Below are positions 1 through 64,000 of a stretch of 64,000 bases of DNA, in pieces. The notes under the pieces were generated by a model. The model searched no databases. It saw only the letters and a list, made by a program, of their open reading frames with translations, and was not told the origin of the DNA. Position numbers and translations under genes: made by a program. How positions within the stretch are numbered: the first letter of the stretch is position 1; each line of letters begins with the position of its first letter. The DNA is from Escherichia phage vB_EcoP_PAS59: sequence record OQ921332.1; one strand, written 5' to 3'.

Positions 1-21
1 GAAGAGAATGTTCTCGAAAAC

Positions 22-996
22 ATGATGCCTATGTCCGAAATCAAGTACATCTGGAACTCTGGTACACACCTTCCCGCTTATGGTGTAAAACGTTATGGCG
101 ATAAAGAGCCTATTACCACTCAGTATTTCCGCGAAGGGTTGGAGAATGGAGACCCTCGTCCTCCGTCTCATGTAGAAACATGGGCAGAAGAAAACAACCG
201 TCCTGATATTACTGATCGCGCTGTAATGGAAACCTTTGAAGCATTCATGGATAAAGACCTCGATTCATGTCTGGTGTGGCATGAAGCAGGATTCATGGGT
301 GTTTGTACTGATGGTTGTCCTGCTGATCGCGCTCTGTTCTATCTGATGCTGAATCGCACATTCTATACAGATGATGAAAAATCTGCTGTGTATGAAATGT
401 TGAACAAGATGTATAAGAAGGGCTGGTCTCCTTTAGCCTCTCTTGCATTCAGCCGACTGATCAACTCTTCAGTGGATGTGTTCGGTAACGAACGTGTTGC
501 TTTAACAGGGAATGATTACGATTCCTGTATCTTCCAAGCATCTCTGTATACAGTGGGTGTTGGCAGTACAATGGTTGAACCTCGCCAGACCAAGTGGCGA
601 CAGTGTGAATACACCGAAGGTGAAGGGCATCTTCGTGATGAAGACTTCCCCAGTCTGCTCTACCGTAGTGAAGGTGTGCGAGACTGTCGAGTGAATAACT
701 CAATGTTCTTACCAATCCTTCTTCCTCAGTATTGCAATCTGCCGAATGGTGAACGTCCGGTCATCACAGAGAAGTCACTCTTGGTTGAATTTATCCGAGA
801 AGTAGCTGAATCTGAAACATCTTTTGATAAAATTGTGTTCGGTTATAACTGGAACAATGAAACAGCTTCAGCTCGAAGCTACAACACGTATAACATTATC
901 AGTAGTATGTCCAATGGACTGACAGGTAGTAATTATACAGTACGTCCCTCAGAAGAGTGGGAAAACATTTTGGAAAAATTATTCTTCAATAAATAG
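22..996 (+). CDS. hypothetical protein; frame is open to position 1, so the 5' end may lie outside the window
   Basis: Long ORF, no recognisable motif; no in-frame stop upstream of the first ATG. Confidence 0.45.
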   Translation: MMPMSEIKYIWNSGTHLPAYGVKRYGDKEPITTQYFREGLENGDPRPPSHVETWAEENNRPDITDRAVMETFEAFMDKDLDSCLVWHEAGFMGVCTDGCPADRALFYLMLNRTFYTDDEKSAVYEMLNKMYKKGWSPLASLAFSRLINSSVDVFGNERVALTGNDYDSCIFQASLYTVGVGSTMVEPRQTKWRQCEYTEGEGHLRDEDFPSLLYRSEGVRDCRVNNSMFLPILLPQYCNLPNGERPVITEKSLLVEFIREVAESETSFDKIVFGYNWNNETASARSYNTYNIISSMSNGLTGSNYTVRPSEEWENILEKLFFNK

Positions 997-1004
997 AGGC
1001 GAAT

Positions 1005-1955
1005 ATGTCAATCTCCGCATCGATTGCTCCGGTAACACCGGCAGAGGATTTCGGTGAGTCAGTGTTTAAAGGAAGGGCTTGCTTTGGTACTTTTAACTGT
1101 ATGCACATGTACTCTGTTACAGACATTAATGGCGACAGTCTTAGACAAACAAACCTTCGTGATAGAACTTCAGAAATTGAAGTTATTAACTTCTGGCCTC
1201 ACAATTTTTATGGCGTACCGTCTAAAGATATCGAAAGAGCTTTAGTTGAAGCAACAGACATTTTTAACTCAATGTCTTGCTATAAAGATATGTTCTCTGT
1301 CACTTCGGTGAACTCTATTGCCGTGAACCTTCGAAACCATCCAGCAGACAAGGTGTTTACTGGACTAATGACCATCCGTAGCTATTTGGATGGTGATTTT
1401 AATGGAATGGAGTTCCTTCAGGAAGGCGTACAAGACAAGGAAGAGTTGCTTAAGCGACAACGAATCGGTTTAGCTCTACGCCTAGCTGGTTTAAGTCGTA
1501 ACTTCTTTGGTCGCTGGTGTTATAGTAATGACGTAGACTCAACTGATGAGTCAGCAGCGACTTATTTTGATGGTGACATGAGTGCAATTGCATTTCTGCC
1601 ACTAATTTGCACCACTGATGAATTTTCTGAAAACGTATGGGTTCAGAATGTGTTCGGTGTTGATGATAACCGAGATGGTTATGTACGAAACCATAATGAT
1701 GGAGTTCTCCGTCGTATGGCACGTCGTCGTGACCAAGACCCTGACCATTATGAGAGTATGAGTGAGTGGTTGCGTCTCTGGTCAACTTGTGCAGGTCACA
1801 AGCGAGAAGTATTAGATCAGCGTATGGACAGAATTACTGTTCGCAGTTTTATTGAACGTCTGATGCAAGCAGTACCTTCCTCAATGACACCAGAAGAAGC
1901 TGGTGCCCGTGTTGTTTCCCTTTTTGATGAACTCGTGGAGTATTACAATGACTAA
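1005..1955 (+). CDS. hypothetical protein
   Basis: Long ORF packed between neighbours; no recognisable motif. Confidence 0.45.
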   Translation: MSISASIAPVTPAEDFGESVFKGRACFGTFNCMHMYSVTDINGDSLRQTNLRDRTSEIEVINFWPHNFYGVPSKDIERALVEATDIFNSMSCYKDMFSVTSVNSIAVNLRNHPADKVFTGLMTIRSYLDGDFNGMEFLQEGVQDKEELLKRQRIGLALRLAGLSRNFFGRWCYSNDVDSTDESAATYFDGDMSAIAFLPLICTTDEFSENVWVQNVFGVDDNRDGYVRNHNDGVLRRMARRRDQDPDHYESMSEWLRLWSTCAGHKREVLDQRMDRITVRSFIERLMQAVPSSMTPEEAGARVVSLFDELVEYYND

Positions 1956-2754
1956 GCGCGCTTTCCTTATTGGCTCTGACCCTGAAATGTTTGTTCGTAC
2001 TGCTTCCGGTATTATCACCTCTGTGGCTGGTAAGCTGGGCTGTTCTAAAGATAATAAAATTGATCTGGCTCCTGATGTTCGTCTTCAAGAAGACAACGTT
2101 CTGGCTGAATTCGATATTAACCCACAGAAAGGGTTTGAAGCGTTTGATGATAATATTCAGCGTGGTATTGATCTGACTAACAAAGTTCTCAATGAACGTG
2201 GCATGGAGGCAGCACTTGGGATTAGCTCTCATGTGTTCACTTCAGAAGAACTTGAATCATTCCACCCGTCAGCTTTTGTATTTGGCTGTACTCCTGATTT
2301 CAATGCCTTCACTGGACAAAAGAACCCTTCACCAGTCGCAACCGATAAGGGTTTGCGTACTGCTGGGGGTCATGTGCACCTTGGTGTCTCCGGGACTTTA
2401 GAGATTACTCGACAAACTCAAATGATGTTGGGTGTGTTATGTGATTACTTCCTGTCCTTGCCAGCTGTGATCATGGATAAAGACACTCGTCGTAAAGAGT
2501 TGTACGGAAAGGCTTCTGCCATTCGCTACAAAGATTACGGTATTGAATATCGTTCTCTTTCTAACTTCTGGATTGGTGATAAGTCCACTCGCAAGTTTGT
2601 TTACGAGCAAGTGGATAAGGTTGTTCAGGGTTGTGATATGGAAGTGTTGATGTCACTTCACTCTCGCCTTCCAATTGAAAAGCTTCATAACATCATCAAC
2701 AGCAACGATGTTAAAGAAGCGGATAAATTCTCCTCTAAACTCCAGATTGTATAA
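1948..2754 (+). CDS. GCS2/YbdK-like carboxylate-amine ligase (amidoligase)
   Basis: Start ATG at 1948 overlaps upstream stop (ATGACTAA); 'FLIGSDPEMFV' and 'GGHVHLGV' resemble the G-x-E-x-E strand and GxHVHvG motif of YbdK-type ligases. Confidence 0.5.
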   Translation: MTKRAFLIGSDPEMFVRTASGIITSVAGKLGCSKDNKIDLAPDVRLQEDNVLAEFDINPQKGFEAFDDNIQRGIDLTNKVLNERGMEAALGISSHVFTSEELESFHPSAFVFGCTPDFNAFTGQKNPSPVATDKGLRTAGGHVHLGVSGTLEITRQTQMMLGVLCDYFLSLPAVIMDKDTRRKELYGKASAIRYKDYGIEYRSLSNFWIGDKSTRKFVYEQVDKVVQGCDMEVLMSLHSRLPIEKLHNIINSNDVKEADKFSSKLQIV

Positions 2755-2763
2755 GGTGATATT

Positions 2764-3390
2764 GTGAGCTTGTTAAGAGATTTTCAACACTATTATTGTG
2801 GAACATGGATTGCTCAGCGATCACCTGATGGTAAAAACCTCCCTCTATATGTGCTTGATGTTCGTCAGCAAGGTAACTTTGATATCGACGACTACTCACA
2901 CGACGCTGAAAGGTCTTTAGTGTTTGAGGCGGAACGCTGGACTAAAAACTCTGAAGGTCAGTTTGAACGTCAGATTGTTAGTAATATCCCAGTGTTTGAT
3001 CACAGCCTCATTCTAGAGTCTCCAGATGTAGGATACCTTCAGCATGGTAATAACATGGTGAGCTGGACCCATATCAACCCTGTTCGTCAGCGAGCTAAAG
3101 GCTTGATGGGGAATAAACTTCGTGGTGCTGCACCTTCTCTCGGACGTTCGATTCCGGGTGATTTGGTGTACAACTTGTTTAATCCAGAGTTTGAAGGGTT
3201 GGTTACTCGTTTCATCTATATCAACCCTGTCGATGGAAAAGTGTATTACAAAGGGGCTTACGTTGGAAACGTGCTTCTTGAAGCTGGCTATGGCGACAAC
3301 GGTCGCCAATCTTTAAACCTTCTGGAGAAGTTCAAGCACATTTCTTCAGACCTGTCATCATATAATGTAGAGTTGGTGGAATCACTATGA
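2764..3390 (+). CDS. hypothetical protein (GTG start)
   Basis: ORF embedded in the amidoligase island; no motif recognised. Confidence 0.4.
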   Translation: MSLLRDFQHYYCGTWIAQRSPDGKNLPLYVLDVRQQGNFDIDDYSHDAERSLVFEAERWTKNSEGQFERQIVSNIPVFDHSLILESPDVGYLQHGNNMVSWTHINPVRQRAKGLMGNKLRGAAPSLGRSIPGDLVYNLFNPEFEGLVTRFIYINPVDGKVYYKGAYVGNVLLEAGYGDNGRQSLNLLEKFKHISSDLSSYNVELVESL

Positions 3391-4487
3391 CAACCGTAGC
3401 ACAAGTTTTTGGATACCGTAACCCTCGCTTATCTGAACCGCATCCAAGCATTGCTTTTCAGTGTGGTGTTGGTATTGAGTTAGAAGTCGAAGGTACTACT
3501 GACATTGACGTTGATATGTGGGTTTGTACTGAAGACGGCTCTCTTCGTGATGGTTGTGAGTTAGTGTGTTCACGACCTTACAACGGTGAAGAATTACTTC
3601 GTGCTATTAACAATCTGAGTGAAGCAGTACAGGATTCTGGAGCCGAGGGGACTTGGCGCTGCTCCACTCACGTTCATATGGATATGCGGGACGCTGATAG
3701 TAATATCCTTAAGAAAGTTATTCTTGGGTGGACGTTCTATGAAAAGATGATGTTCAAATGTTCTGGATATCATCGTTACCGTAGTAACTTCTGCCCAGCT
3801 TTTGCTGTTGTTCAAGCTCAAGTTATGAATGCTTCATCAGCGTTCAACCGAGATGGGGAAGATTTCTTCCGTACTCTTGTTAATAGCTGGGACAAGTATA
3901 CCTCCCTTAACCTGTTGCCTCTATCTCAGTTTGGTTCTGTTGAGTTTCGTATTTCAGAGCCGAAGTGGAAAAAGAGTCAGCTGCTAAATCTGGTCAATCG
4001 CTTCTTGGTTCTCAAGAAACTGGCTGTTGAATATGCAGATTTAGATAATGAAGCTTATGTTGAGAAGTTGAATGAGCTGCGCTTCGCTCCTATGATTCAA
4101 CATCTACCTCTAGACTATACTCCAAGAGATAGCGATCTCACTGAAGGGTATCGTCTTGCCCGTGATATTCTGTTCTGTCGTGAGCAATCTGTAACTTTGG
4201 TTGGTCGTGTTCGTGTGCAACAGACTGGCCCTGATGGTGAAGTCCTTATCAACTTACGTGACATGAATGACTTCTATGGTTTCTTGGGATATGTGCGCGG
4301 TAATGCCAACACTGTCTATGAAGAGATCATGACCTACTACACCCCTCAGATTGAAAGCACTCGAATCGCAACGGTTCGTGAAATTCGTCACATGTTTGCA
4401 TTGATGCGTGAATCAGGTAGCAGTGATAATAACATCACTGATTACATTCCAGACCATCTGGAAATGCAATTAGAACGACTGCTGTAA
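3387..4487 (+). CDS. amidoligase-like protein (glutamine-synthetase-like fold)
   Basis: 'GVGIELEVEG', 'DGSLRDGCELV', 'STHVHMD' resemble the amidoligase/GCS2 superfamily. Confidence 0.5.
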   Translation: MTTVAQVFGYRNPRLSEPHPSIAFQCGVGIELEVEGTTDIDVDMWVCTEDGSLRDGCELVCSRPYNGEELLRAINNLSEAVQDSGAEGTWRCSTHVHMDMRDADSNILKKVILGWTFYEKMMFKCSGYHRYRSNFCPAFAVVQAQVMNASSAFNRDGEDFFRTLVNSWDKYTSLNLLPLSQFGSVEFRISEPKWKKSQLLNLVNRFLVLKKLAVEYADLDNEAYVEKLNELRFAPMIQHLPLDYTPRDSDLTEGYRLARDILFCREQSVTLVGRVRVQQTGPDGEVLINLRDMNDFYGFLGYVRGNANTVYEEIMTYYTPQIESTRIATVREIRHMFALMRESGSSDNNITDYIPDHLEMQLERLL

Positions 4488-4564
4488 CACAATGGGCGCT
4501 CTGATAAAGGGCGCATTTAAAGGTTAATTAGATGAAAGGGTTTACCCTTCAGGTGGATTAGAAA

Positions 4565-6598
4565 ATTTGTGGTATCGTATTAGCTGGCGGCAACATGACC
4601 TCAACAGATTTGGATATTTTCAACCAACTTCTGTATGCTGGTGTTTTCCGTGGACAGCACTCAACTGGTGTGTTTGGTCAGCGTAAAGGTGAAAAGCAAG
4701 TCTTCTCTTATAAAGAAGCTCTTCCTTCTTATGCTTTTATGCTCCAGACAGAATATACAAATATTACCAAAGGGCTTACGAACTACGTAGTTCCTCCTTC
4801 GTGGATTGTTGGTCACAGCCGACATGCCACTCGTGGGGCTGTCAATGCTCGAAATGCTCACCCATTTACTCACGGGGATATTACTCTGGTTCATAATGGA
4901 ACCCTGTTAGATCAAGATCTCCTTCCTGACAGTAAGCGTTTCGAAGTTGATAGTGAAAACATCTGCCACTCAATTAATACCATTGGAGCAGCAGAGACTA
5001 TCCAAAAACTGGATGGTGCATTCACTTTGATTTGGCATGATGCTAAAGACAACACGCTTCACATTATCCGTAATGATGAGCGTCCTTTCCACCTAGCCCG
5101 TTGTGGTTTAGATTGGTTTGGGGCTTCTGAAGAAGCTATGCTTATGTGGATTTTAGAGCGTTCTAAATCCCACAAGAACCGTATCAATGACCACTTCGAA
5201 TGTAAAGTGGGAACTGAGTATATCTTTGATGTGTCTAACAGTCGTATGACTCTGGTTCAAGAGGTGGAGCACAAGCTTCCGGTTTTTACGATAACGAGTC
5301 GCTGGGGCGGCTATTACTCGAACTCCTCTCTATATCAGAACCGACAGACAAACAAATCAAGCAGCAGCACAAGCGACATTTACGGAAACAAAGACGACAA
5401 GCCCGGCGTGACAAGCGGAGACATTCGTCGTCGTAAAGCGATTGAAGACCAGAACAAACTGGCTGCCGATCGTGGTCTTCCTTATCGTCGTGATGGTCGT
5501 GTGGATATTATTCCTCACGAGTTCCATGCTTATAACAACACAGATCGTGGTAAGATGGTTGGTTACATCTACGACGATAAAGCCCAAGAGTATGTCGAAG
5601 GGGATGTTCACAACGTAGCCAAAGATGAATATCTTAAGGCTCTTGAAAACCCAAAGGTAGTATATCGCGGGACGATTGCTTGTATCTCCGAAGTGGACAG
5701 TATGATTCGCCTCGTACTAACTTCAGGGCTGTTTGTTGATGCTACAGATAAGGAGCCTCAAAGCACTACTGCTGATTTTGATGATGATATCCCTTTTGAT
5801 GCAGAGGACTCCTTCATCACTAAAAATGGTGTAGAAGTCACTCGTAAGTTCTGGGAATCTCACTCTCATGGAGATTGTGGTGGCTGTGATAAGCACATTG
5901 ACTGGAAAGATGCTCGTAAGGCTGTGTTTGCTTACCAAGCGTACTGGCATCCAGAATGCTTCGAAGCGTTGTCTAAAACCTCTGAAGAGGAAGAAGACGT
6001 ACCTTTGGGTGTATGTGCTGTCTGTGGTGAAGTCAAGACTGATTTCGAGTTTGACAACGAAATGAGTAAACTTCGTGGTGAAGATATTTGTTATATCTGC
6101 TCCAAAGAAATCAAAGATAAAGTAAAAAATGTTACTCTGTCTGAAGGTTATATTTGGACTAAAGCAGTAGACACAACTAATCCGCGTCGTCCTGAAGTGG
6201 CTGTTCGTGTTGATGAACGTATGCTTAGCCGTATGATTGTAATGGTCAGCTCAGCAAAACGTTCAGGGGATATTACACTCGCAGATGTTCCTAACTCATA
6301 TTTGGAAAAACGTGGTGGCGATACTTATGCCATTTCCGTTTACGGTCCAAAGAATGCCCCAAAGGAGGTACCCGCTGAGAAAGCGGAGACATTTCCAGAA
6401 AAATCAACCTCTCTCCGAAAAACAGTTGTCAGTTATGACGGACAACGAACAGCTGAGTTCACAAAAGCCCTCTGGACTTCAATTGGGTTTTGTGCAGTCT
6501 GTTATAAACAAATTCCGTGGCGTGATGCAGAAACTTGCTCACTAAACAAAGAAAATAGAGTGATCTGTAATTCAGATTACTGTAAAGGTAAACACTAA
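4565..6598 (+). CDS. class-II (Ntn) glutamine amidotransferase domain protein with Cys-rich C-terminal region; predicted AUU start
   Basis: In-frame 'I-CGIVLAGG...RGQHSTGV...HPF...LVHNGTL' begins right after an in-frame TAG; AGGTGG 8 nt upstream of ATT at 4565; C-terminal CxxC clusters. Confidence 0.6.
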   Translation: MCGIVLAGGNMTSTDLDIFNQLLYAGVFRGQHSTGVFGQRKGEKQVFSYKEALPSYAFMLQTEYTNITKGLTNYVVPPSWIVGHSRHATRGAVNARNAHPFTHGDITLVHNGTLLDQDLLPDSKRFEVDSENICHSINTIGAAETIQKLDGAFTLIWHDAKDNTLHIIRNDERPFHLARCGLDWFGASEEAMLMWILERSKSHKNRINDHFECKVGTEYIFDVSNSRMTLVQEVEHKLPVFTITSRWGGYYSNSSLYQNRQTNKSSSSTSDIYGNKDDKPGVTSGDIRRRKAIEDQNKLAADRGLPYRRDGRVDIIPHEFHAYNNTDRGKMVGYIYDDKAQEYVEGDVHNVAKDEYLKALENPKVVYRGTIACISEVDSMIRLVLTSGLFVDATDKEPQSTTADFDDDIPFDAEDSFITKNGVEVTRKFWESHSHGDCGGCDKHIDWKDARKAVFAYQAYWHPECFEALSKTSEEEEDVPLGVCAVCGEVKTDFEFDNEMSKLRGEDICYICSKEIKDKVKNVTLSEGYIWTKAVDTTNPRRPEVAVRVDERMLSRMIVMVSSAKRSGDITLADVPNSYLEKRGGDTYAISVYGPKNAPKEVPAEKAETFPEKSTSLRKTVVSYDGQRTAEFTKALWTSIGFCAVCYKQIPWRDAETCSLNKENRVICNSDYCKGKH

Positions 6599-6609
6599 GA
6601 GGTATAGTT

Positions 6610-6843
6610 ATGGAAGTTCGTAAACTGATGTTGGATAACGTGGTAACTACCCGTCGTATTCCGATGACAAGCACAGGATGTGATAACCTCCGAGCAATTC
6701 AGAAGTGGATGCAAGAAGGTATTGGGAAGCTGGTTGACTCTCCAGTAGAAATCCCTTTTCCAACCGTTATCAATAACGTGTTGGCTGACTATGTTAAAAT
6801 GAAGGGGATTAAAGTTGAGCCTCATGTCAAGCAAGGGAGCTAA
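6610..6843 (+). CDS. hypothetical small protein
   Basis: ORF only. Confidence 0.3.
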   Translation: MEVRKLMLDNVVTTRRIPMTSTGCDNLRAIQKWMQEGIGKLVDSPVEIPFPTVINNVLADYVKMKGIKVEPHVKQGS

Positions 6844-7045
6844 GCCTCACCTGACAATGCTGGAGTATCAACAACTCCGACTTCAACAACTGGTAACGGA
6901 GCAGCGAAAGCTGTATCCGTTTGCTTTTAACTTAATCGACTCTCCAAGTGATGCCCAAGAAGACGAAATGTTCGCCGAGTATTGGGCAATCGAAGCTAAA
7001 ATTCAATCCTGTCGTAACGAAATTCTTAAACTAAAAGGTATCTAA
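6815..7045 (+). CDS. hypothetical small protein (start uncertain)
   Basis: ORF only; overlaps the previous ORF. Confidence 0.3.
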   Translation: MSLMSSKGAKPHLTMLEYQQLRLQQLVTEQRKLYPFAFNLIDSPSDAQEDEMFAEYWAIEAKIQSCRNEILKLKGI

Positions 7046-7047
7046 AA

Positions 7048-8295
7048 ATGACTACTCGTATCCGTGTTCTTCCGTATGGCCCGTCTGATTCTGTTAACGC
7101 TCTGGTATCTGCTATCAGTGATACTATCCGTGATGAACGTATCAACGCTAACATAATGGGTCTTCTTTCAGAGAACAGTCGCTGGCGTTCTCGTGAGGAT
7201 GATGTGGTTGTGAACTACGGGAACCGTCGCTATCCTGAATCCTTCTTTGGTTCTGCAACTGTCCTTAACCGTACCGCAGCCTTACATATGGCAGCGAACA
7301 AACGTCGTGCTTTCAGCGTGATGGACCAAGCAGGTGTTAAAACTGTTGAGTATACAGATGTTCAAGAGATTGCTCAGGAGTGGTCAAACTCTGGCAACAT
7401 TGTGTATGAACGTCATGAACTGACTGGTCACTCTGGTTCGGGTATCGTTGTTGTTGAGCCTCGTGATTCAATTGGTCAAGCTGAACTGTACACCAAAGGT
7501 ATTCAAGGTCCACGTCGTGAATGGCGTGTCCATGTGTTCAAAGGTGTTATCACCTATGTTCAGAAGAAGATTCGTCGTAACGGCTATCGTGAAGACCCTA
7601 ACTATCGTGAAGATGTTCGTAACCATCACACTGGTTGGGTTTACTCAAGTTCCTTCACAGACGCTCCAAATGATGCATCTCTGATCAACGCAGTGAAGGC
7701 CGTTGAATCGATGGGTCTGGATTTTGGTGCAGTTGATATCATTACCAAAGGCCGAGAAGCATGGGTACTGGAAGTTAACACAGCACCGGGCCTGACTGGT
7801 ACAACTCTGGATATCTACCGTCACAACATCCTTGAGTTTGTTAAAGCTCAAAATCCTCTCTATACTCCTCAGTATAAAGTGGGTTACCAGACTCCTGTTG
7901 AAGCTCCAATCGAAGACGGAGATGGAGAGTTGGTAGATGACAGCGAAAGCGCTAATGATGAAAACTTTGCACTGGAAGGTCAGGTAGCACAGCCGGTTGA
8001 GTTGGTAGATGTAGTTCCTGAAGAGATGCAACTGGAAGGTCAGATGAATACTCAAACTATTCGTAATGCACCTACTGGTTACACTTTATCTCGTGGTTAT
8101 TGGATTGCAGATATCCGTCATGTCCATAACAACCTGCAACCGAATGCAATGTCTTCCAATGTCATTTTGTTCTGTGATGGTCGTAACTTCTACCGTAGTG
8201 GCTGGAACGTTCCGGTCAATCCAGTCCAGATTCATAACCCTCGCAAGTTAGAATCTGTCAATGTTGAAGGTAGCGAAGTAGCAGTAACTCTGTAA
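7048..8295 (+). CDS. ATP-grasp family ligase
   Basis: 'EWRVHVFKG...LDFGAVDIITKGREAWVLEVNTAPGL' matches the ATP-grasp C-terminal signature. Confidence 0.65.
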   Translation: MTTRIRVLPYGPSDSVNALVSAISDTIRDERINANIMGLLSENSRWRSREDDVVVNYGNRRYPESFFGSATVLNRTAALHMAANKRRAFSVMDQAGVKTVEYTDVQEIAQEWSNSGNIVYERHELTGHSGSGIVVVEPRDSIGQAELYTKGIQGPRREWRVHVFKGVITYVQKKIRRNGYREDPNYREDVRNHHTGWVYSSSFTDAPNDASLINAVKAVESMGLDFGAVDIITKGREAWVLEVNTAPGLTGTTLDIYRHNILEFVKAQNPLYTPQYKVGYQTPVEAPIEDGDGELVDDSESANDENFALEGQVAQPVELVDVVPEEMQLEGQMNTQTIRNAPTGYTLSRGYWIADIRHVHNNLQPNAMSSNVILFCDGRNFYRSGWNVPVNPVQIHNPRKLESVNVEGSEVAVTL

Positions 8296-8321
8296 TTAAA
8301 TTAAACAAAAAGGAATTTGTA

Positions 8322-8564
8322 ATGTTGTCTATCGAAGATTTGATCAGCCGTGGAATGACCGAAGAAAAAGAGCCTCTGATTGTAGGCTCTCGTAAAGCTA
8401 TCAACCAACTCTGTGAAGAGTTCGGTATCACAAATAAGAGAATGATTGGTAATCAGTTCTCTGCAATCATCACCTTCCTCAAACGAGGTGATAAATATTC
8501 AATGGAAAGTGCTGAGCGTATCATCGCAATTGCACAAGCAGATAAGGGAGTAACAAGTCTGTGA
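8322..8564 (+). CDS. hypothetical protein
   Basis: ORF only. Confidence 0.35.
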   Translation: MLSIEDLISRGMTEEKEPLIVGSRKAINQLCEEFGITNKRMIGNQFSAIITFLKRGDKYSMESAERIIAIAQADKGVTSL

Positions 8565-8746
8565 ATAAATATACAATCATGTTTCGTACAGTAACATCAG
8601 AAGGGAATATTCAATCTCTGGATATTCAAGCAGACCGCTTTGAATCACTTGGAACAAATGTCAATTTCTTCCGAGGCGCAGAGCTAGTAGGTACGTTCCA
8701 ATCTGATGTATTAACTGGTGTGATCAAACACTTCGAAGTAGAATAA
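8561..8746 (+). CDS. hypothetical protein
   Basis: ORF overlapping upstream stop. Confidence 0.3.
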   Translation: MNKYTIMFRTVTSEGNIQSLDIQADRFESLGTNVNFFRGAELVGTFQSDVLTGVIKHFEVE

Positions 8747-8812
8747 TTTGCTTTAGCCTCTTCGAAAGAGGAGGCTAGTTCGAATTTAACTGAAACACTA
8801 AAAGGTAATATA

Positions 8813-9244
8813 ATGTCTGATAAAGTACTAGTTGCAACTTACGGAAGCTTGAGAAAAGGTCAACACAACCACGCTATCAATGCTCGTGCAGGTGGTGTGT
8901 CTATTGGTGAAGGGTGGACAGTAAACAACTGTAACCTGTATCAGTATTGCACAGCATACTTCCCAAGTGTATCTTTGGAGCATGACAGCAATGGTAAGCC
9001 TGTTCGTGTAGAAGTCTTTGAAACAACCCAAGCTGGTCTGGAAGGTCCGTATGACGGTCTGGAAGGTCATCGTGGTAATGATAACCCATACACCTTTTAT
9101 AAGCGTACACTGATTCCAGTATTATTGGACAGCGGTGAAACTGTGGAAGCGTGGATTTATCACATCGACGAAGAACAAGATGTTCTGGTTGAATCGGGTG
9201 ACTGGACAGCATATCTGGCAGGTGAGAAGGATGACAGTAACTGA
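8813..9244 (+). CDS. gamma-glutamyl cyclotransferase / AIG2-like protein
   Basis: N-terminal 'VATYGSLRKG' (YGSL motif typical of the GGCT/AIG2 fold), about 140 aa. Confidence 0.5.
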   Translation: MSDKVLVATYGSLRKGQHNHAINARAGGVSIGEGWTVNNCNLYQYCTAYFPSVSLEHDSNGKPVRVEVFETTQAGLEGPYDGLEGHRGNDNPYTFYKRTLIPVLLDSGETVEAWIYHIDEEQDVLVESGDWTAYLAGEKDDSN

Positions 9245-9437
9245 CAGGCAGAAGTTAAGAAAGCTTGAATCTGACTACTTAAAGATGCGGTGGAAGATTA
9301 ATCGCTATGAAAAGTTTGTCAGTATGCTCACACCTGATAAGCACTCTGAAGAGTTTATTCACAGAACAAAGCAAACCTTGCAGGGTTTTCGAAACTTGCA
9401 AGATGACGTGTGGGAAGAAATACGATCGTTTTATTAA
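9230..9437 (+). CDS. hypothetical small protein
   Basis: ATG at 9230 preceded by GAGAAGG; overlaps the end of the upstream gene. Confidence 0.35.
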
Positions 9438-9472
9438 GAAGATTGCTCAAGGAATTCCAAGGAGGATAGAGC

Positions 9473-11263
9473 ATGTCAAAGATCATTTTGGGAGACACAG
9501 GCTGTAAAGAGTGCATCTCTCATGGTCGTGATAAGACCCATAATCACATGATTCTCTTCCGAAATGAAGAGTCCGGTGAGGAGTGGGGTTCATGTAACAG
9601 ATGTGGTGCGTATGAAATCTTCGAGAAAGGAACGACGCCCACTCCTAATGAAAAGAAAGAGCTGTCCCCTGAAGAACTTCGAGAAGTCTTAGACGATTGC
9701 TTAGAGCTTCCTCAGGGAGAGTTGACTCGTCGCTTAATCCCTAAAGCTGTGTCTGAACGCTATGGATGCCGTATTGGTTTAAGTCAAACAGACGGTCAAA
9801 CTCCTGACAGCTACTTCTTCCCTCGTGAACGTGATGGGAATATTGTTGGATATGAAGTAAAACTTCTAGACAGCAAGAAATTCTATTATGTAGGTAATGT
9901 GAAAGAAGCCGACTTATTTGGTATGGCTCAAGCACAACGTGGTGACGTATACAACAAGAAACTCTTCATCTTTGAAGATCCTCTCTCTTGTATGTCTGGG
10001 TTCCACGTACTTACCGCGTTTACAAACGCAACTAACATCAAACCTGCTTGCGTCTCTCTTCCGTTCGGTGCAGGTTCAATCTCTTCTGTCTTATCAAGAA
10101 ACCGTGATTTTATTAATGGTTTCGAGGAGATTGTACTCTGCATGGACAATGATGATGCAGGTGAGATTGCTTTAACTAAGGGTCGTTCTCTGTACCCGCA
10201 TGTTAAGTTTTCAAGGATTCCAAAAGGTACGTTCACTTATAACGGACAAGAAAAGGAAATCAAAGATGCAAACGACATGTTACTGGCAGGGAGAGGTCAA
10301 GAGCTTTTCAATAATCTTAAGTATTCAGCTAAGCGGGAATCTCCTGCTGGAGCTGTTACAGTTTTTGATTGCCTCGAAGATGCTCTGAAGAAAGCGGAAT
10401 GGGGTATTCCTTATCCGTGGAAAACTCTTAACGACATGACCTTTGGTATTCGTTGGGGAGAGATGGTTGCAATCGGCGGTGGTGTTGGTTCAGGTAAAAC
10501 CTTAATCGCACACGAACTGGTAGCATGGCTTTGCCTTGAGCATGGTTTTAATGGTGGTGGCTTCTTCTTGGAAGAGAAGGTAGGCATGTCTGTTAAGAAC
10601 ATTGCTGGTAAGTCTGCATCTGTTCCATTTCACCGACCAGATGTTGAGTATGAAGAAAGCCAGCTACGAGATGAAGCACTTCGATACGCTGATAAGTTTT
10701 TCTTATACGACAACTTTGGACAGAATGAGTGGGAAGACATTAAGCAGTGTATTCGCTTTTGGGTAGTTGAGAATCAATGTAAGTTTATCATCCTTGATAA
10801 CATCACTGCATTGGTATCTCACTTAACTCCATCCGAAGTGAATACAGAAATCAGTAAGATTGCTTCAGAGCTTGCTGGTATGTGTAAGGAATTAGACTTC
10901 ACTGCTTTTGTGTTATCTCACTTGAATGCTCCGGCGGGCGGTGCCCCTCACGAAGAAGGTGGTCAGGTTAAAGAAGTACAGTTTACTGGCTCACGTTCAT
11001 TAATGCGCTGGTGTCAATGTATTATCGGTTTCGAACGTAATAAACAAGCGGATGGGTTAGGTAAAAACTTGTCAATCATACGTCTGCTCAAAGAGCGTAA
11101 CTATGGACAGACGGGGGTTTGCTATACCAAATATATTAACGAAACAGGTCGTCTTGTAGAACGAGAAGATCATGAAGTTGATGAAGATAATCCGTTTACA
11201 GTCACCAACGGAGAAGATGCAGCTTCCTTACTCTCACAAGAAGGGGAGGCGCGTCCGTGGTAA
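9473..11263 (+). CDS. DNA primase/helicase (T7 gp4-like)
   Basis: N-terminal Cys4 zinc ribbon (CKEC...CNRCG), DnaB-type Walker A 'GGGVGSGKT'; AGGAGG before ATG. Confidence 0.85.
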
Positions 11264-11805
11264 AGAAACTGTATGCGTTTGATATTGAAGGTGATAACCT
11301 CTATGACGGTATTCAGAATGTCTGGTGTATATGGATATTTGATGTACTGTCTGGAGAACGGTGGGGGTATCGCCCTCACCAAATTGAAGAAGCACTACAC
11401 AAACTGAAAGAAGCTGATGTAGTAATAGGTCACAATATTATTGATTTTGACCTTCCTGCTTTGTTTAAATTCTATTCTCATGTGATACCTTTTCGTTTTA
11501 ATGTCTTTGATACTCTGTGCCTGAGTCGATACCTCAAGCCTGACCGTATTGGTGACAGTCCAGAATACCCCAAAGGCGACCCTAGACATGGCCCTCGCGG
11601 TCATGGCCTCAAGCAATGGGGTGAATTTCTGGGAGAGCTGAAGGGTGATTATGGTGAACAGGAAGAAGCATGGGACGCATTCACTGAAGACATGTTCACA
11701 TATTGTGAGCAAGACGTTAACTTGACAGTTAAGGTTTACATGTGTCTTTGCCAAATGGCAGGATTTGATTATAAGAATCCCCCATCTCTCAACTGGAAAA
11801 TGTAG
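11257..11805 (+). CDS. DNA polymerase 3'-5' exonuclease domain as a separate gene
   Basis: Exo I 'FDIEGDN', Exo II '[12 protein letters not shown]', Exo III 'YCEQDV'; 182 aa. Confidence 0.75.
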
Positions 11806-11807
11806 AA

Positions 11808-13280
11808 ATGATTAAGATTCCATTATCTGAATTGAACCTTCAAGAAGGAGAAGCCCTCAGTGTAGGGCTTGACCTGATTCGTAATTTGATCAGAGATAAC
11901 GTAGTCCCTGATGGCATCTATCCTGTTATTGCAGGTGGTGCTATCCGTGATACGTTCTTTCAAAATAGAACTCCGAATGATGTTGATATCTTCCTAGTTC
12001 AAGGAGGATTACGTTGGAACGCTCGTCAGGAAAATAGCCCTGCTAACGTAGGTAATGCTGCACTTTTCCTTGACAACTTCTTATCTTGGACAGAAAGTAA
12101 AGGGCTTCAGGTTACATCTCGACTAATTCAGCCTGTTAACGGGACAACCTATGCTGAAGCGCTTTTCACTTTCCAAGAGATTCTGGAAATCGAGATTGAT
12201 CAAGTTAAAATCCAGATGATGATTAATCTACCTTTGGATATGGATACTTTAAGCCGTCGCTTCCCTATGATCTGTCAAGGGTTTATGACTCTTGGTAATC
12301 TGTATGTGTCAAACGAAGGTTTGTTTGCAATGTCATACACTCGTGACATTCCTGTGGTGTCCAGTCGTGAAATGAAGTATGTTCACAAGAAGTGGCCTGA
12401 AGCAACTGTTGCAGTTTATAGCAGTTCTACCGAATATATGCACCTTGCAATGGGAGCTTTCGGTGAGCCAGAAGTTCACCTGATTAGTGATTTAGTTGGA
12501 CCTATGGCTGGTGTAAATTTATATCAGAATCAGCGTCGTCATTATACCCTGAAGATGATGGAAACTACATTAAACATTCCTCAGGAAAGGGGTCGTAGTT
12601 ATCTGGACGAGGAAGTTAACCTACAGACAGAATGGTCTAGTGGATTAACCACTATAGGTGCTGAAGCAATTACACGACCTTGGACTCCGGGAACTAACAG
12701 ACGAGATCTTCAAGCTTTTAATGAAGAAACTTCTCGAACTGTTCGAGGAGGTGTTGTAGGGTATAACGTACAACCTCATGAAAGACCTCGTGATACTTTC
12801 ACTGGTAGTTTTGGTAGTGCACACTCTTCTGGAATGGATACTCGTACATGGCATGTCCAAGGAGGAACTGCTCGTCCTATTCCCTCTCCGTCAATGGATG
12901 ATTTGCAGCGTTCTCGTCGTTCATGGGAAACAGTAAGCTCTGTTGTTCAGGGTCTACGTGCTAGTGATATTGAACGTGTAGAAGTTGGTGATTTGCCAAC
13001 CTCTACAGAAGATCGAGTATCAGCTATAGCGGCTCGTGAAGCTGCTCATATTGGTTTTGCATCATTAGCTAATGACGCTAACGAAGCTCCTCGACCTGTT
13101 GGTCGTCGTAATGGTCTAGCTCACTCTGACACTGCACTTGGTGCAGAACTACGAGCAGCAGCTCGTGAGCTATCTGGTGAGCTTCACAACAACCTGGCAG
13201 GTGTTACACTATCTCGTGAAACAGCTCGTAATATGATTAATAATTTGGCATCATCTGTACAAGGAAACAGAAACTCATGA
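11808..13280 (+). CDS. nucleotidyltransferase-like protein (Pol-beta superfamily head motif) with low-complexity C-terminal half
   Basis: 'IAGGAIRDTFFQNRTPNDVDIF' matches the GGxVRD...DxD motif of CCA-adding/poly(A) polymerase heads. Confidence 0.4.
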   Translation: MIKIPLSELNLQEGEALSVGLDLIRNLIRDNVVPDGIYPVIAGGAIRDTFFQNRTPNDVDIFLVQGGLRWNARQENSPANVGNAALFLDNFLSWTESKGLQVTSRLIQPVNGTTYAEALFTFQEILEIEIDQVKIQMMINLPLDMDTLSRRFPMICQGFMTLGNLYVSNEGLFAMSYTRDIPVVSSREMKYVHKKWPEATVAVYSSSTEYMHLAMGAFGEPEVHLISDLVGPMAGVNLYQNQRRHYTLKMMETTLNIPQERGRSYLDEEVNLQTEWSSGLTTIGAEAITRPWTPGTNRRDLQAFNEETSRTVRGGVVGYNVQPHERPRDTFTGSFGSAHSSGMDTRTWHVQGGTARPIPSPSMDDLQRSRRSWETVSSVVQGLRASDIERVEVGDLPTSTEDRVSAIAAREAAHIGFASLANDANEAPRPVGRRNGLAHSDTALGAELRAAARELSGELHNNLAGVTLSRETARNMINNLASSVQGNRNS

Positions 13281-13810
13281 GTCTTTTAGGTTCTCAAGAA
13301 TTACACAGCGTTATTGATAATGGCTTTTTAGATGCGGAGCATAAATATGTTAACGCTGCTAGTGTGGATATCCGTATTGGTGATACTATCCTTGTTGAAG
13401 AGCAGGCTGATGGTATTGTTGACATTGATGCTAAAGAAAACCTCAAGTGGAAAGAAGTAAAAATCCCTGAAGATGGTATCGTTATCACTCCGGGACAGTT
13501 CTTCTTAGCTCACTCAATGGAAGAGTTTAACCTTCCAGACAATATTTCAAGTCTGTTTGTACTCCGCTCCTCAATGGCTCGTTGTGGTTTAAACCATCTC
13601 CATGCTGGTTGGGCTGATGCAGGGTTTAATAACAGTAAGCTGACCTTTGAGTTCCATAACGTTACTCACAATCACAGCTTACGAGTTCGTGCTGGGATGC
13701 GTGTCGGTCAAATGGTTATGTTTGAACACTCTCACGCTGGTGATGATTCCTATGCAGTGAAGGGTCGTTATAACAACTCCGATGGGGTTGTTGCTTCTAA
13801 AGGTGTATAA
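13277..13810 (+). CDS. dcd: dCTP deaminase (dUTPase superfamily)
   Basis: 'ASVDIRIGD', 'ITPGQFFLAHSMEEFNLP', 'LRSSMARCGL', 'WADAGFNNSKLTFEFHN' track the Dcd signature. Confidence 0.7.
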   Translation: MSLLGSQELHSVIDNGFLDAEHKYVNAASVDIRIGDTILVEEQADGIVDIDAKENLKWKEVKIPEDGIVITPGQFFLAHSMEEFNLPDNISSLFVLRSSMARCGLNHLHAGWADAGFNNSKLTFEFHNVTHNHSLRVRAGMRVGQMVMFEHSHAGDDSYAVKGRYNNSDGVVASKGV

Positions 13811-13813
13811 CTG

Positions 13814-14026
13814 ATGGAGTTTGGAACAATGAAAAGACGTTGGGTTGTTCGTGTTCACTGGAGCAGTGGTACAGAATCAATGGGTATCAGAAACACTCGT
13901 CAAGAAGCTCGCGCTCATAAGAAGTTCCTATTAAGCTGCGAAAGTACTATTGACAAGATCACTATCCACAAAGCTCAGGACTTTAAATCAGGTCGTTTCT
14001 ATATCAGCGGAAAGGTACATTACTAA
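13814..14026 (+). CDS. small protein, tandem paralog A
   Basis: 'WVVRVHWSSG...TRQEARAHKKF...KVHY' parallels the next ORF. Confidence 0.45.
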   Translation: MEFGTMKRRWVVRVHWSSGTESMGIRNTRQEARAHKKFLLSCESTIDKITIHKAQDFKSGRFYISGKVHY

Positions 14027-14232
14027 TGGCTAAATTATGGGCAGTTCGTGTTAAATGGGCTAACAAAGATCTCGGTGGTGACTGTCTTAAATTATTCGAC
14101 ACACGACAAGAAGCTCGTCTTGCTAAGAAAGCTACAAAAGCTTTAGGACTCGCTGAAAAAGTGGATATTCATCGCTGGTTTCAAAATGATAATAACAGTG
14201 CTGGGTCCTTGACTAGCAAGGTCCACTACTAG
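14026..14232 (+). CDS. small protein, tandem paralog B
   Basis: 'WAVRVKWANK...TRQEARLAKKA...KVHY'. Confidence 0.45.
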   Translation: MAKLWAVRVKWANKDLGGDCLKLFDTRQEARLAKKATKALGLAEKVDIHRWFQNDNNSAGSLTSKVHY

Positions 14233-14256
14233 TTGGTAGTAGATATGATAACTCTC

Positions 14257-14265
14257 AAATGTATA
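14257..14265 (+). promoter_or_regulatory. promoter-like element AAATGTATA (8/9 to TAATGTATA)
   Basis: Intergenic, about 40 bp before ATG 14303. Confidence 0.3.
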
Positions 14266-14302
14266 TACAGTATAAGAATATTGTATGAAACAGGAGAGAG
14301 TT

Positions 14303-14632
14303 ATGTTAGATTTGAGTAAAGTGGCCCCGCCATCTGAAGAGATTAGCAAAGCTAAAGTTATGCAGCAGTTCTATCATCGTGACATGCTTGGTCGTTATAT
14401 CAAGAATCGTGATGTTGTTGCATGGTCTATTGGAAACCAAGGCTATCTTCTCAAAGTGTTGCAAGTTACTGGCTCAACAGCCAAGCGAGTCAAAGTCTAT
14501 GACCCTGAGATGGGGCGTTCTAAATCGGTAGACCCACAGAATTGCATTGTTATTACACAGCAGGTCATGGATAACATTGCTCGTAATGTAGCTAATTCAA
14601 CTAACTTAGAAGGGGATGCACCTAATGCATAA
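14303..14632 (+). CDS. hypothetical protein
   Basis: CAGGAGAGAG before ATG at 14303. Confidence 0.4.
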   Translation: MLDLSKVAPPSEEISKAKVMQQFYHRDMLGRYIKNRDVVAWSIGNQGYLLKVLQVTGSTAKRVKVYDPEMGRSKSVDPQNCIVITQQVMDNIARNVANSTNLEGDAPNA

Positions 14633-15191
14633 TAATGTCTTCGACTTACCAGAACTAACAAGAGTGGGTTCTAGTAATCCATTCTCTACTACTGATTCTT
14701 CTATCTCTCGTCTTGAGGGAATGAATAAACTGATTAGCAGTAACAGCCTAGAGCACATTCTTTGTGGTGTGCAGGCTAACCTTGAACTTCTACACATCAA
14801 AGCAAAGAACTACCACTGGAACGTCTCTGGAGCTGGTTTCCAAGGTGTTCATGGGATGTTCGATGAGTTAGAAGATTATGCTCGTGAGGCAGGCGACCGA
14901 ATAGCAGAGCGTATGCGCTTCCATTGTGTTAAGGTGGATGCCACTGCTAGTAACTATTTAGGTCACGCTTGGTTCCGAGAAGGTAACGCTGATCTCGACA
15001 TGGACGGTATGCTTTCCGACATGTGCATGACTCTTATGTGTATCATTGAGAAGATGGACGAGTTTGATTCAGACTTGTGCACCTATCCAGTTGATCAGAG
15101 TATGCTTCAAGAAATTAATGAAGGTCTTGGCAAGTTCTGTTACTTTGTCAAGAGCAACATGTCCCACTCTGGTGGTGATGTGTCTTACTAA
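14625..15191 (+). CDS. Dps-like ferritin-family protein
   Basis: 'KAKNYHWNVSGAGFQGVHGMFDELEDYAREAGDRIAER' closely matches the Dps ferroxidase-region signature. Confidence 0.65.
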   Translation: MHNNVFDLPELTRVGSSNPFSTTDSSISRLEGMNKLISSNSLEHILCGVQANLELLHIKAKNYHWNVSGAGFQGVHGMFDELEDYAREAGDRIAERMRFHCVKVDATASNYLGHAWFREGNADLDMDGMLSDMCMTLMCIIEKMDEFDSDLCTYPVDQSMLQEINEGLGKFCYFVKSNMSHSGGDVSY

Positions 15192-15254
15192 TCAAACCTC
15201 CGCCCTGTCTCGTTTGTTCAAGAGGTGGGGCGAACTTTTTATAAGGATGTGAAT

Positions 15255-15434
15255 ATGTTTTCAGCAATCGTATGGTCTGTGTGGGCAATTCTTGTTGGCG
15301 GTATCGTTTATCTGGCTCAGAAGCAGATGCTTAAAGAGAATCCGAATGATGCCAAACCTATTAAACATGGTAGCATTGCTCTGGTAGTTTTCTCTGTTGT
15401 CATTCCTTTCCTTCTCCACCTGTTGACTGCATAA
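15255..15434 (+). CDS. small two-TM membrane protein, tandem paralog A
   Basis: Two hydrophobic segments flanking 'KENPNDAKPIKHGS'. Confidence 0.4.
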   Translation: MFSAIVWSVWAILVGGIVYLAQKQMLKENPNDAKPIKHGSIALVVFSVVIPFLLHLLTA

Positions 15435-15443
15435 GGGTTTGAT

Positions 15444-15629
15444 ATGATTTCACTGATTGTGTGGGCCGTGTGGTCGTTAATAGTTGGTACTGTTATATAT
15501 AAAGCTCGAAATTTAGCAATTAAAGAAAACCCAGCAGAAGAGGATGTTAAAGCTATCAAGCTAGGTAGTGTTGTTCTGGTACATTTTGCTATAACACTAC
15601 CTCTTGTTATTATTCTTTGTATGCTATAA
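15444..15629 (+). CDS. small two-TM membrane protein, tandem paralog B
   Basis: Same architecture, 'KENPAEEDVKAIKLGS'. Confidence 0.4.
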   Translation: MISLIVWAVWSLIVGTVIYKARNLAIKENPAEEDVKAIKLGSVVLVHFAITLPLVIILCML

Positions 15630-15819
15630 GGAACCCAAAGAGTGAAACTAAACCTACCTGAAGAATTACAAGCACATGCCATTATCGTTAGTGGCTGTGT
15701 GATGGGTCTTGGTCAGACAAAGAAGATTGCTCATGACTTAGCAAAAGGTCAGTATAAATCTTTTATTGTTGTTCCTGCTACCCAGCGTCATATCAATCTG
15801 TTTATTAACAAGGAATAGA

Positions 15820-16095
15820 ATGAGTAAAGTAATTAAGTTTTATAGTGATCAGTGTGCTCCATGTAAAGCAATGGCTCCTACCTTTGAGAAGGTTGTTAAG
15901 GAGTTTGATGTAGAAGTGGAAGAGATTAACATCCTTGAAGGTGATGGTCGTGAACAAGCTGTTAAGTATGGTGTACGAAGTATCCCTGCTTTCGTTGTGC
16001 CTGACCGTAACAGTGGTGCACACTACAGCCTCTCCGGTATGCAGACTGAAGCAAACCTGAAAGCATTTTTGGATACAGCTCTAGGCAATAAATAA
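15820..16095 (+). CDS. thioredoxin-like protein
   Basis: 'KFYSDQCAPCKAMAP' CxxC active site in thioredoxin context; about 90 aa. Confidence 0.6.
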   Translation: MSKVIKFYSDQCAPCKAMAPTFEKVVKEFDVEVEEINILEGDGREQAVKYGVRSIPAFVVPDRNSGAHYSLSGMQTEANLKAFLDTALGNK

Positions 16096-16110
16096 TAAGG
16101 GTATTCACGG

Positions 16111-16602
16111 ATGAATAATATTGACCCGTCAATAAAAGAAGCTCTTGATTACGACCCTTTGACTGGAGATTTCCGATGGGTTAAAACTTATGGAAAAGGA
16201 CACAAAGGGTCTATAGCTGGTTCTGTAAATACCAATGGGTATTTGAGAATCGTTTATAAAGGTGCTAGATACTACGCTCATCGACTTGCTTACTGGTGGG
16301 ACACTGGATTGCTTCCTGAAGAAGTAGATCACATAGACCGCAACAGGATAAACAACAAAAGAGAGAATCTTAGGGGGACTACTAGATCAGGAAATGGCCT
16401 AAACAAAGTAGCTCAGAGTAATAATTTATCAACCGGAGTGATTGGAGTGACTGTCCATAGAAGGAAAAGTGGCTCTATTGCTTACCGGGCGGTATTTAAA
16501 TCTAAGCACATAGGACTCTTCTCAACCATAGAAGAAGCCTCTAGGGAATATAATAAAGTCAAGGAGACTTACATAAATGACAATCAAAGCTTCATTAATT
16601 GA
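16111..16602 (+). CDS. HNH homing endonuclease with AP2-like DNA-binding domain
   Basis: 'LDYDPLTGDFRW...AHRLAYWW...DHIDRNRINNKRENLR' plus 'GVIGVTVHRRKSGSIAYRA'. Confidence 0.7.
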   Translation: MNNIDPSIKEALDYDPLTGDFRWVKTYGKGHKGSIAGSVNTNGYLRIVYKGARYYAHRLAYWWDTGLLPEEVDHIDRNRINNKRENLRGTTRSGNGLNKVAQSNNLSTGVIGVTVHRRKSGSIAYRAVFKSKHIGLFSTIEEASREYNKVKETYINDNQSFIN

Positions 16603-17224
16603 TAACTTCGGTTCAGATCTTACAGTAGTCAATGCTGCTCGTGTAACTATGGGGGTAGAAAGGGAAGAATTAAAAGAAAGTGACACTCGTCTAATAAATT
16701 TTCTAGCTCGGGAACGGCACGTAAGTCCTTTTCGTCACCCACAAGCGAGCTTCAGATGCGAAGCTCCTATAGCAATTGCACGACAGTTACAGAAGCATCA
16801 AGTTGGTTTTTCTTGGAACGAGATGAGTCGTAGATATAAAGATGGAGCAGTGGATATTTTCATACCTAAAGAAATCTTCTCCCGTCCAGATGATCTACAT
16901 TCTGGTTCTGGAATACTTCTTGAAGGGGAGGAAGAGGCAAAAGCTTTAGCTTTGTTTAACTCTGCGTACGAGGCATCTCTTGCTAGTTATGACGAATTGA
17001 TTAAGTTCGTAGCTCCTGAACAAGCTAGATTTGTTTTACCTCAAGGTATGGTAACTACTTGGTACTGGACTGGTAGCTTGTATGGCTGGTTTGAATTGTG
17101 TCGTCAACGACTATCATCCCATGCTCAATATGAAGTTCGACTATTTGCTCAGTCATTAGATGAAGAGATGGCTAAACTCTATCCAATCTCATGGGCAGCT
17201 TTGAAGAAAACTTTGGAGAGTTAA
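16577..17224 (+). CDS. thyX: ThyX-family (flavin-dependent thymidylate synthase-like) protein with variant signature
   Basis: 'HVSPFRH...ARQLQKHQVGFSWNEMSRRY' parallels ThyX 'SPFEH...RHR-x7-S..RY', but RHR is replaced by KHQ. Confidence 0.55.
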   Translation: MTIKASLIDNFGSDLTVVNAARVTMGVEREELKESDTRLINFLARERHVSPFRHPQASFRCEAPIAIARQLQKHQVGFSWNEMSRRYKDGAVDIFIPKEIFSRPDDLHSGSGILLEGEEEAKALALFNSAYEASLASYDELIKFVAPEQARFVLPQGMVTTWYWTGSLYGWFELCRQRLSSHAQYEVRLFAQSLDEEMAKLYPISWAALKKTLES

Positions 17225-17369
17225 TTTTGGAAGAAAACGATGATGATGTTTTCTGTACACGGTGCGGTATGACAGTTGATGATGCTTACGACCCTACAGT
17301 AGAGATTTGTCCTTGCTGCGGAGTTTGTGAGTATTGTTGTAGTCACAATTCAGATGAATAGGTAAAACT

Positions 17370-17555
17370 GTGGACTTATACAAAACATGTAGCTTCTGTC
17401 AAAAGCAGAAGCTTCTTATCAACTTCAAGCTGAACGAGGAAACAGGTTTGGGTCATGCTTTTTGTCATGATTGCAGACACTACCTTGAACAGAAACAATA
17501 TATAAACTGGTTGCATTATTTCAACCCCAGCATCTACGAGCACAAGGTTATCTAA
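17370..17555 (+). CDS. small Cys-rich (zinc-ribbon-like) protein
   Basis: CSFC...CHDC pattern. Confidence 0.4.
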   Translation: MDLYKTCSFCQKQKLLINFKLNEETGLGHAFCHDCRHYLEQKQYINWLHYFNPSIYEHKVI

Positions 17556-17876
17556 ATGATCAACGATAGTACATTTAGGACTGGTAACGGAAATGAAATC
17601 AGTCCTGCTGAAGTGATTAAACGACACAGAACACAGATGCTTATCCACTCCTATTTGTATTATTGGTTGGATGACCCAATCTGGTCTGACGATAAGTGGC
17701 AACAAGTGGCTGATGACTTAACCACCTTGCAAGAGATGTATCCTGAGCCTATTGGATTCTTCGATTCAGAGTTCAATGGATGGAATGGCTCCACTGGTAT
17801 GCATCTTCCTCATGACGAGCGTATAGCTTGTATGGCTACTGAAGTATACCGTTTACATAAGGACAAATCAATCTGA
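17556..17876 (+). CDS. hypothetical protein
   Basis: ORF abutting upstream stop. Confidence 0.4.
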   Translation: MINDSTFRTGNGNEISPAEVIKRHRTQMLIHSYLYYWLDDPIWSDDKWQQVADDLTTLQEMYPEPIGFFDSEFNGWNGSTGMHLPHDERIACMATEVYRLHKDKSI

Positions 17877-18054
17877 AATGTTTTAAATGTGAATCAACTC
17901 TTCTCCATTTGGACTCGAAAGTAATACGGGAGCTTGCCAAAGGCTCCCCGACTAAAGGGAAGAATAAGAAGTTTGTCGAAATTAAGGTTATAGGTATCCA
18001 TTGCTCAGAGTGTAAATCCTGTAGCTTCTTATATGAAGAACACGGAGGTAGGAA

Positions 18055-18792
18055 ATGAGTCGTAGAGAATCTCGGAAAGCATCACGGAGAGAATTACGTC
18101 GTGAAGCTCTCGTCACCAAGAAAGGAAAGCGGGAATTTGAAGAAGTAGTTCTTGCTAAGCCGGTAGTACCTCAGAACCAATTCCAGAGTGAGCTGCTTGA
18201 TGCAATTAAAACCAAACAGGTTGTATTCACAGATGCTCCTGCTGGCTGTGGTAAGACATTCGTAATCACTTCTACAGTGATCGATGCTCTGAAGAGTGGG
18301 AAGATTGAGAAGATTATCCTAAGCCGACCTGCTGTTGGTATGGGTAACAGTCTAGGATTACTTCCCGGTGGGCTTCGTGAGAAATTTGAACCATACCTGA
18401 TGCCAATTGTTGATGTTATCACTCAGCGTTATGGTAAAGGCTTCTATGAGTGTCAAATTGGTAATGGTAACATTGAGTTTGTACCTCTGGAATACCTCCG
18501 TGGCCGTTCATTCAACGATGCTATTGTGATTGTTGATGAGTTCCAGAATACCACTCCTGATGAAGCATATTCAATTATGACTCGTCTTGGTGAAACCTCT
18601 CAGATGTTCTGTATGGGGGACACCAATCAGCACGATATGCGTGGTGAGAGTGGTCTAGATTGGGCTACTGATTTCATATACCGTCACAAATTGTTTGAAT
18701 TTGCCGCTCTAGTAGATGGTGAATCGGATGATATTGTTCGTTCAGGTTTCTGTAAAGCTATTGTCAAAGCAATGGAATCTGAAAAATCATAA
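18055..18792 (+). CDS. phoH: PhoH-like ATPase
   Basis: Walker A 'DAPAGCGKTF', Walker B 'IVIVDEFQN', size typical of PhoH. Confidence 0.75.
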   Translation: MSRRESRKASRRELRREALVTKKGKREFEEVVLAKPVVPQNQFQSELLDAIKTKQVVFTDAPAGCGKTFVITSTVIDALKSGKIEKIILSRPAVGMGNSLGLLPGGLREKFEPYLMPIVDVITQRYGKGFYECQIGNGNIEFVPLEYLRGRSFNDAIVIVDEFQNTTPDEAYSIMTRLGETSQMFCMGDTNQHDMRGESGLDWATDFIYRHKLFEFAALVDGESDDIVRSGFCKAIVKAMESEKS

Positions 18793-18795
18793 ACA

Positions 18796-18804
18796 TAATG
18801 TATA
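18796..18804 (+). promoter_or_regulatory. TAATGTATA promoter-like element
   Basis: Exact 9-mer, 33 bp upstream of ATG 18837. Confidence 0.4.
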
Positions 18805-18836
18805 CTCCTTAGTGTACACTGATATATTAAGGAGTT

Positions 18837-19154
18837 ATGATGACCGATAAGGCGAAAAGAGATTATGCACAAGAACGAAGAACTGCAATCAAACGTGGGG
18901 AGACAGGTGTTGGTAGCAAGAGCGGAGATGCTCAGCGCCACCGTGCACGTCGCATCGTTGAAAAACGCGATGGAAAAGCTGCTGTCCGAGGTAAAGATGT
19001 TGGACACAAACGATCAATCAAGTCGGGAGGTTCTAATGCGTCAAGTAACTTACGTGTTGAATCAGTCTCTCGAAATCGCTCGAACGGCGGCAAAAGTGGA
19101 GATCGTGCTGGAAAATCAGCAGGCGGTCGCAAAGGAGCTTTAAGCTCAAGCTAA
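18837..19154 (+). CDS. basic Gly/Arg/Lys/Ser-rich small protein (frame uncertain; an alternative ORF 18865-19143 overlaps)
   Basis: AAGGAG before ATG at 18837; TAATGTATA element at 18796; terminator follows at 19160. Confidence 0.35.
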   Translation: MMTDKAKRDYAQERRTAIKRGETGVGSKSGDAQRHRARRIVEKRDGKAAVRGKDVGHKRSIKSGGSNASSNLRVESVSRNRSNGGKSGDRAGKSAGGRKGALSSS

Positions 19155-19159
19155 TATAA

Positions 19160-19190
19160 GGCTACCCATTTCGGGTGGCCTTTTCTTTTA
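19160..19190 (+). terminator. intrinsic terminator (8-bp stem with G-U, AUUUC loop, U-run)
   Basis: GGCUACCC-AUUUC-GGGUGGCC then UUUUCUUUU. Confidence 0.6.
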
Positions 19191-19210
19191 TGTAACCTAA
19201 GGTAATAAAT

Positions 19211-19462
19211 ATGTCTAAAGTAACTTATATCACTGTAACTGATTTCCTTCCTTCTCTGAACACAACTGAGAGTTATACTTTTCCTGTAGAAAATGTTACA
19301 AGCTCTGTTGAGATGATTCAGTTTAACAAAACAACAGCTCGTACTAATGTAACCCTTCGTGGCCCTGATGGCAAGTTCATCTCCTTCCGTGATAAGGGTG
19401 TTCCTAAGCGTATTGCTAAATCTATTGAAAATCTGAAACCTTTCCCCAACTTTGGTGCATAA
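19211..19462 (+). CDS. small protein, tandem paralog A
   Basis: 'KTTARTNVTLRGPDGKFISFRD...NLKPFP'. Confidence 0.45.
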   Translation: MSKVTYITVTDFLPSLNTTESYTFPVENVTSSVEMIQFNKTTARTNVTLRGPDGKFISFRDKGVPKRIAKSIENLKPFPNFGA

Positions 19463-19721
19463 TATGAAGATTAGCTTAATCCAAATTCGTGATCATCTCT
19501 TTAATGGTGACGCTCAGACTCATGACTACAAGGTTAATCAAGGACAACACCCTACCAATCACCTGATTGGAGGGATTTCTTTATTGCCTAATAAAACAGC
19601 ACGGACTAATGTAATGATTCGTGGTAAGGATGGTAAATTCCTCTCTTATCGTGACCCTGAAATCTGTGCTATTGTTCGTACAGCCATGAACAACCTAAAA
19701 CCATTCCCGACAGTGGAGTAA
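19452..19721 (+). CDS. small protein, tandem paralog B
   Basis: 'KTARTNVMIRGKDGKFLSYRD...NLKPFP'. Confidence 0.45.
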   Translation: MVHNMKISLIQIRDHLFNGDAQTHDYKVNQGQHPTNHLIGGISLLPNKTARTNVMIRGKDGKFLSYRDPEICAIVRTAMNNLKPFPTVE

Positions 19722-19724
19722 GTT

Positions 19725-20075
19725 ATGCCAGTACCTCAACGCCTAGAACGTCACTGCGTTCTCAAATGGGACAATATTCATGACAACCTCTCTAGTCAAG
19801 AGTTTCGTCAGTTTATTGAATTGACAGCGAAGATTAACCGAAACCGACCAGCTCGAAATTATGTGGTGGTTAGTGACAAGTATCCAGAGCTGTATGAGCA
19901 GGTGTGGGGTATGAAACTTGCACAAGTTCAGAGGAACAGTAACGAACGGAGAGAAGCTCGTAGACAGAGAGCAGAAGATATTCCAGCAGTCTTTTATGTG
20001 GATGAAGCGGAATCCTACGAACAGTTAGATATTGTTGAGGATAACCAAGCGTTCACTGATTTAATATACCGATAA
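19725..20075 (+). CDS. hypothetical protein
   Basis: ORF only. Confidence 0.4.
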   Translation: MPVPQRLERHCVLKWDNIHDNLSSQEFRQFIELTAKINRNRPARNYVVVSDKYPELYEQVWGMKLAQVQRNSNERREARRQRAEDIPAVFYVDEAESYEQLDIVEDNQAFTDLIYR

Positions 20076-20088
20076 CTATAAGGAGTGG

Positions 20089-21783
20089 GTGATGGATAAC
20101 CCTGATAAGTTACCTTTCATAACGGAGATGACAGTCGCTGATATAATCTCAAAACAGGCGAAGCATGGAGTCAACTTCAACAGAAGAAACGCTCGGTGGT
20201 TTGTTCATCTTCTCAAAGAGATTATTGTCAATATTGATAAAGAACTGATTCCTCTCCTCCCCAAAATGCGGGTGGATGGTTCAACTTATTCTAAACCTTT
20301 TAAGAAATCAGGTGCTTTACAGAAGTGGCCTCAGCTCTATTGCGATAGGGTTGGTCTTAAAAGAGAAGATATCGGTGGGGCGTTTACTTGCGTTGAGTAT
20401 GTAGATTTTGACCCATCAAAAGATGCACGTATTAAAGAAGCCTTGATGGATGAAGGTTTTATACCTCCAGAGTGGAATTATTCTAAGAAACCTTGGAATA
20501 CTTTTGAAATTCGTAAAGCTATGAAGAAGTATGGTACATACTCTGCATGGTATTCTGCTTGGATTCGAGGTAACGCTAAAGAGAAACAGACAGCAGAGAT
20601 GATAGATGCTGATATCCGAAGGTTTTTGGATAAGCACTTCCGTTATCACACTGTCAATTATATGAAAGCCTATGTCAGCGGTTTAGGTCTTAACCCTAAC
20701 AGGAAGAAGCCTGTAACCTTTGATGAAATCAAAAAAGCTTTGGCTACATCAAACAAGTGGCCTACAGCCCCTACAAACCTTGAGGAGACTCTTGAAGAGG
20801 GGCTTGGGGGTGAACTAGGGGGTGTAGGAAGTTTGCTTAAGAGACGCGTTGTAGCGGCTCACAGGCTAGGTTTGATTAGCGGGCTTATCGACAAGGAACG
20901 TAAAGATGGTAAACTGTCCGCCGAAGCTAATAGCTGCGCTACTCCGACATTTCGTTTTAAACATCGCATTGTTGTTAATATTCCTTCTCGCGGTTTGTTT
21001 GGTCACGAGTGCCGCAGTCTTTTTCAATCTGACTATTCCTCAGACGATAGTCATAACCATCCTTTCATCATTACCAACCATATCCCTGATGGGTGTTACG
21101 TACGAAAGGGTACTAACATTATCTACGAAATGGGAAAACCGGGCAAGAAAGACAAACCAATAGGTGCTTATAAATTTTATGTACCTGCTGGTCGTGAAGT
21201 CTTCTTAGGTTATGATGGCTCTGGTCTTGAGCTGAGGATGCTTGCTCATTACCTTATCAAAGAGTGTCGTGAGATGCTCGCTGAAGCAGAGCGGGAAAAC
21301 AACCCAGCTAAGAAACGGGAAGCTGAACGCGGTCTAGCTTCTGCTGTTATGTACAGAGATATTCTTTTAGAAGGGGATATTCACTCACATAACCAAAAAC
21401 TTGCTGGCCTTCCTACTCGTGATAATGCTAAAACGTTTATCTACGCATTCAACTACGGAGCTGGTGACGCTAAGTTAGGAAGCATCGTAGGTGGTGGCTC
21501 TGATGAAGGGGCTGTCATGAGGGCAAGATTCTTAGCAGAGAATCCTTGTATTGCAATTCTTATTGAACGTATGACAGAGAAAGCACAAAGTGGATACATC
21601 TACGGTGTGGATGGACGTCGTATTACAATGAGGAGGGATGCAACTGGAAAGGTTATGGTTCATAAAGCCTTAAACACCCTCTTACAGAGCGCTGGGGCGA
21701 TTGTTATGAAGTATGCAATGCTATTCCTTAATAAATGGATTGAGCGTGATGGTGTTCGTTGTGCGAAGGTTATTGACATGCAT
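20089..21783 (+). CDS. DNA polymerase (family A, T7-like), polymerase domain exon 1
   Basis: Motif A 'YDGSGLELRMLAHY', motif B 'RDNAKTFIYAFNYGAGDAKLG', 'ALNTLLQSAGA' as in T7 gp5; frame runs into intron (stop at 21811). Confidence 0.8.
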
Positions 21784-22390
21784 AAACTTCATTGTGCATG
21801 TAAAAGTTGGTGAACTCGGTGAAACCCGACCATTAAGTTGAGGGCAATACCGAGCTAAGCTATTAGGAGGTGATATGGCTAAGAAAGATCTAGTGTTAGA
21901 AACTACTGACACAGGATGTATCATCCCTATCTCACACAAACTTAATAAAGATGGTTACTTCAGAAAGGTAATAGATGGCAAATGGGTCATGTATCACCGA
22001 TACGTCATGGAAGAAAAGTTTGGAAAGATTCCTGATGGGTTTGAAGTAAACCATAAATGCAAGAACAGAGCTTGCTGTAACACAGACCACCTAGAGATTC
22101 TATGGGGGAGTGCTCATGCAATAGAATCCAATACAGGTAGAAACAGAGAAAGACAGGAAGCTGCTAAAGAATTCTGGCTTAATAATGAATGTACCGGTGT
22201 TGCTCTTGCGGAAAGATTTGGTGTGAGCTTTGGAATCGCTTGTAGATGGATTCGAAAGTGGAAAGTGTAGAGACTATCCTTTGGGAGTAGGGGGTTAACA
22301 GGGAAACCCTCGAAGCGCCAACAACAGCAAATTAGCTATGCTGTTATGATATAGTCCGATACCCGAAGTAATTTGGGAATAACATAAATG
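21784..22390 (+). mobile_element. group I intron (IA-like) carrying an HNH endonuclease ORF
   Basis: 5' exon ends in U; P1 pairing of AUGCAU (21778-83) with GUGCAU (21794-99); R-like 'AGAGACUAUC' (about 22266-75) and S-like 'AUGAUAUAGUCC' (about 22346-58); terminal G at 22390. Confidence 0.6.
21875..22270 (+). CDS. intron-encoded HNH homing endonuclease
   Basis: 'EVNHKCKNRACCNTDHLEILWGS'; AGGAGG before ATG. Confidence 0.7.
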   Translation: MAKKDLVLETTDTGCIIPISHKLNKDGYFRKVIDGKWVMYHRYVMEEKFGKIPDGFEVNHKCKNRACCNTDHLEILWGSAHAIESNTGRNRERQEAAKEFWLNNECTGVALAERFGVSFGIACRWIRKWKV

Positions 22391-22543
22391 GATGAAGGTC
22401 AGTTCACTGTACATCGTGATGATGTTAACAAACTTCGTACCCTCACTGAAGAGTGTGTTCGTAAAGCAGGAGAGTACCTCAAGATGGAATGTCCTCTGGC
22501 ATCTGATTGCAAAATTGGATTAAACTGGAATCACACCCACTAA
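22391..22543 (+). CDS. DNA polymerase exon 2 (motif C and C-terminus)
   Basis: Splicing gives '...VIDMH|DEGQF...' restoring HDE; ends 'KIGLNWNHTH' like family-A polymerase C-termini. Confidence 0.6.
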   Translation, partial: DEGQFTVHRDDVNKLRTLTEECVRKAGEYLKMECPLASDCKIGLNWNHTH

Positions 22544-22560
22544 TTTGTAGTGGAGGAATA

Positions 22561-22752
22561 ATGACTAGACATGTACATGAAACATGGGCCATTACGGGAG
22601 CAAAAGATGCAATTGTTTGCTGTAATGGACATTTCTGCATCTATAACACAGAAAGAAAAGCTATTCAAGAAGCGGCTGAGTTAATGGAAGAGTTTCCTGA
22701 TAAAGATTTCTCCATTAAGAATTTAACCATCAATCTCCCGTGGAAGAGCTGA
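22561..22752 (+). CDS. hypothetical small protein
   Basis: GGAGGAATA before ATG at 22561. Confidence 0.4.
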   Translation: MTRHVHETWAITGAKDAIVCCNGHFCIYNTERKAIQEAAELMEEFPDKDFSIKNLTINLPWKS

Positions 22753-23107
22753 ATCGTATTACGAAATGAACTAGTCTTATTGATTAGTTCTTTTTAAGGA
22801 GACAAGGAAGTGGAAGAAGTAAAAAGTTCTGAATGGTGCTTGAAGCAACAAAAACTCGCACAGGAAGAAGGACGTTTTGATGATGCCAAAGTGTATGGGG
22901 AGCTTTTCCGTACATGGGTTGAACGAGAGGAGAAAGATCAATGATGGATTTGATTCGTAAACCTGCTCCAAAATGGAATGTATATTTCCAAGATGCTACA
23001 GGAAAATTTCACAACCAACTGGTTTATTCTGACGAAGAACGCGATGAAGTCGCTGCTCAGATTAAAGCAGGCGGTGGTACAGTTCTCAAAATTTATGAAA
23101 GGGAGTA

Positions 23108-23353
23108 ATGATGACTTTAACATCTAAAGAATTAAAAGAGACTTTGGAAACAACTGAAGGTAAGCAATTCTTTGTTGCACAGATTCATTCTATGGGCAAA
23201 GATTCACTACGTCAGGCTTTGTATGAACTAACTACTGCGGTTCTTCAAACAGAAGCTGACGCTGAAGAAGCTCTAATTAAGCTAGAAGCCGCTCAGGCTG
23301 AAATTAATGGTTTGAAAGTTCGTATCAGTGAACTGGAAACACAGAATAAATAA
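23108..23353 (+). CDS. hypothetical coiled-coil protein
   Basis: ORF followed by terminator. Confidence 0.4.
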   Translation: MMTLTSKELKETLETTEGKQFFVAQIHSMGKDSLRQALYELTTAVLQTEADAEEALIKLEAAQAEINGLKVRISELETQNK

Positions 23354-23378
23354 GCTACCTTCGGGTGGCTTTTCTTGT
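23353..23378 (+). terminator. intrinsic terminator AGCUACC-UUCG-GGUGGCU plus U-run
   Basis: Read directly; after ORF 23108-23353. Confidence 0.6.
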
Positions 23379-23391
23379 CTAAGAGGCTAGT

Positions 23392-23784
23392 ATGAATATT
23401 GGTTTAGATTATGATGATACTTTTACAGTGGACAAGGAGATGTGGACCCACATTGTAGGTCTTATGAAATCTCGTGGACATGATGTTCGTATCGTCACTT
23501 ATCGTTTTGCTCAGCCCAATGGGTATTCAAATGAAGAGCTTCTAGCAGATGCAGCAAGTCTAGATATTCCTGTTATCTTTTGCAACGGTGTTCAGAAGGA
23601 TTCTGTCACTCAGAGCTTGGGTTTCTTTGTGGATGTTTGGATTGATGACTTCCCTGTCGGTATCCCTAAAATGGACCACCTAGATGGAATGCTAAAGGGT
23701 GTAAGACTTAATGACCTTAAAGCAGCACCTCCGGTAGAAATAGCCTCTCCTGTGTACTCTGAAGAGCCTCTGGTGATACGATGA
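23392..23784 (+). CDS. hypothetical protein
   Basis: ORF only. Confidence 0.4.
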   Translation: MNIGLDYDDTFTVDKEMWTHIVGLMKSRGHDVRIVTYRFAQPNGYSNEELLADAASLDIPVIFCNGVQKDSVTQSLGFFVDVWIDDFPVGIPKMDHLDGMLKGVRLNDLKAAPPVEIASPVYSEEPLVIR

Positions 23785-23956
23785 AGAAGTTTCTAATCTG
23801 GTCTATTGTAATTGCTCTGTTTCTTTGGGTGATGGATGCTCTTGGAGATTATAGCAAAGAAGACTGTGAGACTCGAATCTCTCAAGAGTTTAAATCAGAG
23901 ACCAAGTGGGTTGATGGTCGCTGTTACATCAAGGATTGGGGAAGGGTCTTATCAAG

Positions 23957-24136
23957 ATGAAGAAATACAGCGTGTGGTTCAATGAGGTAGAAGAGGGTTT
24001 TGATGAAGTTGGTGGTTGGGTTAATATCCTAAACACAGACGACATAGAAGAGGCCGAGAAATGCGCCCTAAACTACAACTCTGGATATTATGAAAGAAAT
24101 TGGGAGCACGATGAAATACTACAAAGTAGTTTATAA
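23957..24136 (+). CDS. small acidic protein, dispersed paralog A
   Basis: 'KYSVWFNEVEEGFDEVGGWVNILNTDDIEEAEK...YYE'. Confidence 0.4.
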   Translation: MKKYSVWFNEVEEGFDEVGGWVNILNTDDIEEAEKCALNYNSGYYERNWEHDEILQSSL

Positions 24137-24685
24137 GTTAAATTTATACCTTCGTGGAACAGGCAGTCTTGAAGTGTCAGGGTGTAAAGTTGTAGAAGAA
24201 GAAAACCCTATTAAAGCTGTTGAGAAGGTTAAAGAGACTATTAAGCTTGAAGAAATAGGAAGTTTTGAATTAGTTGATATTGAGGAAGTTAAATGATTTG
24301 GGTTCATACTTATAAGATTGGAAAGAAAATAGTTGACCGAATTCACTATGATGAAGCAGAAGCTCAGGCTTCTCTGGCAGTTCTTGGTGGTAAGGTGAGG
24401 AATTATGTAGAGGCTGGTAAGCCAGTTAACAATCCACCTGTTCTAGAGTATCTCGGAACAAACAATCCAATCACAGCAATGTCAATCATCAACAATAAAC
24501 AAAGGGAGTTGTTATAATGACTAATGAATATATTATTAAAAATGATGCGACAGGTTTGTTTCAATTCATCACAGATGCGACAGACTATGGACAACTTATC
24601 AATTTCGTAGAACTTGCAAAGCTCAAGGAAGAAATTGATGCTCTATATGCCGACGAGCAATCTAAACTCCTACAAGAGTCTCTAA

Positions 24686-24871
24686 GTGGAGATTACATCT
24701 GTGATGGTTGCACAATCTAAACGATATAAAGTCTGGCTAGATGAAGGAGCTGAGTATCCTGAAGGTTTTGGCTGGAAAGTTATTCTGGAAACAGATGATA
24801 TGGAGGAGGCTGAAACGAAAGCTGAATCTTTCAACTACTCATATTATGAGGACACATACGAGAATGGCTGA
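24686..24871 (+). CDS. small acidic protein, dispersed paralog B
   Basis: 'RYKVWLDEGAEYPEGFGWKVILETDDMEEAET...YYE'. Confidence 0.4.
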   Translation: MEITSVMVAQSKRYKVWLDEGAEYPEGFGWKVILETDDMEEAETKAESFNYSYYEDTYENG

Positions 24872-25370
24872 AGTTTATTTTGCAGGTGATGGTCACCTAG
24901 GCCATCGTAATATTTGTAACTTTAGAAAGAAGTTTAGTAGTATTGAAGAGCATGACAAAGCTATCTTAGCAGCGTTTGATCATGTTACTAAACGTGATAA
25001 AACTTTCTTTACAGGTGACTGGGTGTTTGAGAAGTATGCACTTGATATTATCGCTGAAGTAAAAGGAGAGAAGCATCTTGTCTTAGGGAACCATGACAGA
25101 TTAGAACTTCTCCCTGATATGATGAAAGTCTTTAGACACATCAGTGGTGATTATAAGTACAAAGAGTTTTGGGTAACTCATATTCCTATTCACTCTGATG
25201 AAATGAGAGGAAAGTATAATATCTATGCTCATACTCATAATCATGTGATTGATGATTGGAGATACTTCTGTACTTCGATGGAACAAATCAACTTTAAAGC
25301 TGTATCTCTGCAAGAGATTAGGAAGACCTTTGATGAAAGAAGAAAAGAACAAAGTATCATCACTATTTAA
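24864..25370 (+). CDS. calcineurin-like metallophosphoesterase
   Basis: 'GDGHLGH...GDW...LVLGNHD' metal-binding motifs; start ATG 24864. Confidence 0.6.
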   Translation: MAEVYFAGDGHLGHRNICNFRKKFSSIEEHDKAILAAFDHVTKRDKTFFTGDWVFEKYALDIIAEVKGEKHLVLGNHDRLELLPDMMKVFRHISGDYKYKEFWVTHIPIHSDEMRGKYNIYAHTHNHVIDDWRYFCTSMEQINFKAVSLQEIRKTFDERRKEQSIITI

Positions 25371-25605
25371 ACCACCTGTTGTTTATAAAGATAGTCTCAG
25401 AGATCAATACAGTAAGATGTTAAAAGATCAAGCTGAATCTAACTTACTTTATCAGCGAATAGTAGAAGAATCTAGATTAAAAGGAATGATGGAGTGGTAA
25501 CTTATGTTCTTTACTTCTTAGCTTTCTTAGGAATAATCTTTTTATCTATTATTATTGAATTTGGTTTAAGTAAGTTAGTTAACTATTTAGGTAGTAAGTA
25601 ATTAA

Positions 25606-25671
25606 TATTCTTTTAAATAGAGAATCAAAGTCCCTAGGAGTCCCCACAACCTAAATCAAGGATTCCTTAAT
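25606..25671. repeat. perfect 11-bp inverted repeat AAATAGAGAAT/ATTCTCTATTT with 44-bp spacer
   Basis: Read directly; lies in a 415-bp non-coding AT-rich region. Confidence 0.6.
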
Positions 25672-25775
25672 TCTCTATTTTTATCTCGCAGGTGTCTCCT
25701 GCCCTTCGGTACTTGCAAGGGTTACAATGATTGCCCAATATACAAGCCTGCAATAGCTTTACTAGCTATACCATA

Positions 25776-25784
25776 TATACATTA
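25776..25784 (-). promoter_or_regulatory. TAATGTATA element in leftward orientation (no obvious target gene)
   Basis: Plus-strand TATACATTA. Confidence 0.25.
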
Positions 25785-25846
25785 CTACTTGTCATTATCT
25801 ACTACCAAAAAGGTTATAGTATAATAGAACCTTATCTGTATAGGTG

Positions 25847-25855
25847 TAATGTATA
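25847..25855 (+). promoter_or_regulatory. TAATGTATA promoter-like element upstream of SSB-like gene
   Basis: Exact 9-mer about 60 bp before ATG 25915; a perfect TATAAT also at 25820-25825. Confidence 0.4.
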
Positions 25856-25914
25856 TAGTATACAAACCGCTCAAAGAGAGCAACAATCTTAAATCTATAT
25901 AAGGAAATATTAAT

Positions 25915-26655
25915 ATGTCTATGATCCCTGAACTGTCTGTATCCCGTAAATCCAACTACGATGTAATCCCTGATGGTGAGTACGAAGCACGTATTGTTCG
26001 TGTTGTAGGTTTGGGTGTTCACAATCGTGACCCTTGGATTGACCCTAAGACCAAAGCAGTTACCCCTAAGAACCCAGCTTTCCGTATGGACTTAGCTTTT
26101 GAGCTGATTGGCGTAGATGCAACAGGGACTGATAATGAAGGCAAACCTCTGGACCCTCGTCCTGCTTGCCAGTTTAAATCTTTCGATGTAAACCCACGAG
26201 CTAAGAACTCTGGTATTCTAAATCTGATTAAAATGATCGACCCAAGTGTTCAAGCACTGAAAGGTGATTTGGGTTGGTTTAAAGATATGCTGTTAGGTCA
26301 GCCTGTTAACATTCTGGTTAACTCTTACACCAATAAAGCTGGTGAGAAGAAAAACTCCATTAAAAGCATCACTCCAATCCCGACTAAATATCGTGACGCG
26401 GTAGGTGCTCCTCGTAGTGAGTTGATCTTCTTCGAACCGTATGCTGAGACTGACGCTAACTTAGCTGCTTATCAAGCAATCTTCCCATTCCAACGTAACC
26501 TCTTGACTCAAGCTAACGATGCTAAGAATATCCCTCTGGCTGGTCGTGAAGTTACTAAAGCTTCTGATACTGAACAGAAAGATGCTACTCCAAGCATCCC
26601 TACCATTAATGAAGAGCCGCAATCAACCTTTGAAGAGGATGATTCGCCTTTCTAA
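25915..26655 (+). CDS. single-stranded DNA-binding protein (putative)
   Basis: Acidic C-terminal tail ending '...EEDDSPF' (as in SSB DDDIPF); sits after a large regulatory region and before a terminator. Confidence 0.5.
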   Translation: MSMIPELSVSRKSNYDVIPDGEYEARIVRVVGLGVHNRDPWIDPKTKAVTPKNPAFRMDLAFELIGVDATGTDNEGKPLDPRPACQFKSFDVNPRAKNSGILNLIKMIDPSVQALKGDLGWFKDMLLGQPVNILVNSYTNKAGEKKNSIKSITPIPTKYRDAVGAPRSELIFFEPYAETDANLAAYQAIFPFQRNLLTQANDAKNIPLAGREVTKASDTEQKDATPSIPTINEEPQSTFEEDDSPF

Positions 26656-26677
26656 GAATCTCTCCTTGTAACAGCTT

Positions 26678-26702
26678 AGCCACCTTCGGGTGGCTTTTTT
26701 CG
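26678..26702 (+). terminator. intrinsic terminator AGCCACC-UUCG-GGUGGCU plus UUUUUU
   Basis: Read directly; after the SSB-like gene. Confidence 0.65.
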
Positions 26703-26713
26703 TTGGAGTTAAA

Positions 26714-27055
26714 ATGGAAAAGCTTCAAAACAATATAGGTTTTTTAATCTTCACAGCTCTGGTTTTCTTTGGTGGTGTCAAGTTTGAGCAATACAGAAGT
26801 GATAGTAATGCTCTTGACCATGAGAAGAAACAGCAAGAGATTGAGGTTGAGAGAGCTAAGGCTGCTGATGAAGTGGCTCAGAAAGTTCTGACTGGTTTAT
26901 CTAACTGGAAGAAGAACACGGAAACTATTTACAAAGAGATGCATTATGAAAAGACTAAGCCAGTTTTTTACAATGTGTGTGCTAGTGATGAGTATGTAGG
27001 ACTTTTCAATGAACGACAGCAACAAGCAGCGGAGGCACTGAAATTAAAGAATTAG
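26714..27055 (+). CDS. i-spanin-like protein (N-terminal TM plus periplasmic coiled coil)
   Basis: 'IGFLIFTALVFFGGV' TM, charged helical remainder; C-terminal 'GLFNERQQQAAEAL' duplicated downstream. Confidence 0.4.
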   Translation: MEKLQNNIGFLIFTALVFFGGVKFEQYRSDSNALDHEKKQQEIEVERAKAADEVAQKVLTGLSNWKKNTETIYKEMHYEKTKPVFYNVCASDEYVGLFNERQQQAAEALKLKN

Positions 27056-27537
27056 TTAAATATCTATCTTACAATGAGGTTTCTGGTCTTCTCTGCTGGA
27101 AACAGTCTGAGGATAAGAGCGCTCAGTGGAATTCAAGATTCGCTGGAAAGGTGGCAGGTTGTAAAGCCACAGATGGCTATACAGTGATTACCTATCAATA
27201 TAAACAGTACAAAGCTCATAGAATTGCTTGGTATATCAAAACTGGAGAGATTCCTGATTTTCAAATAGACCATAAAGATTTAGACAAATCTAATAATTCT
27301 TGGAGCAATCTAAGAAGAGCAACACCTGTCCTTAATAATGCCAACAAAATAGTTCAAAAGAACTCTTTAACTGGAATAAAAGGTGTAGGGTACAGGTCGG
27401 ATATTAACAAATGGAGTGCTCGCATCGGATATCAAAACAAAGTAATTTGGCTTGGTTATCACAGCACTCAAGATGGTGCAGAAAATGCTTACAAAGAAAA
27501 AGCAAAAGAGTTGTTTGGTGATTTTTCTCGCTTCTAG
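27043..27537 (+). CDS. HNH-AP2 homing endonuclease; predicted AUU start
   Basis: Frame open from 27013 with no ATG/GTG/TTG until 27151, yet encodes conserved N-terminus 'IKELVKYLSYNEVSGLLCWK...AHRIAW'; GGAGG 7 nt upstream of ATT 27043. Confidence 0.55.
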   Translation: MKELVKYLSYNEVSGLLCWKQSEDKSAQWNSRFAGKVAGCKATDGYTVITYQYKQYKAHRIAWYIKTGEIPDFQIDHKDLDKSNNSWSNLRRATPVLNNANKIVQKNSLTGIKGVGYRSDINKWSARIGYQNKVIWLGYHSTQDGAENAYKEKAKELFGDFSRF

Positions 27538-27751
27538 TTTGATGGCTTGTTCAACGAGCGACAACAGCAGGCAGCTAATGCCCTTACCAACAAACCTAAA
27601 AGCTGAATGTGATGTAGACCTCCCTTTACTTCAGAGTGGACAGGGAGTAGCACTTGCAACAACACTCGAGTGGTATCAGGACAATTATACAACCTGTGCC
27701 GCTAACCACAACGGTTTGCTTAAAGCTCTCAAGGAGAGAGGAATACAATGA
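27485..27751 (+). CDS. o-spanin-like lipoprotein (putative; start uncertain)
   Basis: 'MLTKKKQKSCLVIFLASSLMAC|STSD' signal/lipobox-like, Pro-containing mature part with further Cys; overlaps HNH 3' end in another frame. Confidence 0.3.
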   Translation: MLTKKKQKSCLVIFLASSLMACSTSDNSRQLMPLPTNLKAECDVDLPLLQSGQGVALATTLEWYQDNYTTCAANHNGLLKALKERGIQ

Positions 27752-27972
27752 TCAGAGCGGAACTTACAATACCAGAAGGTGTTACTCAGTTTCATGCAGT
27801 ATGGGAACACAATAACCAAATCTTTGGTTGTACCTTCAAGTTCTTTATTAATGAAAATGGGTCTTATTGGGCTTATTATGTCCCTGAAGATGATATATGG
27901 TCTCGGATTGGGCATCCAAGTCAACACATTCCTTGCCCTGAAACAGCAATGTATTTATTCTGCGTAGTTTAA
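27748..27972 (+). CDS. hypothetical protein
   Basis: ORF only. Confidence 0.35.
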   Translation: MIRAELTIPEGVTQFHAVWEHNNQIFGCTFKFFINENGSYWAYYVPEDDIWSRIGHPSQHIPCPETAMYLFCVV

Positions 27973-27996
27973 TATAAAGTAAGTTAAGGATGACTT

Positions 27997-28647
27997 ATGA
28001 AGAAAAAGACAACACCCACACGCTATCGTATTCATGGCATACCTATTAAATACTACCCAACCTTCGATGAATTCTATCGAGAGAATTGGAAAGTTGTGCA
28101 TAAGTATTTTATGTACGACATTAAAGATTATCACGAAGCAGAGGATGTTGCTCAGGAAGTGTTACTGAACTCTTGGCGTTTTGTATTTGCAAAGCAAGAA
28201 GAACTGCTGCTTACCGATGAAAAAGATATTGAACACATGACTTATCGTGTGAAGAATATCATCTGGTCGATTCGTTCTAATCGACAGACAGTTGGAGACA
28301 GACGTATCTATTCTATTCCAGAGGCTGATATGTTTAGACCTCCCGAGATGAATTCATGGGAAAGTCCTTTAGAGATTGCTATGGATAAGCATGATTCTAC
28401 TGGAGACCCATTCTTGGAATCTAGAATCTTTTTCTTCTTCCAAGACCTAAGTGATATTATGGAAAACCGCAAGATGGCAAGTATGTTCTCAATGCTCTTC
28501 CTCGGTATTCCTCATGATCACATCCAACAAGAGCTGGGAATTTCACACGGAACCTTCTATCGCCGTTATTCGGAGAATCGTGATCTGTATGAAGCGGTAG
28601 TAGAGAAGCACTTTGATAAAGAAGATCTTCAAGGGATGATTCAATAA
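27997..28647 (+). CDS. phage-encoded sigma-70 family (ECF-like) sigma factor
   Basis: Region-2-like '[17 protein letters not shown]' and C-terminal HTH-like '[22 protein letters not shown]'. Confidence 0.5.
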
Positions 28648-29243
28648 TGAGTAAACCTTTAGTAGTAATCCTAAATGGACCTCCGGGTTGTGGTAAAGAT
28701 ACAATCGCTAATGCTTGGTTAGAGAAGACAGCTGGTAACACTGAGTTTAGACCGCATGTAAAGGCTTTTAAGGAGCCTATGTATCGGGTGGCTGCTGCTG
28801 CATTAGGTCTCCCTCTTTATGAGTTCATGGAGCTGTACAACGACCGTGAGTGGAAAGAACTTGTCCGTCCTGAATGGGGAGGTAAGTCAGTTCGAGATTT
28901 GATGATTGCAACTAGCGAGAATTATCTGAAGCCTATGTTTGGTGAGACCTGCATGGGTAAACTTGCTGTTAGCAGTATCCAACAACATATCCCATCACAG
29001 AATGATGTTATCGTCTTCTCTGATGGTGGTTTTAGAGCAGAAGTTGAAGAACTAGAGAGACACTTCCATGTTCGAGTAGTTCAGGTTCTCCGCGATGGCT
29101 GCTCCTTTGAAGGAGACTCCCGTTCTTATATTGAAGGAACAAACCTACCAACCTACCTCCTCTTTAATGACCGTTCTGTAGAAGAGGCAGTTGAGGATTT
29201 AGAGTGGATTATTGAAGGGACACGGAGAGATCTCTATGTCTGA
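28647..29243 (+). CDS. P-loop nucleotide kinase-like protein
   Basis: Walker A 'LNGPPGCGKDT' near N-terminus, about 200 aa. Confidence 0.5.
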   Translation: MSKPLVVILNGPPGCGKDTIANAWLEKTAGNTEFRPHVKAFKEPMYRVAAAALGLPLYEFMELYNDREWKELVRPEWGGKSVRDLMIATSENYLKPMFGETCMGKLAVSSIQQHIPSQNDVIVFSDGGFRAEVEELERHFHVRVVQVLRDGCSFEGDSRSYIEGTNLPTYLLFNDRSVEEAVEDLEWIIEGTRRDLYV

Positions 29244-30054
29244 TGTAATCTATCCTGAAGTGGCAATTGTGGATGCAGATGTTCTACGATATGAAGTCGG
29301 TGCTCTTACACAAGAGCATCCTTTTCTAGACACAGGTCGTGTTCCAGTTGATTATGGATTCTTGATTGAACGACTTCAACATAAAATAGATGTAATCATT
29401 GCAAGGTCTGGTTGCGAGAAAACAATCTTTTACTTCAGCGAAGGTGGTAATTTTCGGTTTGATATTGCTAAGCAGCAAGGCTATAAAGCTAATCGACCAC
29501 CGGGAGAAAGACCTCACCACTGGCAAAATGTCAGTGATTACATTAAAGAGAATTACGAATACGTAGAAGTTTTTGGGAGAGAGGCGGATGATGCCCTAGC
29601 TGAAAGACAGAGACGTGATAAGAACACTATCATTTGCACCCGTGATAAAGATTTGTTAATCACTCCCGGATGGCATTACCGTTGGGCTTGCGGGGAGAGA
29701 CAGAAAGAAGTACCTCCTCACTATGTATCAGAGGAAGTAGCATGGCAGAACTTCTTCTACCAGATGCTGATCGGGGATAGCACAGATAACATTCCCGGAT
29801 GCGGTGAGAAGGTTGAAATGATGTGGGGTGGCAATCTAGTAATGCGTCGTAAAGGCATTGGTAGTAAGGCTGCAATCAAACTTATTGAGAAGGTATTCGA
29901 TAAGTGGACTCTTTATCATATTATACGAATGGAATACTATAAAAGGTTCGAGGAAGAAGCAGAAGCTAAGATGTTAGAAAATGCTCGATTGCTCTTCGTT
30001 GGACAAGCTGAAGGTGACCTCTTTGATTGGTCATGGTTAAACAAGGAATGGTGA
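29236..30054 (+). CDS. 5'-3' exonuclease / flap endonuclease
   Basis: 'LIGDSTDNIPGCGEKV...GIGSKAAIKLI' H3TH-type motif, acidic clusters. Confidence 0.65.
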   Translation: MSDVIYPEVAIVDADVLRYEVGALTQEHPFLDTGRVPVDYGFLIERLQHKIDVIIARSGCEKTIFYFSEGGNFRFDIAKQQGYKANRPPGERPHHWQNVSDYIKENYEYVEVFGREADDALAERQRRDKNTIICTRDKDLLITPGWHYRWACGERQKEVPPHYVSEEVAWQNFFYQMLIGDSTDNIPGCGEKVEMMWGGNLVMRRKGIGSKAAIKLIEKVFDKWTLYHIIRMEYYKRFEEEAEAKMLENARLLFVGQAEGDLFDWSWLNKEW

Positions 30055-30542
30055 TCTTGGATAGAGAAGAGTTAAAAAGGCTTCTCAAGTATGATCCAAA
30101 TAGTGGTCAGTTTACTTGGAAAGTTAAGAAAGGTAGGAAGAATGTTGGAGATGCGGCTGGATGCTTTTATGGAAAACATAGATACCGCTGCATCAAGTTA
30201 AATCAAATATTGTATCAATCTCATAGACTTGCATACCTTTACATGGAAGGTTACATTCCTGATTGTGTAGACCACATAGACGGAGACCCTTCTAATAACA
30301 AGTGGTGCAATCTAAGAGAAGCAACTTTAAGTCAGAATCAGTGGAACAGAAAGATCTCTATAAACTGCACTTCCGGAATCAAGGGAGTCTCTTTCCATAA
30401 AAGAGCTAATAAGTGGAGAGCTATTATTGGAGTGTCTGGGAAATCTATCCATCTAGGGTATTATGCAACTAAAGAAGAGGCTGAAGAAGCCCTGAGACTG
30501 AAAAGAGAAGACCTACACTTAGGCTTTCATCGTCACAAATAA
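30027..30542 (+). CDS. HNH-AP2 homing endonuclease (start uncertain)
   Basis: 'LKYDPNSGQFTWK...SHRLAYLY...DHIDGDPSNNKWCNLR' plus 'GIKGVSFHKRANKWRA'. Confidence 0.65.
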   Translation: MVMVKQGMVILDREELKRLLKYDPNSGQFTWKVKKGRKNVGDAAGCFYGKHRYRCIKLNQILYQSHRLAYLYMEGYIPDCVDHIDGDPSNNKWCNLREATLSQNQWNRKISINCTSGIKGVSFHKRANKWRAIIGVSGKSIHLGYYATKEEAEEALRLKREDLHLGFHRHK

Positions 30543-30565
30543 AACTTGGGAATAAGGATATTATA

Positions 30566-30757
30566 ATGGGTAAATTTGACTATCGTTCGTATGATGAAAA
30601 CTTCTCTACTCGCGAATCTCGTAAAGATCAAAAGATTAAGCACCAAGCATTTGATCGTCGCACAGGTCGTATCCCTCGTGCTGATAAAGAATCACACCGA
30701 GTCAATAAACGCATTTGGGAAGACGCTGATATGGATGTAGGTTATGGCGAAAGCTGA
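30566..30757 (+). CDS. hypothetical small basic protein
   Basis: ORF only. Confidence 0.35.
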   Translation: MGKFDYRSYDENFSTRESRKDQKIKHQAFDRRTGRIPRADKESHRVNKRIWEDADMDVGYGES

Positions 30758-31148
30758 GAAGACAAGATGCTCTGGTCAGTGGACTGAAGCACGTTATAAC
30801 TCCTTCATTAAGTCAGGGATTCGTTCTCTGACTAGGAAATGGAAACCTATGTTTGATTCTCTCAAAGAGGCTCAGACAGAACGTAAAATCAACCCTAAAA
30901 CTGGCAAACTGGCAATGCACTATAAGTGTGCTATGTGTGGTAATGATTCTCCTCTTAAAGACGTAGCAGTAGACCATATAGAGCCTATTGTTCCAGTGGA
31001 CCATGAAGCTACTTGGGATGAAATCATCGAGAGGGCTTTAGTTGAGAAAGATGGTTTTCAAGTCTTATGCAAAGAGCCTTGCCATAAGATAAAAACTAAG
31101 GAAGAGAATGATGCAAGACGTGAATTTAAAAAATCTAGAGACTCCTGA
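30744..31148 (+). CDS. HNH endonuclease
   Basis: 'CAMCGN...VAVDHIEPIVP...CKEPCH'. Confidence 0.55.
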   Translation: MAKAEKTRCSGQWTEARYNSFIKSGIRSLTRKWKPMFDSLKEAQTERKINPKTGKLAMHYKCAMCGNDSPLKDVAVDHIEPIVPVDHEATWDEIIERALVEKDGFQVLCKEPCHKIKTKEENDARREFKKSRDS

Positions 31149-31410
31149 AGAAAAGGAAGTCTTTGAATCCATGAACAAGGAAAGCACAAATGATCAAGTA
31201 TCTACGAAACAAGTTCTTCGCTTTAGCTATCGTAATTGGAGAGGCGAGATTGCAGACCGCTCCGTTATTCCTATACGAACCTCAGTTGCTTCTTCCCGTT
31301 ATCATAATGGGGGCAAACCTTGTTGGATAATGACCGCTTGGGACAATGACAAGAATGACATTCGAGAGTTTAAGCTCTCTGATATTATTAAGTATTATGA
31401 TTTAATCTAG
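31108..31410 (+). CDS. hypothetical protein (start uncertain)
   Basis: ORF only. Confidence 0.3.
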   Translation: MMQDVNLKNLETPEEKEVFESMNKESTNDQVSTKQVLRFSYRNWRGEIADRSVIPIRTSVASSRYHNGGKPCWIMTAWDNDKNDIREFKLSDIIKYYDLI

Positions 31411-31418
31411 GAGGTCTT

Positions 31419-31922
31419 ATGAATGAAGAGAAGTGGACCCATTTTCTATACTCCTCTGAATCTCCTTCTGGATTTCTCTGGAGGAGTAAACCAGCCCCTT
31501 TTGTAAAAATAGGAAGCGTGGTAGGTACGAAAAACAAGAAAGGTTATTGGGAAATCAACACCAAAAACTCTGGAAGAATTAAAGCTCATCGGTTGGTTTG
31601 GGAGTACCATAATGGACCTATCCCAGAAGGGTTTTTGGTAGACCACATAGATAATAACCTAGACAACAATACAATAGAAAATCTTAGACTTTGTAATGCG
31701 AAGGAAAGTGCTAGGAATACTAGAGGTTGGAGCAGTAAAAGAGATTCTTTACCTAAAGGTATTCATGACAACTCTCATGGAGGAAAGAATCCGGGATACT
31801 ACCAAGCTCGAATTTACATATCAGGTAAATCTTACACGAAATCTTCATACGATATCTTATATTTACACAGATGGCTTAAGAGTAAAAGAGAGGAACATCA
31901 TGGAGAGTTTAAAAAAGATTGA
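31419..31922 (+). CDS. HNH-AP2 homing endonuclease
   Basis: 'SPSGFLWRSK...AHRLVWEY...DHIDNNLDNNTIENLR'. Confidence 0.65.
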   Translation: MNEEKWTHFLYSSESPSGFLWRSKPAPFVKIGSVVGTKNKKGYWEINTKNSGRIKAHRLVWEYHNGPIPEGFLVDHIDNNLDNNTIENLRLCNAKESARNTRGWSSKRDSLPKGIHDNSHGGKNPGYYQARIYISGKSYTKSSYDILYLHRWLKSKREEHHGEFKKD

Positions 31923-31956
31923 TGAATTCGATGGATTCTAACATCTAGAAATAAAG

Positions 31957-31994
31957 AAGCCCCCTTCCTTTTCAGGTTGGGGGCTTTTCTCGTT
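31957..31994. terminator. putative bidirectional terminator between the convergent blocks
   Basis: GAAGCCCC / GGGGCUUU stem with T-run on + strand and A-run upstream. Confidence 0.45.
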
Positions 31995-34900
31995 TTACTC
32001 CTTAGCTCGAACTCTAACACGGAGTTTAGCTTGACGCTTACTTCTCTCCAACTTGTCAGACAGAGAACCACGTTTGACTTTCAACTCTCCCTCGTCATTA
32101 TACTTCTCCAAGAACTGTAAATACTCTTGTCGAGTAGTTGTCTTGTAAGAAGGAATCTTAGCATTAGGATTCGCTTCAATCACACGTCTAATCTTAGCTA
32201 CATCATCCCTCCCTAAAAGTTTCCCTTTAGCTTGTTCTGCTGTAGAACCAAAGATCTTCTCAAGTGCTCGAGATTTGTTACCACCTGCCGAAGCAGCACC
32301 AAGTTTCGCAATAGCAGAATAATCATCAGCACTAAACCAAGCCACTGGATTATCTCCATAACGTTTCTTGTTCTCAGCAGCAGTCTGTAGAGCACGCACA
32401 AATCGACGGTTGTTACCAGCCTTATCTGCACCATGAACCCTATCTAGAACCTCTGCAACACTCGCCAACTCCTGCAAGTCTTTCCCTTCAATAAAAGCTT
32501 TCTCTGCTTTGTTAGCAAAGTCGTCTTCCTGCTTCTTAATACTTTCAAGAATATCAGAGTTAGCCTGAGATCTTTCATCCTCAGGTAGAGCCGAACGAAT
32601 CTTCTCCATTTCTTTCTCTTCATCTAAAAGTTTCTTAAAGTCAGAATCAACTTTACGAGCATCTTCGATAGCTTTTGATGTTTCTGCATCAAGGTCAGAA
32701 GTTTTCCCATCTGCATCACCAGTTGCCTTAGCAATCTCTCTTTCGATTGGAGTAGCTGTTTCATACTTCTTAACAAACTTCTCTACGTCAGATTCGATAC
32801 GAGCACGAGCATTCTGATGTTCCACTGGAGTCATAGGTTTCTCTAACAAAGCATACCGATTGTCCATATAAGAACCAGCATACGCTTCAGCATCCTCCCT
32901 AGAAACCCCCTTCTCTTCCAAAGTGTTGACTAAACGCTTATGAATGTCGTCACGTTGACGTTGAACTGCCATTAGGTCATTCTCTCGTTCCTGAGCTTCT
33001 TTCAGAGCCTTATCTCTCTTCACTCTAGAATCAATATCAAACCTACGGTTCATTTCCTCAGCCTGTTCATACATCCTATTCCACTTAGCCTCACGAGCAT
33101 CTTCCTCTGCTTCGGTCAAACGACGTTTGCGATCGAGGTAATCACTCTCAGCGTTGTGAATACGTTCAATAATACTACGGAAACGCTCTGGTGGTACTGG
33201 AGAGTTTTTATCATGGTGAGCAGCAAGCTGCTTCAAAGTACGACCTTCCTGAGCTTCTCTGACACTTTCAGGCAATTCTTTGAACATCTTCTCCATCTCG
33301 GACTTCTGAGCCGCTATAGCTTCCAAGGACTGCTTTTCAGCTTCCATAGCTGCCTTGGCATCATTACGAGCCTTAGCTCTGTTACGGAGCGTCTCAAGAC
33401 GTTCTTGACGTGCTTGCAAGTGTTTAGCCGCTGCTTCGTATTGAGAGTTCTTGTTAGCCTTGTTGAACATGTTAACTTCTCGGTTATATGTATTGATAAA
33501 CCCATCCCACACATCCTTCATTTGACCAACTTCCAAAGCCTCAACCCTTCCAGCTTTCTCTGAAGATTTAAACTTACTCTCCACGAAGTCTTCCATAATC
33601 CTACGCATAGCATCTTTCTGAGCAGGACGTAACGGTTCTGCATCAAGCAGTGTACCAATTTCATCCTGAAGCTCTTTCTTCTGATCTACCAGTTTAGGAG
33701 CATCTTTCTTGTCAAAAGCTTTATTCTCTTCCAGAGCCTCTCGATAGAGACGGTCAAATTCATCATCTCTCTGTTTCTGATATAAACGCTCAGCTCTTCG
33801 TTTCAGTGAGTCTAGACTTGTGACGTTTCCACCCAAACCCTTCTCTTCAGCACGTAAAGCCTTAGTAGCAATATCAGAAGGCAACCCACGCTCTTTTACC
33901 CAATCAGCAAAAGAAGAACGAACATGTTGAGACTTAGCAGAAGCAATACCTTGCTGTGAAGCTAGCTGGTTTCTAGCCATCTCTTCATGACGCTGTGTGT
34001 TGTTTGCTTGGTCTTCCTGACGGATACGACGCATAAGCTCTTTAGGGTCTCCTTTATAAGAAAGGAAGTTTTCCGCAGTAGCTTTGGCTTTAGCAGCAGC
34101 CGAATACAAAGAACGAGCAAATCGGTCAGCACGATCTTTTGTTGCCTGACGGGCAGCAGTTGACATAGAAGCCAGACGCTCTACACCGAGTGATGGTTTA
34201 ACAGGCTCAGGAGCCTTCTCAGGAGCTTTGGGCGCACGAGCAGGTAATGGCTCAGGTTTCTCTTGAGGTTCCTCTACGGTCTTCTCAGGAGCTTCTTTAG
34301 CACGTTCTGCTTCCTCTGCTTCTTGACGTTTCTTCGCTTCTGCTACAGCTCTGCGCTGAGCTACTAGTTCTCTTGCTGTCAGTGCTTCTTGCTGTGGTTC
34401 AGGTTCTGGAGTAGTGCTTTCTTGAGCCTGAGCAGCTTCCGCTTCTTGACGTCTAAGTTCTGCTTGTTGTAGAGCACGTCTTTGAGCAACTAAATCTCTT
34501 GCCGTAAGAGGTGTTTCAGTAGGAGCTGGAGAGGAAGGAATTTCTTCCGTCACAGTAGTAGCAGAAGGCTCCTCACGAACCGGTTCGGAAGGGGCATCAT
34601 TTTGGGTACGGAATTTGATGTCTTCTGTGGTTGGTTCTTCTTCCATTTTTGCTCTTGCTTCTTCGGCTTGAGTTCTAGCTCGTTGTACTTCTAAATCCGC
34701 TCTAGCCAAAGAACGAATAGCTTCACTATTAGCTGACTGTTGTTTCTCTCGTTGAGCACGAGCACGATCAGAAGTGAAACGATTAAGTACATACTTAGCC
34801 GCACCAAGAGGATTCTTAACCAAGACAGGAGCTGGAGCTTCACGGAAACCATCATCAGTCAGAGAGGTCCAACCGCGATCTTGGTTGCTCATGAACTTAG

Positions 34901-36440
34901 CCGTGTTATTTAAAGTGAAAGCATCTTGAATAGGATTAAACCCTTCAGGCATACCTTTCAGTTTCTTCAACCCACCAATAGCCTTCTTCATCTCTGGAGA
35001 AACATTATCAGAGAGCTTCTGCAACTGAGTAGCTTTCTCAATGAAGTTATTTAGATCTTCGCCATCACGAGCTTTGAAACGATTTGCTTCGCTGTAGAAG
35101 GTCTTGTAGGCATCAATAAAGTCACGGTCAGCTTGTGTACGGTTCTTAATGTCAATAGCACTACCAGTAAAGTCACCACTCGCTCGGAGAGCTACTAACT
35201 CTCGGTCTAGGTTGTCTAGAACATCAGTAAGAGCCTTGGTGTTGTCTTTAGTGTAGTCAGCCATCGCATCTTTCATTGCTACAGCTTGTTTCTGGTTATA
35301 CTCATTGTCAGCAAAAGCTTTACCTTGAGTCTTCTTAGGAGAAGCTAAAGGATTGAGACCGGGAACGTTAGAACTGTCTTTCTGAACAGTAGCAGCCTTC
35401 TCTGCACGACTTTGGTCTGTATTTAAGATGCGCTGAACAGCAGGAGAATCCATAGCAACTGCATCAGTGATACGGAAACCATTTTCATCTAGAAGATTTA
35501 AAGCAGAAGCAGCATTAGCATTCTCAGCTTTAGAGTAGGCTTCACGAAGTTCATCAGCATTAGCAGCTTTACGAATAGCTTCATCTTCAGCAGCAATATC
35601 AGTTTTAACATGCTCAGGAGTACGGTCAAATACTTGAGGGCTAGAACGACTTATCAATCCATGAACCCCACCAATTGCCCCACCATAAGCAGCACCAAGT
35701 GCACCCTCTTCAATAGCCCCTTCTAAGACATTAGCGAGAGTAGTATCATCCCCATATTTGTTCTGAGCTTCAGCAGCACCTACAATAGCACCACCCTTAG
35801 CACCCGCAACTGCGTTGGAAGCTACGCTCTGTCCTACACGACCAAGAGTCGTAGAAGCTGTACCAGTCATACCCGGAAGGATTTTCTGAGCAGCGTAGTT
35901 AGCACCACCAACAAGAGCAGCATCCAGAACTGACTTGTCTTCGTCTTCTTTTGGAGTTTGGTCAGCATATGCACGACCTGTTTCACGAGCCGCAATAACA
36001 GCAGCAGCAACAGCAGGGTTTGCAACTGTCAAACCAATATCAGCAGCAACTCCAGCATACTGACCAGCTGTTTTACCAAAACCATCTTCTATTTTAGATA
36101 AGCGCTCTTCTAACAATTGCTTGGAGTTCTCTTGAATACGCTTACCGTAGCTTGTTTCTGAACCAGTTAAGTTTTCACCAATCTCTACCAGCCCACCTAT
36201 ACCCCTAGCAGCACTAGCTGCAATGTTAGCACCACCAGATTGAAGAGCGTTAGACACACCTTGAGCAAACTCCCCAATAGCACCTCGTTCTTCTTGTTGT
36301 GGTTGCTCTTGTGGTTGAGTCTCAGGAATAGTGCCCCCTGCTGCCTTGTATTGTTCTCTCATTTGAGCCTGTTGCTCTGGAGAGGCATTCAGATACGCAG
36401 GAGCTTTGGAAGCTTCTTCCCACGATTTTAAATTAGCCAT
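31995..36440 (-). CDS. large internal virion / ejection protein (putative)
   Basis: 1481 aa, Gly/Ala-rich N-terminus, long coiled-coil and acidic/basic repeats; last gene of the late operon. Confidence 0.4.
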   Translation of the reverse strand: MANLKSWEEASKAPAYLNASPEQQAQMREQYKAAGGTIPETQPQEQPQQEERGAIGEFAQGVSNALQSGGANIAASAARGIGGLVEIGENLTGSETSYGKRIQENSKQLLEERLSKIEDGFGKTAGQYAGVAADIGLTVANPAVAAAVIAARETGRAYADQTPKEDEDKSVLDAALVGGANYAAQKILPGMTGTASTTLGRVGQSVASNAVAGAKGGAIVGAAEAQNKYGDDTTLANVLEGAIEEGALGAAYGGAIGGVHGLISRSSPQVFDRTPEHVKTDIAAEDEAIRKAANADELREAYSKAENANAASALNLLDENGFRITDAVAMDSPAVQRILNTDQSRAEKAATVQKDSSNVPGLNPLASPKKTQGKAFADNEYNQKQAVAMKDAMADYTKDNTKALTDVLDNLDRELVALRASGDFTGSAIDIKNRTQADRDFIDAYKTFYSEANRFKARDGEDLNNFIEKATQLQKLSDNVSPEMKKAIGGLKKLKGMPEGFNPIQDAFTLNNTAKFMSNQDRGWTSLTDDGFREAPAPVLVKNPLGAAKYVLNRFTSDRARAQREKQQSANSEAIRSLARADLEVQRARTQAEEARAKMEEEPTTEDIKFRTQNDAPSEPVREEPSATTVTEEIPSSPAPTETPLTARDLVAQRRALQQAELRRQEAEAAQAQESTTPEPEPQQEALTARELVAQRRAVAEAKKRQEAEEAERAKEAPEKTVEEPQEKPEPLPARAPKAPEKAPEPVKPSLGVERLASMSTAARQATKDRADRFARSLYSAAAKAKATAENFLSYKGDPKELMRRIRQEDQANNTQRHEEMARNQLASQQGIASAKSQHVRSSFADWVKERGLPSDIATKALRAEEKGLGGNVTSLDSLKRRAERLYQKQRDDEFDRLYREALEENKAFDKKDAPKLVDQKKELQDEIGTLLDAEPLRPAQKDAMRRIMEDFVESKFKSSEKAGRVEALEVGQMKDVWDGFINTYNREVNMFNKANKNSQYEAAAKHLQARQERLETLRNRAKARNDAKAAMEAEKQSLEAIAAQKSEMEKMFKELPESVREAQEGRTLKQLAAHHDKNSPVPPERFRSIIERIHNAESDYLDRKRRLTEAEEDAREAKWNRMYEQAEEMNRRFDIDSRVKRDKALKEAQERENDLMAVQRQRDDIHKRLVNTLEEKGVSREDAEAYAGSYMDNRYALLEKPMTPVEHQNARARIESDVEKFVKKYETATPIEREIAKATGDADGKTSDLDAETSKAIEDARKVDSDFKKLLDEEKEMEKIRSALPEDERSQANSDILESIKKQEDDFANKAEKAFIEGKDLQELASVAEVLDRVHGADKAGNNRRFVRALQTAAENKKRYGDNPVAWFSADDYSAIAKLGAASAGGNKSRALEKIFGSTAEQAKGKLLGRDDVAKIRRVIEANPNAKIPSYKTTTRQEYLQFLEKYNDEGELKVKRGSLSDKLERSKRQAKLRVRVRAKE

Positions 36441-36476
36441 AACGTCTCCTTATAAATAAAAATGTCCTACCTCCTA

Positions 36477-36485
36477 TATACATTA
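36477..36485 (-). promoter_or_regulatory. TAATGTATA promoter-like element upstream of the 1481-aa gene
   Basis: Plus-strand TATACATTA in the 70-bp gap between 36511 and 36440. Confidence 0.4.
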
Positions 36486-36510
36486 TAAGAGATAGGACTT
36501 AGGTCTTAGA

Positions 36511-38178
36511 TTACTGTAACATCCAACTTGTGTCCGCTGGAGCAGAAGAAAGAGCACCTGTTAATCGAGGATTTGTAGCATCCCCACCAACAGCTGCTTC
36601 AGCTTCACTCTCAAACGTACCGAATGGGTCATAGAAACCAGCAGAAGGAATAGCACGGTTGACAAGAGCTGTCGCTCGTTTCTTATCCATACCAGAGCCA
36701 ATATACGCTTCGATCGTTGCTTTCTTAGCATCCTTAACACCCTTCTCAGCGGAAGTAGCACCAACAGTTGCCTGCTTACGAGCATATGACAGAGCAGCAT
36801 CAGAGGGACGATAACCTGCTTTAAGTGACCATGTATTACCCAACTTAACAAAGATGGACGGGTCTTCTGCAAAGTGGGCTAAGTCATCAGCTTGGAGAGA
36901 ACGGTTAGCACCGATTTCTGCCCTTGCGGAGTTCATAATAGCCTGCATGTAAGCAGAACGAGCAGTTTGGTAATCCTTATCCTTAACAGCTTTGTCTGCC
37001 AAATCCAAGTCCTTATGAGACTGGTTGAACAGACCTGCTTTCTCTGCCCACTGCTTAGCAACTGTACCTTCTGCTGTGTTCTGAGCCAGACGAACTTCTT
37101 TCGGATTGAAAGTAAAGCTCTGAGCAGCTTTCTCTGCACGATCTGCTTTAACTTGATCACGATATCCAATAAGTTCTTTCTGTTTCTCAAACTGAGCATT
37201 AGCACGTTCTTCAGCAGCACGGCGAGTTTCAGCAGCACGCTCCCGCATAGAGTTCTCTTGAATCTGCTGACGTCTATCCCATTCACGGTTAGCACGTTCT
37301 TCATCTTGAGCAGCAAGAGCCATTTTCTCCTGAGGACTAATTTGACGCATTTTAAGAAGAGAAGGATCTCCTGAAGCAATTGCAGCAGCAACCGAGTCTT
37401 GAGAGTAGCCTTGCTCTAACAGAGCGTCACGATTAGCTTCTAACTGTTGTTTAGTTTCATCCTGAGCAGCCAAACCAGAGCCAATCTGGAAAGCTTCAAT
37501 AGGGGACTTACCAGACATAATAGAAAGACCAACACCCATCAACCCTGTATAGAAACTAGACTTCTGATAGAAAGGTTGTTTTTGAAGTTCATTCCAAGCT
37601 TGAGCTGGGTCTTTGGCTTTAGCAACTTCCATAATATCATTATTGATACGCTCTTGATCTTTAGCACGGGTAGCACCAGCCATACCTTCAGGAGCAGGAT
37701 TACTATTAGCTAGAGTATTAATAACGTTCTGAGCCTGTTCCACCTGAACTGGAGAAAACTCTTTATCTGTTTCTTCCAGAGGTTTACGAGGGGGGGTAAC
37801 AGGAAGAGGATCACTAGGCATTAATCCAGCAGCCTGTAAACCTTCATCAGAGGAAAGATCTGGATTAGCCACAGCAGGAGCTGGTTCACCGATATCAATA
37901 CCCTGAAGGCTCGTAGGGGTTCCTTGATTCTCTGATTCCAGAAGTCTCTGTCTGAATCCTGGGTTTAACATAGCCTCTTGATCTTCCTGAGCAGTAGCAA
38001 CAAGAGAAGATAAACCTACAGGAGAGGCAGGAGGTCTCTGACTATACATTGAAACATCAGCAGCTGGGTAAGCAGGTCTTGCCATGTATGGAGAGGCCGA
38101 AGCGGCCCCTTGTTTAACACCATAAATCTGATTTCTTGGGTCTTGACTGCGAAGATACGCATAAGAAGTTTGTTGCAT
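36511..38178 (-). CDS. internal virion protein (putative)
   Basis: 555-aa ORF in the structural block; no motif. Confidence 0.35.
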   Translation of the reverse strand: MQQTSYAYLRSQDPRNQIYGVKQGAASASPYMARPAYPAADVSMYSQRPPASPVGLSSLVATAQEDQEAMLNPGFRQRLLESENQGTPTSLQGIDIGEPAPAVANPDLSSDEGLQAAGLMPSDPLPVTPPRKPLEETDKEFSPVQVEQAQNVINTLANSNPAPEGMAGATRAKDQERINNDIMEVAKAKDPAQAWNELQKQPFYQKSSFYTGLMGVGLSIMSGKSPIEAFQIGSGLAAQDETKQQLEANRDALLEQGYSQDSVAAAIASGDPSLLKMRQISPQEKMALAAQDEERANREWDRRQQIQENSMRERAAETRRAAEERANAQFEKQKELIGYRDQVKADRAEKAAQSFTFNPKEVRLAQNTAEGTVAKQWAEKAGLFNQSHKDLDLADKAVKDKDYQTARSAYMQAIMNSARAEIGANRSLQADDLAHFAEDPSIFVKLGNTWSLKAGYRPSDAALSYARKQATVGATSAEKGVKDAKKATIEAYIGSGMDKKRATALVNRAIPSAGFYDPFGTFESEAEAAVGGDATNPRLTGALSSAPADTSWMLQ

Positions 38179-38192
38179 AATTATTCTCCTAA

Positions 38193-39164
38193 TTAAGAGC
38201 TAGCTAAGCCACCGATAACACCGCCAGCTAAAGCACCCCAAGGGCCAAAAGCTGAACCAGCAGCAGCACCACTCGCAGCACCGCCTAGGAAGCCTCCACT
38301 ACCACCAGATGTTTTAGTAGTTGTGGTTGTTCCCAAAGCCCCGTTAAGAACCCCGGCAGCACCTAGTTGATTGTTAATATCCTGCCAACCCCAATTAGCA
38401 GCATTCTGAGCATTCTCATAAGCATTGTTCAAATCAGACTGCTGTTGTTGCTGCTGTTGCAGTCCTGCATTCCACTGATTCATCATTTGCTGTTGTGATA
38501 GCTGACCAGCTTGGTTTCCTAGATTAGCAAGGTTGGAGCCAATGTTAGATAAACCACCTAAAGCAGATGCTTGTGTTTGTCTATTACCAGAAAGAATGTT
38601 CTGTGCTTGAGTTAGAGCAGAGTCATAGGCACTATTAGTAATATTAGTTGCTGTGTTCTGCATCTGGTTCAGAGCATCACCCTGAGCAAAAGATTTAGCC
38701 ATACGTGCACCAGAACCTTGCTGACCAGCAAACTGCTGAGAGATTTGAGGAAGTGCATTCCTAGCCAAACTCTGTTGGGTTTGTTCATTATTCGCTGCAA
38801 TAGCTGCTTGCACAGCCTCGTCGTCATAGAGCTGGCCTGCAAGAGCCCCAATCTGTTCTCCAGTGATTTGACCAGAGTTTGCAAGGTTGTTATATCCAGA
38901 GTATGTGTTATCTAGATACCCTAAACCAGATTGAGCAGCATCCATGTATTGAGAAGAAAGTGCACCTAATGCACCAGATTGTGATAGGTTGTTCAGAGCC
39001 TCTTGCTGGTTTTGATTAAGTCCAACATTTTCTCGATACACATAATCGCCTGAACTAGTGTTATTAACCTGATTGACCAGCTGATCAATATAGGATTGAA
39101 TGTAGTCAGGTCTTGTCATTTTAGAAGTAGTCTTGCTACTCCCACCACCAAATAAACCTGCCAT
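38193..39164 (-). CDS. Gln/Asn/Gly-rich virion protein, tandem paralog 1
   Basis: 'M-x-x-FG...KTT', 'EALNNLSQS', 'NAGLQQQQQ...NWGWQ', Gly-rich hydrophobic C-terminus. Confidence 0.4.
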   Translation of the reverse strand: MAGLFGGGSSKTTSKMTRPDYIQSYIDQLVNQVNNTSSGDYVYRENVGLNQNQQEALNNLSQSGALGALSSQYMDAAQSGLGYLDNTYSGYNNLANSGQITGEQIGALAGQLYDDEAVQAAIAANNEQTQQSLARNALPQISQQFAGQQGSGARMAKSFAQGDALNQMQNTATNITNSAYDSALTQAQNILSGNRQTQASALGGLSNIGSNLANLGNQAGQLSQQQMMNQWNAGLQQQQQQQSDLNNAYENAQNAANWGWQDINNQLGAAGVLNGALGTTTTTKTSGGSGGFLGGAASGAAAGSAFGPWGALAGGVIGGLASS

Positions 39165-39613
39165 TATTTACCTCCTCGCAGATATTTAATTGCATTTTCT
39201 AGGTTTTCTGGTGAATCTTTAAAAAGACCTAAACCAGTGTTACAACTAGAACACAGCAAACCTCTAATGTGAAGACCTTCATGACAATGATCGACAGCAA
39301 GTCTCTTAACAACCCCTTTCAGGGTTGCTGTCTCTGGTTGACCACAGATTGCACAAAGTCCTTCTTGCTTTTCAAACAGTGCATCATATTCTGCAAGAGT
39401 TATTCCATAAAGTCTTCTCAGGTTTCGGTCTGTTATATTCTCAACAGGTTCACCATAGAGTTTTTTATAGTATGACGGACTGGTTGTTTCTAAACCAGAG
39501 CTTTTGAGTTTTCTTTTTTCTTTCTCTCTCTGGCGGCTAGCCAGATATTTAGATACATCCCTATAACCTTTCTTACGAGCAGCAGCTATAGTGGATTCTG
39601 AGTATTCTTCCAT
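39164..39613 (-). CDS. endonuclease VII-like (His-Me finger) nuclease, putative junction resolvase
   Basis: 'CAICGQ...LAVDHCHEGLHIRGLLCSSCNTGLG' matches the endo VII signature. Confidence 0.55.
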   Translation of the reverse strand: MEEYSESTIAAARKKGYRDVSKYLASRQREKEKRKLKSSGLETTSPSYYKKLYGEPVENITDRNLRRLYGITLAEYDALFEKQEGLCAICGQPETATLKGVVKRLAVDHCHEGLHIRGLLCSSCNTGLGLFKDSPENLENAIKYLRGGK

Positions 39614-39622
39614 AGCTCCTCC

Positions 39623-40675
39623 TTAATTTGCTCCAAAGGCTCCTAGAACACCACCTAAGATATTACTCCCTGCGGTAGATAGCCAGTTGCTCTGACCGTT
39701 CTGTTGAGACAGGTTTGAGCCACCAATCATAGGACCAGCCATCCCAGCTTGACCTCCAGAAGCATTGTACGAATTCCAAGCATTAGTAGTTTGCTGGTTA
39801 GGGGTAAAAGCACCTAGACGACCAGCAATACCAAGACCAGTAATCCCAGCACCAAGGATTTGTTGTGAAGCATTAGGGGCAGCACCTCTATTAGTAATAG
39901 TGTACCCAGCCATTGGACTTACTGAGTTTAATACATTAAGCTGATTGTTAAGCTGATTCCAACCATACTGCTGACTACCAATAGCATTCTCCCAATTGTT
40001 GTTAGCTTGGAGTTGATCTTGCTGCTGTTGAAGGTTTCCAGCAATGAGCTGATTCTGTATTGCCTGTTGACCAGCTTGTACTCCAGCAGCACCTAGATTC
40101 AAGTTCTGACCTGCTAAACCAGATTGAGCATTTAGCAAACCTTGCTGATAAGAGTTGTTATTCAGAAGATTACTAACACCCATATTTTTACCCTGAATAG
40201 AGCGAGAGAGGTTAGTATTCGCTGAAGAAAGAGCAGCACCTTGGGCAGCAGCACGTCTCAGAGAACCTGAGTCAGATCCATTGCCAAGGGATACATTAGC
40301 AGCAGCTTTACCTGTAGACTTAGCTAGTGCAGAATTATTCAATCCAGAACTAAAGTTATTAACATCCTGAGCAGAGATACCACCTTTATTAACTAGGTTT
40401 TGGTATTTCTGAGCCAACTCATTCATCTGGTCTAGCCCTTGTTGAGTTCGAGGAGTATACATCTGACTAAGTTGGTTAAGTGTATTAGAGTTTGCTAAAT
40501 TAGAAAGAGCTGCCGTTTGGCCTTCATTAAAGCCCGCTATATTACGACTGATGAACCCTTGGTCATTTTGATTCATAGCTTGGGCATTGGCTACAATCTG
40601 TTTCAGAAGAGCATCAACCTGAGAAGACGGAGCTACCGTAGTCTTAGATTTAGGAGCAGAACCGAAAAGAGACAT
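39623..40675 (-). CDS. Gln/Asn/Gly-rich virion protein, tandem paralog 2
   Basis: 'MSLFG...KSKTT', 'TAALSNLANSN', 'LQQQQDQLQANNNWEN', Gly-rich C-terminus. Confidence 0.4.
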   Translation of the reverse strand: MSLFGSAPKSKTTVAPSSQVDALLKQIVANAQAMNQNDQGFISRNIAGFNEGQTAALSNLANSNTLNQLSQMYTPRTQQGLDQMNELAQKYQNLVNKGGISAQDVNNFSSGLNNSALAKSTGKAAANVSLGNGSDSGSLRRAAAQGAALSSANTNLSRSIQGKNMGVSNLLNNNSYQQGLLNAQSGLAGQNLNLGAAGVQAGQQAIQNQLIAGNLQQQQDQLQANNNWENAIGSQQYGWNQLNNQLNVLNSVSPMAGYTITNRGAAPNASQQILGAGITGLGIAGRLGAFTPNQQTTNAWNSYNASGGQAGMAGPMIGGSNLSQQNGQSNWLSTAGSNILGGVLGAFGAN

Positions 40676-40684
40676 ATGTCCTCC

Positions 40685-41482
40685 TTATCTGTAAATGTCA
40701 GTGCCTATGCTAGACAGACGTCTAAGCACGGCTTGTGTTTGTGGACTATATCGAGAACCTGCCTGAGTGGGAGCATGTGCTCTTTGCACAGTTTGAGAGT
40801 TAGGTTGCTTTCCTGCAAGCATAGAGGCAGCTGCCAATACAGCATTACCAAAATTCTGTTGAGGTTTTTGATCCTCTCCGGAAGATTGTTCGTCAGAGTA
40901 AAACTCTACAGGACTACCACCTAAAGCTCCAGCCTTACTTGCAGCTATCTCTGCCTGAGTTGGAGCATTAGCAGCTCCTTCTTTAGTAAGTGTGTTAGAG
41001 CCGAATTGGTCTACAGGTTGTGCTGCTTTCAAAGCACCGACAGGGTTAGCCACTTGAGATGCTGCTGTATTCTTATCAAAGAATGGTAGGAACAGTTTGT
41101 TATTCATCGAATCCAAAGCCTGAGGCGTAAACCCCTTCTTACCAGAGAACATCTGTTTAGCACCGCCAGTCCCTTCTGAATATCCCACCAAAGCCTTCCT
41201 CACATCGCCATCAAAAGCTTTTAGATTATCTCTTAAATATCTAGCACCCATGTCAATATTCTTTGCAGGGTCTAGCCTATCTTCAAGTTTGTACCCATAA
41301 TCTTTAGCCAACCCCTTACTAATTTGCATTAAACCTACTGGCCCTGTACCTGATGCAACAGAGGGTCTACCACTAGACTCCCTCTGGATAACTGCATGGA
41401 TAAGAGCAGCAGGAATGCCGTACTTCTTAGAAGCTTGCTGGACCATAGGATCTAGCTCAGACACTCCCATTCTTATTGTCAT
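40685..41482 (-). CDS. virion protein with lytic transglycosylase (SLT) domain
   Basis: 'QRESSGRPSVASGTGPVGLMQI' SLT catalytic motif. Confidence 0.6.
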   Translation of the reverse strand: MTIRMGVSELDPMVQQASKKYGIPAALIHAVIQRESSGRPSVASGTGPVGLMQISKGLAKDYGYKLEDRLDPAKNIDMGARYLRDNLKAFDGDVRKALVGYSEGTGGAKQMFSGKKGFTPQALDSMNNKLFLPFFDKNTAASQVANPVGALKAAQPVDQFGSNTLTKEGAANAPTQAEIAASKAGALGGSPVEFYSDEQSSGEDQKPQQNFGNAVLAAASMLAGKQPNSQTVQRAHAPTQAGSRYSPQTQAVLRRLSSIGTDIYR

Positions 41483-41494
41483 ACGTCCTCCTTG

Positions 41495-42529
41495 TTATAT
41501 ACTTGCAAAAACTTTAGTTGCATCTAATACAGGAACGGAGATCCCTATAGTTGAGTTAGAGCCTAGGTCGTAGGAGTTATCCCACTGGAACATATACCTC
41601 CCATACCCTGTACCAAAAGAAGAACCATTCATAGTGTGTGACCTAGCATGTTGGAAATACCAACCACTACCACTACCTCGGATAGCACCTACACCAGAAG
41701 ATAAAGGTATCATTGGGTATGAGATTCCTGTATTCCCACCACTATAAGGCATGAAATTGTGAATCATCATTGGTGTTCTGTAAGTAGAGAATACACACTG
41801 AGAGCCGTTAGGAGAATAAATGTTTAGTCCTCCATTGTGAGTAGGGACACTACCACCATCACAGAATACTGCAACCCTAACTGTTCCAATGTTACCACCT
41901 GCGTTGTTGTTTCCGTTATTGTAAGATCTGTTCTGATACACACGGATAGTTCTATCACCAGCTGTGTAGAGAAGACCTGCACCACTATTTGACCAGTTAG
42001 CAAATACCATGTATCTATTTGAGTCAAACCCGCTAATTGCTGGTATTTGCATAGAGCCGTTGATTGTTCCCTCCCAAGCATAGATACACTGACCAACTGT
42101 ACCACTATCAGAGATGGAGAAATAGTCAGCTGTGTTTGAAAAAGTAATACCGTAATTTCTATTAGCTCTAGGCCAAATCTGATATACGTTAAACCCACAA
42201 TCAAACAAAGGGTTGCTTCCGGGGTTTTGATTGATACTGACCCTAAAGGTAGAATTGTTAACCACAGATATTCCGGTGACACAATAAACATCAGGAACCA
42301 AGTTAGGAGGGACTTCCCATTGCCAACACAAACTACCAATCGGAGCAATAACAATCTGACCTGAACCATCCCAGCCAGATATAGGAAAATCTCTACTCCC
42401 ACCATTGAAGTTGTAATTACCACTTACTCTGTTCTTAAACTGAGGGAATGTTGAATCGCTATCAATATATAAGTCAGCTGGAGAAGCTGGTCCCGGACCT
42501 ACCGGAGTTGTCCAAATCCCATATGCCAT
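41495..42529 (-). CDS. structural protein (tail/receptor-binding candidate)
   Basis: Gly/Asn/Ser-rich composition typical of tail proteins. Confidence 0.35.
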   Translation of the reverse strand: MAYGIWTTPVGPGPASPADLYIDSDSTFPQFKNRVSGNYNFNGGSRDFPISGWDGSGQIVIAPIGSLCWQWEVPPNLVPDVYCVTGISVVNNSTFRVSINQNPGSNPLFDCGFNVYQIWPRANRNYGITFSNTADYFSISDSGTVGQCIYAWEGTINGSMQIPAISGFDSNRYMVFANWSNSGAGLLYTAGDRTIRVYQNRSYNNGNNNAGGNIGTVRVAVFCDGGSVPTHNGGLNIYSPNGSQCVFSTYRTPMMIHNFMPYSGGNTGISYPMIPLSSGVGAIRGSGSGWYFQHARSHTMNGSSFGTGYGRYMFQWDNSYDLGSNSTIGISVPVLDATKVFASI

Positions 42530-42530
42530 A

Positions 42531-43544
42531 TTACCATGTCCCTATTCTGATTCTCAAAACACCATTACCGTCATAGAAATCTATACGGCTTCCATTCATC
42601 CACAGCCTGTTACCACCAGAGCTTGGACCTAGTTGGAAATCTCCACCAACTGTAAGTCTCCAGTTAGTTCCGCTCATTGCACCAGCAGTGATTTTATTAG
42701 CTGCCAAGTTTTGAATCTGAGCATTACTAACAGACACATTATCAATTTGTGCCCATTGGATTCTAGCATTTGCTATCATTGCTGTCGTTATATTGACATT
42801 CTTGATGTCCGCAAATTCCATCCTAGCTCGACCGTTCTCAAAAACAAAAGGAGTGTTACCTGTTGTTCCGTTACCAACTATAAACTTGTTAGCAGTAACT
42901 TGAAATTGGCTATTAGTTCCGTTGTTGGTCAGCTTAACACCAGCATACTGACCGTTGACAGAAGAGTTGACACCCCAAGTAGCCTCATATGAAGAAAGTT
43001 TCATATATTGAGATAAAGAGTTCTGAACTGTAGTAACTTTACCATCTACCGTTGCTATCTGTTGACCTTGAGCGGTAAGCTCTGTTTGAACTAAAGCAAT
43101 CTCTTGACCTTGGTCATTTACAATACCTTCTACCGTTTGAATCTTAAGATTAGCCCCTTCAATAGAGGTCTTGAAGCCTGCTACCGTCCCATCTAGTTTG
43201 GTAGGAGGAACAGTTGAGTTATCCCAAATATCTTCAGTGGACAGATTACCCATTTGTGTCTGGATATCAGCAATAGCTGTTTCAATCTCTGTAGTAATTC
43301 TATTCTCAAGTTCGTCAAATTGAAGATTCATTGCATTAAGAGCTTTGATTCGAACATCAATCTCATCATGTATCTCATCAATTGCTTGGAACATTTGGTT
43401 TGTAGCGGTGCTGACTTTCTGGAGTTCATCATAAACCGCAACGTTGTATTTATCCGTATCCTCTACATTGTTGAGAAAGCCAACGTTGTAGGGAAGCGTG
43501 GTGTTGTTTCTTCCAGTATTCTTACGAAAACCTCCAGCACCCAT
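42531..43544 (-). CDS. structural protein (tail fiber/needle-like, coiled coil)
   Basis: ORF in structural block. Confidence 0.35.
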   Translation of the reverse strand: MGAGGFRKNTGRNNTTLPYNVGFLNNVEDTDKYNVAVYDELQKVSTATNQMFQAIDEIHDEIDVRIKALNAMNLQFDELENRITTEIETAIADIQTQMGNLSTEDIWDNSTVPPTKLDGTVAGFKTSIEGANLKIQTVEGIVNDQGQEIALVQTELTAQGQQIATVDGKVTTVQNSLSQYMKLSSYEATWGVNSSVNGQYAGVKLTNNGTNSQFQVTANKFIVGNGTTGNTPFVFENGRARMEFADIKNVNITTAMIANARIQWAQIDNVSVSNAQIQNLAANKITAGAMSGTNWRLTVGGDFQLGPSSGGNRLWMNGSRIDFYDGNGVLRIRIGTW

Positions 43545-43560
43545 AAGTACCTCCCATTAT

Positions 43561-43587
43561 AAACAATAAAAGGGGCCGAAGCCCCTT
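43561..43587 (-). terminator. hairpin GGGGC-UUCG-GCCCC followed by U-rich tract
   Basis: Immediately after stop of 43592-46591. Confidence 0.45.
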
Positions 43588-43591
43588 GTCG

Positions 43592-46591
43592 TTACCTTCG
43601 ACCGCCAACAGCAAACTCTATAGTGAGTCCATTCATAGAGGCATTACTATTAACATCATTATCTATAACATTATAGAATAGGTATGGATGGTTCAATCTG
43701 ACCGATACGTGACGATCTACACCAACCCTAAACTCTTTAGTTGAGTGATTATGTCCATACTCATTAGAGAATTGACTTCCACCTGCTTCGAACACATAAG
43801 TACCTGTTCCAGTTACTTGTGGTCTAAACTTGTTGATGTGTTTTTGATTCCATTCATTAGTGACATTATCAAAGTCAATACCAGTCCTCTCTAGCCTCAT
43901 TTCTAAAGGCCTTTCTATAACTGTATCATTTGATCTGTCATAAAAATAATCTAAAGCACCAACATCTACTTGATAGAACCCTCTCAAGAAAGAACCTACT
44001 ATTGTAACCCTCTGACGGAAGTTTGTTGCATCCTTTCTCCAGACAAGTTTGTCAATAGATGGATCATCCCAAGTGACTTCTTGAAAGTCTGCCCAAATAG
44101 GACCACGCTCAAGAACAGGAGGATCAACCAAACCAATACAGTAAGAGTATGGAATAGTACGGAAAGACCAAGTATCAAATTCGTAGTTCCAAACAGCAGC
44201 TTTGGTACAAGCGAAACTCTCTTTTGGCTCTCCCGGTCCTACATATAGAATCCAAACTTCTTTCTTATCTTGATGTAGATGGACTTTGGTAGCTATAGGA
44301 TTTACTAGGCATATTTCATTGATTAGCATATTCTTAACACGGTTAGAAGCAATAGACTTCTTAGATGCCCCATTATGAAGAATAACATCGTTCTGAGTAA
44401 CTACAAAATGACCACCCTCTACTTCCACAACACATTCGGGAGCAAGAATTCCTGAATCGTTAAACAACTTCTTAAACATCAGAGGTTGATATGTGTTATT
44501 AGTGGGTGACCCAATGTATGTCTCAAATTCAGTGTAAACAAACAAATAGTCCTTCAGAGGTAACACTTCTATAAGACTACCGTTCGAATCTGCAAGATCA
44601 ATATACCCTGCATACCCATTCTCAAGAGCTTCAGTCTGTCCGACAATATTAGCAGCAAGATCAGAGCTGACAGCCCTATCATATGCATAATCATCCCACA
44701 GCTCTGGAGCCTTGTTCTCTTCTGCAAAATTAGACCAACGAAGACGCAACGGGTAATGTGTTGTAACGCCAGAAGCATTAGATTCTCTCATATTCAGAGC
44801 AAACAATCTGTTGTTAAATGCACGAATGCGCTCACACTTCCAGTTATACTTCTTAACAGAAGGGTTCCCTGATGCATCTACTACTGTCTGTTCACCCCAT
44901 CCCGGCAAGTCAACAAAGTATTCAGAATCAAACTCTTTAACTTGAGGAGTTTCATAATGGGTGGTTGCAACTGCACAGTTAGAGATGATAGTATGATACC
45001 ACGGGTAATCTTCAAAAGCATCGTAGTCTTTTTGAACCATCTGACTTACAGTGCAGGTAACTTTCACTTCACCCTTACGGAGAGCTGTGAGCTTGAGAGT
45101 AGGACTACTGGTGTTGGTAGTAGACACATAACCACTCTTATCTACGGTCCATTTATAGGAATAGTTACCAGTCGGAGAAGCTGTTGCTGTCAATACAATC
45201 TCTTCACCAACATCCAGAGAGGCATCTATAATATCCAAAGTCACGCCACTTAAAGGAGGATCATTAGCTAGAAGAGCAGCTCTGCCAAAACCTTCAAGGT
45301 CCATTACGTTAGAGTAGTCATAGAAATTGTTACCTTCTGCCATACCTGTTGTATCAATTCCAGTGTTCTCTGATGCAAAATATACCACATCTTCTTTCTC
45401 AATCACAGGCTCTTCTACCGGAGCTTCAGGAGTAATAGAGTAAGACAAAGAACGAGCCATTCTAGAAGCCAAACCAACTTGAACTTCACAAGTAGCGGTA
45501 CGATTACCTTCTACAGTTGTTGCTGTAATTTGAGTATACCCCGCTACTAAACCAGTAATAGTTGCTTCTGTACTAGAACCACTAACAGTAGCAATGTTGG
45601 GGTTAGAACTTGTCCAAGTGATTGCTTTGTTAGGGGCATTGGCTGGATTAACCGTAGCTGTTAGTATGTACTGAGTCCCTCTATTCATTGTTACATTCTC
45701 TTGACTTAGAGAGATGCTATCAATCTGAGGAATTGCAGAAACTACACAAGATGCAGTTTTTGTCCCATTATCAGCTGTAATGGTTACGTTACCTTCTCCT
45801 GAAGCCCTCAATACTGCGGTTAAAGAGTTTGAGTTAGGTGTGACTGACACAATACTTGGGTTAGAGCTTGTCCAAGTGACGCTTGGTTTTCCTGTAATAG
45901 CAGTAAGTGTTGAAGTTCCTCCTTTTCTCACTGTCAATGTATCCTGACTTAAGAAGATTCCAGAATCTCCATCAATAATGTTAACAGCAATCTGAGTGGA
46001 CACAGATTCATCTGCTGTTCGAACTGTAACTACTAGATTTCCTTCAACAGCTTTAGAAGTAAGTGTTGCTTTTTTGGAATCTGTAGGGTCAACAACAATG
46101 CTACCATATGCTGAATTACTTACTGACCAAACTAGATTAGTATTCTGTGCATCTTCCGGGGTTATACTGACTTCTAAAACCTTTGTCTTGTTGAAAGTCA
46201 TTGAGACAGAAGACTCTTTAGGGGTAATAGAAGATACAACCGGATAGATCTTGAGTGTCGCTGTTGCTTTCTTAGTTGCCGTAGCAACCTTGCGGCTGAT
46301 ATCAGTAAGCCCTTCATCAGTTAATTTGTACAACTTCTTGTCTGTACCAACTACAAGGAAACTATTGCCAGCACTGTAATAATCAAAAGGCATAGAGATA
46401 AAAGAAAGAGGGGTTAGGTCTTTATCTTCATCAACGTAAGAAAGAGGGGCATTGCCCCCCGTCTTAAATACCCTCTGCTCTACAAAGCGAGCATTAATAG
46501 CGTTAGTGAAAGCATTTGGTGCTAAGTCAGTAGGTGCTTGGTCAGCGATAACCCCAACTGCCCCTAATGATTTTATTGGATATAAAGCCAT
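43592..46591 (-). CDS. large structural protein with tandem Ig-like (Big_2-type) domains
   Basis: At least three repeats such as 'VSITPEDAQNTNLVWSVSNSAYGSIVVDPT', 'SVTWTSSNPSIVSVTPNSN', 'AITWTSSNPNIATVSGSS'. Confidence 0.5.
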   Translation of the reverse strand: MALYPIKSLGAVGVIADQAPTDLAPNAFTNAINARFVEQRVFKTGGNAPLSYVDEDKDLTPLSFISMPFDYYSAGNSFLVVGTDKKLYKLTDEGLTDISRKVATATKKATATLKIYPVVSSITPKESSVSMTFNKTKVLEVSITPEDAQNTNLVWSVSNSAYGSIVVDPTDSKKATLTSKAVEGNLVVTVRTADESVSTQIAVNIIDGDSGIFLSQDTLTVRKGGTSTLTAITGKPSVTWTSSNPSIVSVTPNSNSLTAVLRASGEGNVTITADNGTKTASCVVSAIPQIDSISLSQENVTMNRGTQYILTATVNPANAPNKAITWTSSNPNIATVSGSSTEATITGLVAGYTQITATTVEGNRTATCEVQVGLASRMARSLSYSITPEAPVEEPVIEKEDVVYFASENTGIDTTGMAEGNNFYDYSNVMDLEGFGRAALLANDPPLSGVTLDIIDASLDVGEEIVLTATASPTGNYSYKWTVDKSGYVSTTNTSSPTLKLTALRKGEVKVTCTVSQMVQKDYDAFEDYPWYHTIISNCAVATTHYETPQVKEFDSEYFVDLPGWGEQTVVDASGNPSVKKYNWKCERIRAFNNRLFALNMRESNASGVTTHYPLRLRWSNFAEENKAPELWDDYAYDRAVSSDLAANIVGQTEALENGYAGYIDLADSNGSLIEVLPLKDYLFVYTEFETYIGSPTNNTYQPLMFKKLFNDSGILAPECVVEVEGGHFVVTQNDVILHNGASKKSIASNRVKNMLINEICLVNPIATKVHLHQDKKEVWILYVGPGEPKESFACTKAAVWNYEFDTWSFRTIPYSYCIGLVDPPVLERGPIWADFQEVTWDDPSIDKLVWRKDATNFRQRVTIVGSFLRGFYQVDVGALDYFYDRSNDTVIERPLEMRLERTGIDFDNVTNEWNQKHINKFRPQVTGTGTYVFEAGGSQFSNEYGHNHSTKEFRVGVDRHVSVRLNHPYLFYNVIDNDVNSNASMNGLTIEFAVGGRR

Positions 46592-46602
46592 TATAGCCCT
46601 CC

Positions 46603-47406
46603 TTAGCTAATACGTCTCCAAATGTGTGCTGCTCGGAACGGCGGCAATGTGTTAATAGGTTGGCGAGATGTATCATCACGACCAAAACTAACAGAACCTG
46701 TGATTGTGTGTGAGTGAGTATTAGTGTCAGTCACCTGAGTGTAACCACTACCCGGACTATACCAGTTAGGGCTGCTGTTATGACCACTTGCATCACCTCG
46801 TCCCATTCTGATATTGTGTGAGTGGGAATAAGAACTAACTTGGAAGCTAGAGCCATTGATTGTGGTTAGAGGTATGTTATCAGCACGAATCGTATTGAAT
46901 ACGCGACCACCTGTACCACCTGCTTGAAATTCTACACGTTGGGCGTTAGGAACAGACCCATCAGGGTTAACAACACCAGTACCCATAATAACACCTGTTA
47001 CTTTAGCCCAAGAGCCAAAACCAAGAGATGCAGAATCACCGGGGTTAATATCTTCTTCAGTGATGTAATAAGAACCAATACGGTACAACTTATTCTGCAT
47101 CCAGTTCAACATGAAAGCTTCCATCTGACCTTTTGTTACAGCATCCCTATCCCCGGTTCCCGGAGTAAGGTTCTTAATCATGAGATTACCAACATCCATA
47201 GCATCACCAGTAAAAGTGATCTTCTCTGATAGAGCTTTAAAAGATTCAGAAGAAAGGTTTACTGGTTCTGTAATATTTGGGAATGTGTTAATCAAAACCT
47301 GCTTAATAAGGCGGAGTTGAGCCGCCCCTTCATAAATGTAATCTCTGTCTCTAGGGTACAGAGGGTTTAAATCGGTAGTCACTACCGCAGTTGTTTCGAT
47401 AGCCAA
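46603..47406 (-). CDS. tail fiber-like protein
   Basis: 'TGDRDAVTKGQMEAF' resembles the D-A-V-x-x-Q-L motif in both large fibers. Confidence 0.4.
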   Translation of the reverse strand: MAIETTAVVTTDLNPLYPRDRDYIYEGAAQLRLIKQVLINTFPNITEPVNLSSESFKALSEKITFTGDAMDVGNLMIKNLTPGTGDRDAVTKGQMEAFMLNWMQNKLYRIGSYYITEEDINPGDSASLGFGSWAKVTGVIMGTGVVNPDGSVPNAQRVEFQAGGTGGRVFNTIRADNIPLTTINGSSFQVSSYSHSHNIRMGRGDASGHNSSPNWYSPGSGYTQVTDTNTHSHTITGSVSFGRDDTSRQPINTLPPFRAAHIWRRIS

Positions 47407-47418
47407 AAGGCACCTCCA

Positions 47419-47943
47419 TTAATATTTTCCTGTGGTGTATAGGTCTGCTTCTGCAACCCTACGATTGTGAAGTCCCGGACTCTGTTGTTTTACACCCTTA
47501 ACAGTTATCTTATCCCAACGCAAGAATTCTGAATAAACATCACCCTTTACGTCCCCGTTAATCACTTTCCTAAGTTTTGAGGTTGATAGAGCACCACCAC
47601 CAACATTAAAGTTGAACGAGGTGACAGCATCAAACTCATGAGCTAACATAGGAACTCTTATGTTTTTCTGAGTAGCACGAACAGAGTCTTGTGTGTCTCT
47701 ATCTAGCAGAGCTAGACAATCCTCTATAGAATACGTTAATCCTTGTCTTACTGGATACCCATTCATATCGCGCGTAGCCCCTACACATATTGTCCAGATT
47801 CCAGCGGAGTCTTTATAGGCTTTAGTTCTCATGCCTTCATGTTTCATGATAAACTCCATACCGTCCGGACTCAGGCTCATTTGTACAGGTGGCAATGCGA
47901 TAGCGTCCATCTTGACCTCCTTTTTGTTATTATGATAGGTCAA
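47419..47943 (-). CDS. lysozyme (GH24, T4 e-like) endolysin
   Basis: 'MKHEGMRTKAYKDSAGIWTICVGAT' catalytic motif; start may be the internal Met near 47910. Confidence 0.7.
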   Translation of the reverse strand: MTYHNNKKEVKMDAIALPPVQMSLSPDGMEFIMKHEGMRTKAYKDSAGIWTICVGATRDMNGYPVRQGLTYSIEDCLALLDRDTQDSVRATQKNIRVPMLAHEFDAVTSFNFNVGGGALSTSKLRKVINGDVKGDVYSEFLRWDKITVKGVKQQSPGLHNRRVAEADLYTTGKY

Positions 47944-48162
47944 TTAAGGAAGAATTTTTCTCAGAGCTGAAGATTGAGCATCTGGGCAAATAACAACCAA
48001 ATTATTTTGAATGGTCCTTTGTTTACATTGAGAACTAAGCTTCTCTACGGGAGCTTCTATAACAGAATGAGAGCTTACCGCATTTACAGGCACTGCCGTA
48101 GAAATCACAAAACCAGTCCCTAAGCAAGCAAGACCATAAGTTACTTGTTTCATCATTTTCAT
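47944..48162 (-). CDS. small hydrophobic-N-terminus protein (possible holin or signal-anchored protein)
   Basis: 'VTYGLACLGTGFVISTAVPVNA'; abuts lysozyme gene. Confidence 0.3.
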   Translation of the reverse strand: MKMMKQVTYGLACLGTGFVISTAVPVNAVSSHSVIEAPVEKLSSQCKQRTIQNNLVVICPDAQSSALRKILP

Positions 48163-48229
48163 TTTCTTCTCCTTTTCGTTTTCCTTTTGGATATAATAGT
48201 TTCATTACTTATTCATCAGTTTCACTCCT

Positions 48230-48249
48230 AAAAGCCCCCGAAGGGGCTG
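48230..48249 (-). terminator. hairpin AGCCCC-UUCG-GGGGCU (weak U-tract)
   Basis: After stop of 48254-50377. Confidence 0.3.
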
Positions 48250-48253
48250 TTAA

Positions 48254-50377
48254 TCATTTAGCAGCTTTCAGCGTAGCAACCTCCTTCTTCAACTCATCAA
48301 CCTGCTTCATCAACTCTAAAATAGCTTCATGATGAAGTGCCGCAGCAACACCATAAGTGTCTACAGACTTTGTATCTTTAACAATCGAACCATCTTGAAG
48401 CTCTGTATCCCCGGTAACTTTGACAGCATCAGGGAAGATTTTTTCCACATCTTGTGCAATAAACCCATAACCCACTTTATCACCGGATGTTTTAAGTTTC
48501 CAAGAAACACCTTTTATCTCTTTCATCTTGTCCAAAGGTTTTTCTATTCTAGAAATATCATCTTTTATTCTTTCATCAGAATCAGTGCTCCAACCACCCG
48601 GGCAAACAGCTCTTCCATCCTTGAGAAATTGAAAATGTTTTAGATTAGTTCCGGCTGTAGATGTTGATATGGTAACGTCACCATCACGCTCTGTGTAAAG
48701 TCTTCCATATATAGCAGTGTTAGCGCTGTTTTTAAATTCAATGAAAGATTGATTATTGTTGTTACCTACAAAAGTTGCTTTACCTTCACGAGAAATTAAC
48801 TGACCTTTAGCATCAACGTTCCCACTGCGAACAATTAAGTTAGTTGGAACGTTTAAGTTACCATCACTGCCAAAATCAAAGGCTTCATTAGCACCCGAAG
48901 TTTTATTGAAAACAGTAACACGGGCAGCATAGGTAGATCCAACAGTCCCTACCATCCTGAACGAAGCATACCCTTCAACATCAGTGCCAGTTTTATATTC
49001 AGATATAATAGAGCCGCCGTTAATAGAAGTTCCAGTGTTTGGAAGAACACTATCACTGTTAATGACGGACCAAGAGGTATTAGCTGCTACGAAACCACCT
49101 TTAGCTCGAATAACCCAAACACCTACGAAAGAGTTAGGGCGGATTTCTGATACGTTTTGTCGTCCGTAAACGGCGCTGGAGTTGGATGCTTTGAAGTTAA
49201 CAGCAAGACCCCTGTTGGAACCAGTTCCTGCTCCAGTACTTGCCTGCAAGAGTTGAAGGTCGAGACCTGTGTCGGTCACATAAAGAGAACCACTCGCAGA
49301 GTTTGCAACAAATAGCCTAGCAAAGTTACTACTCGACCCAGTAGATACAGCACCAGTAATCTCCGGGGCCGCAGACTCGTGTATCTTCTGGGTAAAATCC
49401 CCACTACCCCGACCGAACAATCCTTTTAGAGAACCGCTTTGAACACCATTCTTATCTGGAACACGGAAAGTAGTAGAACCGTCCCCTAAAGAGTATTGAG
49501 AGCGTTTAAGAGGGTCTGCCAGCCAATCAGCATCAGAGATAGGTGTTATCATTTGCGCATATGCCCAAAGCTCTGGATAATCTGTACGAGAAAGAAGTTG
49601 ACCATCTGACGGGATATCATTAGATGGGATATAAGCCCTACTGTCAATTAAACGGAAATCACCAATGTTGAAATTGGAGATACCATTCATGGTAGGGCCA
49701 CCAGAACCTCCACCACTGTTACGAAGCTGCCTTAGTGTGACTGCATCATAGTCACCTACAGCATCTGCTACAGTAACCGGTTGCTGAAAGGTAACTTTCT
49801 CGGTAAATTGTTTGATATCAGAGTTGATACCAGTTCGAGTTACACCAATGGTGCGTCCTTTGGAATCTTTTACATAGGAACCGATTGAAGCGAAAGGTAA
49901 ATCCTCAATCTCAGGACGATAACGTTTAGAGTAAATAGGATACTTGGTTTCTACACCACCATCATTCAAATCTACAACTTGAAGACGACCAGCAGTATGA
50001 ACTTCTACTCCCTGAACAGAAGAAGCATAGCTCCCAATCTTAATTGCGTTCTCTGGTGTAACTTTAATCATATCTACAGATTCTACACCATTAGCCCCTT
50101 CTGACCGGAAAGGTACATCATTAGCTACAAATGGATCAGCTTTGAATAAAGCACCTTCCATAACAGGGTCAATAGCATCCGTAACATATTGCTTGGTTGC
50201 ACCTTCTGCCTTGGTCATATAAGTTGCGCTCGCATCAGACTTCTGGAGGTACTTGTCAGTCAGATCAATAGCACCAGCAACACCATCTACAGTAGATACG
50301 CCCACCACAGCAGCATCACGAGTCACAACCACATGTGGCATCATAATGCCAGATTTGGGCATTAATTCTCTAGACAT
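48254..50377 (-). CDS. tail fiber with collar-like domain and C-terminal intramolecular chaperone (S74-like) domain
   Basis: 'DAVGDYDAVTLRQL', 'DGQLLSRTDYPELWAYAQ...GSTTFRVPDKNGVQ', C-terminal 'DERIKDDISRIEKP...GFIAQDVEKIFPDAV...'. Confidence 0.6.
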   Translation of the reverse strand: MSRELMPKSGIMMPHVVVTRDAAVVGVSTVDGVAGAIDLTDKYLQKSDASATYMTKAEGATKQYVTDAIDPVMEGALFKADPFVANDVPFRSEGANGVESVDMIKVTPENAIKIGSYASSVQGVEVHTAGRLQVVDLNDGGVETKYPIYSKRYRPEIEDLPFASIGSYVKDSKGRTIGVTRTGINSDIKQFTEKVTFQQPVTVADAVGDYDAVTLRQLRNSGGGSGGPTMNGISNFNIGDFRLIDSRAYIPSNDIPSDGQLLSRTDYPELWAYAQMITPISDADWLADPLKRSQYSLGDGSTTFRVPDKNGVQSGSLKGLFGRGSGDFTQKIHESAAPEITGAVSTGSSSNFARLFVANSASGSLYVTDTGLDLQLLQASTGAGTGSNRGLAVNFKASNSSAVYGRQNVSEIRPNSFVGVWVIRAKGGFVAANTSWSVINSDSVLPNTGTSINGGSIISEYKTGTDVEGYASFRMVGTVGSTYAARVTVFNKTSGANEAFDFGSDGNLNVPTNLIVRSGNVDAKGQLISREGKATFVGNNNNQSFIEFKNSANTAIYGRLYTERDGDVTISTSTAGTNLKHFQFLKDGRAVCPGGWSTDSDERIKDDISRIEKPLDKMKEIKGVSWKLKTSGDKVGYGFIAQDVEKIFPDAVKVTGDTELQDGSIVKDTKSVDTYGVAAALHHEAILELMKQVDELKKEVATLKAAK

Positions 50378-50390
50378 ATTTAATTCTCCT

Positions 50391-50410
50391 TAAAGCTCCC
50401 CGAAGGGAGC
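50391..50410 (-). terminator. hairpin GCUCCC-UUCG-GGGAGC between the two fiber genes
   Basis: Followed by UUUAAGGAG (SD of the next gene), so more likely a stabilising hairpin than a full terminator. Confidence 0.3.
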
Positions 50411-50419
50411 ATTGTTAGT

Positions 50420-53400
50420 TTATTTAGCAGCCAGCTTAGCTTCCAGCTCTTCTACTTTCTCAGACAAGCACTTAATTGCTGCAAGAGCATCTAATAAAAG
50501 CGGGTTAGTGTCGAGAGTCATAACTCCACTTTTTTCCGCACTGTGAACATACTGAGGGTCAACCTGTTCTGCCTGTTGTGCAATCACCCCTCGACGTGGA
50601 GATTTCTTCTCATCACTCTTATATGTAAAATTCTTAAACTCAAGAGCTTTAATGTTACTTAGAGCGACACTTAAATCTAAATCGTCTCCAATGTCCTTAA
50701 CACTCGCGTCAGAGGTTCCAGCATTCTGAAGAGTTGTCCACGGAAGGTTGGTTTTGAGTTCTTTTGGATTGTTGTTTATGGTGTTAGTTCTAACATAAGC
50801 CGAACCATTCAAGCTTATCCAAAACTGGCAGATTCTGTTTACGGCATAAGAAGTTTGGAAACCTCCCCCATTTGCAGCTGCCCACGGCGAATTACCATCC
50901 GAGTCTGTTATGAACTGGTTATAGTTAGAATCAGGTAACACTGTACCACCCTGAACACCAACACCATAATCATCCTTCACCAAAACACGACCCCTAGGAG
51001 TCTCTATATTCCCAGCTTCAGTGAAATCAAAAGTTGTACCTTTCGAAGAAGTTTTATTATAAACCCCAATTCTTGCAGAGTATGAACCACCAACAATGCC
51101 TTGCATTTTGAACTCAGCTGATCCTTCTGGCTCTGTGCCAACCCTATAATCGGATATCAAGTTGCCACCTGTAACGGTTGTACCGTCCGACGGTCTTATG
51201 TCATCGCTATTAATAACAGACCAAGAAGTGTTAGCTGCAATGAAAGCACCCTTAGCACGAATCACCCATACACCGACGAAAGATCTAGGCCTAACTTCGT
51301 CTGCCTGTCCATAAATAGGGTTATAAGAATTAGCATTAAAATACACATAAGTGTATCGGTTTGGTGTGCTGGTAGCCGCTGTCGTAACAAATCCGTTTGT
51401 GAGATCAGTCTCGCGAACACTAAAGGCATCTGTCCCGCTGGATATTACCGCCCTCCCGTTTGCATCAACAGCACCAATACGCCCTGATATGTTAGGCGCG
51501 GCACTTTCGTAAACGTTACCCGCTGTCAATAATCCACCCTGATCGCCCCGACCAAATAGCCCCGGAATTGACCCGCTTTGAACCCCGTTGCGGTCAGGAA
51601 CTCGGAAGGTCGTTGTTCCGTTCCCTGAAGAGTATTTACCCCTCTGTTGGGGGTCTGCCAACCAAGCTGAATCCGTTATGGGGGTGAGCATTTGAGCATA
51701 TGCCCATAACTCAGGGTAATCAGCACGGTTAAGAAGCTGTCCGTCTGATGTTACATCATTTGGGTGAATAAAAGCACGACTGTCTACTAGTCGGAAGTCT
51801 CCAATATTGAAGTTGGAGATACCATTCATTGTAGCCCCACCACCGCCACCACCTTGGTTCTTCAACTGACGATAAGTAACAGCGTCGTAATCACCTACAG
51901 CATCAGGAACAGTAACCGGTTGCTGGAAAGTAGCTTTCTGTGTAAACGTTTTAAGATCAGAGTTTACACCGTCAGTAGTTACAGCAGCAGCACCTATAGC
52001 AGCAGGTGTTGGCTTATTGTTCTCTGCATAGAACAAATAGTCCCCAGAGGGTGTTGACAGATAAGGTACACTGGAACTAGCAATAACTGTACGGGCTAAG
52101 TGATCACCAAACACAGATGAATCTGAACCACTTCTAGAAACCATGTTGACTTGACTGCTGTCATCTTTAATACGTCTTAAAGAGATTCCATTGTTCAGAA
52201 CCAAGTTACCATCCATGATACCACCAGCTTTGGCAATAGCTCCAATTGTTGCAGGGGTGAGATTTACATTACCAGTATTGTCATTAGGGGATAACCCATT
52301 AACTGTTACAATATAAGGCTTCTGAGCTTGCACTTGGCCTTTGTATTCAGTATCTGTAGCCGAGTTAGGAGATCGAATTGTTTCACCACCAGTCCAGTCT
52401 GGGAGTCGGATGTTAACATAGTTAGTAGAATCTGCATCAGTAATACCGTCAGCTTGCTTACCCCAAGAGAAGTATTGCTTAGCACCTGCTTGCCATTCTG
52501 TTTCACTGACAACAGGGAGCTGACCACTGAGTAAAGATGGACCCAAATCTGCTGCCGATTCTTTAGAAACAAGACGACCATCAGCAGGAAGAATCCCGGG
52601 ATATGAAATATTCTTAGCTGGGTCATAAGGGAACATTACCATTTCACCAAGATACAGAGAAGGGTTTCCTGTAGGAATGGTGATATCAATGTTACCAGTG
52701 GAGTCTGGGATTCTAGAGTTAACAGTAACAACGCGAGGTTCTGTTTTCAAAGGCTCTAAGATTTTATCAGAAGCCACGGTGTAGAATGAATACTTAGTAT
52801 CTTCCCAAACTAGAATTGTCTCACCAGCCTTTCGGTTAATCGCATCAGCATCAGCATCAGCTTTAGTATTATAGGCTTTGATGAACCTGTCAACTTTCTT
52901 GTCGGTTTCTTCTTTACTGTAAGAAGCTACGTTTTCTACTTTATCCAACCCTACCGTGCTTTTATCAATAGTCAAAGAGACGTTACCGCTTTCGGCAGGT
53001 CCACCATTAACACTGATATCTCTAACAGAAGGGATTAGGTTTGCAATGTTTTCCAAAGTGGTTTTATGGACTGTGTTATCAGTTTGGTCTACGTAAAAAC
53101 CTAAATCCCCAGCGACAGGAACACCAGTATCAACAGTATTTAAATCTTTAACCGATCCATCTTTACCCGGAAGACCCTCAGGAATACCAAGGCTGATCTT
53201 ACCAGTGGTGGGGTCAAAATCTCCAGTAGCAGGTTGTCCCGGACTTAAAGTTGTCACTTCTACAGTCATTCCTAACAAGATATCCAGCTGTTTGTCAACT
53301 TCTACTAACTTTTGATTGATTAATGCGATAGCATTATTGGCATTAGCAACGGCAGCGTTAGATTGAGCAACAAGTTGCATCAAACGAGCATCTTGATCTC

Positions 53401-53641
53401 TGAAGTCTTGTTTAAGAGCTTCAATATCTTCACGTAACAGAACACCTTGCTGGTAGAGCTTCTCAACTTCTGCAATCAGATCATCAACCGTACCAAATTT
53501 AGCCTCTGCCAACAGTGACCAATATTTAGCATCAGCAGCATATTCAGCTGCTTGCTTATAGGCTCCAATAGAGCCTTCTGTTGCACCAAACTGACCAACG
53601 TTGTTAGGATTAGTTGGCTCTTGGTTGTTATAAACGATCAT
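50420..53641 (-). CDS. large tail fiber/spike, paralog of 48254-50377 with about 530-aa N-terminal extension
   Basis: Shares about 300 aa of collinear blocks with the neighbour; C-terminal S74-like domain 'GVIAQQAEQVDPQYV...'. Confidence 0.6.
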   Translation of the reverse strand: MIVYNNQEPTNPNNVGQFGATEGSIGAYKQAAEYAADAKYWSLLAEAKFGTVDDLIAEVEKLYQQGVLLREDIEALKQDFRDQDARLMQLVAQSNAAVANANNAIALINQKLVEVDKQLDILLGMTVEVTTLSPGQPATGDFDPTTGKISLGIPEGLPGKDGSVKDLNTVDTGVPVAGDLGFYVDQTDNTVHKTTLENIANLIPSVRDISVNGGPAESGNVSLTIDKSTVGLDKVENVASYSKEETDKKVDRFIKAYNTKADADADAINRKAGETILVWEDTKYSFYTVASDKILEPLKTEPRVVTVNSRIPDSTGNIDITIPTGNPSLYLGEMVMFPYDPAKNISYPGILPADGRLVSKESAADLGPSLLSGQLPVVSETEWQAGAKQYFSWGKQADGITDADSTNYVNIRLPDWTGGETIRSPNSATDTEYKGQVQAQKPYIVTVNGLSPNDNTGNVNLTPATIGAIAKAGGIMDGNLVLNNGISLRRIKDDSSQVNMVSRSGSDSSVFGDHLARTVIASSSVPYLSTPSGDYLFYAENNKPTPAAIGAAAVTTDGVNSDLKTFTQKATFQQPVTVPDAVGDYDAVTYRQLKNQGGGGGGATMNGISNFNIGDFRLVDSRAFIHPNDVTSDGQLLNRADYPELWAYAQMLTPITDSAWLADPQQRGKYSSGNGTTTFRVPDRNGVQSGSIPGLFGRGDQGGLLTAGNVYESAAPNISGRIGAVDANGRAVISSGTDAFSVRETDLTNGFVTTAATSTPNRYTYVYFNANSYNPIYGQADEVRPRSFVGVWVIRAKGAFIAANTSWSVINSDDIRPSDGTTVTGGNLISDYRVGTEPEGSAEFKMQGIVGGSYSARIGVYNKTSSKGTTFDFTEAGNIETPRGRVLVKDDYGVGVQGGTVLPDSNYNQFITDSDGNSPWAAANGGGFQTSYAVNRICQFWISLNGSAYVRTNTINNNPKELKTNLPWTTLQNAGTSDASVKDIGDDLDLSVALSNIKALEFKNFTYKSDEKKSPRRGVIAQQAEQVDPQYVHSAEKSGVMTLDTNPLLLDALAAIKCLSEKVEELEAKLAAK

Positions 53642-53650
53642 AATCTCTCC

Positions 53651-54421
53651 TTAACTGTAATGTTTAATTCCGTATAATTCACGAGAGCTGTGAAGACGGT
53701 CGATAGTTCGAGGGATAACTAGAGGAGAACCTGAATACTCAGCTTTCTTGCTCTGTTCAACTACTTCATCTAAGATGGCTTTCCCTAAAGCCGACCACTT
53801 CTGAACCCCATTATCATCTTGAACAAACAAGCTTGCATGACGTAATGTGAAATATAGAAGAAGCTCTGGAGCTATTGTTAAAATTGCACTTGTATCAGAA
53901 TCCTCATGAAACTCCGGAGGGTCTGCATAATAGCTAAGAATTACCGAATTCTCCGCTGGAATAAGAGGGCTTCCATCATCAGGGTAGACCGGAGTATCGG
54001 CGTTGATGGCTGGGTAGAACAGGAACCGACTTCCCAACCTAGTAAAACTCACCTCTCCCTGATTCCATTTAGTTGGGTTTACTGAGTTATTTCTTTTCAG
54101 CCAATCTAACTCTTCTGGAGAAGTTACTCGGAACATATGTCCATTACTTGCTCTCATCATCCACTGAGCTTCTAAGTAGTCTGGTGGAATAAAAGCCACA
54201 CCATCTTTAATATCTAAATATACTTCTTTTTCCAGAGGAGGAATTCGTAAGTTACGATAGATTTCTTTCTCTGCAAAGTTAATAAAGTTTGGAATCTGAT
54301 TAACAAATTCATCATCATCCCTGTCAGCCCAGAGGGACACAGCTTTCTTGAGCCATCCGTAGGTATTGATGGGATATTGAACGTCAGGCAACATAGGATA
54401 CCTCCTTCCAGTTTGTGCCAT
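53651..54421 (-). CDS. tail/adaptor structural protein (putative)
   Basis: Position between capsid and fibers. Confidence 0.3.
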   Translation of the reverse strand: MAQTGRRYPMLPDVQYPINTYGWLKKAVSLWADRDDDEFVNQIPNFINFAEKEIYRNLRIPPLEKEVYLDIKDGVAFIPPDYLEAQWMMRASNGHMFRVTSPEELDWLKRNNSVNPTKWNQGEVSFTRLGSRFLFYPAINADTPVYPDDGSPLIPAENSVILSYYADPPEFHEDSDTSAILTIAPELLLYFTLRHASLFVQDDNGVQKWSALGKAILDEVVEQSKKAEYSGSPLVIPRTIDRLHSSRELYGIKHYS

Positions 54422-54896
54422 TGATTATTAGGCTTATTGTGCTTGAAGAGACTCCAAACTTCCTAGCTAAAGCTCTAGCTCCGAACTGTCTGTCCCTCGG
54501 TTTATAGTTCTCTAAACAGAAAAGAACTTGTTCTTTAGTAAGTTTGGAATTAGGATTATCCTCAAGATTCCTTGGTGTTGAGAGTTTTGTTTCATAAGCA
54601 TGTACACAGTTTTCTTGTTGAGTACACCACTCTAGATTCTCAATCCTGTTGTCATCTTTTATTCCATTCTTATGGTTGACATACTCCTTCCCTTCTACTT
54701 TAGGAAGAAAGAGTTCAGCTATGACTCTATGTTCTAGGTAAGATTTCTTCTTGAAGGTTAACACACGATATCCCTTACTATTAATACATCCAGCACGTTG
54801 ACCTTTCTGTTTATTGAATATGTTACTCATAGACCAGAAAAGATGCCCTGTATTCGGGTTATATGTAAAAGCTCCTCTGAAATCTGGCATTGCCAT
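54384..54896 (-). CDS. HNH homing endonuclease with C-terminal HTH
   Basis: 'YVNHKNGIKDDNRIENLEWCTQQEN'; C-terminal 'ALARKFGVSSSTISLIINGTNWKEV'. Confidence 0.65.
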   Translation of the reverse strand: MAMPDFRGAFTYNPNTGHLFWSMSNIFNKQKGQRAGCINSKGYRVLTFKKKSYLEHRVIAELFLPKVEGKEYVNHKNGIKDDNRIENLEWCTQQENCVHAYETKLSTPRNLEDNPNSKLTKEQVLFCLENYKPRDRQFGARALARKFGVSSSTISLIINGTNWKEVSYVA

Positions 54897-54929
54897 AGGT
54901 TGTCCTCCTTGTTATATGTAGACAAAGAA

Positions 54930-54938
54930 TATACATTA
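54930..54938 (-). promoter_or_regulatory. TAATGTATA promoter-like element after the capsid terminator
   Basis: Plus-strand TATACATTA between terminator 54961-54991 and HNH start 54896. Confidence 0.4.
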
Positions 54939-54960
54939 CACACTAGCTTGTATAGGTCTT

Positions 54961-54991
54961 AAAACGAAAAAACCCCGCCCGAAGGCAGGGT
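54961..54991 (-). terminator. strong intrinsic terminator CCCUGCC-UUCG-GGCGGGG plus UUUUUUCGUUUU
   Basis: Immediately after the capsid/Ig-extension stop. Confidence 0.65.
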
Positions 54992-54998
54992 CTAGTTT

Positions 54999-55511
54999 TT
55001 AAACAGGTGTTACACCAGTAAAAGTGCATGTTGCATTGATGGACGGGTCAGCTGTCAAACTTGCTTGAACAGTAACTTCGCCACTTGCAGCAGCATCTAA
55101 GGTTAACGCACCAGCGGCGCTTACTGTACCAGCTTCTGTAGGAGTTACAACAAACGTGTAATCCGCAGCAGCAGAATTAGTTACAGTAAACATGGTAGTG
55201 AAGTTAGTGGAAGAACCACCAGTTTTACCCGTAATTGGACCCTTAGCTACAATAGTAGGAGCAGGAGCAACAATTTCAGAAATGGTTGCTGTACCAGAAA
55301 CACCTTCTAAAGTTGCAGTAATGGATACATCAGTGGATTGAGACGCACTCGGAGCAGTATACAAACCCGACTGAGTGATAGAACCACCTCCTGTCACTGA
55401 CCAAGTAAAGCCAGTTGTTTCGGTAGAACCATCACTTTTCTCCGCGCTTGCAGTGAACTGCCGAGTAGCCCCTGTCTCTAGGCTTGCTAAAGACGCAGGG
55501 CTAACAGTCAC
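54999..55511 (-). CDS. Ig-like (Big_2-type) domain, probably made as a C-terminal capsid extension by -1 frameshifting
   Basis: In the -1 frame relative to the capsid ORF and open across its stop; 'SPASLASLETGATRQFTA...TWSVTGGGSITQSGLYTA'. Confidence 0.55.
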   Translation of the reverse strand: MTVSPASLASLETGATRQFTASAEKSDGSTETTGFTWSVTGGGSITQSGLYTAPSASQSTDVSITATLEGVSGTATISEIVAPAPTIVAKGPITGKTGGSSTNFTTMFTVTNSAAADYTFVVTPTEAGTVSAAGALTLDAAASGEVTVQASLTADPSINATCTFTGVTPV

Positions 55512-55522
55512 ACTGTCTACTG

Positions 55523-56578
55523 TTACGCCGCCACCTTTCCCGCAGCAGTGAACAGAACGCCGGAAGCATACGGGTTGCGGTGACGCAGACCAACTTCCAT
55601 TTCAATCATCCACTTCTCGTAAGAACCATCTTTAGCCAGTTCAGTACGTTTCGGAGCACGAAGAACCATCTGAGTCCAGTCAGAGCTGCGGAAGAAGTAA
55701 ACTGCATCAGCAGGCATCCAACGGTTAACGATGATTTTATAGCTCTGGCCCAGCGGGTCAGTGATGCTGTTAACTTCATAGATGAACTGTTTGGTGTTCT
55801 CAAAGATACGCTGACGAGAACCAACAGAGTTTTCCTGAAGCTTAGCAAAGATGCTAGCGTGAGCAGGGTTGATCATGATGATATCTGCTTCAGAACCAGC
55901 GGTATACAGTTGCAGAGTCATATCAAAGATATCAGCTTCATCAAAACCGATGTTCGTAGTCGGGTTAGAAGCATTCTGTGCAACTTTAACAGTTACTGCA
56001 CCAGTATCCGGGTCAGCAGGACCATTTTCTTTCTTAACAACACCGCCAGCAACACCATTGTGTGCACACAGGAACTGGAAAGCACCAGTCTTACGAGCAG
56101 CTGAAGTGTCGTTCTGGCCTACAACAGCAGGATCAGTTGCAGAGTTGGTCAGATACTGGTCTGCCAGAATATCGGTACGAGCCTGACCGGACAGCAAGAT
56201 TTTCTCGAGGTCACGTTTAATCTCTTTACCTTTCTTCTCCAGCTGATACATCAGTTCACGACCACGACCGTAGTTAGCGGTGGTGTTAGCAGTATCAGAA
56301 ACACGAACAACTTTACGCAGGATCTGAGTAACGTTGGACTTGATTACAGTCGGTTTCATTTCGCCGTCTTCAGCACGAGAGCCTTCGACGTGGGCGTTGT
56401 TAGCATCTACGCTCGCCAGAGCATCGGTCTGCCAGCTGAAAATAGTCTGATTGATAGACTCTTTACCAGTCATAGACACAAACGGAGTGTCTTGCGGAGA
56501 CAGGACAGAAATCCAGTTAGCAAAAGAAAGTTTTTTACCATTCTGGTCGTAAGATACAAATAAAGTTGGATTTGCCAT
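55523..56578 (-). CDS. major capsid protein
   Basis: 351 aa after scaffold, before strong terminator; frameshift extension. Confidence 0.6.
   Translation of the reverse strand: MANPTLFVSYDQNGKKLSFANWISVLSPQDTPFVSMTGKESINQTIFSWQTDALASVDANNAHVEGSRAEDGEMKPTVIKSNVTQILRKVVRVSDTANTTANYGRGRELMYQLEKKGKEIKRDLEKILLSGQARTDILADQYLTNSATDPAVVGQNDTSAARKTGAFQFLCAHNGVAGGVVKKENGPADPDTGAVTVKVAQNASNPTTNIGFDEADIFDMTLQLYTAGSEADIIMINPAHASIFAKLQENSVGSRQRIFENTKQFIYEVNSITDPLGQSYKIIVNRWMPADAVYFFRSSDWTQMVLRAPKRTELAKDGSYEKWMIEMEVGLRHRNPYASGVLFTAAGKVAA
55535..55541 (-). promoter_or_regulatory. candidate -1 slippery heptamer G_GGA_AAG, 4 codons before the capsid stop
   Basis: Plus-strand CTTTCCC at 55535-55541; possible hairpin AACAGU...ACUGUU about 10 nt downstream. 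Confidence 0.5.
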
Positions 56579-56618
56579 GTTATATTAGCTCCTATACTAT
56601 TAAAAATAAATTTGTCGA

Positions 56619-57701
56619 TTAATCTACGAGATACTTAAATGCGTCTTCGTGACGAATACGACCCTCTGAGAATGCCTTGGCAACCTTAGCGTTGTCTGGC
56701 GTATTGGAAGAACGAGACTTAGAAGCATCGGACTTCACAACCTTGCGTGGAGAGCCGGGACGTTTAATCTTAGCCATCACTTGCTGCTTACCTTTATCAA
56801 ATTGGTATGCTTTGTGCAGAGCTAGGAAAATTGACGGACGGTTCTCTTTCAGCACTTCTTCTTCTGTAGCACCTAAGTCGATTGCATACTGCATCAGGTT
56901 CTGATACAAGTTGTCATCCCAATTAGGAATCTCACGTTTAAGTACGCTTACACATTCGGTACACTTAGCTTGGAAGAGCTGTTGTTCTTTTGCTTGTGCT
57001 TCCTGCTTGATTTTAAGCTGAGCTTGTTCAAGCTGTTGGCGACGAGCTGTATATTTTTCTAAGAAACGTTTGTTTTCTACATAAGCTTGAGGATCTTCTT
57101 GTGCGAGTTTGTCCCAATCAAAACCGTTGTAATCTTCAATTACTCGGTCTGCTTCTAGGGCAGCTAGTTCTAATACATCACCCAAACCAGAAACACGTTC
57201 TTCAAAAGCTTCAACATGACGCTGCAAAGTAGTCTCACGTTCGGACATTTCTGCACCAGTCAAATAGCCATTAGACAACTCTTCAATAGTCATCTCACGA
57301 CCATCAGGAAGGGTGATAACAGTTTCGTAATCTACGTCAAAGACTTCGCCTTCTTCGCCATCTTCATCACTGTCAGCAGCTTCATCGTGATCTGCTTCAC
57401 TGGAATCATCATCTTCATCTTCTCCATCAGAGAACTCAGACTCTTCCTCTTCTTCTTCACCTTCCTCTTCACGATCTTCCCAACCATCTTCATCTTCGAA
57501 CGCTAACGTATCGTCATCACCGAGAAGGTCGGAAGCATCAAGATCAAAAGTCTCAGACTGTTCTGGGAATTCATCATCAATGTTCACTTCTGGTTCACGT
57601 TCTGATTCTAATTGACTAAGCTCTTCTTTGAAGGAGCCTTTTAAGTCGTCTAGTTGGAGGAAAGATTTAAAATCGTTCGGGTCAATATAATCATTTGCCA
57701 T
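56619..57701 (-). CDS. scaffolding protein
   Basis: Highly acidic with long D/E runs and helical C-terminus, between portal and capsid. Confidence 0.55.
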   Translation of the reverse strand: MANDYIDPNDFKSFLQLDDLKGSFKEELSQLESEREPEVNIDDEFPEQSETFDLDASDLLGDDDTLAFEDEDGWEDREEEGEEEEEESEFSDGEDEDDDSSEADHDEAADSDEDGEEGEVFDVDYETVITLPDGREMTIEELSNGYLTGAEMSERETTLQRHVEAFEERVSGLGDVLELAALEADRVIEDYNGFDWDKLAQEDPQAYVENKRFLEKYTARRQQLEQAQLKIKQEAQAKEQQLFQAKCTECVSVLKREIPNWDDNLYQNLMQYAIDLGATEEEVLKENRPSIFLALHKAYQFDKGKQQVMAKIKRPGSPRKVVKSDASKSRSSNTPDNAKVAKAFSEGRIRHEDAFKYLVD

Positions 57702-57937
57702 TAGGAATTATCTCCTGCATTATTGATAGCAGCTTTTATGACCTCTTTTAAGCTACCAACCATTTTATACTTTTGATAACACTCTTCGCGTTTCTTATTC
57801 TCATGAGCCTCGGTTAGTACGATATCTTTCATGAGGGTTTCTTTCAATGCCTCTAATGCTGCGTCAAGAATGCCGTTGTGATTGAGAGCCGCCAAAGCGG
57901 CGGCGTGCTCTTTATTGAATTGCTGTCTTGTATTCAT
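57701..57937 (-). CDS. hypothetical small protein
   Basis: ORF between portal and scaffold. Confidence 0.35.
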   Translation of the reverse strand: MNTRQQFNKEHAAALAALNHNGILDAALEALKETLMKDIVLTEAHENKKREECYQKYKMVGSLKEVIKAAINNAGDNS

Positions 57938-57946
57938 TCAGTATCC

Positions 57947-60190
57947 TTATTTTCTACTACCAAGACGACGGTTAGGAATCCGTGAATCTTTGATTGAACT
58001 TTGCTGTTCTTTCTTAGTTTCATTTGCTTCTTTCTTTTGGAGTTCCAAAGTCTTATCTTGAATTTTAGCCTGATTTGCAACTTTCTCAACATCGACCTGA
58101 TGATCAAGAGTCATCTGCAATTCTTTAAGTACAGATTCATACTGACGGACCTGTTGCTGGAGTAAAGCCAACTTATGCTTAGCTTGTTCAAGTGTAGCAC
58201 TGTTATCTTCTTTACGATTCTCCAGAGTCATCTGATCAGCAGCATTCTCTTGCTTAAATTGCAGTTCTTCTTGACGTAAGCTAAACTCGTCCGCAGCTTT
58301 CTGCTGTTCAAACGTAGTACGTTCACGCTGGTCGAATGCATCAGCAATCATCTTCTGAGAAGAAGCCTGTACGTTCTCAACCTGTGCTTTAGTCATCTCA
58401 AGCTGGAGGATTTCCATCGGAGTTGGCTCAGGAGGTTGATACTGTTCCAGAGGCATCAAGTATTTGTGAGTATCTTTAATTCCCATCAACTCAAAGATCT
58501 GTGCAGTCATATAACGATCCTGTTCTAGAGTAAACAGAGGTGCTAACTGAGCATCAGCAGCAATCAATTGCTTCAGGCTAATGAGTTTCTGTGCACGTTC
58601 TGATTTCTCACTAGGAGAGATAGCTACAACAACCTGTAAGTTATGACGAGCAGGTAATTGTTTAGGGTGAACCTGAACCATACCACGAGGAGTTTGTACC
58701 TGTAAAGGAACTTCACCATTTTCTCGAACTAAATTATAAATACCACGCATCAATTCAACCATACCGTTGTGAGCAATGTTACGACAGACCATACGGAGAC
58801 GGTTCTGAGCAGCATTCATCATCAACCCAACAGTTGCATACGCGTTATCATTCTTAAACACATCAGGGTTAATACCCATACCGAGTTTAGTAACACCAGT
58901 ACGAGTTTCTTTCAATTCATCAGACATTCCCAGCAAGCCATCAATACCTTGAGGTAGATTATGGTATGGGAAGAGATCAATCGCATCCTGACGCTCCATT
59001 TCTACTACACCACCCGGACGGTTGTCTAACAAAGAACGACGGTCATACGCGCCTACAAGCGCCTTATATCGACCATAGTTAGCGTTATTTACGTTATCAA
59101 TGTAACCACGGACCAAAGCGGTACGTAAATCCTGAATATCTTTAGTAATATCATAAACCGACTGTCCATAGAATGAACCCGGAATAGGATAAGGGCAGAA
59201 AGTTACAAAAGGAATGCTAGTTACTTCCTCACAAGAGAGAATATGCTCACCTGCTTGAATGACTTGGTAGAGTTTTGATTCTTTATTCTTATCAAGTACA
59301 CCAGTACGGATATAGTGTTCATAAACCCATACCATACTTGCAATATCATCAGTATCAACACCGATATCAGCATCAGTGTCCTGTCTCCAGTCAGTACGTG
59401 ACCATGCAACAGTAGACTGAGTGGTGTCCATTGTGTCAGTCCAGTCGTTAAAAGCTTCGATTTCATCTTTAGGGAAGCCCATAGCAACCAAATCTTCTTT
59501 AGATTTACGTGTGCGATGACAGAAATATTGAGCATCTGCAAAAGAGGTAGCGTGTTCATCAACAAAGATCTGCTCTGAAGGAACATATTCTACTTTAACA
59601 CGTTTTACTGTTTGTTTGTAAGTTACTTTAACGTCCACTGTACCATCTTCATTGTCAGTGGTAAAAATTTCTAAATCTTGAAGCCCACCAGCTTCTAAAC
59701 CTTGGACATATGCAGCCAAAGCTTCCGGAGGAACACCCTCTGCTTCTTCTGTTTGAGTAGAAGTCTGTTCATCCCAATAGTATTTAATAAAAGAGTTACG
59801 TGTAACCAGACACTCTTGTGCCGCTGAAGAGATAATATTGTATCCCGGATTATCACGTAACAAAATTTGATTGACAAGTTTAGTGGCTACATCAGCAGCA
59901 TCACTATCTTCTTGGTTATCGGCTACGAAAGTTACCGCTTCGTCACCAGAACAGAACACGTTAATGATATCTTGGAGCGTACCATTCACTGATTCCCATA
60001 CCGTACGGTCTACCCAACTAGAACTACCAGCAGTAACTGGAGCAGGAAGGTTCCCATAGAAGTATTCCCAAGCCTCACGAGCATAGCCTTTTACAGCTAA
60101 GTCTACATAGCCTTGAGCATAATTGAATCGACGTTGAAGGTCAACGCGTAATTCATCCAAAACATCTTCACTAAATTTCTTCTTAGCCAT
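57947..60190 (-). CDS. portal protein (T7 gp8-like) with C-terminal coiled-coil extension
   Basis: 'FCPYPIPGSFYGQSVYD' resembles T7 gp8 'CPYIPIRMVRLDGESYGRSY'; size and position. Confidence 0.7.
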   Translation of the reverse strand: MAKKKFSEDVLDELRVDLQRRFNYAQGYVDLAVKGYAREAWEYFYGNLPAPVTAGSSSWVDRTVWESVNGTLQDIINVFCSGDEAVTFVADNQEDSDAADVATKLVNQILLRDNPGYNIISSAAQECLVTRNSFIKYYWDEQTSTQTEEAEGVPPEALAAYVQGLEAGGLQDLEIFTTDNEDGTVDVKVTYKQTVKRVKVEYVPSEQIFVDEHATSFADAQYFCHRTRKSKEDLVAMGFPKDEIEAFNDWTDTMDTTQSTVAWSRTDWRQDTDADIGVDTDDIASMVWVYEHYIRTGVLDKNKESKLYQVIQAGEHILSCEEVTSIPFVTFCPYPIPGSFYGQSVYDITKDIQDLRTALVRGYIDNVNNANYGRYKALVGAYDRRSLLDNRPGGVVEMERQDAIDLFPYHNLPQGIDGLLGMSDELKETRTGVTKLGMGINPDVFKNDNAYATVGLMMNAAQNRLRMVCRNIAHNGMVELMRGIYNLVRENGEVPLQVQTPRGMVQVHPKQLPARHNLQVVVAISPSEKSERAQKLISLKQLIAADAQLAPLFTLEQDRYMTAQIFELMGIKDTHKYLMPLEQYQPPEPTPMEILQLEMTKAQVENVQASSQKMIADAFDQRERTTFEQQKAADEFSLRQEELQFKQENAADQMTLENRKEDNSATLEQAKHKLALLQQQVRQYESVLKELQMTLDHQVDVEKVANQAKIQDKTLELQKKEANETKKEQQSSIKDSRIPNRRLGSRK

Positions 60191-60231
60191 CTAATCTCTC
60201 CCTCGGTGATAGCTTGGAAGGAACTACTAAA

Positions 60232-60259
60232 GGGAGGACAAAGCCTCCCCTATTTTTAG
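60232..60259. terminator. hairpin GGGAGG...CCTCCC between terminase and portal (orientation ambiguous)
   Basis: T-run follows on the + strand, not the - strand. Confidence 0.25.
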
Positions 60260-61809
60260 TAGGTCTGATTCCATCTGTTAATATTGTCTTGATAAAGCGA
60301 TGAACTACCATAACTAGCATCATGCTTACTACGTCCACGATGTGTTACAGAACAAGCTGAATATCGCATAGCATCCATCAAGTCATCATGTTCCTTAACA
60401 ATCTTGCCAACCTTACGGTGATAGCGAGCTTTCTCTTCAAAGAGTTTAGCACACGAAGCAATGTTAAAGATTTTGAAACGACCTGACATCATACGTTCAC
60501 GAATATCAGTAATTCCTGGCTCTACAAAGAAGTTCTTCTTACCATCCATTCCAATCTTGTTGTAGAAGGTCTCACTCTGTACATTAACTCCTGCATTCTT
60601 ATAGAATTGAGCAACAGATGAACCACTTCCCTTCTCAGTGTTATCGGCATCATGAGGAAGAATCACTGGAATCCACTGACCACGACCATTAATAGCTGGT
60701 GCATGATACACTGGAGTAAACCCACCTTCTTTATAGCAGTCATAAACATAAATCGTATCAGTGTTAGCATCATATGCTGTCCAAACAGCGGCTGTCGGGT
60801 GATCAATACCAATATCAATAGCACAAACACGTTTCCACGTATCTGGTATTTCGAAAGGATCGCACTTAACCATGTCATCTGATACATCATAAATTAAACC
60901 AGAACCAAGCAACGGCATACCTTTTGAACGCATCTCTAACTGCCATGCTGGAATACCTTCAGTCATATCTTTAATATCTTGGTCAGTGATGTGTCCACCT
61001 AAATCTACGTGAGCATCCCACCAAGAAGCGTTCTGGAAATATAGAGAACCTGTGTTCTCGTCCCCTTCACCTTTCATAAATTTATCCACCAGTTCTGTTA
61101 AACCGTTCTCTGGTGTAGCTGTAATAGTAACTAAACCTTTAGTTGTAAGTGTACGTGTTACACACTGAGAGAAGATTGCCATAGATTCATATGGATCTTC
61201 TTCGTCCAGCCAAATGTAATCAACCGTAGCACCCATCAATGTATGTTCACCCTGTTGGGTAGAACGGAACTCCAGTGTACTCAGACCGTCAAACTCGCCT
61301 CTCGCGTTTTGATGCTTAATCTGTACAATCTGTAATTTGTTCCCATCTCGTTCTATTGTGTCAATGACAATAGCATCACGAGGAATAACACCTGTTCCTA
61401 TTAGATTCATATCCTTTCCGATAGGTGTTCCAAACAATTCCTTTTGCAATACCTTTCTTGTAGAGTCCCCTGTAATCCCTACTGCCCAAGCCAATATGGG
61501 TCGATTAAATCTATAACCTGTCCACCAAGTTGGATAGCGACCTGTGACATGACAAGCAAACTCGTATGCCTCGCTGTAAGATTTACCAACACGGTTAGCT
61601 GCACACAGGAATCGGAAGCGATGCTTCAACCCTGCTGCATAGAATTTCTTCTGAAAGTCATAAGCTTTAAAAGCTAACATCTTGTTATATTTTCTCCACT
61701 GGTCCCTTTCTTTTAACATATTGAGCAAAGCTTTCTTTTCCTCTATACTCAACTTGTCTCCAGTTAGAGCTTCATAAATTTCTTTATCTAACGACATATA
61801 TTCCTCCAA
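60256..61809 (-). CDS. terminase large subunit
   Basis: Walker A-like 'LCAANRVGKS', 517 aa, directly upstream of portal. Confidence 0.7.
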   Translation of the reverse strand: MEEYMSLDKEIYEALTGDKLSIEEKKALLNMLKERDQWRKYNKMLAFKAYDFQKKFYAAGLKHRFRFLCAANRVGKSYSEAYEFACHVTGRYPTWWTGYRFNRPILAWAVGITGDSTRKVLQKELFGTPIGKDMNLIGTGVIPRDAIVIDTIERDGNKLQIVQIKHQNARGEFDGLSTLEFRSTQQGEHTLMGATVDYIWLDEEDPYESMAIFSQCVTRTLTTKGLVTITATPENGLTELVDKFMKGEGDENTGSLYFQNASWWDAHVDLGGHITDQDIKDMTEGIPAWQLEMRSKGMPLLGSGLIYDVSDDMVKCDPFEIPDTWKRVCAIDIGIDHPTAAVWTAYDANTDTIYVYDCYKEGGFTPVYHAPAINGRGQWIPVILPHDADNTEKGSGSSVAQFYKNAGVNVQSETFYNKIGMDGKKNFFVEPGITDIRERMMSGRFKIFNIASCAKLFEEKARYHRKVGKIVKEHDDLMDAMRYSACSVTHRGRSKHDASYGSSSLYQDNINRWNQTY

Positions 61810-61863
61810 TAAAATAAAAAAGGGAGAGATCCCTCGCGAAAAGAACCCTCCCCTCTATTCCTA

Positions 61864-62331
61864 TTAACTCTCGTCCGCTTCCTCCTCCTTTTCAGCGTCC
61901 TCAGAGTCCTCTGGAGGTAGCACATCCACTTTCAGTGCACCAGTCAAGAAGTCTCGAATCTGTGCGTTCAGTGATTCTTCATTGATTACATTCTCTTCCT
62001 CAATCTTAACCTCAACAGAAGCTGCCTTAGGATATACCAGATCAGCGACTTTACTTGCAGCCTTGAATCTAAGATCAGGTGGAATATTTGGATCTTCATA
62101 AATCTGAATCAACACTTCATCAGGAGACAGATGACTAGCAGCAACACGATCGAGCATGAGCTGTGTCAATTTACCTCTACTACCTTTGGGACGTCCAAAT
62201 TTATTACCTTTAGTGAACTTCCCTGTGTTTGGCTCCATACCCTTGGATTCAAGTTCTTCCGTTACTCCGGGTAATCTTCCTGTAATCTCAGCTACCTGTG
62301 CAGGCGTGAGTTCTCCTTTTTCTCCAAACAT
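61864..62331 (-). CDS. terminase small subunit (putative)
   Basis: 'GNKFGRPKGSRGK' DNA-binding-like motif, acidic C-terminus. Confidence 0.45.
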   Translation of the reverse strand: MFGEKGELTPAQVAEITGRLPGVTEELESKGMEPNTGKFTKGNKFGRPKGSRGKLTQLMLDRVAASHLSPDEVLIQIYEDPNIPPDLRFKAASKVADLVYPKAASVEVKIEEENVINEESLNAQIRDFLTGALKVDVLPPEDSEDAEKEEEADES

Positions 62332-62396
62332 CTTATACTCCTTCTACATTATCGTTATAACAAAAAGCCTCCCACGAGAGGAGGCAACACCTTTTA

Positions 62397-62897
62397 TTAG
62401 TCTACATCACCTACGTGTAGGTTGAACAAAGTCTGGAGAGCTACAGTTTCACCTTCCCAGCCAACTGGAATAGATTTGTCATTCTCTACCTCAAAAGAAG
62501 AGGACGCCAAAATTTTTTTGTATTCTTCAAGCTCGGGGTCCAGAGCTTGTTCACTAACATGCACCCACGTAACTACTTCATTACCTTCTTCATCAATTAC
62601 TACATTACGAGACCATTGCTCTTTTGAATTTAAATAATTATTCAGAGCCTCATACTCGGCTTCTTCAATCATCTCAATCATCTCACGGGCATAATCCGGT
62701 AGGTGTGCATGTTTGTCAGCTACATACGGAACAACTTCTAAATTGGATGGACACTTACGTTTAACTTCTGTGCAAAGAATGTCCTCTGATAAAGGACGAA
62801 GGTGGTCGAGAGCTGCATACTTAATATCGCCTTTACATCCCATGTTCTCATAGATTGCATTCAGTGTAGTAGTTCCTGTCATATTGTTATTCATCAT
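62397..62897 (-). CDS. hypothetical protein
   Basis: ORF only. Confidence 0.4.
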   Translation of the reverse strand: MMNNNMTGTTTLNAIYENMGCKGDIKYAALDHLRPLSEDILCTEVKRKCPSNLEVVPYVADKHAHLPDYAREMIEMIEEAEYEALNNYLNSKEQWSRNVVIDEEGNEVVTWVHVSEQALDPELEEYKKILASSSFEVENDKSIPVGWEGETVALQTLFNLHVGDVD

Positions 62898-63204
62898 TCT
62901 CTCCTTCAGTATTTACGTTATCACTATAACGATAATCTTTAAACGTCTCAGCCTTGTAACTCACAAAGCATCTCATGTATAACCAGCCCAATGAACTAAT
63001 GTCCATCGTAGCATCAAAATCTTCATCATCGTCTAGGTCTACTAATCTACCCAAACAAGTTATTACTTCAGTGTCTCCAACTTCTTCAACTTTAAATGCA
63101 CATTTCTCAGTGCGGAAGTAAGGAAGCAGCTCTGATAAAAAGTCTAGAATCATTTTATATCTCCTCTGATAAAGGGAGTGATCAACCCATAAAGGCGTAC
63201 TCAT
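62887..63204 (-). CDS. hypothetical acidic protein
   Basis: ORF only. Confidence 0.35.
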   Translation of the reverse strand: MSTPLWVDHSLYQRRYKMILDFLSELLPYFRTEKCAFKVEEVGDTEVITCLGRLVDLDDDEDFDATMDISSLGWLYMRCFVSYKAETFKDYRYSDNVNTEGENDE

Positions 63205-63735
63205 CTAAAGGCCTACCCATGTATGAACCCATGTACGCTGATGTAAAGGGGACTCCATAAAGGCCATGTCATGTTAAGGCTTACCCATTAAGGCTTATCC
63301 ACCCATTTACTATTCCTCACCTTACCACAGTCTGCACATCTCCATGTACTCTTGTAATAAGCGTGTAATCGTTCATCACCTCTTGATATCCGGATTGGAT
63401 AGTACTCGTGATTACATTTAATCTGTCGAATAATCATCTTCAATTTCCACATAAAGTTGTTCCTCACTCTTAAATCCACAACTAACGTTGGGGCATATAG
63501 TTATATATAAGGGTTTAAAATTCTGATTTGACCGGATGGACCTAGCCTCTCCGAGCGCGTTTCCTAAAAAGGGGGAGTCCTCATTTAAAAAAGGGTTATT
63601 ACCGATGCAATTGCCTTTAGGAAAACAACCAGCCTTTAAGCCCTAAGCCCTAGCTCCCTTGCTACCAGTGGTATGCCTACCCATTAATACCCTACCCATT
63701 GATATTAGACATTGATTATCTACCCATGTATATCT
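63184..63735. repeat. dispersed CTACCCAT(G/T)-type short repeats (at least 5 copies)
   Basis: Copies near 63214, 63282, 63677, 63692, 63721. Confidence 0.45.
63288..63479 (-). CDS. small Cys-containing (zinc-ribbon-like) protein
   Basis: 'CNHEY...CADCGK'. Confidence 0.35.
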   Translation of the reverse strand: MDLRVRNNFMWKLKMIIRQIKCNHEYYPIRISRGDERLHAYYKSTWRCADCGKVRNSKWVDKP

Positions 63736-63845
63736 AACCAGTGAATACATACCCGTATTTCTCTTACTCATGTTGAGAAGGGATGAAAGGCTAGACTCTG
63801 ATGTACTGTACAGGCATACTGATAGTGACTATAATAACTGACATA

Positions 63846-63926
63846 ATAACCTATGATAACTAATGATAACCTATGTAAACTATATCAATCCTCACACTAC
63901 CCCAAGTTTAATAGTGATAACCTATG
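63846..63926 (+). repeat. direct repeats GATAACCTATG (2 exact, 1 lacking the first G, 1 degenerate)
   Basis: 63846-55, 63865-75, 63916-26. Confidence 0.5.
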
Positions 63927-64000
63927 TTAATGTTTCATGAGTGGATTATTGATGTATGTATCATTAGACTGGTATTAGTTTCTTTTATCATTCTTTTAGG

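Follow-up and report, generated by a model that had tools for sequence, protein, structure and literature searches.

A free-standing HNH homing-endonuclease gene, whose product combines an HNH_3 domain with an AP2-like domain, has very probably inserted into the shared DNA of an overlapped pair of spanin genes in a coliphage, and the 550-nt cassette that carries it appears to repair both of the genes that it interrupts. The locus lies in a 64,000-nt stretch of DNA from Escherichia phage vB_EcoP_PAS59 (OQ921332.1), the whole of which is referred to here as the window; all features described below are on its plus strand. The window derives from a Gordonclarkvirinae coliphage and is 97.9% identical in this region to vB_EcoP_SU7. 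A first-pass annotation of the sequence had read the locus as the footprint of an endonuclease invasion in which the C-terminus of the i-spanin was rescued, and the HNH-free alleles and replacement tail described below support that reading.

The spanin genes and the insertion site

The i-spanin coding sequence (113 aa; 26714..27055) was found as an open reading frame (ORF) and matches PHROG 1152, "Rz-like spanin" (E = 3.5e-33); its N-terminal hydrophobic segment, IGFLIFTALVFFGGV, was recognized by reading the sequence. The o-spanin coding sequence (88 aa; 27485..27751) matches PHROG 2425, whose function is unnamed, but is annotated as "O-spanin" in SU7 and its relatives form a family of o-spanins in Kongari et al. 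2018. That curated census (PMC6139136) lists ECBP2, phiEco32, NJ01, and KBNP1711 in i-spanin and o-spanin families and places the i-spanins of the relatives in family JH2. The earlier statement that the spanin assignments rest on architecture only is therefore superseded by the PHROG 1152 match and by the families of these close relatives.

Multiple alignment and junction mapping place the inserted HNH cassette at 26998..27547 (550 nt). Its left neighbor is GAGTATGT and its right neighbor is the lipobox Cys codon of the o-spanin (27548), so that both spanin genes are interrupted together. The cassette takes the place of 5 nt, CAGCT, that HNH-free alleles carry after ...GATGAGTATGT; the uninterrupted junction of those alleles reads ...GATGAGTATGTCAGCTTGTTCAACGAGCGACAACAGCAGG... 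Because this point lies 5 nt upstream of the lipobox Cys codon, the insertion removes the last ~18 i-spanin codons and the entire o-spanin signal peptide. Between genera, the overlap is 90.5% identical, compared with 75% elsewhere, and the target region thus forms an island of conservation.

HNH-free phages, with which the first-pass annotation had proposed a comparison, do exist. The cassette is present in only 8 of 152 matching phage records, corresponding to six distinct phages, and HNH-free alleles make up the large majority: among the matches listed, the remaining records align as two pieces flanking the insert. UKE3, NC-B, and VTCCBPA_211, which were checked directly, each have an intact overlapped spanin pair. 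In HNH-free alleles, the i-spanin ends ...DEYVSLFNERQQQAANALTNKPKS before its stop codon, and the o-spanin (MKRLSQFFTMCVLVMSMSAC followed by STSDN...) begins within the i-spanin in the +1 frame. The two genes have 116 nt in common and the o-spanin extends beyond the i-spanin stop, an arrangement classed as "overlapped." An o-spanin-like ORF that overlaps the 3' end of the HNH gene and the downstream peptide copy in another frame had been correctly described before, but its comparison to "embedded" arrangements does not fit these relatives. Since HNH-free alleles have an intact overlapped pair, the HNH gene is an insertion. Judged from the alleles compared, the ancestral state is the overlapped pair, and the architecture has gone from "overlapped" to "separated with an intervening gene."

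In the phage collection beyond the cassette-bearing phages, matches were limited to a single 38-nt stretch of the cassette. Scans of the cassette for sigma-70 promoters and terminators gave counts that were not above those of shuffled controls. The sole convincing terminator lies at 26678-26700, upstream of the i-spanin.

A recoded i-spanin tail and the relic of the old one

The i-spanin is host-derived through ...DEYV (to 26997), while its final 18 residues and stop codon come from the cassette; the complete ORF (26714-27055) terminates ...DEYVGLFNERQQQAAEALKLKN. The first 57 nt of the cassette extend the i-spanin frame with a recoded tail that is homologous to the ancestral one, followed by a stop codon (GLFNERQQQAAEALKLKN; 26999..27055). 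The ancestral C-terminus persists as a relic, FDGLFNERQQQAANALTNKPKS and stop (27538..27606), which lies in the old i-spanin frame after the HNH stop and has no start codon. Relic DNA from 27546 on is identical to that of HNH-free UKE3 and NC-B, and the right flank of the window matches NC-B at 100% across 250 nt. The relic DNA is retained because it now encodes residues of the mature o-spanin in the +1 frame.

An alignment of 15 codons from the new and ancestral tails shows identity at 13 of 15 residues and 30 of 45 nt. Twelve of the 15 nucleotide differences fall at third codon positions, where the first-pass annotation had placed most of them. There are ~10.5 synonymous differences over ~10.3 synonymous sites, so that essentially every such site has changed; with ~10 sites, the excess of synonymous recoding has a P of about 0.06 against saturation, and it may simply result from release from the o-spanin frame. 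The new tail retains the pattern LFN.RQ..A..LK.K and shows no amino acid change between the window and Bas86, even though the HNH body differs. A blastn comparison of the two copies (word size 4) found no significant DNA similarity, only chance matches (best, 12/14), and the repeat therefore exists only at the peptide level. It is not itself due to chance, since each copy can be aligned with the C-terminal end of i-spanins from HNH-free alleles.

Several details of the earlier description can be refined on this basis. An ORF check agrees that the HNH gene stops at 27535-37 (TAG) and that reading on in the frame of the HNH gene gives the relic peptide (27538-27606). The upstream copy does form the end of the i-spanin, up to 27055, but begins at 26999 (GGA = G) rather than at 27008. 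The copies had been called a diverged pair and recoded duplicates, but there is no symmetry between them: the downstream copy is ancestral DNA and the upstream copy alone is recoded. A suggested dot plot of 26990-27060 against 27540-27610 would be blank, given that blastn returned chance matches only.

A predicted, overprinted signal peptide for the o-spanin

The o-spanin ORF (27485-27751) begins MLTKKKQKSCLVIFLASSLMAC... and runs in the +1 frame across the 3' end of the HNH gene and the downstream copy. Its first host-derived codon, at the right cassette junction, is the lipobox Cys codon TGT (27548..27550); the mature o-spanin reads CSTSDNSRQLMPLPTNLKAEC..., and this part of the ORF is intact in each HNH+ allele. 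Upstream of the Cys codon lies a new predicted lipoprotein signal peptide, MLTKKKQKSCLVIFLASSLMA (27485..27547), read in the +1 frame across the last 17 HNH codons and the stop codon. In the last 63 nt of the cassette, a start codon is thus followed by an n-region rich in Lys, then by a hydrophobic core, and finally by an L-x-A lipobox in frame with the host Cys. The signal peptide has a net charge of +4, and its hydrophobic core leads to LMA-C, with Cys at position 22 and Ser at +2. Relative to the strict lipobox consensus, [LVI][ASTVI][GAS]C, the LMAC of the window's cassette (type A; cassette types are described below) deviates at position -2, whereas LSAC (type B), LTAC (type C), and LAAC (type A') conform. 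The Shine-Dalgarno sequence ahead of the window's o-spanin ATG is weak (GATGGTG).

The ancestral o-spanin start and signal-peptide ORF, MKRLSQFFTMCVLVMSM and stop (26946..26999), is still present but orphaned, as comparison with MKRLSQFFTMCVLVMSMSAC... of HNH-free UKE3 reveals. It is separated from its lipobox Cys, and its TAG stop codon consists of a host T finished by the first two cassette bases, AG. The first-pass annotation overlooked this second repair, in which the insertion strips the o-spanin of its signal peptide and the cassette appears to supply a complete replacement.

The alignment to the family consensus (ELHGEFAR) extends to the end of the HNH protein, ...ELFGDFSRF, which indicates that the signal peptide is overprinted on genuine HNH sequence. 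Synonymous substitution is held down in the stretch that the HNH gene shares with the signal peptide (0 of 9.3 synonymous sites; pS in the HNH body, 0.37). In 4/4 of the more distant HNH genes examined, the corresponding +1 frame is broken by stops. The HNH gene of Klebsiella phage KP27 has 38 nt in common with the cassette at 92% identity, and its +1 frame reads TTKKQKNCSVIF, a likeness that supports pre-adaptation. The idea that only the cassette has a +1 frame resembling a signal peptide holds only in part, and the presence of the motif in KP27-type HNH genes favors exaptation over a pure de novo origin.

The HNH endonuclease gene and its putative start

The HNH homing-endonuclease ORF (27043..27537) encodes 164 aa when counted from an ATT codon. 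Its product matches Pfam HNH_3 above the cutoff (E = 1.1e-13) and PHROG 99 (E = 5.6e-57), and it has an AP2 match of 24.9 bits, which is under the Pfam cutoff of 33.3 bits. The catalytic His codon is at 27271-73, and H77, N85, and N89 are invariant across the HNH alignment. The ORF is intact in 9/9 alleles, with dN/dS values of 0.154 for the window versus Bas86, 0.03 for EK010 versus KM01, and about 0.1 to 0.14 between cassette types; the gene is under purifying selection. A scan of IMG/VR with the HNH protein returned a single distant homologue.

The putative translation start (27031..27045) consists of GGAGG (27031-35), a 7-nt spacer, and ATT (27043-45). The HNH frame is open from 27013 and contains no ATG, GTG, or TTG until GTG 27151. 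Homology to PHROG 99 and to the relatives begins at residue 2 counted from ATT, and the codons upstream of GTG 27151 are also under purifying selection. GGAGG-N7-ATT is kept in L021, in which the counterpart of the GTG is GTC, and type B has GAGGG-N7-ATC at the aligned position. Should translation not start at AUU, the enzyme would lack its N-terminal part and might be inactive. Expression of the HNH gene from the i-spanin by programmed frameshift or read-through was considered and rejected: no X XXY YYZ heptamer was found on reading the i-spanin end in types A and B, and only type C has the HNH gene in frame after the TAG.

Cassette variants and mobility

Junction mapping in eight HNH+ alleles located the insert at the same site in each, with a length of 550 nt in seven alleles and 551 nt in NODE35. 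These eight alleles represent three cassette types whose DNA identity to one another is only 69 to 76%, while their layout is unchanged; a ninth HNH+ allele, that of L021 (type A'), occurs in a fourth background and has the same layout. The i-spanin tails, each followed by a stop codon, read GLFNERQQQAAEALKLKN (type A), SLFNQRQEEAKRVLKSKE (type B), KLFNTRQEEAKRVLKSKE (type C), and NLFNERQRQATEVLKLKN (type A'), and the new signal peptides end in LMA, LSA, LTA, and LAA, respectively, directly before the Cys.

The inserts of Bas86 and Bas87 are 100% identical, while their flanks are only 91 to 95% identical. KM01 has flanks that are 98 to 99% identical to those of HNH-free VTCCBPA_211 and an insert that is 95.6% identical to that of EK010, and the flanks of SU7 are 96.5 to 100% identical to those of HNH-free UKE3. 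EK010 shows a mosaic pattern. Whether the HNH gene is present or not thus varies at one precise site among close relatives, and its phylogeny conflicts with that of the flanks. Identical or nearly identical cassettes in different backbones that have near-identical HNH-free siblings are indicative of homing, although ordinary recombination, with no endonuclease drive, could also leave the insert present in some phages and absent in others between identical flanks. An origin of the HNH stop region from duplicated host DNA, suggested by a similarity of about 22 nt between type B and the host at the right junction, was rejected, as the type C sequence is unrelated.

Alternative explanations

It is unlikely that the HNH gene has died or been domesticated, no longer homes, and is kept only for the signal peptide encoded by its 3' end and the i-spanin tail in its 5' flank. 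In favor of such a remnant, type A lacks a canonical start for the full-length protein, annotators have picked differing truncated HNH starts, only 6 phages among the 152 matching records carry the cassette, and the host genes rely on both of its ends. However, none of the nine alleles has a broken ORF, dN/dS across the body is 0.03 to 0.15, including the codons upstream of GTG, the catalytic residues are invariant, GGAGG-N7-ATT is conserved, and identical cassettes are found in different backbones. A very unlikely alternative is that the insertion inactivated the spanins, that the tail and "signal peptide" are fortuitous, and that HNH+ phages lyse without spanin function. In favor of this idea, lambda lacking its spanins still lyses when its cultures are shaken and divalent cations are absent, and the SU7 paper does not discuss the locus. 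Yet the start codon, charge, hydrophobic core, and lipobox are maintained in all cassette variants examined, the tail keeps LFN.RQ..A..LK.K with the same amino acids in the window and Bas86, and no HNH+ allele has a damaged ORF for the mature o-spanin.

The GenBank records of Bas86 and Bas87 give the "Rz-like spanin" as a two-piece joined CDS ending at the relic stop, which implies an intron. A self-splicing group I intron carrying the HNH ORF, the removal of which would restore the original i-spanin and the overlapped o-spanin, is nevertheless hardly credible. The old o-spanin start and the relic tail are still intact, so splicing could in principle rebuild both genes, and the window junctions happen to read U before the insert and G at its end. 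But a search of 26500-27900 against Rfam found no intron family even at E <= 10, the 5' junction folds without excess RNA structure (z = 0.37), and all but about 10 of the 550 nt are protein coding in one or two frames, which leaves no space for a ribozyme core. The terminal G is absent in types B and C (type B inserts end in T or C), and type C lacks the CAGCT that is required to restore the ancestral reading. Splicing gives no reason for the conservation of an in-frame tail and signal peptide in types A, B, and C and the L021 variant, and the BASEL paper is silent on an intron or spanin. An intein was rejected as well: the i-spanin frame stops at 27053-55, and the HNH gene is in another frame in types A and B. 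Just as improbable as the intron is the reverse history, in which the separated arrangement with the HNH gene is ancestral and the overlapped form arose by deletion. Kongari et al. left the direction open for T5/Shivani, and loss of a homing endonuclease gene is a known step in the life cycle of such elements. The overlapped form is, however, found in the great majority of relatives, across three genera, and four different HNH+ backbones have near-identical HNH-free siblings. A precise deletion would also have to recreate a 116-nt dual-coding overlap. The PHROG 1152 profile covers the ancestral tail, extending to 127/127 in UKE3 and only to 122/127 in the window, and the relic tail and orphan signal-peptide ORF of HNH+ phages are leftovers of an overlapped ancestor.

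Proposed mechanism

If an HNH gene did enter an overlapped spanin pair with a cassette that repairs both genes, then in a mixed infection the HNH enzyme would cut or nick the intact, highly conserved overlap of HNH-free relatives, and recombinational repair would copy the cassette into the cut allele. Splitting of the target and recoding of its left half would make the HNH+ allele immune to its own enzyme. The signal peptide could easily have arisen from the HNH C-terminal motif, since the +1 frame of the conserved E-K-A-K-E-L-F-G-D-F is intrinsically Lys-rich and then hydrophobic. Translation of the HNH gene would be weak, starting at AUU (AUC in type B) behind a good Shine-Dalgarno sequence inside the new i-spanin tail.

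We tentatively suggest, as a reading that falls a little short of probable, that these features together constitute an evolved two-gene repair kit in which a selected recoded tail, an exapted overprinted signal peptide, and an AUU/AUC-throttled endonuclease interlock three genes. A self-contained kit of this sort would enable a homing endonuclease to colonize a dual-coding region. The recoded tail would preserve i-spanin function, destroy the endonuclease's target, and do away with homology between repeats through which the element would otherwise be excised. The o-spanin signal peptide would be a de novo overprinted segment, exapted from the +1 frame of the HNH C-terminus, and the endonuclease would be throttled by its start codon while its Shine-Dalgarno sequence sits in the new i-spanin tail. 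With the genes interlocked in this way, loss of any one would harm the others.

Comparison with known systems

Kongari et al. 2018 (PMC6139136) described a GIY-YIG homing endonuclease gene between the spanin genes of the T5-like phage Shivani and of phiR201, and we confirmed the T5-like case directly by comparing phiR2-01 with Stitch. There, as in the window, a free-standing homing endonuclease gene turns an overlapped spanin pair into a separated one, the 5' end of the endonuclease gene overlaps the new i-spanin stop region and its 3' end the new o-spanin start, and what is left of the old i-spanin tail lies in frame behind the endonuclease stop. The T5-like cassette is also a minority allele (19/445 records). 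The two cases differ in the endonuclease family (GIY-YIG versus HNH) and in the phage family. In T5-like phages the insert sits close to the o-spanin start and swaps only the first 4 signal-peptide residues (MHKI for VFNW). In the window the cut falls at the lipobox Cys, so that all 21 residues of the signal peptide are overprinted on the endonuclease gene. The new T5-like i-spanin tail (KDEHKNN and stop) is unrelated to the old one, in contrast to the homologous 18-residue tail of the window, and the T5-like insert is flanked by a 12-nt exact direct repeat (CTTGGAGTACTG), while the window has no DNA-level repeat.

According to Crona et al. 2011 (PMC3045599), insertion of mobE splits nrdA of Aeromonas phage Aeh1. 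This too is a free-standing homing endonuclease that fragments a coding region without RNA or protein splicing, and sequences born of the insertion become new C- and N-terminal tails, which in Aeh1 are needed for function. In Aeh1, one gene becomes two interacting polypeptides, whereas two different overlapping genes are separated in the window, where a predicted targeting signal, read from the endonuclease gene itself in another frame, makes up one of the new "tails." T4 gene 60 is read by translational bypassing of a 50-nt gap; the window needs no recoding event, and no slippery site was found there. T4 mobA, a free-standing gene of the HNH type that goes with this bypass element, reportedly moves along with neighboring DNA by which the host gene is changed and the allele carrying it is protected, as the HNH gene of the window would. 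In lambda Rz/Rz1 and in the overlapped spanin pairs of phiEco32-like phages, as is predicted for the window, an inner-membrane type II protein is paired with an outer-membrane lipoprotein, the two being encoded in different frames of shared DNA; complexes of the lambda-type and phiEco32-like spanins form via C-terminal interactions. Unlike in Rz/Rz1-type pairs, the shared DNA has been pulled apart in the window, and dual coding is left only where the HNH gene overlaps the signal peptide and where the unused relic overlaps the mature o-spanin.

Implications

The locus helps to correct the annotation of related phages, in which the o-spanin was missed or mis-started (EK010, E20-1, KM01, Bas86, and Bas87), the i-spanin was given as a joined CDS in two records, and the HNH gene was annotated with three different starts, GenBank relatives using GTG 27151 (128 aa). 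It provides a natural example of a selfish endonuclease that enters DNA read in two frames with neither gene apparently killed, and of a complete predicted lipoprotein signal peptide made by overprinting on the end of an unrelated gene, with a plausible pre-adaptation in a distant relative. A dual-coding overlap is highly constrained and conserved and is therefore an attractive endonuclease target. The case is a clean new example of a trick met once before, in T5-like phages, and is an independent, convergent counterpart of the GIY-YIG case there, which points to spanin overlaps as places where such genes land repeatedly and to homing endonucleases as the force that turns "overlapped" spanins into "separated" ones.

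An HNH gene between two predicted spanin genes

The 26.7-27.8 kb segment of the window is that of a Gordonclarkvirinae coliphage, with 97.9% identity to vB_EcoP_SU7 (genus Suseptimavirus). A first-pass annotation had described here an HNH gene in a spanin-like locus flanked by two recoded copies of one peptide, and reading the sequence confirmed that all of the elements it named are present: the end of the i-spanin ORF (26714-27055, C-terminal end ...DEYVGLFNERQQQAAEALKLKN then stop), the HNH stop codon (TAG, 27535-37), a continuation of the HNH frame after that stop encoding the downstream peptide copy (27538-27606, FDGLFNERQQQAANALTNKPKS then stop), and an o-spanin ORF (27485-27751, start MLTKKKQKSCLVIFLASSLMAC) that is read in the +1 frame across the 3' end of the HNH gene and the downstream copy. 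The upstream copy also exists, and the sole coordinate error concerned its start, which is 26999 rather than 27008.

The first ORF matches PHROG 1152 ("Rz-like spanin"; E = 3.5e-33), and the HNH ORF matches PHROG 99 (E = 5.6e-57) and Pfam HNH_3 (E = 1.1e-13), with a subthreshold AP2 match alongside. The third ORF matches a PHROG of unnamed function and shows features of a lipoprotein signal peptide. In a curated spanin census (Kongari et al. 2018 [PMC6139136]), ECBP2, phiEco32, NJ01, and KBNP1711 are placed in one i-spanin and one o-spanin family, and ECBP2 is among the relatives matching this region (91.4%). The spanin assignment, previously said to rest on architecture only, thus gains support from the PHROG 1152 match and from close relatives in the census families, and the pair is predicted to be an i-spanin and an o-spanin, a bioinformatic assignment for this phage group. 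Between the upstream gene (246 aa) and the start of the i-spanin gene is a strong intrinsic-terminator-like hairpin (26678-26700, AGCCACCTTCGGGTGGCT then a T-run), which is kept in all aligned relatives.

HNH-free alleles define a single insertion in DNA shared by both genes

The HNH segment is present in 8 of the 152 phage records matching the region, corresponding to six distinct phages, while the remaining matches listed align as two pieces around it. Comparison with relatives lacking the HNH gene, as the first-pass annotation had proposed, therefore yielded uninterrupted alleles, three of which (UKE3, NC-B, and VTCCBPA_211) were read directly. In these, the i-spanin ends in ...DEYVSLFNERQQQAANALTNKPKS then stop, and the o-spanin (MKRLSQFFTMCVLVMSMSAC/STSDNSRQ...) begins, in the +1 frame, within the i-spanin gene and extends beyond its stop, such that 116 nt are common to both genes. 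The overlap in another frame was correctly recognized, but the architecture is "overlapped" and not "embedded."

Alignment places the 550-nt insert at 26998-27547 and the insertion point at ...GATGAGTATGT / CAGCT-TGT, the TGT (27548-50) encoding the lipobox Cys. Because this position lies within shared DNA, both genes are cut by a single insertion, which removes the last ~18 i-spanin codons and parts the whole o-spanin signal peptide from the mature part. The old i-spanin tail is kept downstream as a relic, and from 27546 on the DNA is identical to that of HNH-free relatives. Upstream, the ancestral o-spanin start and signal-peptide codons persist as an orphan 17-codon ORF (26946-26999, MKRLSQFFTMCVLVMSM then stop), whose stop codon is finished by the first two cassette bases; this ORF is still behind the old ribosome-binding region and may produce a small hydrophobic peptide. 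The insertion site falls in a conservation island (between genera, 90.5% identity in the overlap versus 75% elsewhere), which is a product of dual coding and the kind of sequence favored by homing endonucleases.

The two peptide copies had been interpreted as a diverged pair. They do differ: over 15 aligned codons, 13 residues and 30 of 45 nt are identical, 12 of the 15 nt differences are at third codon positions (as had been noted), and there are ~10.5 synonymous differences over ~10.3 synonymous sites. No significant DNA similarity between them was found by blastn. However, the copies are not symmetric, since the relic is ancestral DNA, the same as in HNH-free relatives, and the upstream copy is part of the cassette.

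The cassette is predicted to repair both genes

The i-spanin frame runs on into the first 57 nt of the cassette, which supply a homologous tail and stop codon. The closing 63 nt, read in the +1 frame, specify MLTKKKQKSCLVIFLASSLMA; they span the last 17 codons of the HNH gene with its stop and are fused in frame to the host Cys codon. The HNH C-terminus (...AYKEKAKELFGDFSRF) aligns to the family consensus (...AY..A..ELHGEFAR..) up to the last residues, indicating that the signal peptide is overprinted on genuine endonuclease sequence and not on duplicated host DNA.

Eight HNH+ alleles belong to three cassette types, namely, type A (the window, SU7, Bas86, and Bas87), type B (EK010, E20-1, and KM01), and type C (L011, a metagenomic 77-kb contig), and a ninth occurs in a fourth background (type A', the Logan contig L021). 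Cassette DNA identity is 69% between types A and B and 76% between types B and C, and all eight inserts of types A to C are 550 or 551 nt at one common site. The tails read GLFNERQQQAAEALKLKN (A), SLFNQRQEEAKRVLKSKE (B), KLFNTRQEEAKRVLKSKE (C), and NLFNERQRQATEVLKLKN (A'), each followed by a stop. All four variants also encode a signal peptide: a start codon is followed by a Lys-rich n-region and hydrophobic core, and the lipobox reads LMA/C, LSA/C, LTA/C, and LAA/C, respectively, with only type A off the strict lipobox consensus (Met at position -2). Between the window and Bas86, pS is 0.37 in the HNH body and there are 0 synonymous changes in the 17 overlapped codons, as expected under dual coding. 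These comparisons support a model in which the cassette would restore both the i-spanin end and the o-spanin signal peptide. The proposal of endonuclease invasion with rescue of the i-spanin C-terminus is thereby upheld and extended, as HNH-free alleles exist and the cassette supplies a homologous tail.

As long as the genes overlapped, the third positions of i-spanin codons were fixed because the same nucleotides are o-spanin second positions; once the genes are separated, these positions are free to change. Synonymous turnover is complete, and type B even switches Ser codon family (TCT versus AGC). Long relaxation could account for the recoding, as could selection to destroy the target of the endonuclease or to prevent repeat-mediated excision; with just ~10 sites these causes are inseparable (P ~0.06 against saturation).

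As for the signal peptide, the corresponding +1 frame contains stops in all four more distant HNH genes (two window paralogues and the sequences L010 and L012). A 38-nt part of the cassette (27489-27526) matches, at 92% identity, the 3' end of an HNH gene carried by Klebsiella phage KP27 and relatives; in KP27 the +1 frame reads TTKKQKNCSVIF and continues into the next gene's start. The KP27 HNH 3' end (901-949 of L019) lies in an unrelated context, and the next gene is DprA-like, with an 11-nt overlap with the HNH stop. The conserved E-K-A-K-E-L-F-G-D-F motif in A/T-rich codons makes the +1 frame intrinsically Lys-rich and then hydrophobic. The only additions needed would be a start codon and the few final residues leading to the lipobox, and the signal peptide probably arose by exaptation of the HNH +1 frame.

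A candidate noncanonical HNH start

From 27013 onward the HNH frame stays open, and its first ATG, GTG, or TTG is GTG 27151, the annotated start in SU7. The true start probably lies 5' of this GTG: homology to PHROG 99 and relatives starts ~36 codons before it, these upstream codons are under purifying selection just as the remainder of the gene is, and L021 has GTC at the GTG position; no canonical start was found for the conserved N-terminal ~36 HNH residues (27013-27151). A GGAGG (27031-35), N7, and ATT (27043-45) are kept in SU7, Bas86, Bas87, and L021; in type B the aligned codon is ATC, within GAGGG-N7-ATC. ATT 27043 is the only plausible HNH start in the window; such a weak putative AUU/AUC start would be in keeping with a potentially toxic enzyme being expressed at a low level. 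With the Shine-Dalgarno sequence inside the new i-spanin tail, the tail, HNH gene, and signal peptide are physically interlocked. GenBank records give three different HNH starts, probably truncated.

Selection, mobility, and alternative explanations

The HNH ORF is intact in all nine alleles and its catalytic residues are invariant, with dN/dS values of 0.154 (window versus Bas86), 0.03 (EK010 versus KM01), and ~0.1-0.14 (between types). The inserts of Bas86 and Bas87 are 100% identical, while their flanks are just 91-95% identical; KM01 and EK010 share 95.6% identity in the insert and only 82% in the upstream flank. KM01 flanks are 98-99% identical to HNH-free VTCCBPA_211, SU7 flanks match HNH-free UKE3 at 96.5-100%, and in the right flank the window and HNH-free NC-B share 100% identity for 250 nt. 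The window combines a Bas86-like backbone (98-100%) with an SU7-like cassette (99.3%, versus 90.8% to Bas86). In EK010 (~1900-2450), the DNA upstream of the cassette resembles Suseptimavirus (95-96% to the window) and the DNA downstream resembles Kuravirus, the mature o-spanin being 99% identical to that of VTCCBPA_211 and 78% to that of the window. A recombination breakpoint thus coincides with the cassette, which fits co-conversion and agrees with a reported association between nuclease genes and exchange boundaries (Barth et al. 2023). Homing by the HNH enzyme, a cleavage site for it, and immunity of the occupied target site are inferred.

For ~600 nt on each side of the cassette, the window and Bas86 are ~99-100% identical. 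The HNH N-terminal half (27100-27300) is strongly diverged between them (33-44 identities per 50 nt; ATDGYTVITYQYKQ versus TKAGYVTLNFQRKT), which suggests exchange among cassette variants or a fast-evolving DNA-recognition segment. The vB_EcoP_PAS59 genome has several free-standing homing endonuclease genes; further HNH_3-type paralogues or fragments in the window, with 30-40% identity to the spanin-locus HNH by tblastn, lie at 30027-30542, ~16144-16600, 31512-31688, and 54633-54869 (- strand).

The Bas86 and Bas87 records join the i-spanin CDS across the HNH gene (1615-2507), ending at the relic stop, as if the cassette were an intron. This is very improbable: the accompanying paper is silent on an intron, an Rfam search found none, the insert is nearly all coding, types B and C are without a terminal G, type C is unable to restore the ancestral sequence, and splicing would leave the conserved tail and signal peptide unexplained. 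The same records annotate the o-spanin from an internal ATG (2479), and those of EK010, E20-1, and KM01 annotate it only as a 57-aa internal ORF; the joined i-spanin and short o-spanin annotations in these five phages appear to be misannotations.

An HNH gene that is dead or domesticated is disfavored by the evidence for selection and mobility, although individual alleles may be so. The relics and the distribution among relatives contradict an ancestral HNH+ state, and the fact that all cassette variants conserve both repairs contradicts inactivation of the spanins by the insertion.

Comparison with known insertions

In T5, the spanin genes overlap by 70 bp, and Shivani and phiR201 have a GIY-YIG gene between them, an event that must still give the o-spanin a lipoylation signal (Kongari et al. 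2018 [PMC6139136]). We checked this case by comparing phiR2-01 (23137-24588, - strand) with Stitch, and the pattern holds. As in the window, the i-spanin has a new end, the o-spanin has a new start over the endonuclease 3' end, and an in-frame relic remains. Unlike in the window, the insertion is near the o-spanin start and replaces only 4 signal-peptide residues, and the new i-spanin tail is unrelated to the old one. The GIY-YIG insert is flanked by an exact 12-nt direct repeat, CTTGGAGTACTG. In both T5-like phages and Gordonclarkvirinae, a dNMP kinase gene is near the spanin pair, and holin and endolysin genes are not adjacent. The Aeh1 mobE/nrdA case showed that tails arising from a homing-endonuclease insertion can be essential to the fragmented host product (Crona et al. 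2011 [PMC3045599]).

Literature searches did not find this locus described, and the SU7 and BASEL papers do not discuss it. The window locus is an independent, more extreme case of a known insertion pattern: the T5-like GIY-YIG insertion is a precedent, and what is new is an HNH cassette that separates both overlapping spanin genes and is predicted to repair both.

Follow-up and report, generated by a model that had tools for sequence, protein, structure and literature searches.

Our analysis of Escherichia phage vB_EcoP_PAS59 makes it likely that two Q/N/G-rich proteins of its late operon are a pair of ejection proteins, and that the small nuclease gene between them belongs to a mobile, homing-type cassette seated at the start codon of the second gene, with homing as the likeliest mechanism. 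PAS59 is a phiEco32-like podophage with a prolate head (Gordonclarkvirinae, Suseptimavirus), and its nearest relatives are EK010 (95.5%), followed by SU7 and Bas86. The window (i.e., the whole stretch of 64,000 nt that was analyzed) contains the phage's five-gene ejection module, which is present throughout the subfamily. It comprises a transglycosylase, paralog 1, paralog 2 and proteins of 555 and 1481 aa (Table 1). The transglycosylase, an ortholog of SU10 gp20, is encoded by the first gene. The 555-aa and 1481-aa proteins matched phrog_12130 and phrog_14629 and are syntenic with SU10_023/024.

Table 1. Features of the PAS59 ejection module and of the cassette inserted in it.
Feature	Position in window	Strand	Basis
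Two large downstream ejection proteins, 555 aa (SU10 gp23-like) and 1481 aa (SU10 gp24-like)	31995..38178	-	
Paralog 2, 323 aa, ortholog of SU10 gp22 ('DNA injection protein')	38193-39164	-	ORF; phrog_4287 3.5e-98
Inserted cassette, 453 nt replacing one nucleotide of the HEG-less allele	39157..39609	-	blastn gap, junction alignments
Endo VII-family (DHHRN, beta-beta-alpha-Me) homing-endonuclease-like gene, 149 aa	39164-39613	-	PF02945; PHROG endonuclease VII families
Cassette-borne Shine-Dalgarno GAGGAGG	39171..39177	-	within last nuclease codons (…YLRGGK*)
Native 9-nt spacer with Shine-Dalgarno (AAGGAGGAGCT before ATG)	39614..39622	-	identical to EK010 through ATGG
Paralog 1, 350 aa, ortholog of SU10 gp21	39623-40675	-	ORF; phrog_4287 5.5e-102
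Lytic transglycosylase ejection protein, SU10 gp20 ortholog	40685..41482	-	PF01464 SLT 6e-25; phrog_12507

The two Q/N/G-rich proteins are true paralogs. This was demonstrated by composition-adjusted BLASTP, which aligned them over a collinear 287 residues with 30% identity (E=3e-12), and by a Smith-Waterman score of 278, which exceeds the scores of whole-sequence shuffles (96 +/- 13, z=14.4) and of 20-aa block shuffles (115 +/- 15, z=10.7). Moreover, both match one family, phrog_4287 'DNA ejection protein', from end to end (~1e-100). A, G, Q, N and S make up more than 60% of each protein, a strong bias, and neither is covered by any Pfam or NCBIfam family, as would be expected if the resemblance merely reflected a shared low-complexity Q/N/G/A composition. 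Since the similarity lies far above that of composition-preserving and block shuffles, however, and since the collinear alignment and the common PHROG profile also argue against it, compositional bias can effectively be dismissed. An earlier sequence-only reading had regarded the two proteins as duplicates, and the alignment it proposed as a check upholds that view. The duplication is an old, tandem one that predates the subfamily. No relative lacks the pair, which holds for divergent metagenomic contigs as well as for one relative that lies on an E. coli chromosomal contig, and the surrounding gene order (an SLT-21-22-23-24 module) is syntenic in SU10, EK010 and Bas86.

Comparison with the Kuravirus SU10 shows the paralogs to be orthologs of its ejection proteins gp21 and gp22. 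Paralog 1 is 79% identical to SU10_021 and 98% to its EK010 ortholog, while paralog 2 is 81% identical to SU10_022 and 99% to EK010's. As in PAS59, the SU10 proteins have an N-terminal M-x-LFGG...KTT motif and Gly-rich C-termini, and together with gp20, gp23 and gp24 they occur in the order SLT, 350 aa, 322 aa, about 555 aa and about 1480 aa. SU10 differs in having nothing but a 12-nt spacer between gp21 and gp22. MS detected SU10's gp21 in virions, from which it disappears when the genome is released, and gp22 was detected in virions with 49% coverage; gp20 through gp24 are defined as ejection proteins, found in virions and gone after genome release, with gp20 having transglycosylase activity (PMC9509320). 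The match to phrog_4287 and the orthology to gp21/gp22 agree well with the suggestion, made from the letters of PAS59, that its Q/N-rich proteins are candidate ejection proteins.

By inference from SU10 and other podophages, the paralogs would be carried inside the head and pass out through the tail nozzle before the DNA does, and with the other ejection proteins they would build a trans-envelope conduit. T7 gp14/gp15/gp16 and P22 gp7/gp20/gp16 are likewise head-packaged, expelled before the DNA and form a trans-envelope channel, beside a lytic transglycosylase activity, but their relation to the PAS59 proteins is a functional analogy only (PMC9509320); neither sequence nor fold similarity was detected between them and the paralogs. 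Searches of PDB, Pfam (up to E=10) and NCBIfam with the paralogs returned nothing. Paralog 1 is Q/N/G/A-rich with a conserved C-terminus (...GSNILGGVLGAFGAN), and paralog 2 has a conserved, glycine-zipper-like C-terminal tail whose Gly-rich columns are nearly invariant in the alignment. The AlphaFold2 model of paralog 2, built from a 48-sequence alignment, was poor (mean pLDDT 51.7, pTM 0.33); in it, residues 21-269 are wholly helical and the Gly-rich tail is unstructured, and Foldseek found no match to it in the PDB (best E=0.08, TM below 0.2). Largely helical bodies with conserved Gly-rich C-terminal tails would fit assembly into a membrane or channel, but with a model of this quality, statements on channel building by the paralogs rest on analogy. 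Remote homology of the paralogs to T7-like gp14 was also considered and was rejected with an hhalign probability of 0.1%; related nuclease genes adjoin gp14, which is what prompted the comparison.

The intervening gene encodes a protein of 149 aa, a sequence found with 100% identity among PAS59 proteins. Its Pfam match is Endonuclease_7 (PF02945; 5e-25, 87.6 bits, cutoff 23.6), and no other Endo VII-type ORF occurs in the window. A basic N-terminal region of 75 aa is followed by a C-terminal catalytic motif, CxxC...DHxH...R...CxxCN. Metal-binding and catalytic positions are all kept (C87, C90, D108, H109, H111, R117, C121, C124 and N125), are invariant or nearly so across the alignment, and align with T4 Endo VII and Hpy99I; the family's defining residues in T4 are D40, H41, H43, R54 and N62 (PMC6083498). 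A His-Me finger nuclease with the endo VII signature is therefore present between the paralogs, as had been read from the sequence, and the loss of metal-binding residues that would have spoken against it is not seen.

Despite this signature, the protein does not resemble a full-length resolvase. T4 endonuclease VII (gp49), a Holliday-junction resolvase, belongs to the same Pfam family and has the zinc cysteines and the catalytic D, H, H, R and N in common with it, but the two differ in domain order: the motif of the PAS59 protein is C-terminal (residues 87-125 of 149), and its chain stops about 12 residues past the nuclease core, with the C-terminal dimerization domain of gp49 missing. With a profile of the nuclease family, Hpy99I was matched at 2.4e-12, whereas T4 Endo VII was matched at 1.9e-7 and solely over T4 residues 9-72. 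Hpy99I (PDB 3fc3) was also the best solved-structure match to the single sequence (3e-9), in an alignment extending from the nuclease core through to the C-terminal ...YLK tail. The nuclease thus resembles this restriction enzyme more than T4 Endo VII, and it has no counterpart of the latter's dimerization domain. Hpy99I, however, comes from bacteria, acts as a type II restriction enzyme alongside a partner methylase and has an unrelated N-terminal domain, and no methylase lies beside the PAS59 gene.

These features match those that Fang et al. (2018, PMC6083498) describe for the 'endonuclease clade' of Endo VII/DHHRN nucleases. Members such as F-CphI likewise have a C-terminal CX2C...DH(D/C)H...R...CX2CN motif preceded by a non-homologous, probably DNA-binding N-terminal region, and are encoded by optional, phage-borne genes whose products are closer to Hpy99I than to T4 Endo VII (PMC6083498). 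LUZ24 gp35, which is named in that clade (PMC6083498), is 36% identical to the PAS59 nuclease. The likeness is one of sequence features, and the PAS59 gene differs in being intergenic and in lying within an ejection-protein operon. Among characterized phages, the best matches were gene 13.5 of phiYeO3-12 and the 'endonuclease VII' genes of T3-like and Klebsiella Autographiviridae (43-54% identity). These are optional small ORFs between the internal-virion (ejection) protein genes 13 and 14, and in them, too, the stretch encoding the C-terminal ...YLRGE* contains the ribosome-binding site for the next gene. The host phage family and the target gene, however, differ from those of PAS59.

Could the gene nevertheless encode a true gp49-like resolvase that debranches replicated DNA before packaging and is sited in the late operon for timing? 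Its matches to Endonuclease_7 and to 'endonuclease VII' PHROG families, its conserved catalytic residues, the suitability of late co-expression with packaging and the annotation of Bas86 without any other resolvase would be in keeping with such a role. On the other hand, T4's dimerization/junction-binding domain is missing, the sequence-specific Hpy99I is matched better, and the motif lies at the C-terminus, a trait of the 'endonuclease clade'. The gene is also dispensable in its lineage rather than a conserved core gene, as about 97 of 98 database relatives, all of them viable phages, do without it, and its precise insertion/deletion polymorphism recurs in four lineages. We consider a resolvase extremely improbable. 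Taken together, these features read better as a free-standing homing-endonuclease cassette, judging from sequence comparisons, than as a misplaced resolvase. The sequence-only reading, which called this an odd place for a resolvase-type gene and proposed comparing relatives for its presence, needs revising on this point, as the gene is probably not a resolvase; the insertion of an optional homing-type cassette between the paralogs explains the oddity.

The structure of the insertion is consistent with a mobile cassette. When the window was aligned with EK010 and Bas86 by blastn, the gap coincided exactly with the cassette, whose GC content is 38.7% compared with 43-45% in the flanks. In EK010, Bas86 and SU10 the paralogs are separated by 9-12 nt. 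The cassette (about 452-453 nt) contains the HEG ORF after a shared ATGG, a new Shine-Dalgarno, a new ATG and codons 2-3 (GCA GGT) of paralog 2; no promoter- or terminator-like site was found within it. The Shine-Dalgarno of the native spacer serves paralog 2 in HEG-less relatives and the nuclease gene in PAS59. The cassette's own GAGGAGG sits 6 nt before the paralog-2 ATG, and the nuclease stop overlaps the paralog-2 start (TAATG). This placement of a Shine-Dalgarno within the 3' end of the nuclease gene is common to all five known alleles and to phiYeO3-12 gene 13.5. The nuclease ORF thereby usurps the resident ribosome-binding site and ATG while its last codons supply replacements, and because the ribosome-binding site, ATG and codon 2 are all replaced, expression of the downstream ejection gene is preserved. 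At the protein level, the N-terminus of paralog 2 reads MAGLFGG in PAS59 and MALFGG in HEG-less EK010; relative to SU10 (MG), the cassette has brought one extra residue (MAG).

Matched genomes with and without the cassette were found in four cases (HEG+/HEG-: PAS59/EK010, L009/L020, L010/L019 and myPSH1131/SU10). Within these pairs the 200-nt flanks are 95.5-100% identical, and the first upstream mismatch lies 69-135 nt from the junction. The gene is thus present or absent with precision at a single site in close, collinear genomes, as is characteristic of a free-standing HEG. In a search with the 581-nt region spanning the nuclease gene, only 1 of 74 matching records (myPSH1131) covered the gene itself. 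An IMG/VR scan with the nuclease protein returned just one homolog, in an unrelated context beside a DNA polymerase gene. Cassette carriers make up just 2 of about 100 sequenced isolates, a low frequency for an efficient homing element.

The same junction is occupied by five diverged alleles (45-75% amino-acid identity), the other four being 74%, 56%, 49% and 48% identical to the PAS59 nuclease. Synonymous sites between them are saturated (pS 0.75-0.89, with pN ~0.17), and for this reason we report pN << pS in place of dN/dS, which was dropped. These values show that the nuclease is under purifying selection. In three lineages (L009, L010 and L014) the nuclease and its flanks show similar identity to their PAS59 counterparts (74 vs 74-77%, 56 vs 57-63% and 49 vs 46-54%, respectively), a pattern that fits long vertical residence combined with repeated loss. 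The history of myPSH1131 is different: its nuclease is 75% identical to that of L014 while the flanking proteins of the two are only 43-51% identical, and its flanks group instead with those of SU10 and PAS59 (78-81%). Its adjacent gene differs from that of HEG-less SU10 by a dS of just 0.098. Occupation of one site in divergent genomes, together with conflicting nuclease and flank phylogenies, is again a property of free-standing HEGs.

With this in mind, we weighed the possibility that the gene is ancestral at this site, has been inherited vertically and lost from most sampled lineages, and is not currently mobile. The parallel divergence of nuclease and flanks in L009, L010 and L014 and the rarity of the gene among isolates would suit such a history, as would the finding that no co-conversion tract or donor-derived flank surrounds the cassette: mismatches relative to EK010 number 0-7 per 100 nt on both sides, as elsewhere. 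However, the phylogenetic conflict in myPSH1131 and the nearly identical flanks of HEG+ and HEG- genomes, which imply a recent, precise gain or loss in each of four lineages, argue against it. A plain deletion between the ATGG repeats would not yield the HEG-less sequence, as codon 2 differs, and five alleles that are all intact and under purifying selection are unexpected for a stranded, non-functional homing gene. Based on these observations, we regard an immobile ancestral gene as unlikely. The cassette was also considered as a recombination boundary, but the identity to Bas86 drops rightward (94.8% vs 81%) from about 1-2 kb off and not at the cassette.

For the favored explanation, a homing-type element, we propose the following sequence of events. 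During the late phase of a mixed infection, the genomes of HEG-less relatives would be cut by the nuclease at their intact junction; repair of the cut from a HEG+ genome would copy the cassette in, and the insertion itself together with the altered codon 2 would shield the carrier. Cleavage at a specific site, the target sequence and a bias in inheritance are all predictions of this model. The insertion splits the unit formed by Shine-Dalgarno, ATG and codon 2, and codon 2 differs within each HEG+/HEG- pair. Codon 2 tracks the cassette whatever the host lineage: cassettes of the PAS59/L009 type go with MAG, those of the L010/L014/myPSH types with MS. A universal 'immunity' change at codon 2 was rejected, because HEG-less L020 carries MS, which leaves no one variant that marks resistance.

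A role beyond that of a purely selfish element can also be imagined, in which the nuclease was co-opted to exclude related phages, to degrade host DNA or to be packaged with the ejection proteins. The gene's seat within an ejection-protein operon on a strong structural-gene ribosome-binding site, its maintenance by purifying selection across deep divergence, and the location of its closest T3-like homologs (phiYeO3-12 gene 13.5 and those of Klebsiella phages), again between internal-virion-protein genes, would be compatible with this. Nevertheless, almost all relatives manage without the gene, so no ejection role requires it; there is no sign of packaging, and such a gene is missing from SU10, the one relative whose virion proteome has been analyzed. 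Exclusion of markers from HEG-less competitors, moreover, is already ordinary homing-endonuclease biology. Co-option is, in our view, very unlikely. It is also distinctly unlikely that the nuclease represents a long-lived lineage of Endo VII-type cassettes specialized for start-codon insertion in podophage ejection operons and serving as a weapon against co-infecting relatives. Such a lineage would span phiEco32-like and T3-like phages (gene 13.5) and be expressed at structural-protein levels. By extension, the nuclease might even be packaged and ejected with the ejection proteins and attack resident DNA.

Both the paralog pair and nuclease genes of this type were known before; all components are of known kinds, and the locus is a tidy but ordinary example. 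The analysis nonetheless corrects a likely mis-annotation, since 'endonuclease VII' implies a resolvase while an optional homing-type element reads better, and its 'hypothetical' neighbors can be named as a conserved ejection-protein pair. The locus also illustrates, in a clear natural case, how a free-standing nuclease gene can gain entry to a structural operon whose genes are tightly packed and translationally coupled, and yet do no damage. From the four HEG+/HEG- genome pairs, a candidate target of about 30 bp can be delimited. If the predicted specificity is true, the enzyme could serve as a tool for engineering Gordonclarkvirinae or for selecting against them, a group of phage-therapy interest, although the practical value is modest. 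Homing-endonuclease insertions in Gordonclarkvirinae were noted in the BASEL paper, and the PAS59 window contains three further window-specific HNH_3 insertions.

Our analysis indicates that the nuclease gene lying between the two paralogs is most plausibly a homing-endonuclease cassette, free-standing and of the Endo VII/DHHRN type. The three ORFs are closely packed on the minus strand of the window, part of the 79,199-bp PAS59 genome, followed downstream by ORFs of 555 and 1481 aa, and terminator-like hairpins at ~43587 and ~36498 delimit the gene block. No promoter- or terminator-like sites were found within the nuclease gene. Identity across the region is 95.5% with EK010 and 87-88% with SU7 and Bas86, all Gordonclarkvirinae, and the 149-aa nuclease is 100% identical to a PAS59 protein. 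The genome is published and both components, ejection paralogs and nuclease, are of known kinds; these genes are not discussed in the PAS59 paper.

Coordinates of the paralog locus, the HNH_3 genes of the window, and the nuclease alleles found at the same junction in related genomes
Feature	Coordinates	Strand	Length	Remarks
SLT lytic transglycosylase gene	40685-41482			upstream, in the sense of transcription, of the three ORFs
Paralog 1	39623-40675	minus	350 aa	ORF
Nuclease gene	39164-39613	minus	149 aa	ORF
Paralog 2	38193-39164	minus	323 aa	ORF
HNH_3 ORF	21875-22270		131 aa	carried by the DNA polymerase insertion
HNH_3+AP2 protein	30027-30542		171 aa	ORF; insertion 30040-30538
HNH_3 protein			167 aa	insertion 31419-31922
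myPSH1131 allele (L002, MG983840.1)	2887-3276		129 aa	intact Endo VII-type ORF, unannotated in GenBank record; 48% to window protein
L009 allele (Logan contig)			150 aa	74% to window protein
L010-L013 allele (group of 12 contigs)			147 aa	56% to window protein
L014 allele (divergent contig)			127 aa	49% to window protein

The sequence-only reading had regarded this gene as an oddly placed resolvase of the Endo VII family. Its family assignment stood: the protein clearly belongs to Pfam Endonuclease_7 (5e-25), and in an alignment with 16 homologs C87, C90, D108, H109, H111, R117, C121, C124 and N125 are invariant or nearly so. These residues are the zinc ligands and the equivalents of D40, H41, H43, R54 and N62 of T4 Endo VII, positions defined previously (PMC6083498). 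Loss of metal-binding residues was ruled out, as all positions are kept. The resolvase part of that reading is probably wrong, given the C-terminal motif, a T4 match to the catalytic domain only and the insertion pattern. Endo VII-motif proteins form two clades (Fang et al., PMC6083498): resolvases, in which the motif is N-terminal and the alignment with T4 is full-length, and endonucleases with a C-terminal motif, including F-CphI, intron-encoded enzymes such as LUZ24's, and Hpy99I. The window nuclease agrees with the endonuclease clade. Its motif follows a basic 75-residue region, its alignment with T4 Endo VII is confined to T4 residues 9-72 (the catalytic domain), and it stops ~12 residues past the core, so that the T4 C-terminal dimerisation domain has no counterpart. 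The only PDB match in a single-sequence search was the restriction enzyme Hpy99I (3e-9); a profile of the nuclease family matched Hpy99I at 2.4e-12 and T4 Endo VII at 1.9e-7, and LUZ24 gp35 was among the matches (36% identity). Both this domain architecture and the dispensability of the gene disfavor a true resolvase. In another member of the subfamily, Escherichia phage ManiMatter_Bas94 (H106, PQ850617.1), an Endo VII-type gene with 36% identity to the window nuclease lies at a different locus (34699-35115), adjoining the DNA polymerase gene; this nuclease family thus occupies more than one site in the subfamily.

Comparison with relatives, as the sequence-only reading had proposed, showed that the nuclease gene is absent from EK010, Bas86 and SU10, where the paralog genes are spaced 9-12 nt apart, and present in myPSH1131. 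Among the 74 records matched in a search of the 581-nt region spanning the gene, only myPSH1131 covered it; the others listed match part of the flanks only. When the whole window was aligned by blastn with EK010 and Bas86, a 453-nt gap appeared at exactly 39157-39609. The EK010 junction without the cassette (HEG-) reads ...GCAAATTAAGGAGGAGCT ATG GCT TTA TTT GG..., and the window reads ...GCAAATTAAGGAGGAGCT ATG GAA GAA ...(nuclease)... CTG CGA GGA GGT AAA TA ATG GCA GGT TTA TTT GG.... These sequences indicate that the nuclease has taken over the resident Shine-Dalgarno (SD) and ATG, making the locus a clear example of a start-codon-takeover insertion. A new SD, GAGGAGG, is encoded by the last nuclease codons (...YLRGGK*), the nuclease stop overlaps the new ATG of paralog 2 (TAATG), and paralog 2 gains a new codon 2-3 (MAGLFGG versus MALFGG). 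The GC content of the cassette (38.7%) is lower than that of its flanks (43-45%).

Four further alleles, listed in the table, occupy exactly the same junction, and every allele is intact and retains the full catalytic motif. Between alleles pN is ~0.17 and pS is saturated (0.75-0.89), which indicates purifying selection on the nuclease. Genes neighboring the myPSH1131 allele look truncated or rearranged, with paralog 1 starting from an internal Met and gp23- and gp24-like ORFs fragmented; this may be an assembly problem. Genomes with (HEG+) and without the cassette could be matched in four lineages (PAS59/EK010, L009/L020, L010/L019 and myPSH1131/SU10). The 200-nt flanks of these pairs are 95.5-100% identical, with the first upstream mismatch 69-135 nt from the junction, and in every pair the difference begins directly after the ATG and stops after paralog-2 codon 2-3. 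Codon 2 tracks nuclease type (M-A-G with PAS59 and L009, M-S with the L010, L014 and myPSH types), as would be the case were those bases carried along by the cassette. The HEG- contig L020 (ENA ERZ27252837 k141_580830, 1311-2279) has flanks identical to those of L009, and its paralog 2 begins M-S-LFGG, with a codon 2 that elsewhere accompanies the L010, L014 and myPSH cassettes; this may be the footprint of past cassette loss or exchange.

A pure model of an ancestral gene lost many times is disfavored. It would require precise, recent changes in four lineages, and myPSH1131 and L014 speak against it: their nucleases are 75% identical and their flanking proteins only 43-51%, so by sequence comparison the nuclease phylogeny is incongruent with that of the flanks. 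Relative to the window, the myPSH1131 flanks show 78-81% identity, and dS between myPSH1131 and HEG- SU10 is only 0.098 in the adjacent gene. In three lineages, divergence of the nuclease is about equal to that of its flanks; only ~2/100 isolates carry the cassette, and no extended co-conversion tract is visible around it. Given this comparable divergence, the two allele states, HEG+ and HEG-, may have persisted side by side within lineages over long periods, the cassette being lost as well as gained.

The anatomy and population pattern of the cassette are thus apparent from the genomes themselves; for its activity, we predict a homing cycle by analogy with characterized phage homing endonucleases, among them F-CphI of the same family (PMC6083498). 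Since the gene lacks its own promoter and lies in a late operon, the nuclease would be made late, from a strong structural-gene ribosome-binding site. During mixed infection, its candidate target in a HEG- relative would be the conserved junction, made up of the paralog 1 3′ end (...GGVLGAFGAN*), the SD, the ATG and M-x-LFGG, with cleavage at this junction or close to it. The break would next be repaired by recombination with the HEG+ genome, bringing in the cassette along with its own SD, ATG and codon 2 and biasing inheritance. In the carrier, the junction is split and altered by the insertion, which would confer protection, and the built-in ribosome-binding site would keep paralog 2 expressed at small cost to the phage. 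The locus offers a candidate target site that is both well defined and testable. Co-option of the enzyme, for instance for competition or as a packaged nuclease, is an improbable and unsupported alternative.

A similar design is found elsewhere. In characterized phages, the closest homologs are the 'endonuclease VII' genes of Klebsiella T7-like phages (53-54% identity) and phiYeO3-12 gene 13.5 (43%), which are also optional ORFs and lie between genes 13 and 14, both encoding internal virion proteins. As in the window nuclease, the C-terminus of the phiYeO3-12 protein (...YLRGE*) encodes the ribosome-binding site of the downstream gene. T7-like gp14 has no detectable relationship to the paralogs, so the parallel lies in cassette design and kind of locus, not in a common target.

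HNH_3 proteins are encoded by three further insertions specific to the window, including one within the DNA polymerase gene; PAS59 thus has at least four optional nuclease genes, the Endo VII cassette included, that are absent from its closest relatives. Homing-endonuclease insertions in this subfamily were remarked on by the BASEL study. The polymerase insertion (607 nt, 21784-22390), seen against both EK010 and Bas86, probably represents a homing endonuclease borne on an intron; after its ORF, at 22271-22378, an 851-nt search gave a sub-threshold group I intron match (Intron_gpI, E=7e-6), its 30.9 bits falling short of the gathering score of 50. The other two lie either side of an exonuclease/small-gene region.

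The claim that the flanking genes are duplicates was borne out by alignment. Composition-adjusted BLASTP gave 30% identity over 287 collinear residues (E=3e-12), and the Smith-Waterman score of 278 compares with 96 +/- 13 for whole-sequence shuffles (z=14.4) and 115 +/- 15 for 20-residue block shuffles, which keep local composition (z=10.7). Both paralogs also match the phrog_4287 'DNA ejection protein' profile end to end (3.5e-98 and 5.5e-102). Taken together, these results rule out compositional bias alone as the cause of the similarity. Divergent metagenomic contigs also keep the pair, with ortholog identity down to 46-54%. Since identity between the paralogs themselves is just 30%, the duplication is older than this radiation. 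The SLT/paralog-1 junction (40660-40700, minus; GATAAGGAGGACATATGTCTCTTTTCGG...) matches the HEG- paralog-1/paralog-2 junction at 23 of 34 positions, a legacy of duplication; it holds no insertion in any genome examined.

The suggestion that the paralogs are ejection proteins also proved correct, the role being already established for close SU10 orthologs (SU10_021, 79%; SU10_022, 81% identity). Mass spectrometry of SU10 preparations detected gp20-24, with coverage of 53% for gp21 and 49% for gp22 (PMC4281155). The pair is annotated 'DNA ejection protein (x2)' in recent records, and the module is constant across all relatives examined, with SLT followed by proteins of ~350, 322, 555 and 1480 aa. 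Their mode of action is one that we infer. No sequence match was found in Pfam, NCBIfam or PDB, and a weak AlphaFold2 model (48 homologs, pLDDT 51.7), in which residues 21-269 form long helices and the tail is unstructured, gave no Foldseek match. Conservation is among the highest in the alignment for the Gly-rich C-terminal 40 residues, which would fit a glycine-zipper-type membrane or oligomerisation segment. This phage group is usually regarded as strictly lytic. The SLT and paralog-pair part of the module, without the nuclease, was also found in a 389-kb E. coli chromosomal contig (L017; GCA_023211535.1, DAHCAP010000002.1, 204317-225285) with SU10-type major capsid, portal and terminase genes, which suggests an integrated relative.

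Follow-up and report, generated by a model that had tools for sequence, protein, structure and literature searches.

In the tail of SU10, a Kuravirus, the long tail fibres attach to the adaptor and the short ones are carried by the nozzle (PMC9509320). The long fibre was described as a proximal segment of 300 angstroms and a distal one of 400 angstroms, with a single elbow, and residues 1-90 of gp12 were built bound to the adaptor (PMC9509320). In DT57C and DT571/2, a branched fibre with two specificities is supported by genetics (PMC4728585; PMC10713586), and it has been proposed that the LtfB-type N-terminal peptide docks on the trunk protein and that a trunk-type region receives the branch (PMC4728585). 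Bas87 Gp10 has been reported to contain a T4-Gp12-like first and a T5-like second binding domain followed by an intramolecular chaperone, and to be attached to the proximal fibre (10.1101/2024.09.12.612763). Moreover, EP335 gp13 binds O157/O26, and its cleavage after Ser621 has been shown by mass spectrometry (PMC8217332).

The window analysed here is the whole stretch of 64,000 nucleotides from Escherichia phage vB_EcoP_PAS59 (OQ921332.1), a Suseptimavirus whose host is O146:H21. Its best match in the phage collection is EK010 (96% identity over 81% of the query), and the order adaptor, trunk, branch, holin, lysin, short fibre, nozzle is common to PAS59, SU10 and EK010. All three fibre-like proteins match deposited PAS59 entries exactly, and the two large reading frames, on the minus strand, lie precisely where the preliminary description had placed them. 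Their 1073-aa and 707-aa products are called trunk and branch after the roles proposed below; the features are as follows.

53651-54421, minus strand: adaptor, SU10 gp11 type (Pfam SU10_adaptor, E 2.8e-29)
50420-53641, minus strand: trunk gene, 1073 aa, from the ORF list (WMX18946.1, annotated 'tailspike')
52238-53641, minus strand: trunk residues 1-468, N-terminal part conserved with SU10 gp12 (353/468 identical)
52223-53023, minus strand: trunk residues 207-473, proposed branch docking site (aligned to 8hqz_d 194-470)
50423-51982, minus strand: trunk residues 554-1073, putative receptor-binding module (BLASTP to the 707-aa protein; tblastn census)
51323-51578, minus strand: trunk cassette, ~256 bp, residues ~688-773, in the proximal binding domain (blastn boundaries against EK010)
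50423-50713, minus strand: trunk S74, residues 977-1073 (Ser977 at 50711-50713, Lys982 at 50696-50698)
50395-50410, minus strand: intergenic stem-loop, GCTCCCTTCGGGGAGC, with a UUCG loop; then TTTAAGGAG, then the ATG of the 707-aa gene
48254-50377, minus strand: branch gene, 707 aa, from the ORF list (WMX18945.1, annotated 'tailspike')
50240-50377, minus strand: branch residues 1-46, LtfB/gp15-type peptide, proposed trunk dock (33/46 identical to DT571/2 LtfB 1-46)
48257-49843, minus strand: branch residues 179-707, putative receptor-binding module, paralogous to trunk 554-1073
48257-49351, minus strand: exchanged part of the branch, ~1.1 kb, residue ~343 to the C-terminus (no megablast similarity to EK010; gap in the comparison at 48249-49351)
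48257-48580, minus strand: branch S74, residues 600-707 (Ser600 at 48578-48580, Lys605 at 48563-48565)
46603-47406, minus strand: short tail fibre, 267 aa, SU10 gp16 type (WMX18942.1)
43592-46591, minus strand: nozzle protein, SU10 gp17 position (three Big_2 domains in Pfam; full-length phrog_14417; synteny with SU10 and EK010)

The stem-loop between trunk and branch genes is identical in SU10, EP335, LAMP and EK010. The trunk is a full-length match to phrog_10305 and the branch to phrog_6921, and NCBIfam gave no matches for any of the three fibre-like proteins. The enzymatic tailspike that the GenBank annotation suggests was rejected, as Pfam and PHROGs revealed no glycosidase, lyase or beta-helix domain in these proteins; the plaques of PAS59, which are without halos according to the PAS59 paper, likewise count against it.

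The two products had been taken for paralogues, and pairwise BLASTP bears this out with a single collinear alignment between branch residues 179-701 and trunk residues 554-1071 (237/541 identical, 44%, E 4e-121). The blocks on which that view was founded, TMNGISNFNIGDFRL... and FVGVWVIRAKG.F.AANTSWSVINSD, are real, present in both proteins and not of low complexity, so the similarity is not confined to low-complexity regions; the shared part, originally put at about 300 aa of collinear blocks, extends over ~530 aa. What had been described as an N-terminal extension of the larger protein is not one: the N-terminal regions, 553 aa in the trunk and 178 aa in the branch, are unrelated, and the supposed extension is a conserved region that is predicted to bind the adaptor and has been proposed to receive the branch. 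A recent tandem duplication or gene conversion was rejected, the best inter-gene DNA repeat being 300 nt at 71%; because the two modules are only ~71% identical in DNA over these best 300 nt, the duplication is not recent.

The trunk joins the features of two described proteins. It is 75% identical to SU10 gp12 over residues 1-468, where the similarity ends, and in phmmer searches of the PDB its residues 1-473 match the SU10 'putative tail fiber' 7z47_D (E 3.6e-236) while residues 207-1071 match DT57C LtfA 8hqz_d (E 9.4e-149). The N-terminus is predicted to be an adaptor-binding, coiled-coil shaft of SU10 gp12 type; an N-terminus of the T5 Ltf type, which inserts into the LtfC collar, was not found in the trunk, whose LtfA homology starts only at residue ~199-207. 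The region 207-473, which is common to LtfA of DT57C/DT571-2 and to phiEco32 gp14, holds a first, degenerate collar-like motif (LPADGRLVSK...NIRLPDW), and residues 301-400 are 86-92% identical to gp12 of SU10 and EP335. The module beyond it opens with a DAVTYRQ linker; two binding domains follow, one proximal and one distal, with the conserved FVGVWVIRAKG block between them, and the S74 chaperone comes last, so that docking region, putative receptor-binding module and S74 domain follow each other in one polypeptide as in LtfA. SU10 gp12 (786 aa), on the other hand, ends in Phage_tail_C_2 (PF25670, residues 652-785) without an S74 domain, and PF25670 is absent from the 1073-aa protein in Pfam. 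Judged by these homologies, the 1073-aa protein corresponds to SU10 gp12, with a receptor-binding end of the DT57C LtfA type fused to it.

The branch begins with a conserved N-terminal peptide and shaft of the gp13/LtfB type. Over residues 1-218 it shares 82-89% identity with the gp13 counterparts of 84 Gordonclarkvirinae records, SU10 included, and residues 203-654 match DT57C LtfA 559-1016; by sequence, SU10 gp13 and DT57C LtfB are the proteins to which the 707-aa product corresponds. This bears on the dual-fibre set with dual receptor specificity that was envisaged at first. Two independent fibres, each attached separately to the tail and provided with its own receptor, would agree with the complete module and chaperone of both proteins and with the two 'tailspike' labels in GenBank, but such an arrangement is very unlikely, because fibres attach to the SU10 virion at only two kinds of site, gp12 at the adaptor and gp16 at the nozzle, and gp13 was placed in the long fibre together with gp12 (PMC9509320). 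Furthermore, the N-terminus of the 707-aa protein is the LtfB-type peptide, and DT57C LtfB has neither homology to T5 tail-binding regions nor a separate density on the tail (PMC10713586, PMC4728585). Two different receptor-binding ends are still likely; in place of two separate fibres, homology points to the trunk and the branch of a single one.

Both products were also thought to end in an endosialidase-type chaperone, and the Peptidase_S74 profile (PF13884) exceeds the Pfam gathering cut-off of 22 bits in each, with 38.5 bits (E 1.5e-9) at residues 977-1032 of the trunk and 56.5 bits at residues 600-653 of the branch. The Ser-Lys dyad, whose absence would have spoken against this assignment, is present as S977-DASV-K982 and S600-DERI-K605; the Ser and Lys columns (S-x4-K) are invariant across an alignment of 40 homologues, and the motif lines up with the beginning of GA-1 3GUD (SDERHK), with S16 6F45 and with EP335 gp13. 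The C-terminus as modelled matches solved chaperone domains, in a monomer model with a mean pLDDT of 62.6 that is poor outside the chaperone. By analogy, we infer that the chaperones of trunk and branch cleave themselves; the predicted products are 104.2 + 10.5 kDa for the trunk, with a 96-aa fragment freed, and 63.6 + 11.9 kDa for the branch, with a 107-aa fragment freed.

The collar-like domain ascribed to both proteins shrinks to a motif-level resemblance, since the Pfam Collar profile (PF07484) remains below its cut-off of 24 bits, with 20.8 and 20.5 bits, and the match spans only profile positions 38-53 of 57 (~16 positions). T4 gp12-like similarity has been reported for orthologues by HHpred and InterPro in the literature; here, hhalign of the 40-sequence alignment against T4 gp12 yielded 14 columns (E 0.092), and the putative gp12-like region has a model pLDDT of 40-70, T4 gp12 not being among the structure matches. 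Nor does the third fibre-like gene share its D-A-V-T-K-G-Q motif with the other two, as had been suggested: the exact motif is confined to the 267-aa protein, DAVT(L/Y)RQ stands in the two fibre proteins, and DAVT..Q is a generic fibre motif. The 267-aa protein was accordingly rejected as a third member of the paralogous set. It is 84% identical to SU10 gp16 (224/267), keeps the Y23-I24-Y25 nozzle-dock motif and two HxH motifs (HSH at 195 and 231), and scores 41.8 bits with Pfam Gp10_C (cut-off 27), while BLASTP against T4 gp12 found nothing. As far as these features tell, it is a true short tail fibre, conserved and of SU10 gp16 type, predicted to dock on the nozzle.

Taken together, homology and analogy make it quite probable that the two genes encode the trunk and branch subunits of a single forked long tail fibre. 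In such a fibre, the trunk trimer would rest with its N-terminus on the tail adaptor, offer shaft residues ~207-470 as the dock for the branch and end in its own receptor-binding module (residues 554-976), and the branch trimer would plug into the trunk via its N-terminal peptide (1-46) and shaft and carry a second, diverged copy of the module (residues 179-599). The S74 chaperones would aid the folding of the modules and, after trimer assembly, cut themselves at S977/S600 with K982/K605 as base, leaving mature proteins of ~104 and 64 kDa. Both tips would most likely bind surface glycans (O-antigen) in a first, reversible contact, whereupon the 267-aa short fibre and the nozzle protein would finish attachment, as in SU10. 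It is the branched geometry, and glycan binding by both tips, that we infer here.

The geometry can be approached through what differs between PAS59 and SU10. The N-termini of their branches are conserved (~85% identical) and the C-terminal halves of their trunks are unrelated, which places the partner surface within trunk residues 1-468; the C-terminal module of the trunk would therefore form a separate arm. In addition, the trunk docking region and the branch N-terminal peptide co-occur in the T5-like DT57C and DT571/2. A linear fibre, in which the 707-aa trimer sits end-to-end on the tip of the 1073-aa protein and the trunk module serves as a joint or knob and not as a receptor binder, draws on the two segments and one elbow of the SU10 fibre (PMC9509320), a description that could fit an end-to-end arrangement too and in this respect counts against branching, and on GFP-gp12 of EP335, a trunk with a different C-terminus, which bound no tested strain (PMC8217332). 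The linear arrangement is nevertheless unlikely, because alike branch N-termini combined with unrelated trunk C-termini make docking on the trunk C-terminal tip improbable. Besides, DT57C LtfA, homologous to the trunk over 199-1070, sets O-antigen specificity by experiment (PMC4728585), and the precise replacement of the trunk cassette relative to EK010 is the pattern expected under host-range selection. Against the forked fibre it also counts that cryo-EM of SU10 resolved only trunk residues 1-90 (PMC9509320), that the evidence for a branched phiEco32 fibre in PMC4728585 is a personal communication, that the monomer model lent no confirmation to the folds of the two binding domains, and that PAS59 plated on 1/16 strains tested (O146:H21), dual specificity not being observed (PAS59 paper).

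The cassettes themselves emerge from the comparison with EK010, in which identity falls abruptly from 95-98% to undetectable inside each module. The trunk cassette has no megablast similarity to EK010 between flanks that are 95-96% identical, and the closest segment in the phage collection reaches only 60% identity. In the branch, the 340 residues upstream of the exchanged part are nearly identical to EK010, and the best collection match of the exchanged part is 61% identical (KBNP1711). Because these swaps are abrupt and lie inside both modules, both modules probably bind receptors.

According to a tblastn census, most Gordonclarkvirinae have the module in the branch protein only and not in the trunk. 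A trunk-borne module occurs in five other relatives, EK010, E20-1, SDYTW1-F1-2-2_3, LAMP and pEC-N1203-2Af.1, and a query across the junction (trunk 400-640) was covered fully only in these five and in the T5-like DT57C, DT571/2, DT530 and TrudiGerster. That the trunk module is a recent acquisition, redundant or decaying, with the 707-aa protein alone mattering for host recognition, would accord with this scarcity and with the PAS59 paper, which discusses WMX18945.1 alone as receptor-binding protein. Such a fate is most improbable: the intact reading frame still encodes the Ser/Lys pair and every conserved block, the two modules have diverged to only ~71% DNA identity, and the same architecture is kept in the five relatives, which are distinct phages from at least two genera with 55-98% identity across the junction.

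There is about an even chance that in PAS59 and these five relatives the trunk knob was replaced by an LtfA-type module, giving a fork with two tips and a combinatorial host range. If so, all six fibres would fork into two unlike tips, and with perhaps two binding sites on each tip a single fibre would present up to four glycan-binding surfaces, the short tail fibre being extra. As the two tips differ from those of EK010 by independent exchanges, host range would be set by two swappable cassettes, and the published one-RBP analysis of PAS59 would have left half of the recognition apparatus out of account. Host-range proteins matter for phage therapy and for the detection of Shiga-toxin-producing E. 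coli, and in engineering or predicting host range within this clade both cassettes (51323-51578 and 48257-49351) need weighing. The analysis indicates that both PAS59 'tailspikes' are subunits of a fibre and not enzymes, and that a second binding module, exchanged independently, sits on the trunk. The locus adds a podovirus example to the LtfA/LtfB branched design of T5-like phages and illustrates module transfer between unrelated tail types; it opens no new question, and as the trunk-plus-branch arrangement is already described in related phages, the finding in PAS59 is real and largely ordinary.

Among the known systems, LtfA/LtfB of DT57C and DT571/2 (PMC4728585; PMC10713586; PDB 8HQZ) likewise consists of two adjacent genes, with a UUCG-loop hairpin between the fibre genes in both systems, in DT571/2 between ltfA and ltfB. 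LtfA, as the PAS59 trunk, combines a docking region with its own receptor-binding end and S74 chaperone, and LtfB, as the PAS59 branch, combines a conserved N-terminal peptide with an S74 chaperone and a receptor-binding end paralogous to that of its partner. The alignment of the two branches begins at residue 1, with 33/46 identical, and goes on at 44% over 547 aa. However, the first ~200 residues of the PAS59 trunk are of the SU10 gp12 type, which belongs to a podovirus adaptor, and those of LtfA are of the T5 type, which belongs to the LtfC collar; the 19-aa tandem repeats of LtfA are missing from the trunk, and overall identity is only ~37% (342/915 aligned columns, trunk 199-1070 against DT571/2 LtfA). 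The virions differ as well, PAS59 being a prolate podovirus with six fibres and the DT57C type a siphovirus with three.

The chaperones resemble those of the endosialidase type in K1F endoNF (3GW6), GA-1 gp12 (3GUD), T5 pb1 (4UW8) and MyRF ICA (7DC3), but the PAS59 passengers, unlike those of endosialidase-type proteins, are fibre-type binding domains and not a sialidase or a beta-helix tailspike. EP335 gp13 (Nieuwekanaalvirus; PMC8217332) is an orthologous branch, 61% identical overall and ~70% in the chaperone region, with the same S-DERIK cleavage motif, whereas identity is down to 26-34% in the variable parts of the binding domains, and the C-terminus of the EP335 trunk, gp12 (926 aa), is of another kind. 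SU10, with gp12 proximal and gp13 distal (PMC9509320; PDB 7Z47), shares the tail proteins and gene order of PAS59, and its branch gp13 has a PAS59-like module and S74 domain, with residues 1-218 ~85% identical; where SU10 gp12 has Phage_tail_C_2, however, the PAS59 trunk has an LtfA-type module of 520 aa, a paralogue of the one in its own branch. 'T-shaped' fibres with dual binding domains have been described in Gordonclarkvirinae, Wifcevirus and some Tequintavirus (10.1101/2024.09.12.612763). Bas87 Gp10, found at the same locus and ~44% identical to the paralogous module, corresponds to the 707-aa protein, and whereas the proximal fibre Gp9 of Bas87 was described without such a module, the proximal protein of PAS59 carries a second one.

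The DNA is that of PAS59, a published Suseptimavirus of the subfamily Gordonclarkvirinae, prolate-headed podoviruses (PMC11522302), with E. coli A11-1675 (O146:H21) as isolation host and the only one to support plating (1/16 strains tested) (PMC11522302). Three of its products have exact, full-length matches among PAS59 proteins, all encoded on one 79,199-bp contig:

50420-53641, minus strand: 1073-aa protein, the trunk (SU10 gp12 / DT57C LtfA type); WMX18946.1, named tailspike in GenBank
48254-50377, minus strand: 707-aa protein, the branch (SU10 gp13 / DT57C LtfB type); WMX18945.1, named tailspike in GenBank
46603-47406, minus strand: 267-aa protein; WMX18942.1, named baseplate in GenBank

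The tail gene order of the window is that of EK010, the nearest record in the phage DNA collection (96% identity, 81% of an 8-kb query), and of SU10, for which cryo-EM assigned gp11 as adaptor, gp12 and gp13 as proximal and distal proteins of the long tail fibre, gp16 as short tail fibre, gp17 as nozzle, and gp18 as needle (PMC9509320).

The two adjacent ORFs were found where the preliminary description had put them, and the paralogy it proposed is borne out by a single collinear BLASTP alignment (branch 179-701 against trunk 554-1071, 44% identity, E 4e-121), in which the shared blocks are complex and well conserved rather than confined to low-complexity sequence. Because the DNA of the two copies of this receptor-binding module (trunk 554-1073, branch 179-707) reaches only ~71% identity in its best 300 nt, they are old, or separately acquired. 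The predicted S74 chaperone was likewise recovered, with Peptidase_S74 (Pfam) above threshold at the extreme C-terminus of both proteins and a Ser-Lys dyad in each (S600-DERI-K605 in the branch, S977-DASV-K982 in the trunk), Ser and Lys being conserved without exception in an alignment of 40 sequences, both paralogues among them. The branch motif aligns with S621-DERIK of EP335 gp13, which is cleaved after Ser621 according to mass spectrometry (PMC8217332), and with the start of the GA-1 chaperone as seen in its crystal structure; predicted mature masses are 63.6 kDa for branch residues 1-600 and 104.2 kDa for trunk residues 1-977, against 75.5 and 114.6 kDa for the uncleaved proteins. An AlphaFold model of branch residues 195-707, poor overall (pLDDT 62.6), is of low confidence in both binding-domain regions and confident in the last 100 residues.

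The collar-like domain claimed for both proteins fared less well, as Collar stayed below the cut-off of 24 bits in each (20.8 and 20.5 bits; ~16/57 profile positions), and profile comparison of the module with T4 gp12 gave no significant match. The distal fibre of Gordonclarkvirinae has been called ‘T-shaped’, with a first binding domain resembling T4 Gp12, a second that is T5-like, and the chaperone (BASEL preprint, 10.1101/2024.09.12.612763), and ‘collar-like’ is taken here as a motif-level resemblance, documented by others for orthologues. A second, degenerate copy of the motif (LPADGRLVSK...TEWQAG...NIRLPDW) lies in the conserved region of the trunk (residues ~341-417, window 52390-52620), and another, in residues 344-400 of DT57C LtfA, aligns with the collar-like block of the branch (E 3e-6). 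The copy in the trunk could be what is left of a binding domain now put to use in branch docking.

The 267-aa protein, previously described as the product of a third fibre-like gene, is 84% identical to SU10 gp16 and keeps both HxH motifs as well as Tyr23-Ile24-Tyr25, the clamp of the nozzle dock loop; it is the conserved short tail fibre and no third paralogue. Further features of the neighbourhood are the following:

42531-43544, minus strand: 337-aa ORF downstream of the nozzle gene, full-length match to phrog_16534 (‘tail fiber protein’)
47944-48253, minus strand: 310-nt gap after the 707-aa gene, with a holin-like ORF of ~72 aa (MKMMKQVTYGLACLGTGFVIS...)
50395-50410, minus strand: GC stem with UUCG loop (GCTCCCTTCGGGGAGC), in the 50378-50419 spacer between the fibre genes
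54384-54896, minus strand: HNH_3 homing-endonuclease ORF, 170 aa, E 5e-14
54999-55511, minus strand: Ig-like ORF, 170 aa, entered by -1 frame from the capsid gene
55523-56578, minus strand: major capsid gene (SU10_MCP)
55535-55541, minus strand: slippery heptamer GGGAAAG, just before the capsid stop codon

The 337-aa ORF sits where SU10 has its tail needle, gp18, and here again the ‘tail fiber’ label looks misleading. The holin-like ORF is in synteny with the EK010 and SU10 holins, and the lysis genes therefore lie between the long-fibre and short-fibre genes. The UUCG hairpin, followed by TTTAAGGAG and then the ATG of the 707-aa gene, is identical in SU10, EP335, LAMP, and EK010 despite the differing ends of the upstream genes, and in DT571/2 a comparable hairpin (GGGGCTTCGGCCCC) separates ltfA from ltfB. 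The element may act in RNA stability or processing, or mark a module boundary for recombination. Further upstream, the HNH_3 ORF has a strong terminator-like hairpin (54970-54993) on one side and the adaptor gene on the other, and its 3' end shares 38 nt with the longest adaptor ORF. It looks like a mobile insertion because EK010 and SU10 have no gene there. The heptamer and the -1 Ig-like ORF match the programmed frameshift by which YF01 and its relatives produce an extended capsid isoform (PMC9965538).

Across the boundary between conserved trunk and module (query, trunk residues 400-640), full cover was obtained in few records: EK010, E20-1, SDYTW1-F1-2-2_3, LAMP, and pEC-N1203-2Af.1 among Gordonclarkvirinae, and DT57C, DT571/2, DT530, and TrudiGerster among T5-like phages. 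Since the other Gordonclarkvirinae among the records listed have a single module, on the branch protein, PAS59 belongs to a minority with the module on both arms. Between EK010 and PAS59, whose flanking DNA is 95-98% identical, megablast similarity is lost abruptly at two places:

51323-51578: trunk cassette, residues ~688-773, within the first binding domain
48249-49351: branch cassette, residue ~343 to the C-terminus

In per-residue maps the two phages are nearly identical right up to the breakpoints; for the replaced segments the phage collection offers matches of 60-61% identity at best. EK010 is reported to infect O157, and PAS59 infects O146 (PMC11522302). Selection on host range is expected to leave such a pattern, with exchange restricted to the variable insert in each module; that the trunk copy shows it too speaks against its being no more than a joint or a relic, and argues that both trunk and branch arms are likely in use. 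LAMP, from horse faeces, was isolated on E. coli 4s, whose O22-like O-antigen is bound by DT57C LtfA, and its trunk protein is 79% identical to that of PAS59. There are hints, then, that LtfA-type modules have been exchanged between podoviruses and T5-like siphoviruses sharing a host.

The conserved part of the trunk is 75% identical to SU10 gp12 over residues 1-468, where similarity ends, and residues 301-400 are 86-92% identical to gp12 of SU10 and EP335; SU10 gp12 carries a C-terminal Phage_tail_C_2 domain and lacks the S74 domain of the PAS59 trunk, whose full-length architecture has an existing family in phrog_10305 (PHROGs). Over branch residues 1-218, identity to the gp13 counterpart is 82-89% across 84 Gordonclarkvirinae records, SU10 among them. 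Because the branch N-terminus is thus ~85% conserved between PAS59 and SU10 while the C-terminal halves of their trunks are unrelated, we infer that the branch would be held by a surface within trunk residues 1-468, so that the 520 residues at the trunk's C-terminus would be available to form a second arm of the fibre.

The pair is best read as the two parts of a branched fibre; the observation of two paralogous fibre proteins stands, and its earlier interpretation was right in part only. The PAS59 paper treated only one of the two as receptor binder, and the locus should help to predict host range in this clade, though a specialist would not find it surprising. In T5-like phages, LtfA residues 223-471 are similar to phiEco32 gp14 and the first 45 residues of LtfB to phiEco32 gp15, and genetics backs a branched fibre with LtfB on LtfA and two O-antigen specificities (Golomidova et al., PMC4728585); cryo-EM of DT57C showed no site at which LtfB attaches to the tail on its own (PMC10713586). 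LtfA of DT57C and DT571/2 aligns with the PAS59 trunk from residue ~199 to 1070, and DT571/2 LtfB matches 33/46 positions of branch residues 1-46 and aligns at 44% over the remainder. The locus is most likely a form of the LtfA/LtfB branched fibre found in Gordonclarkvirinae.
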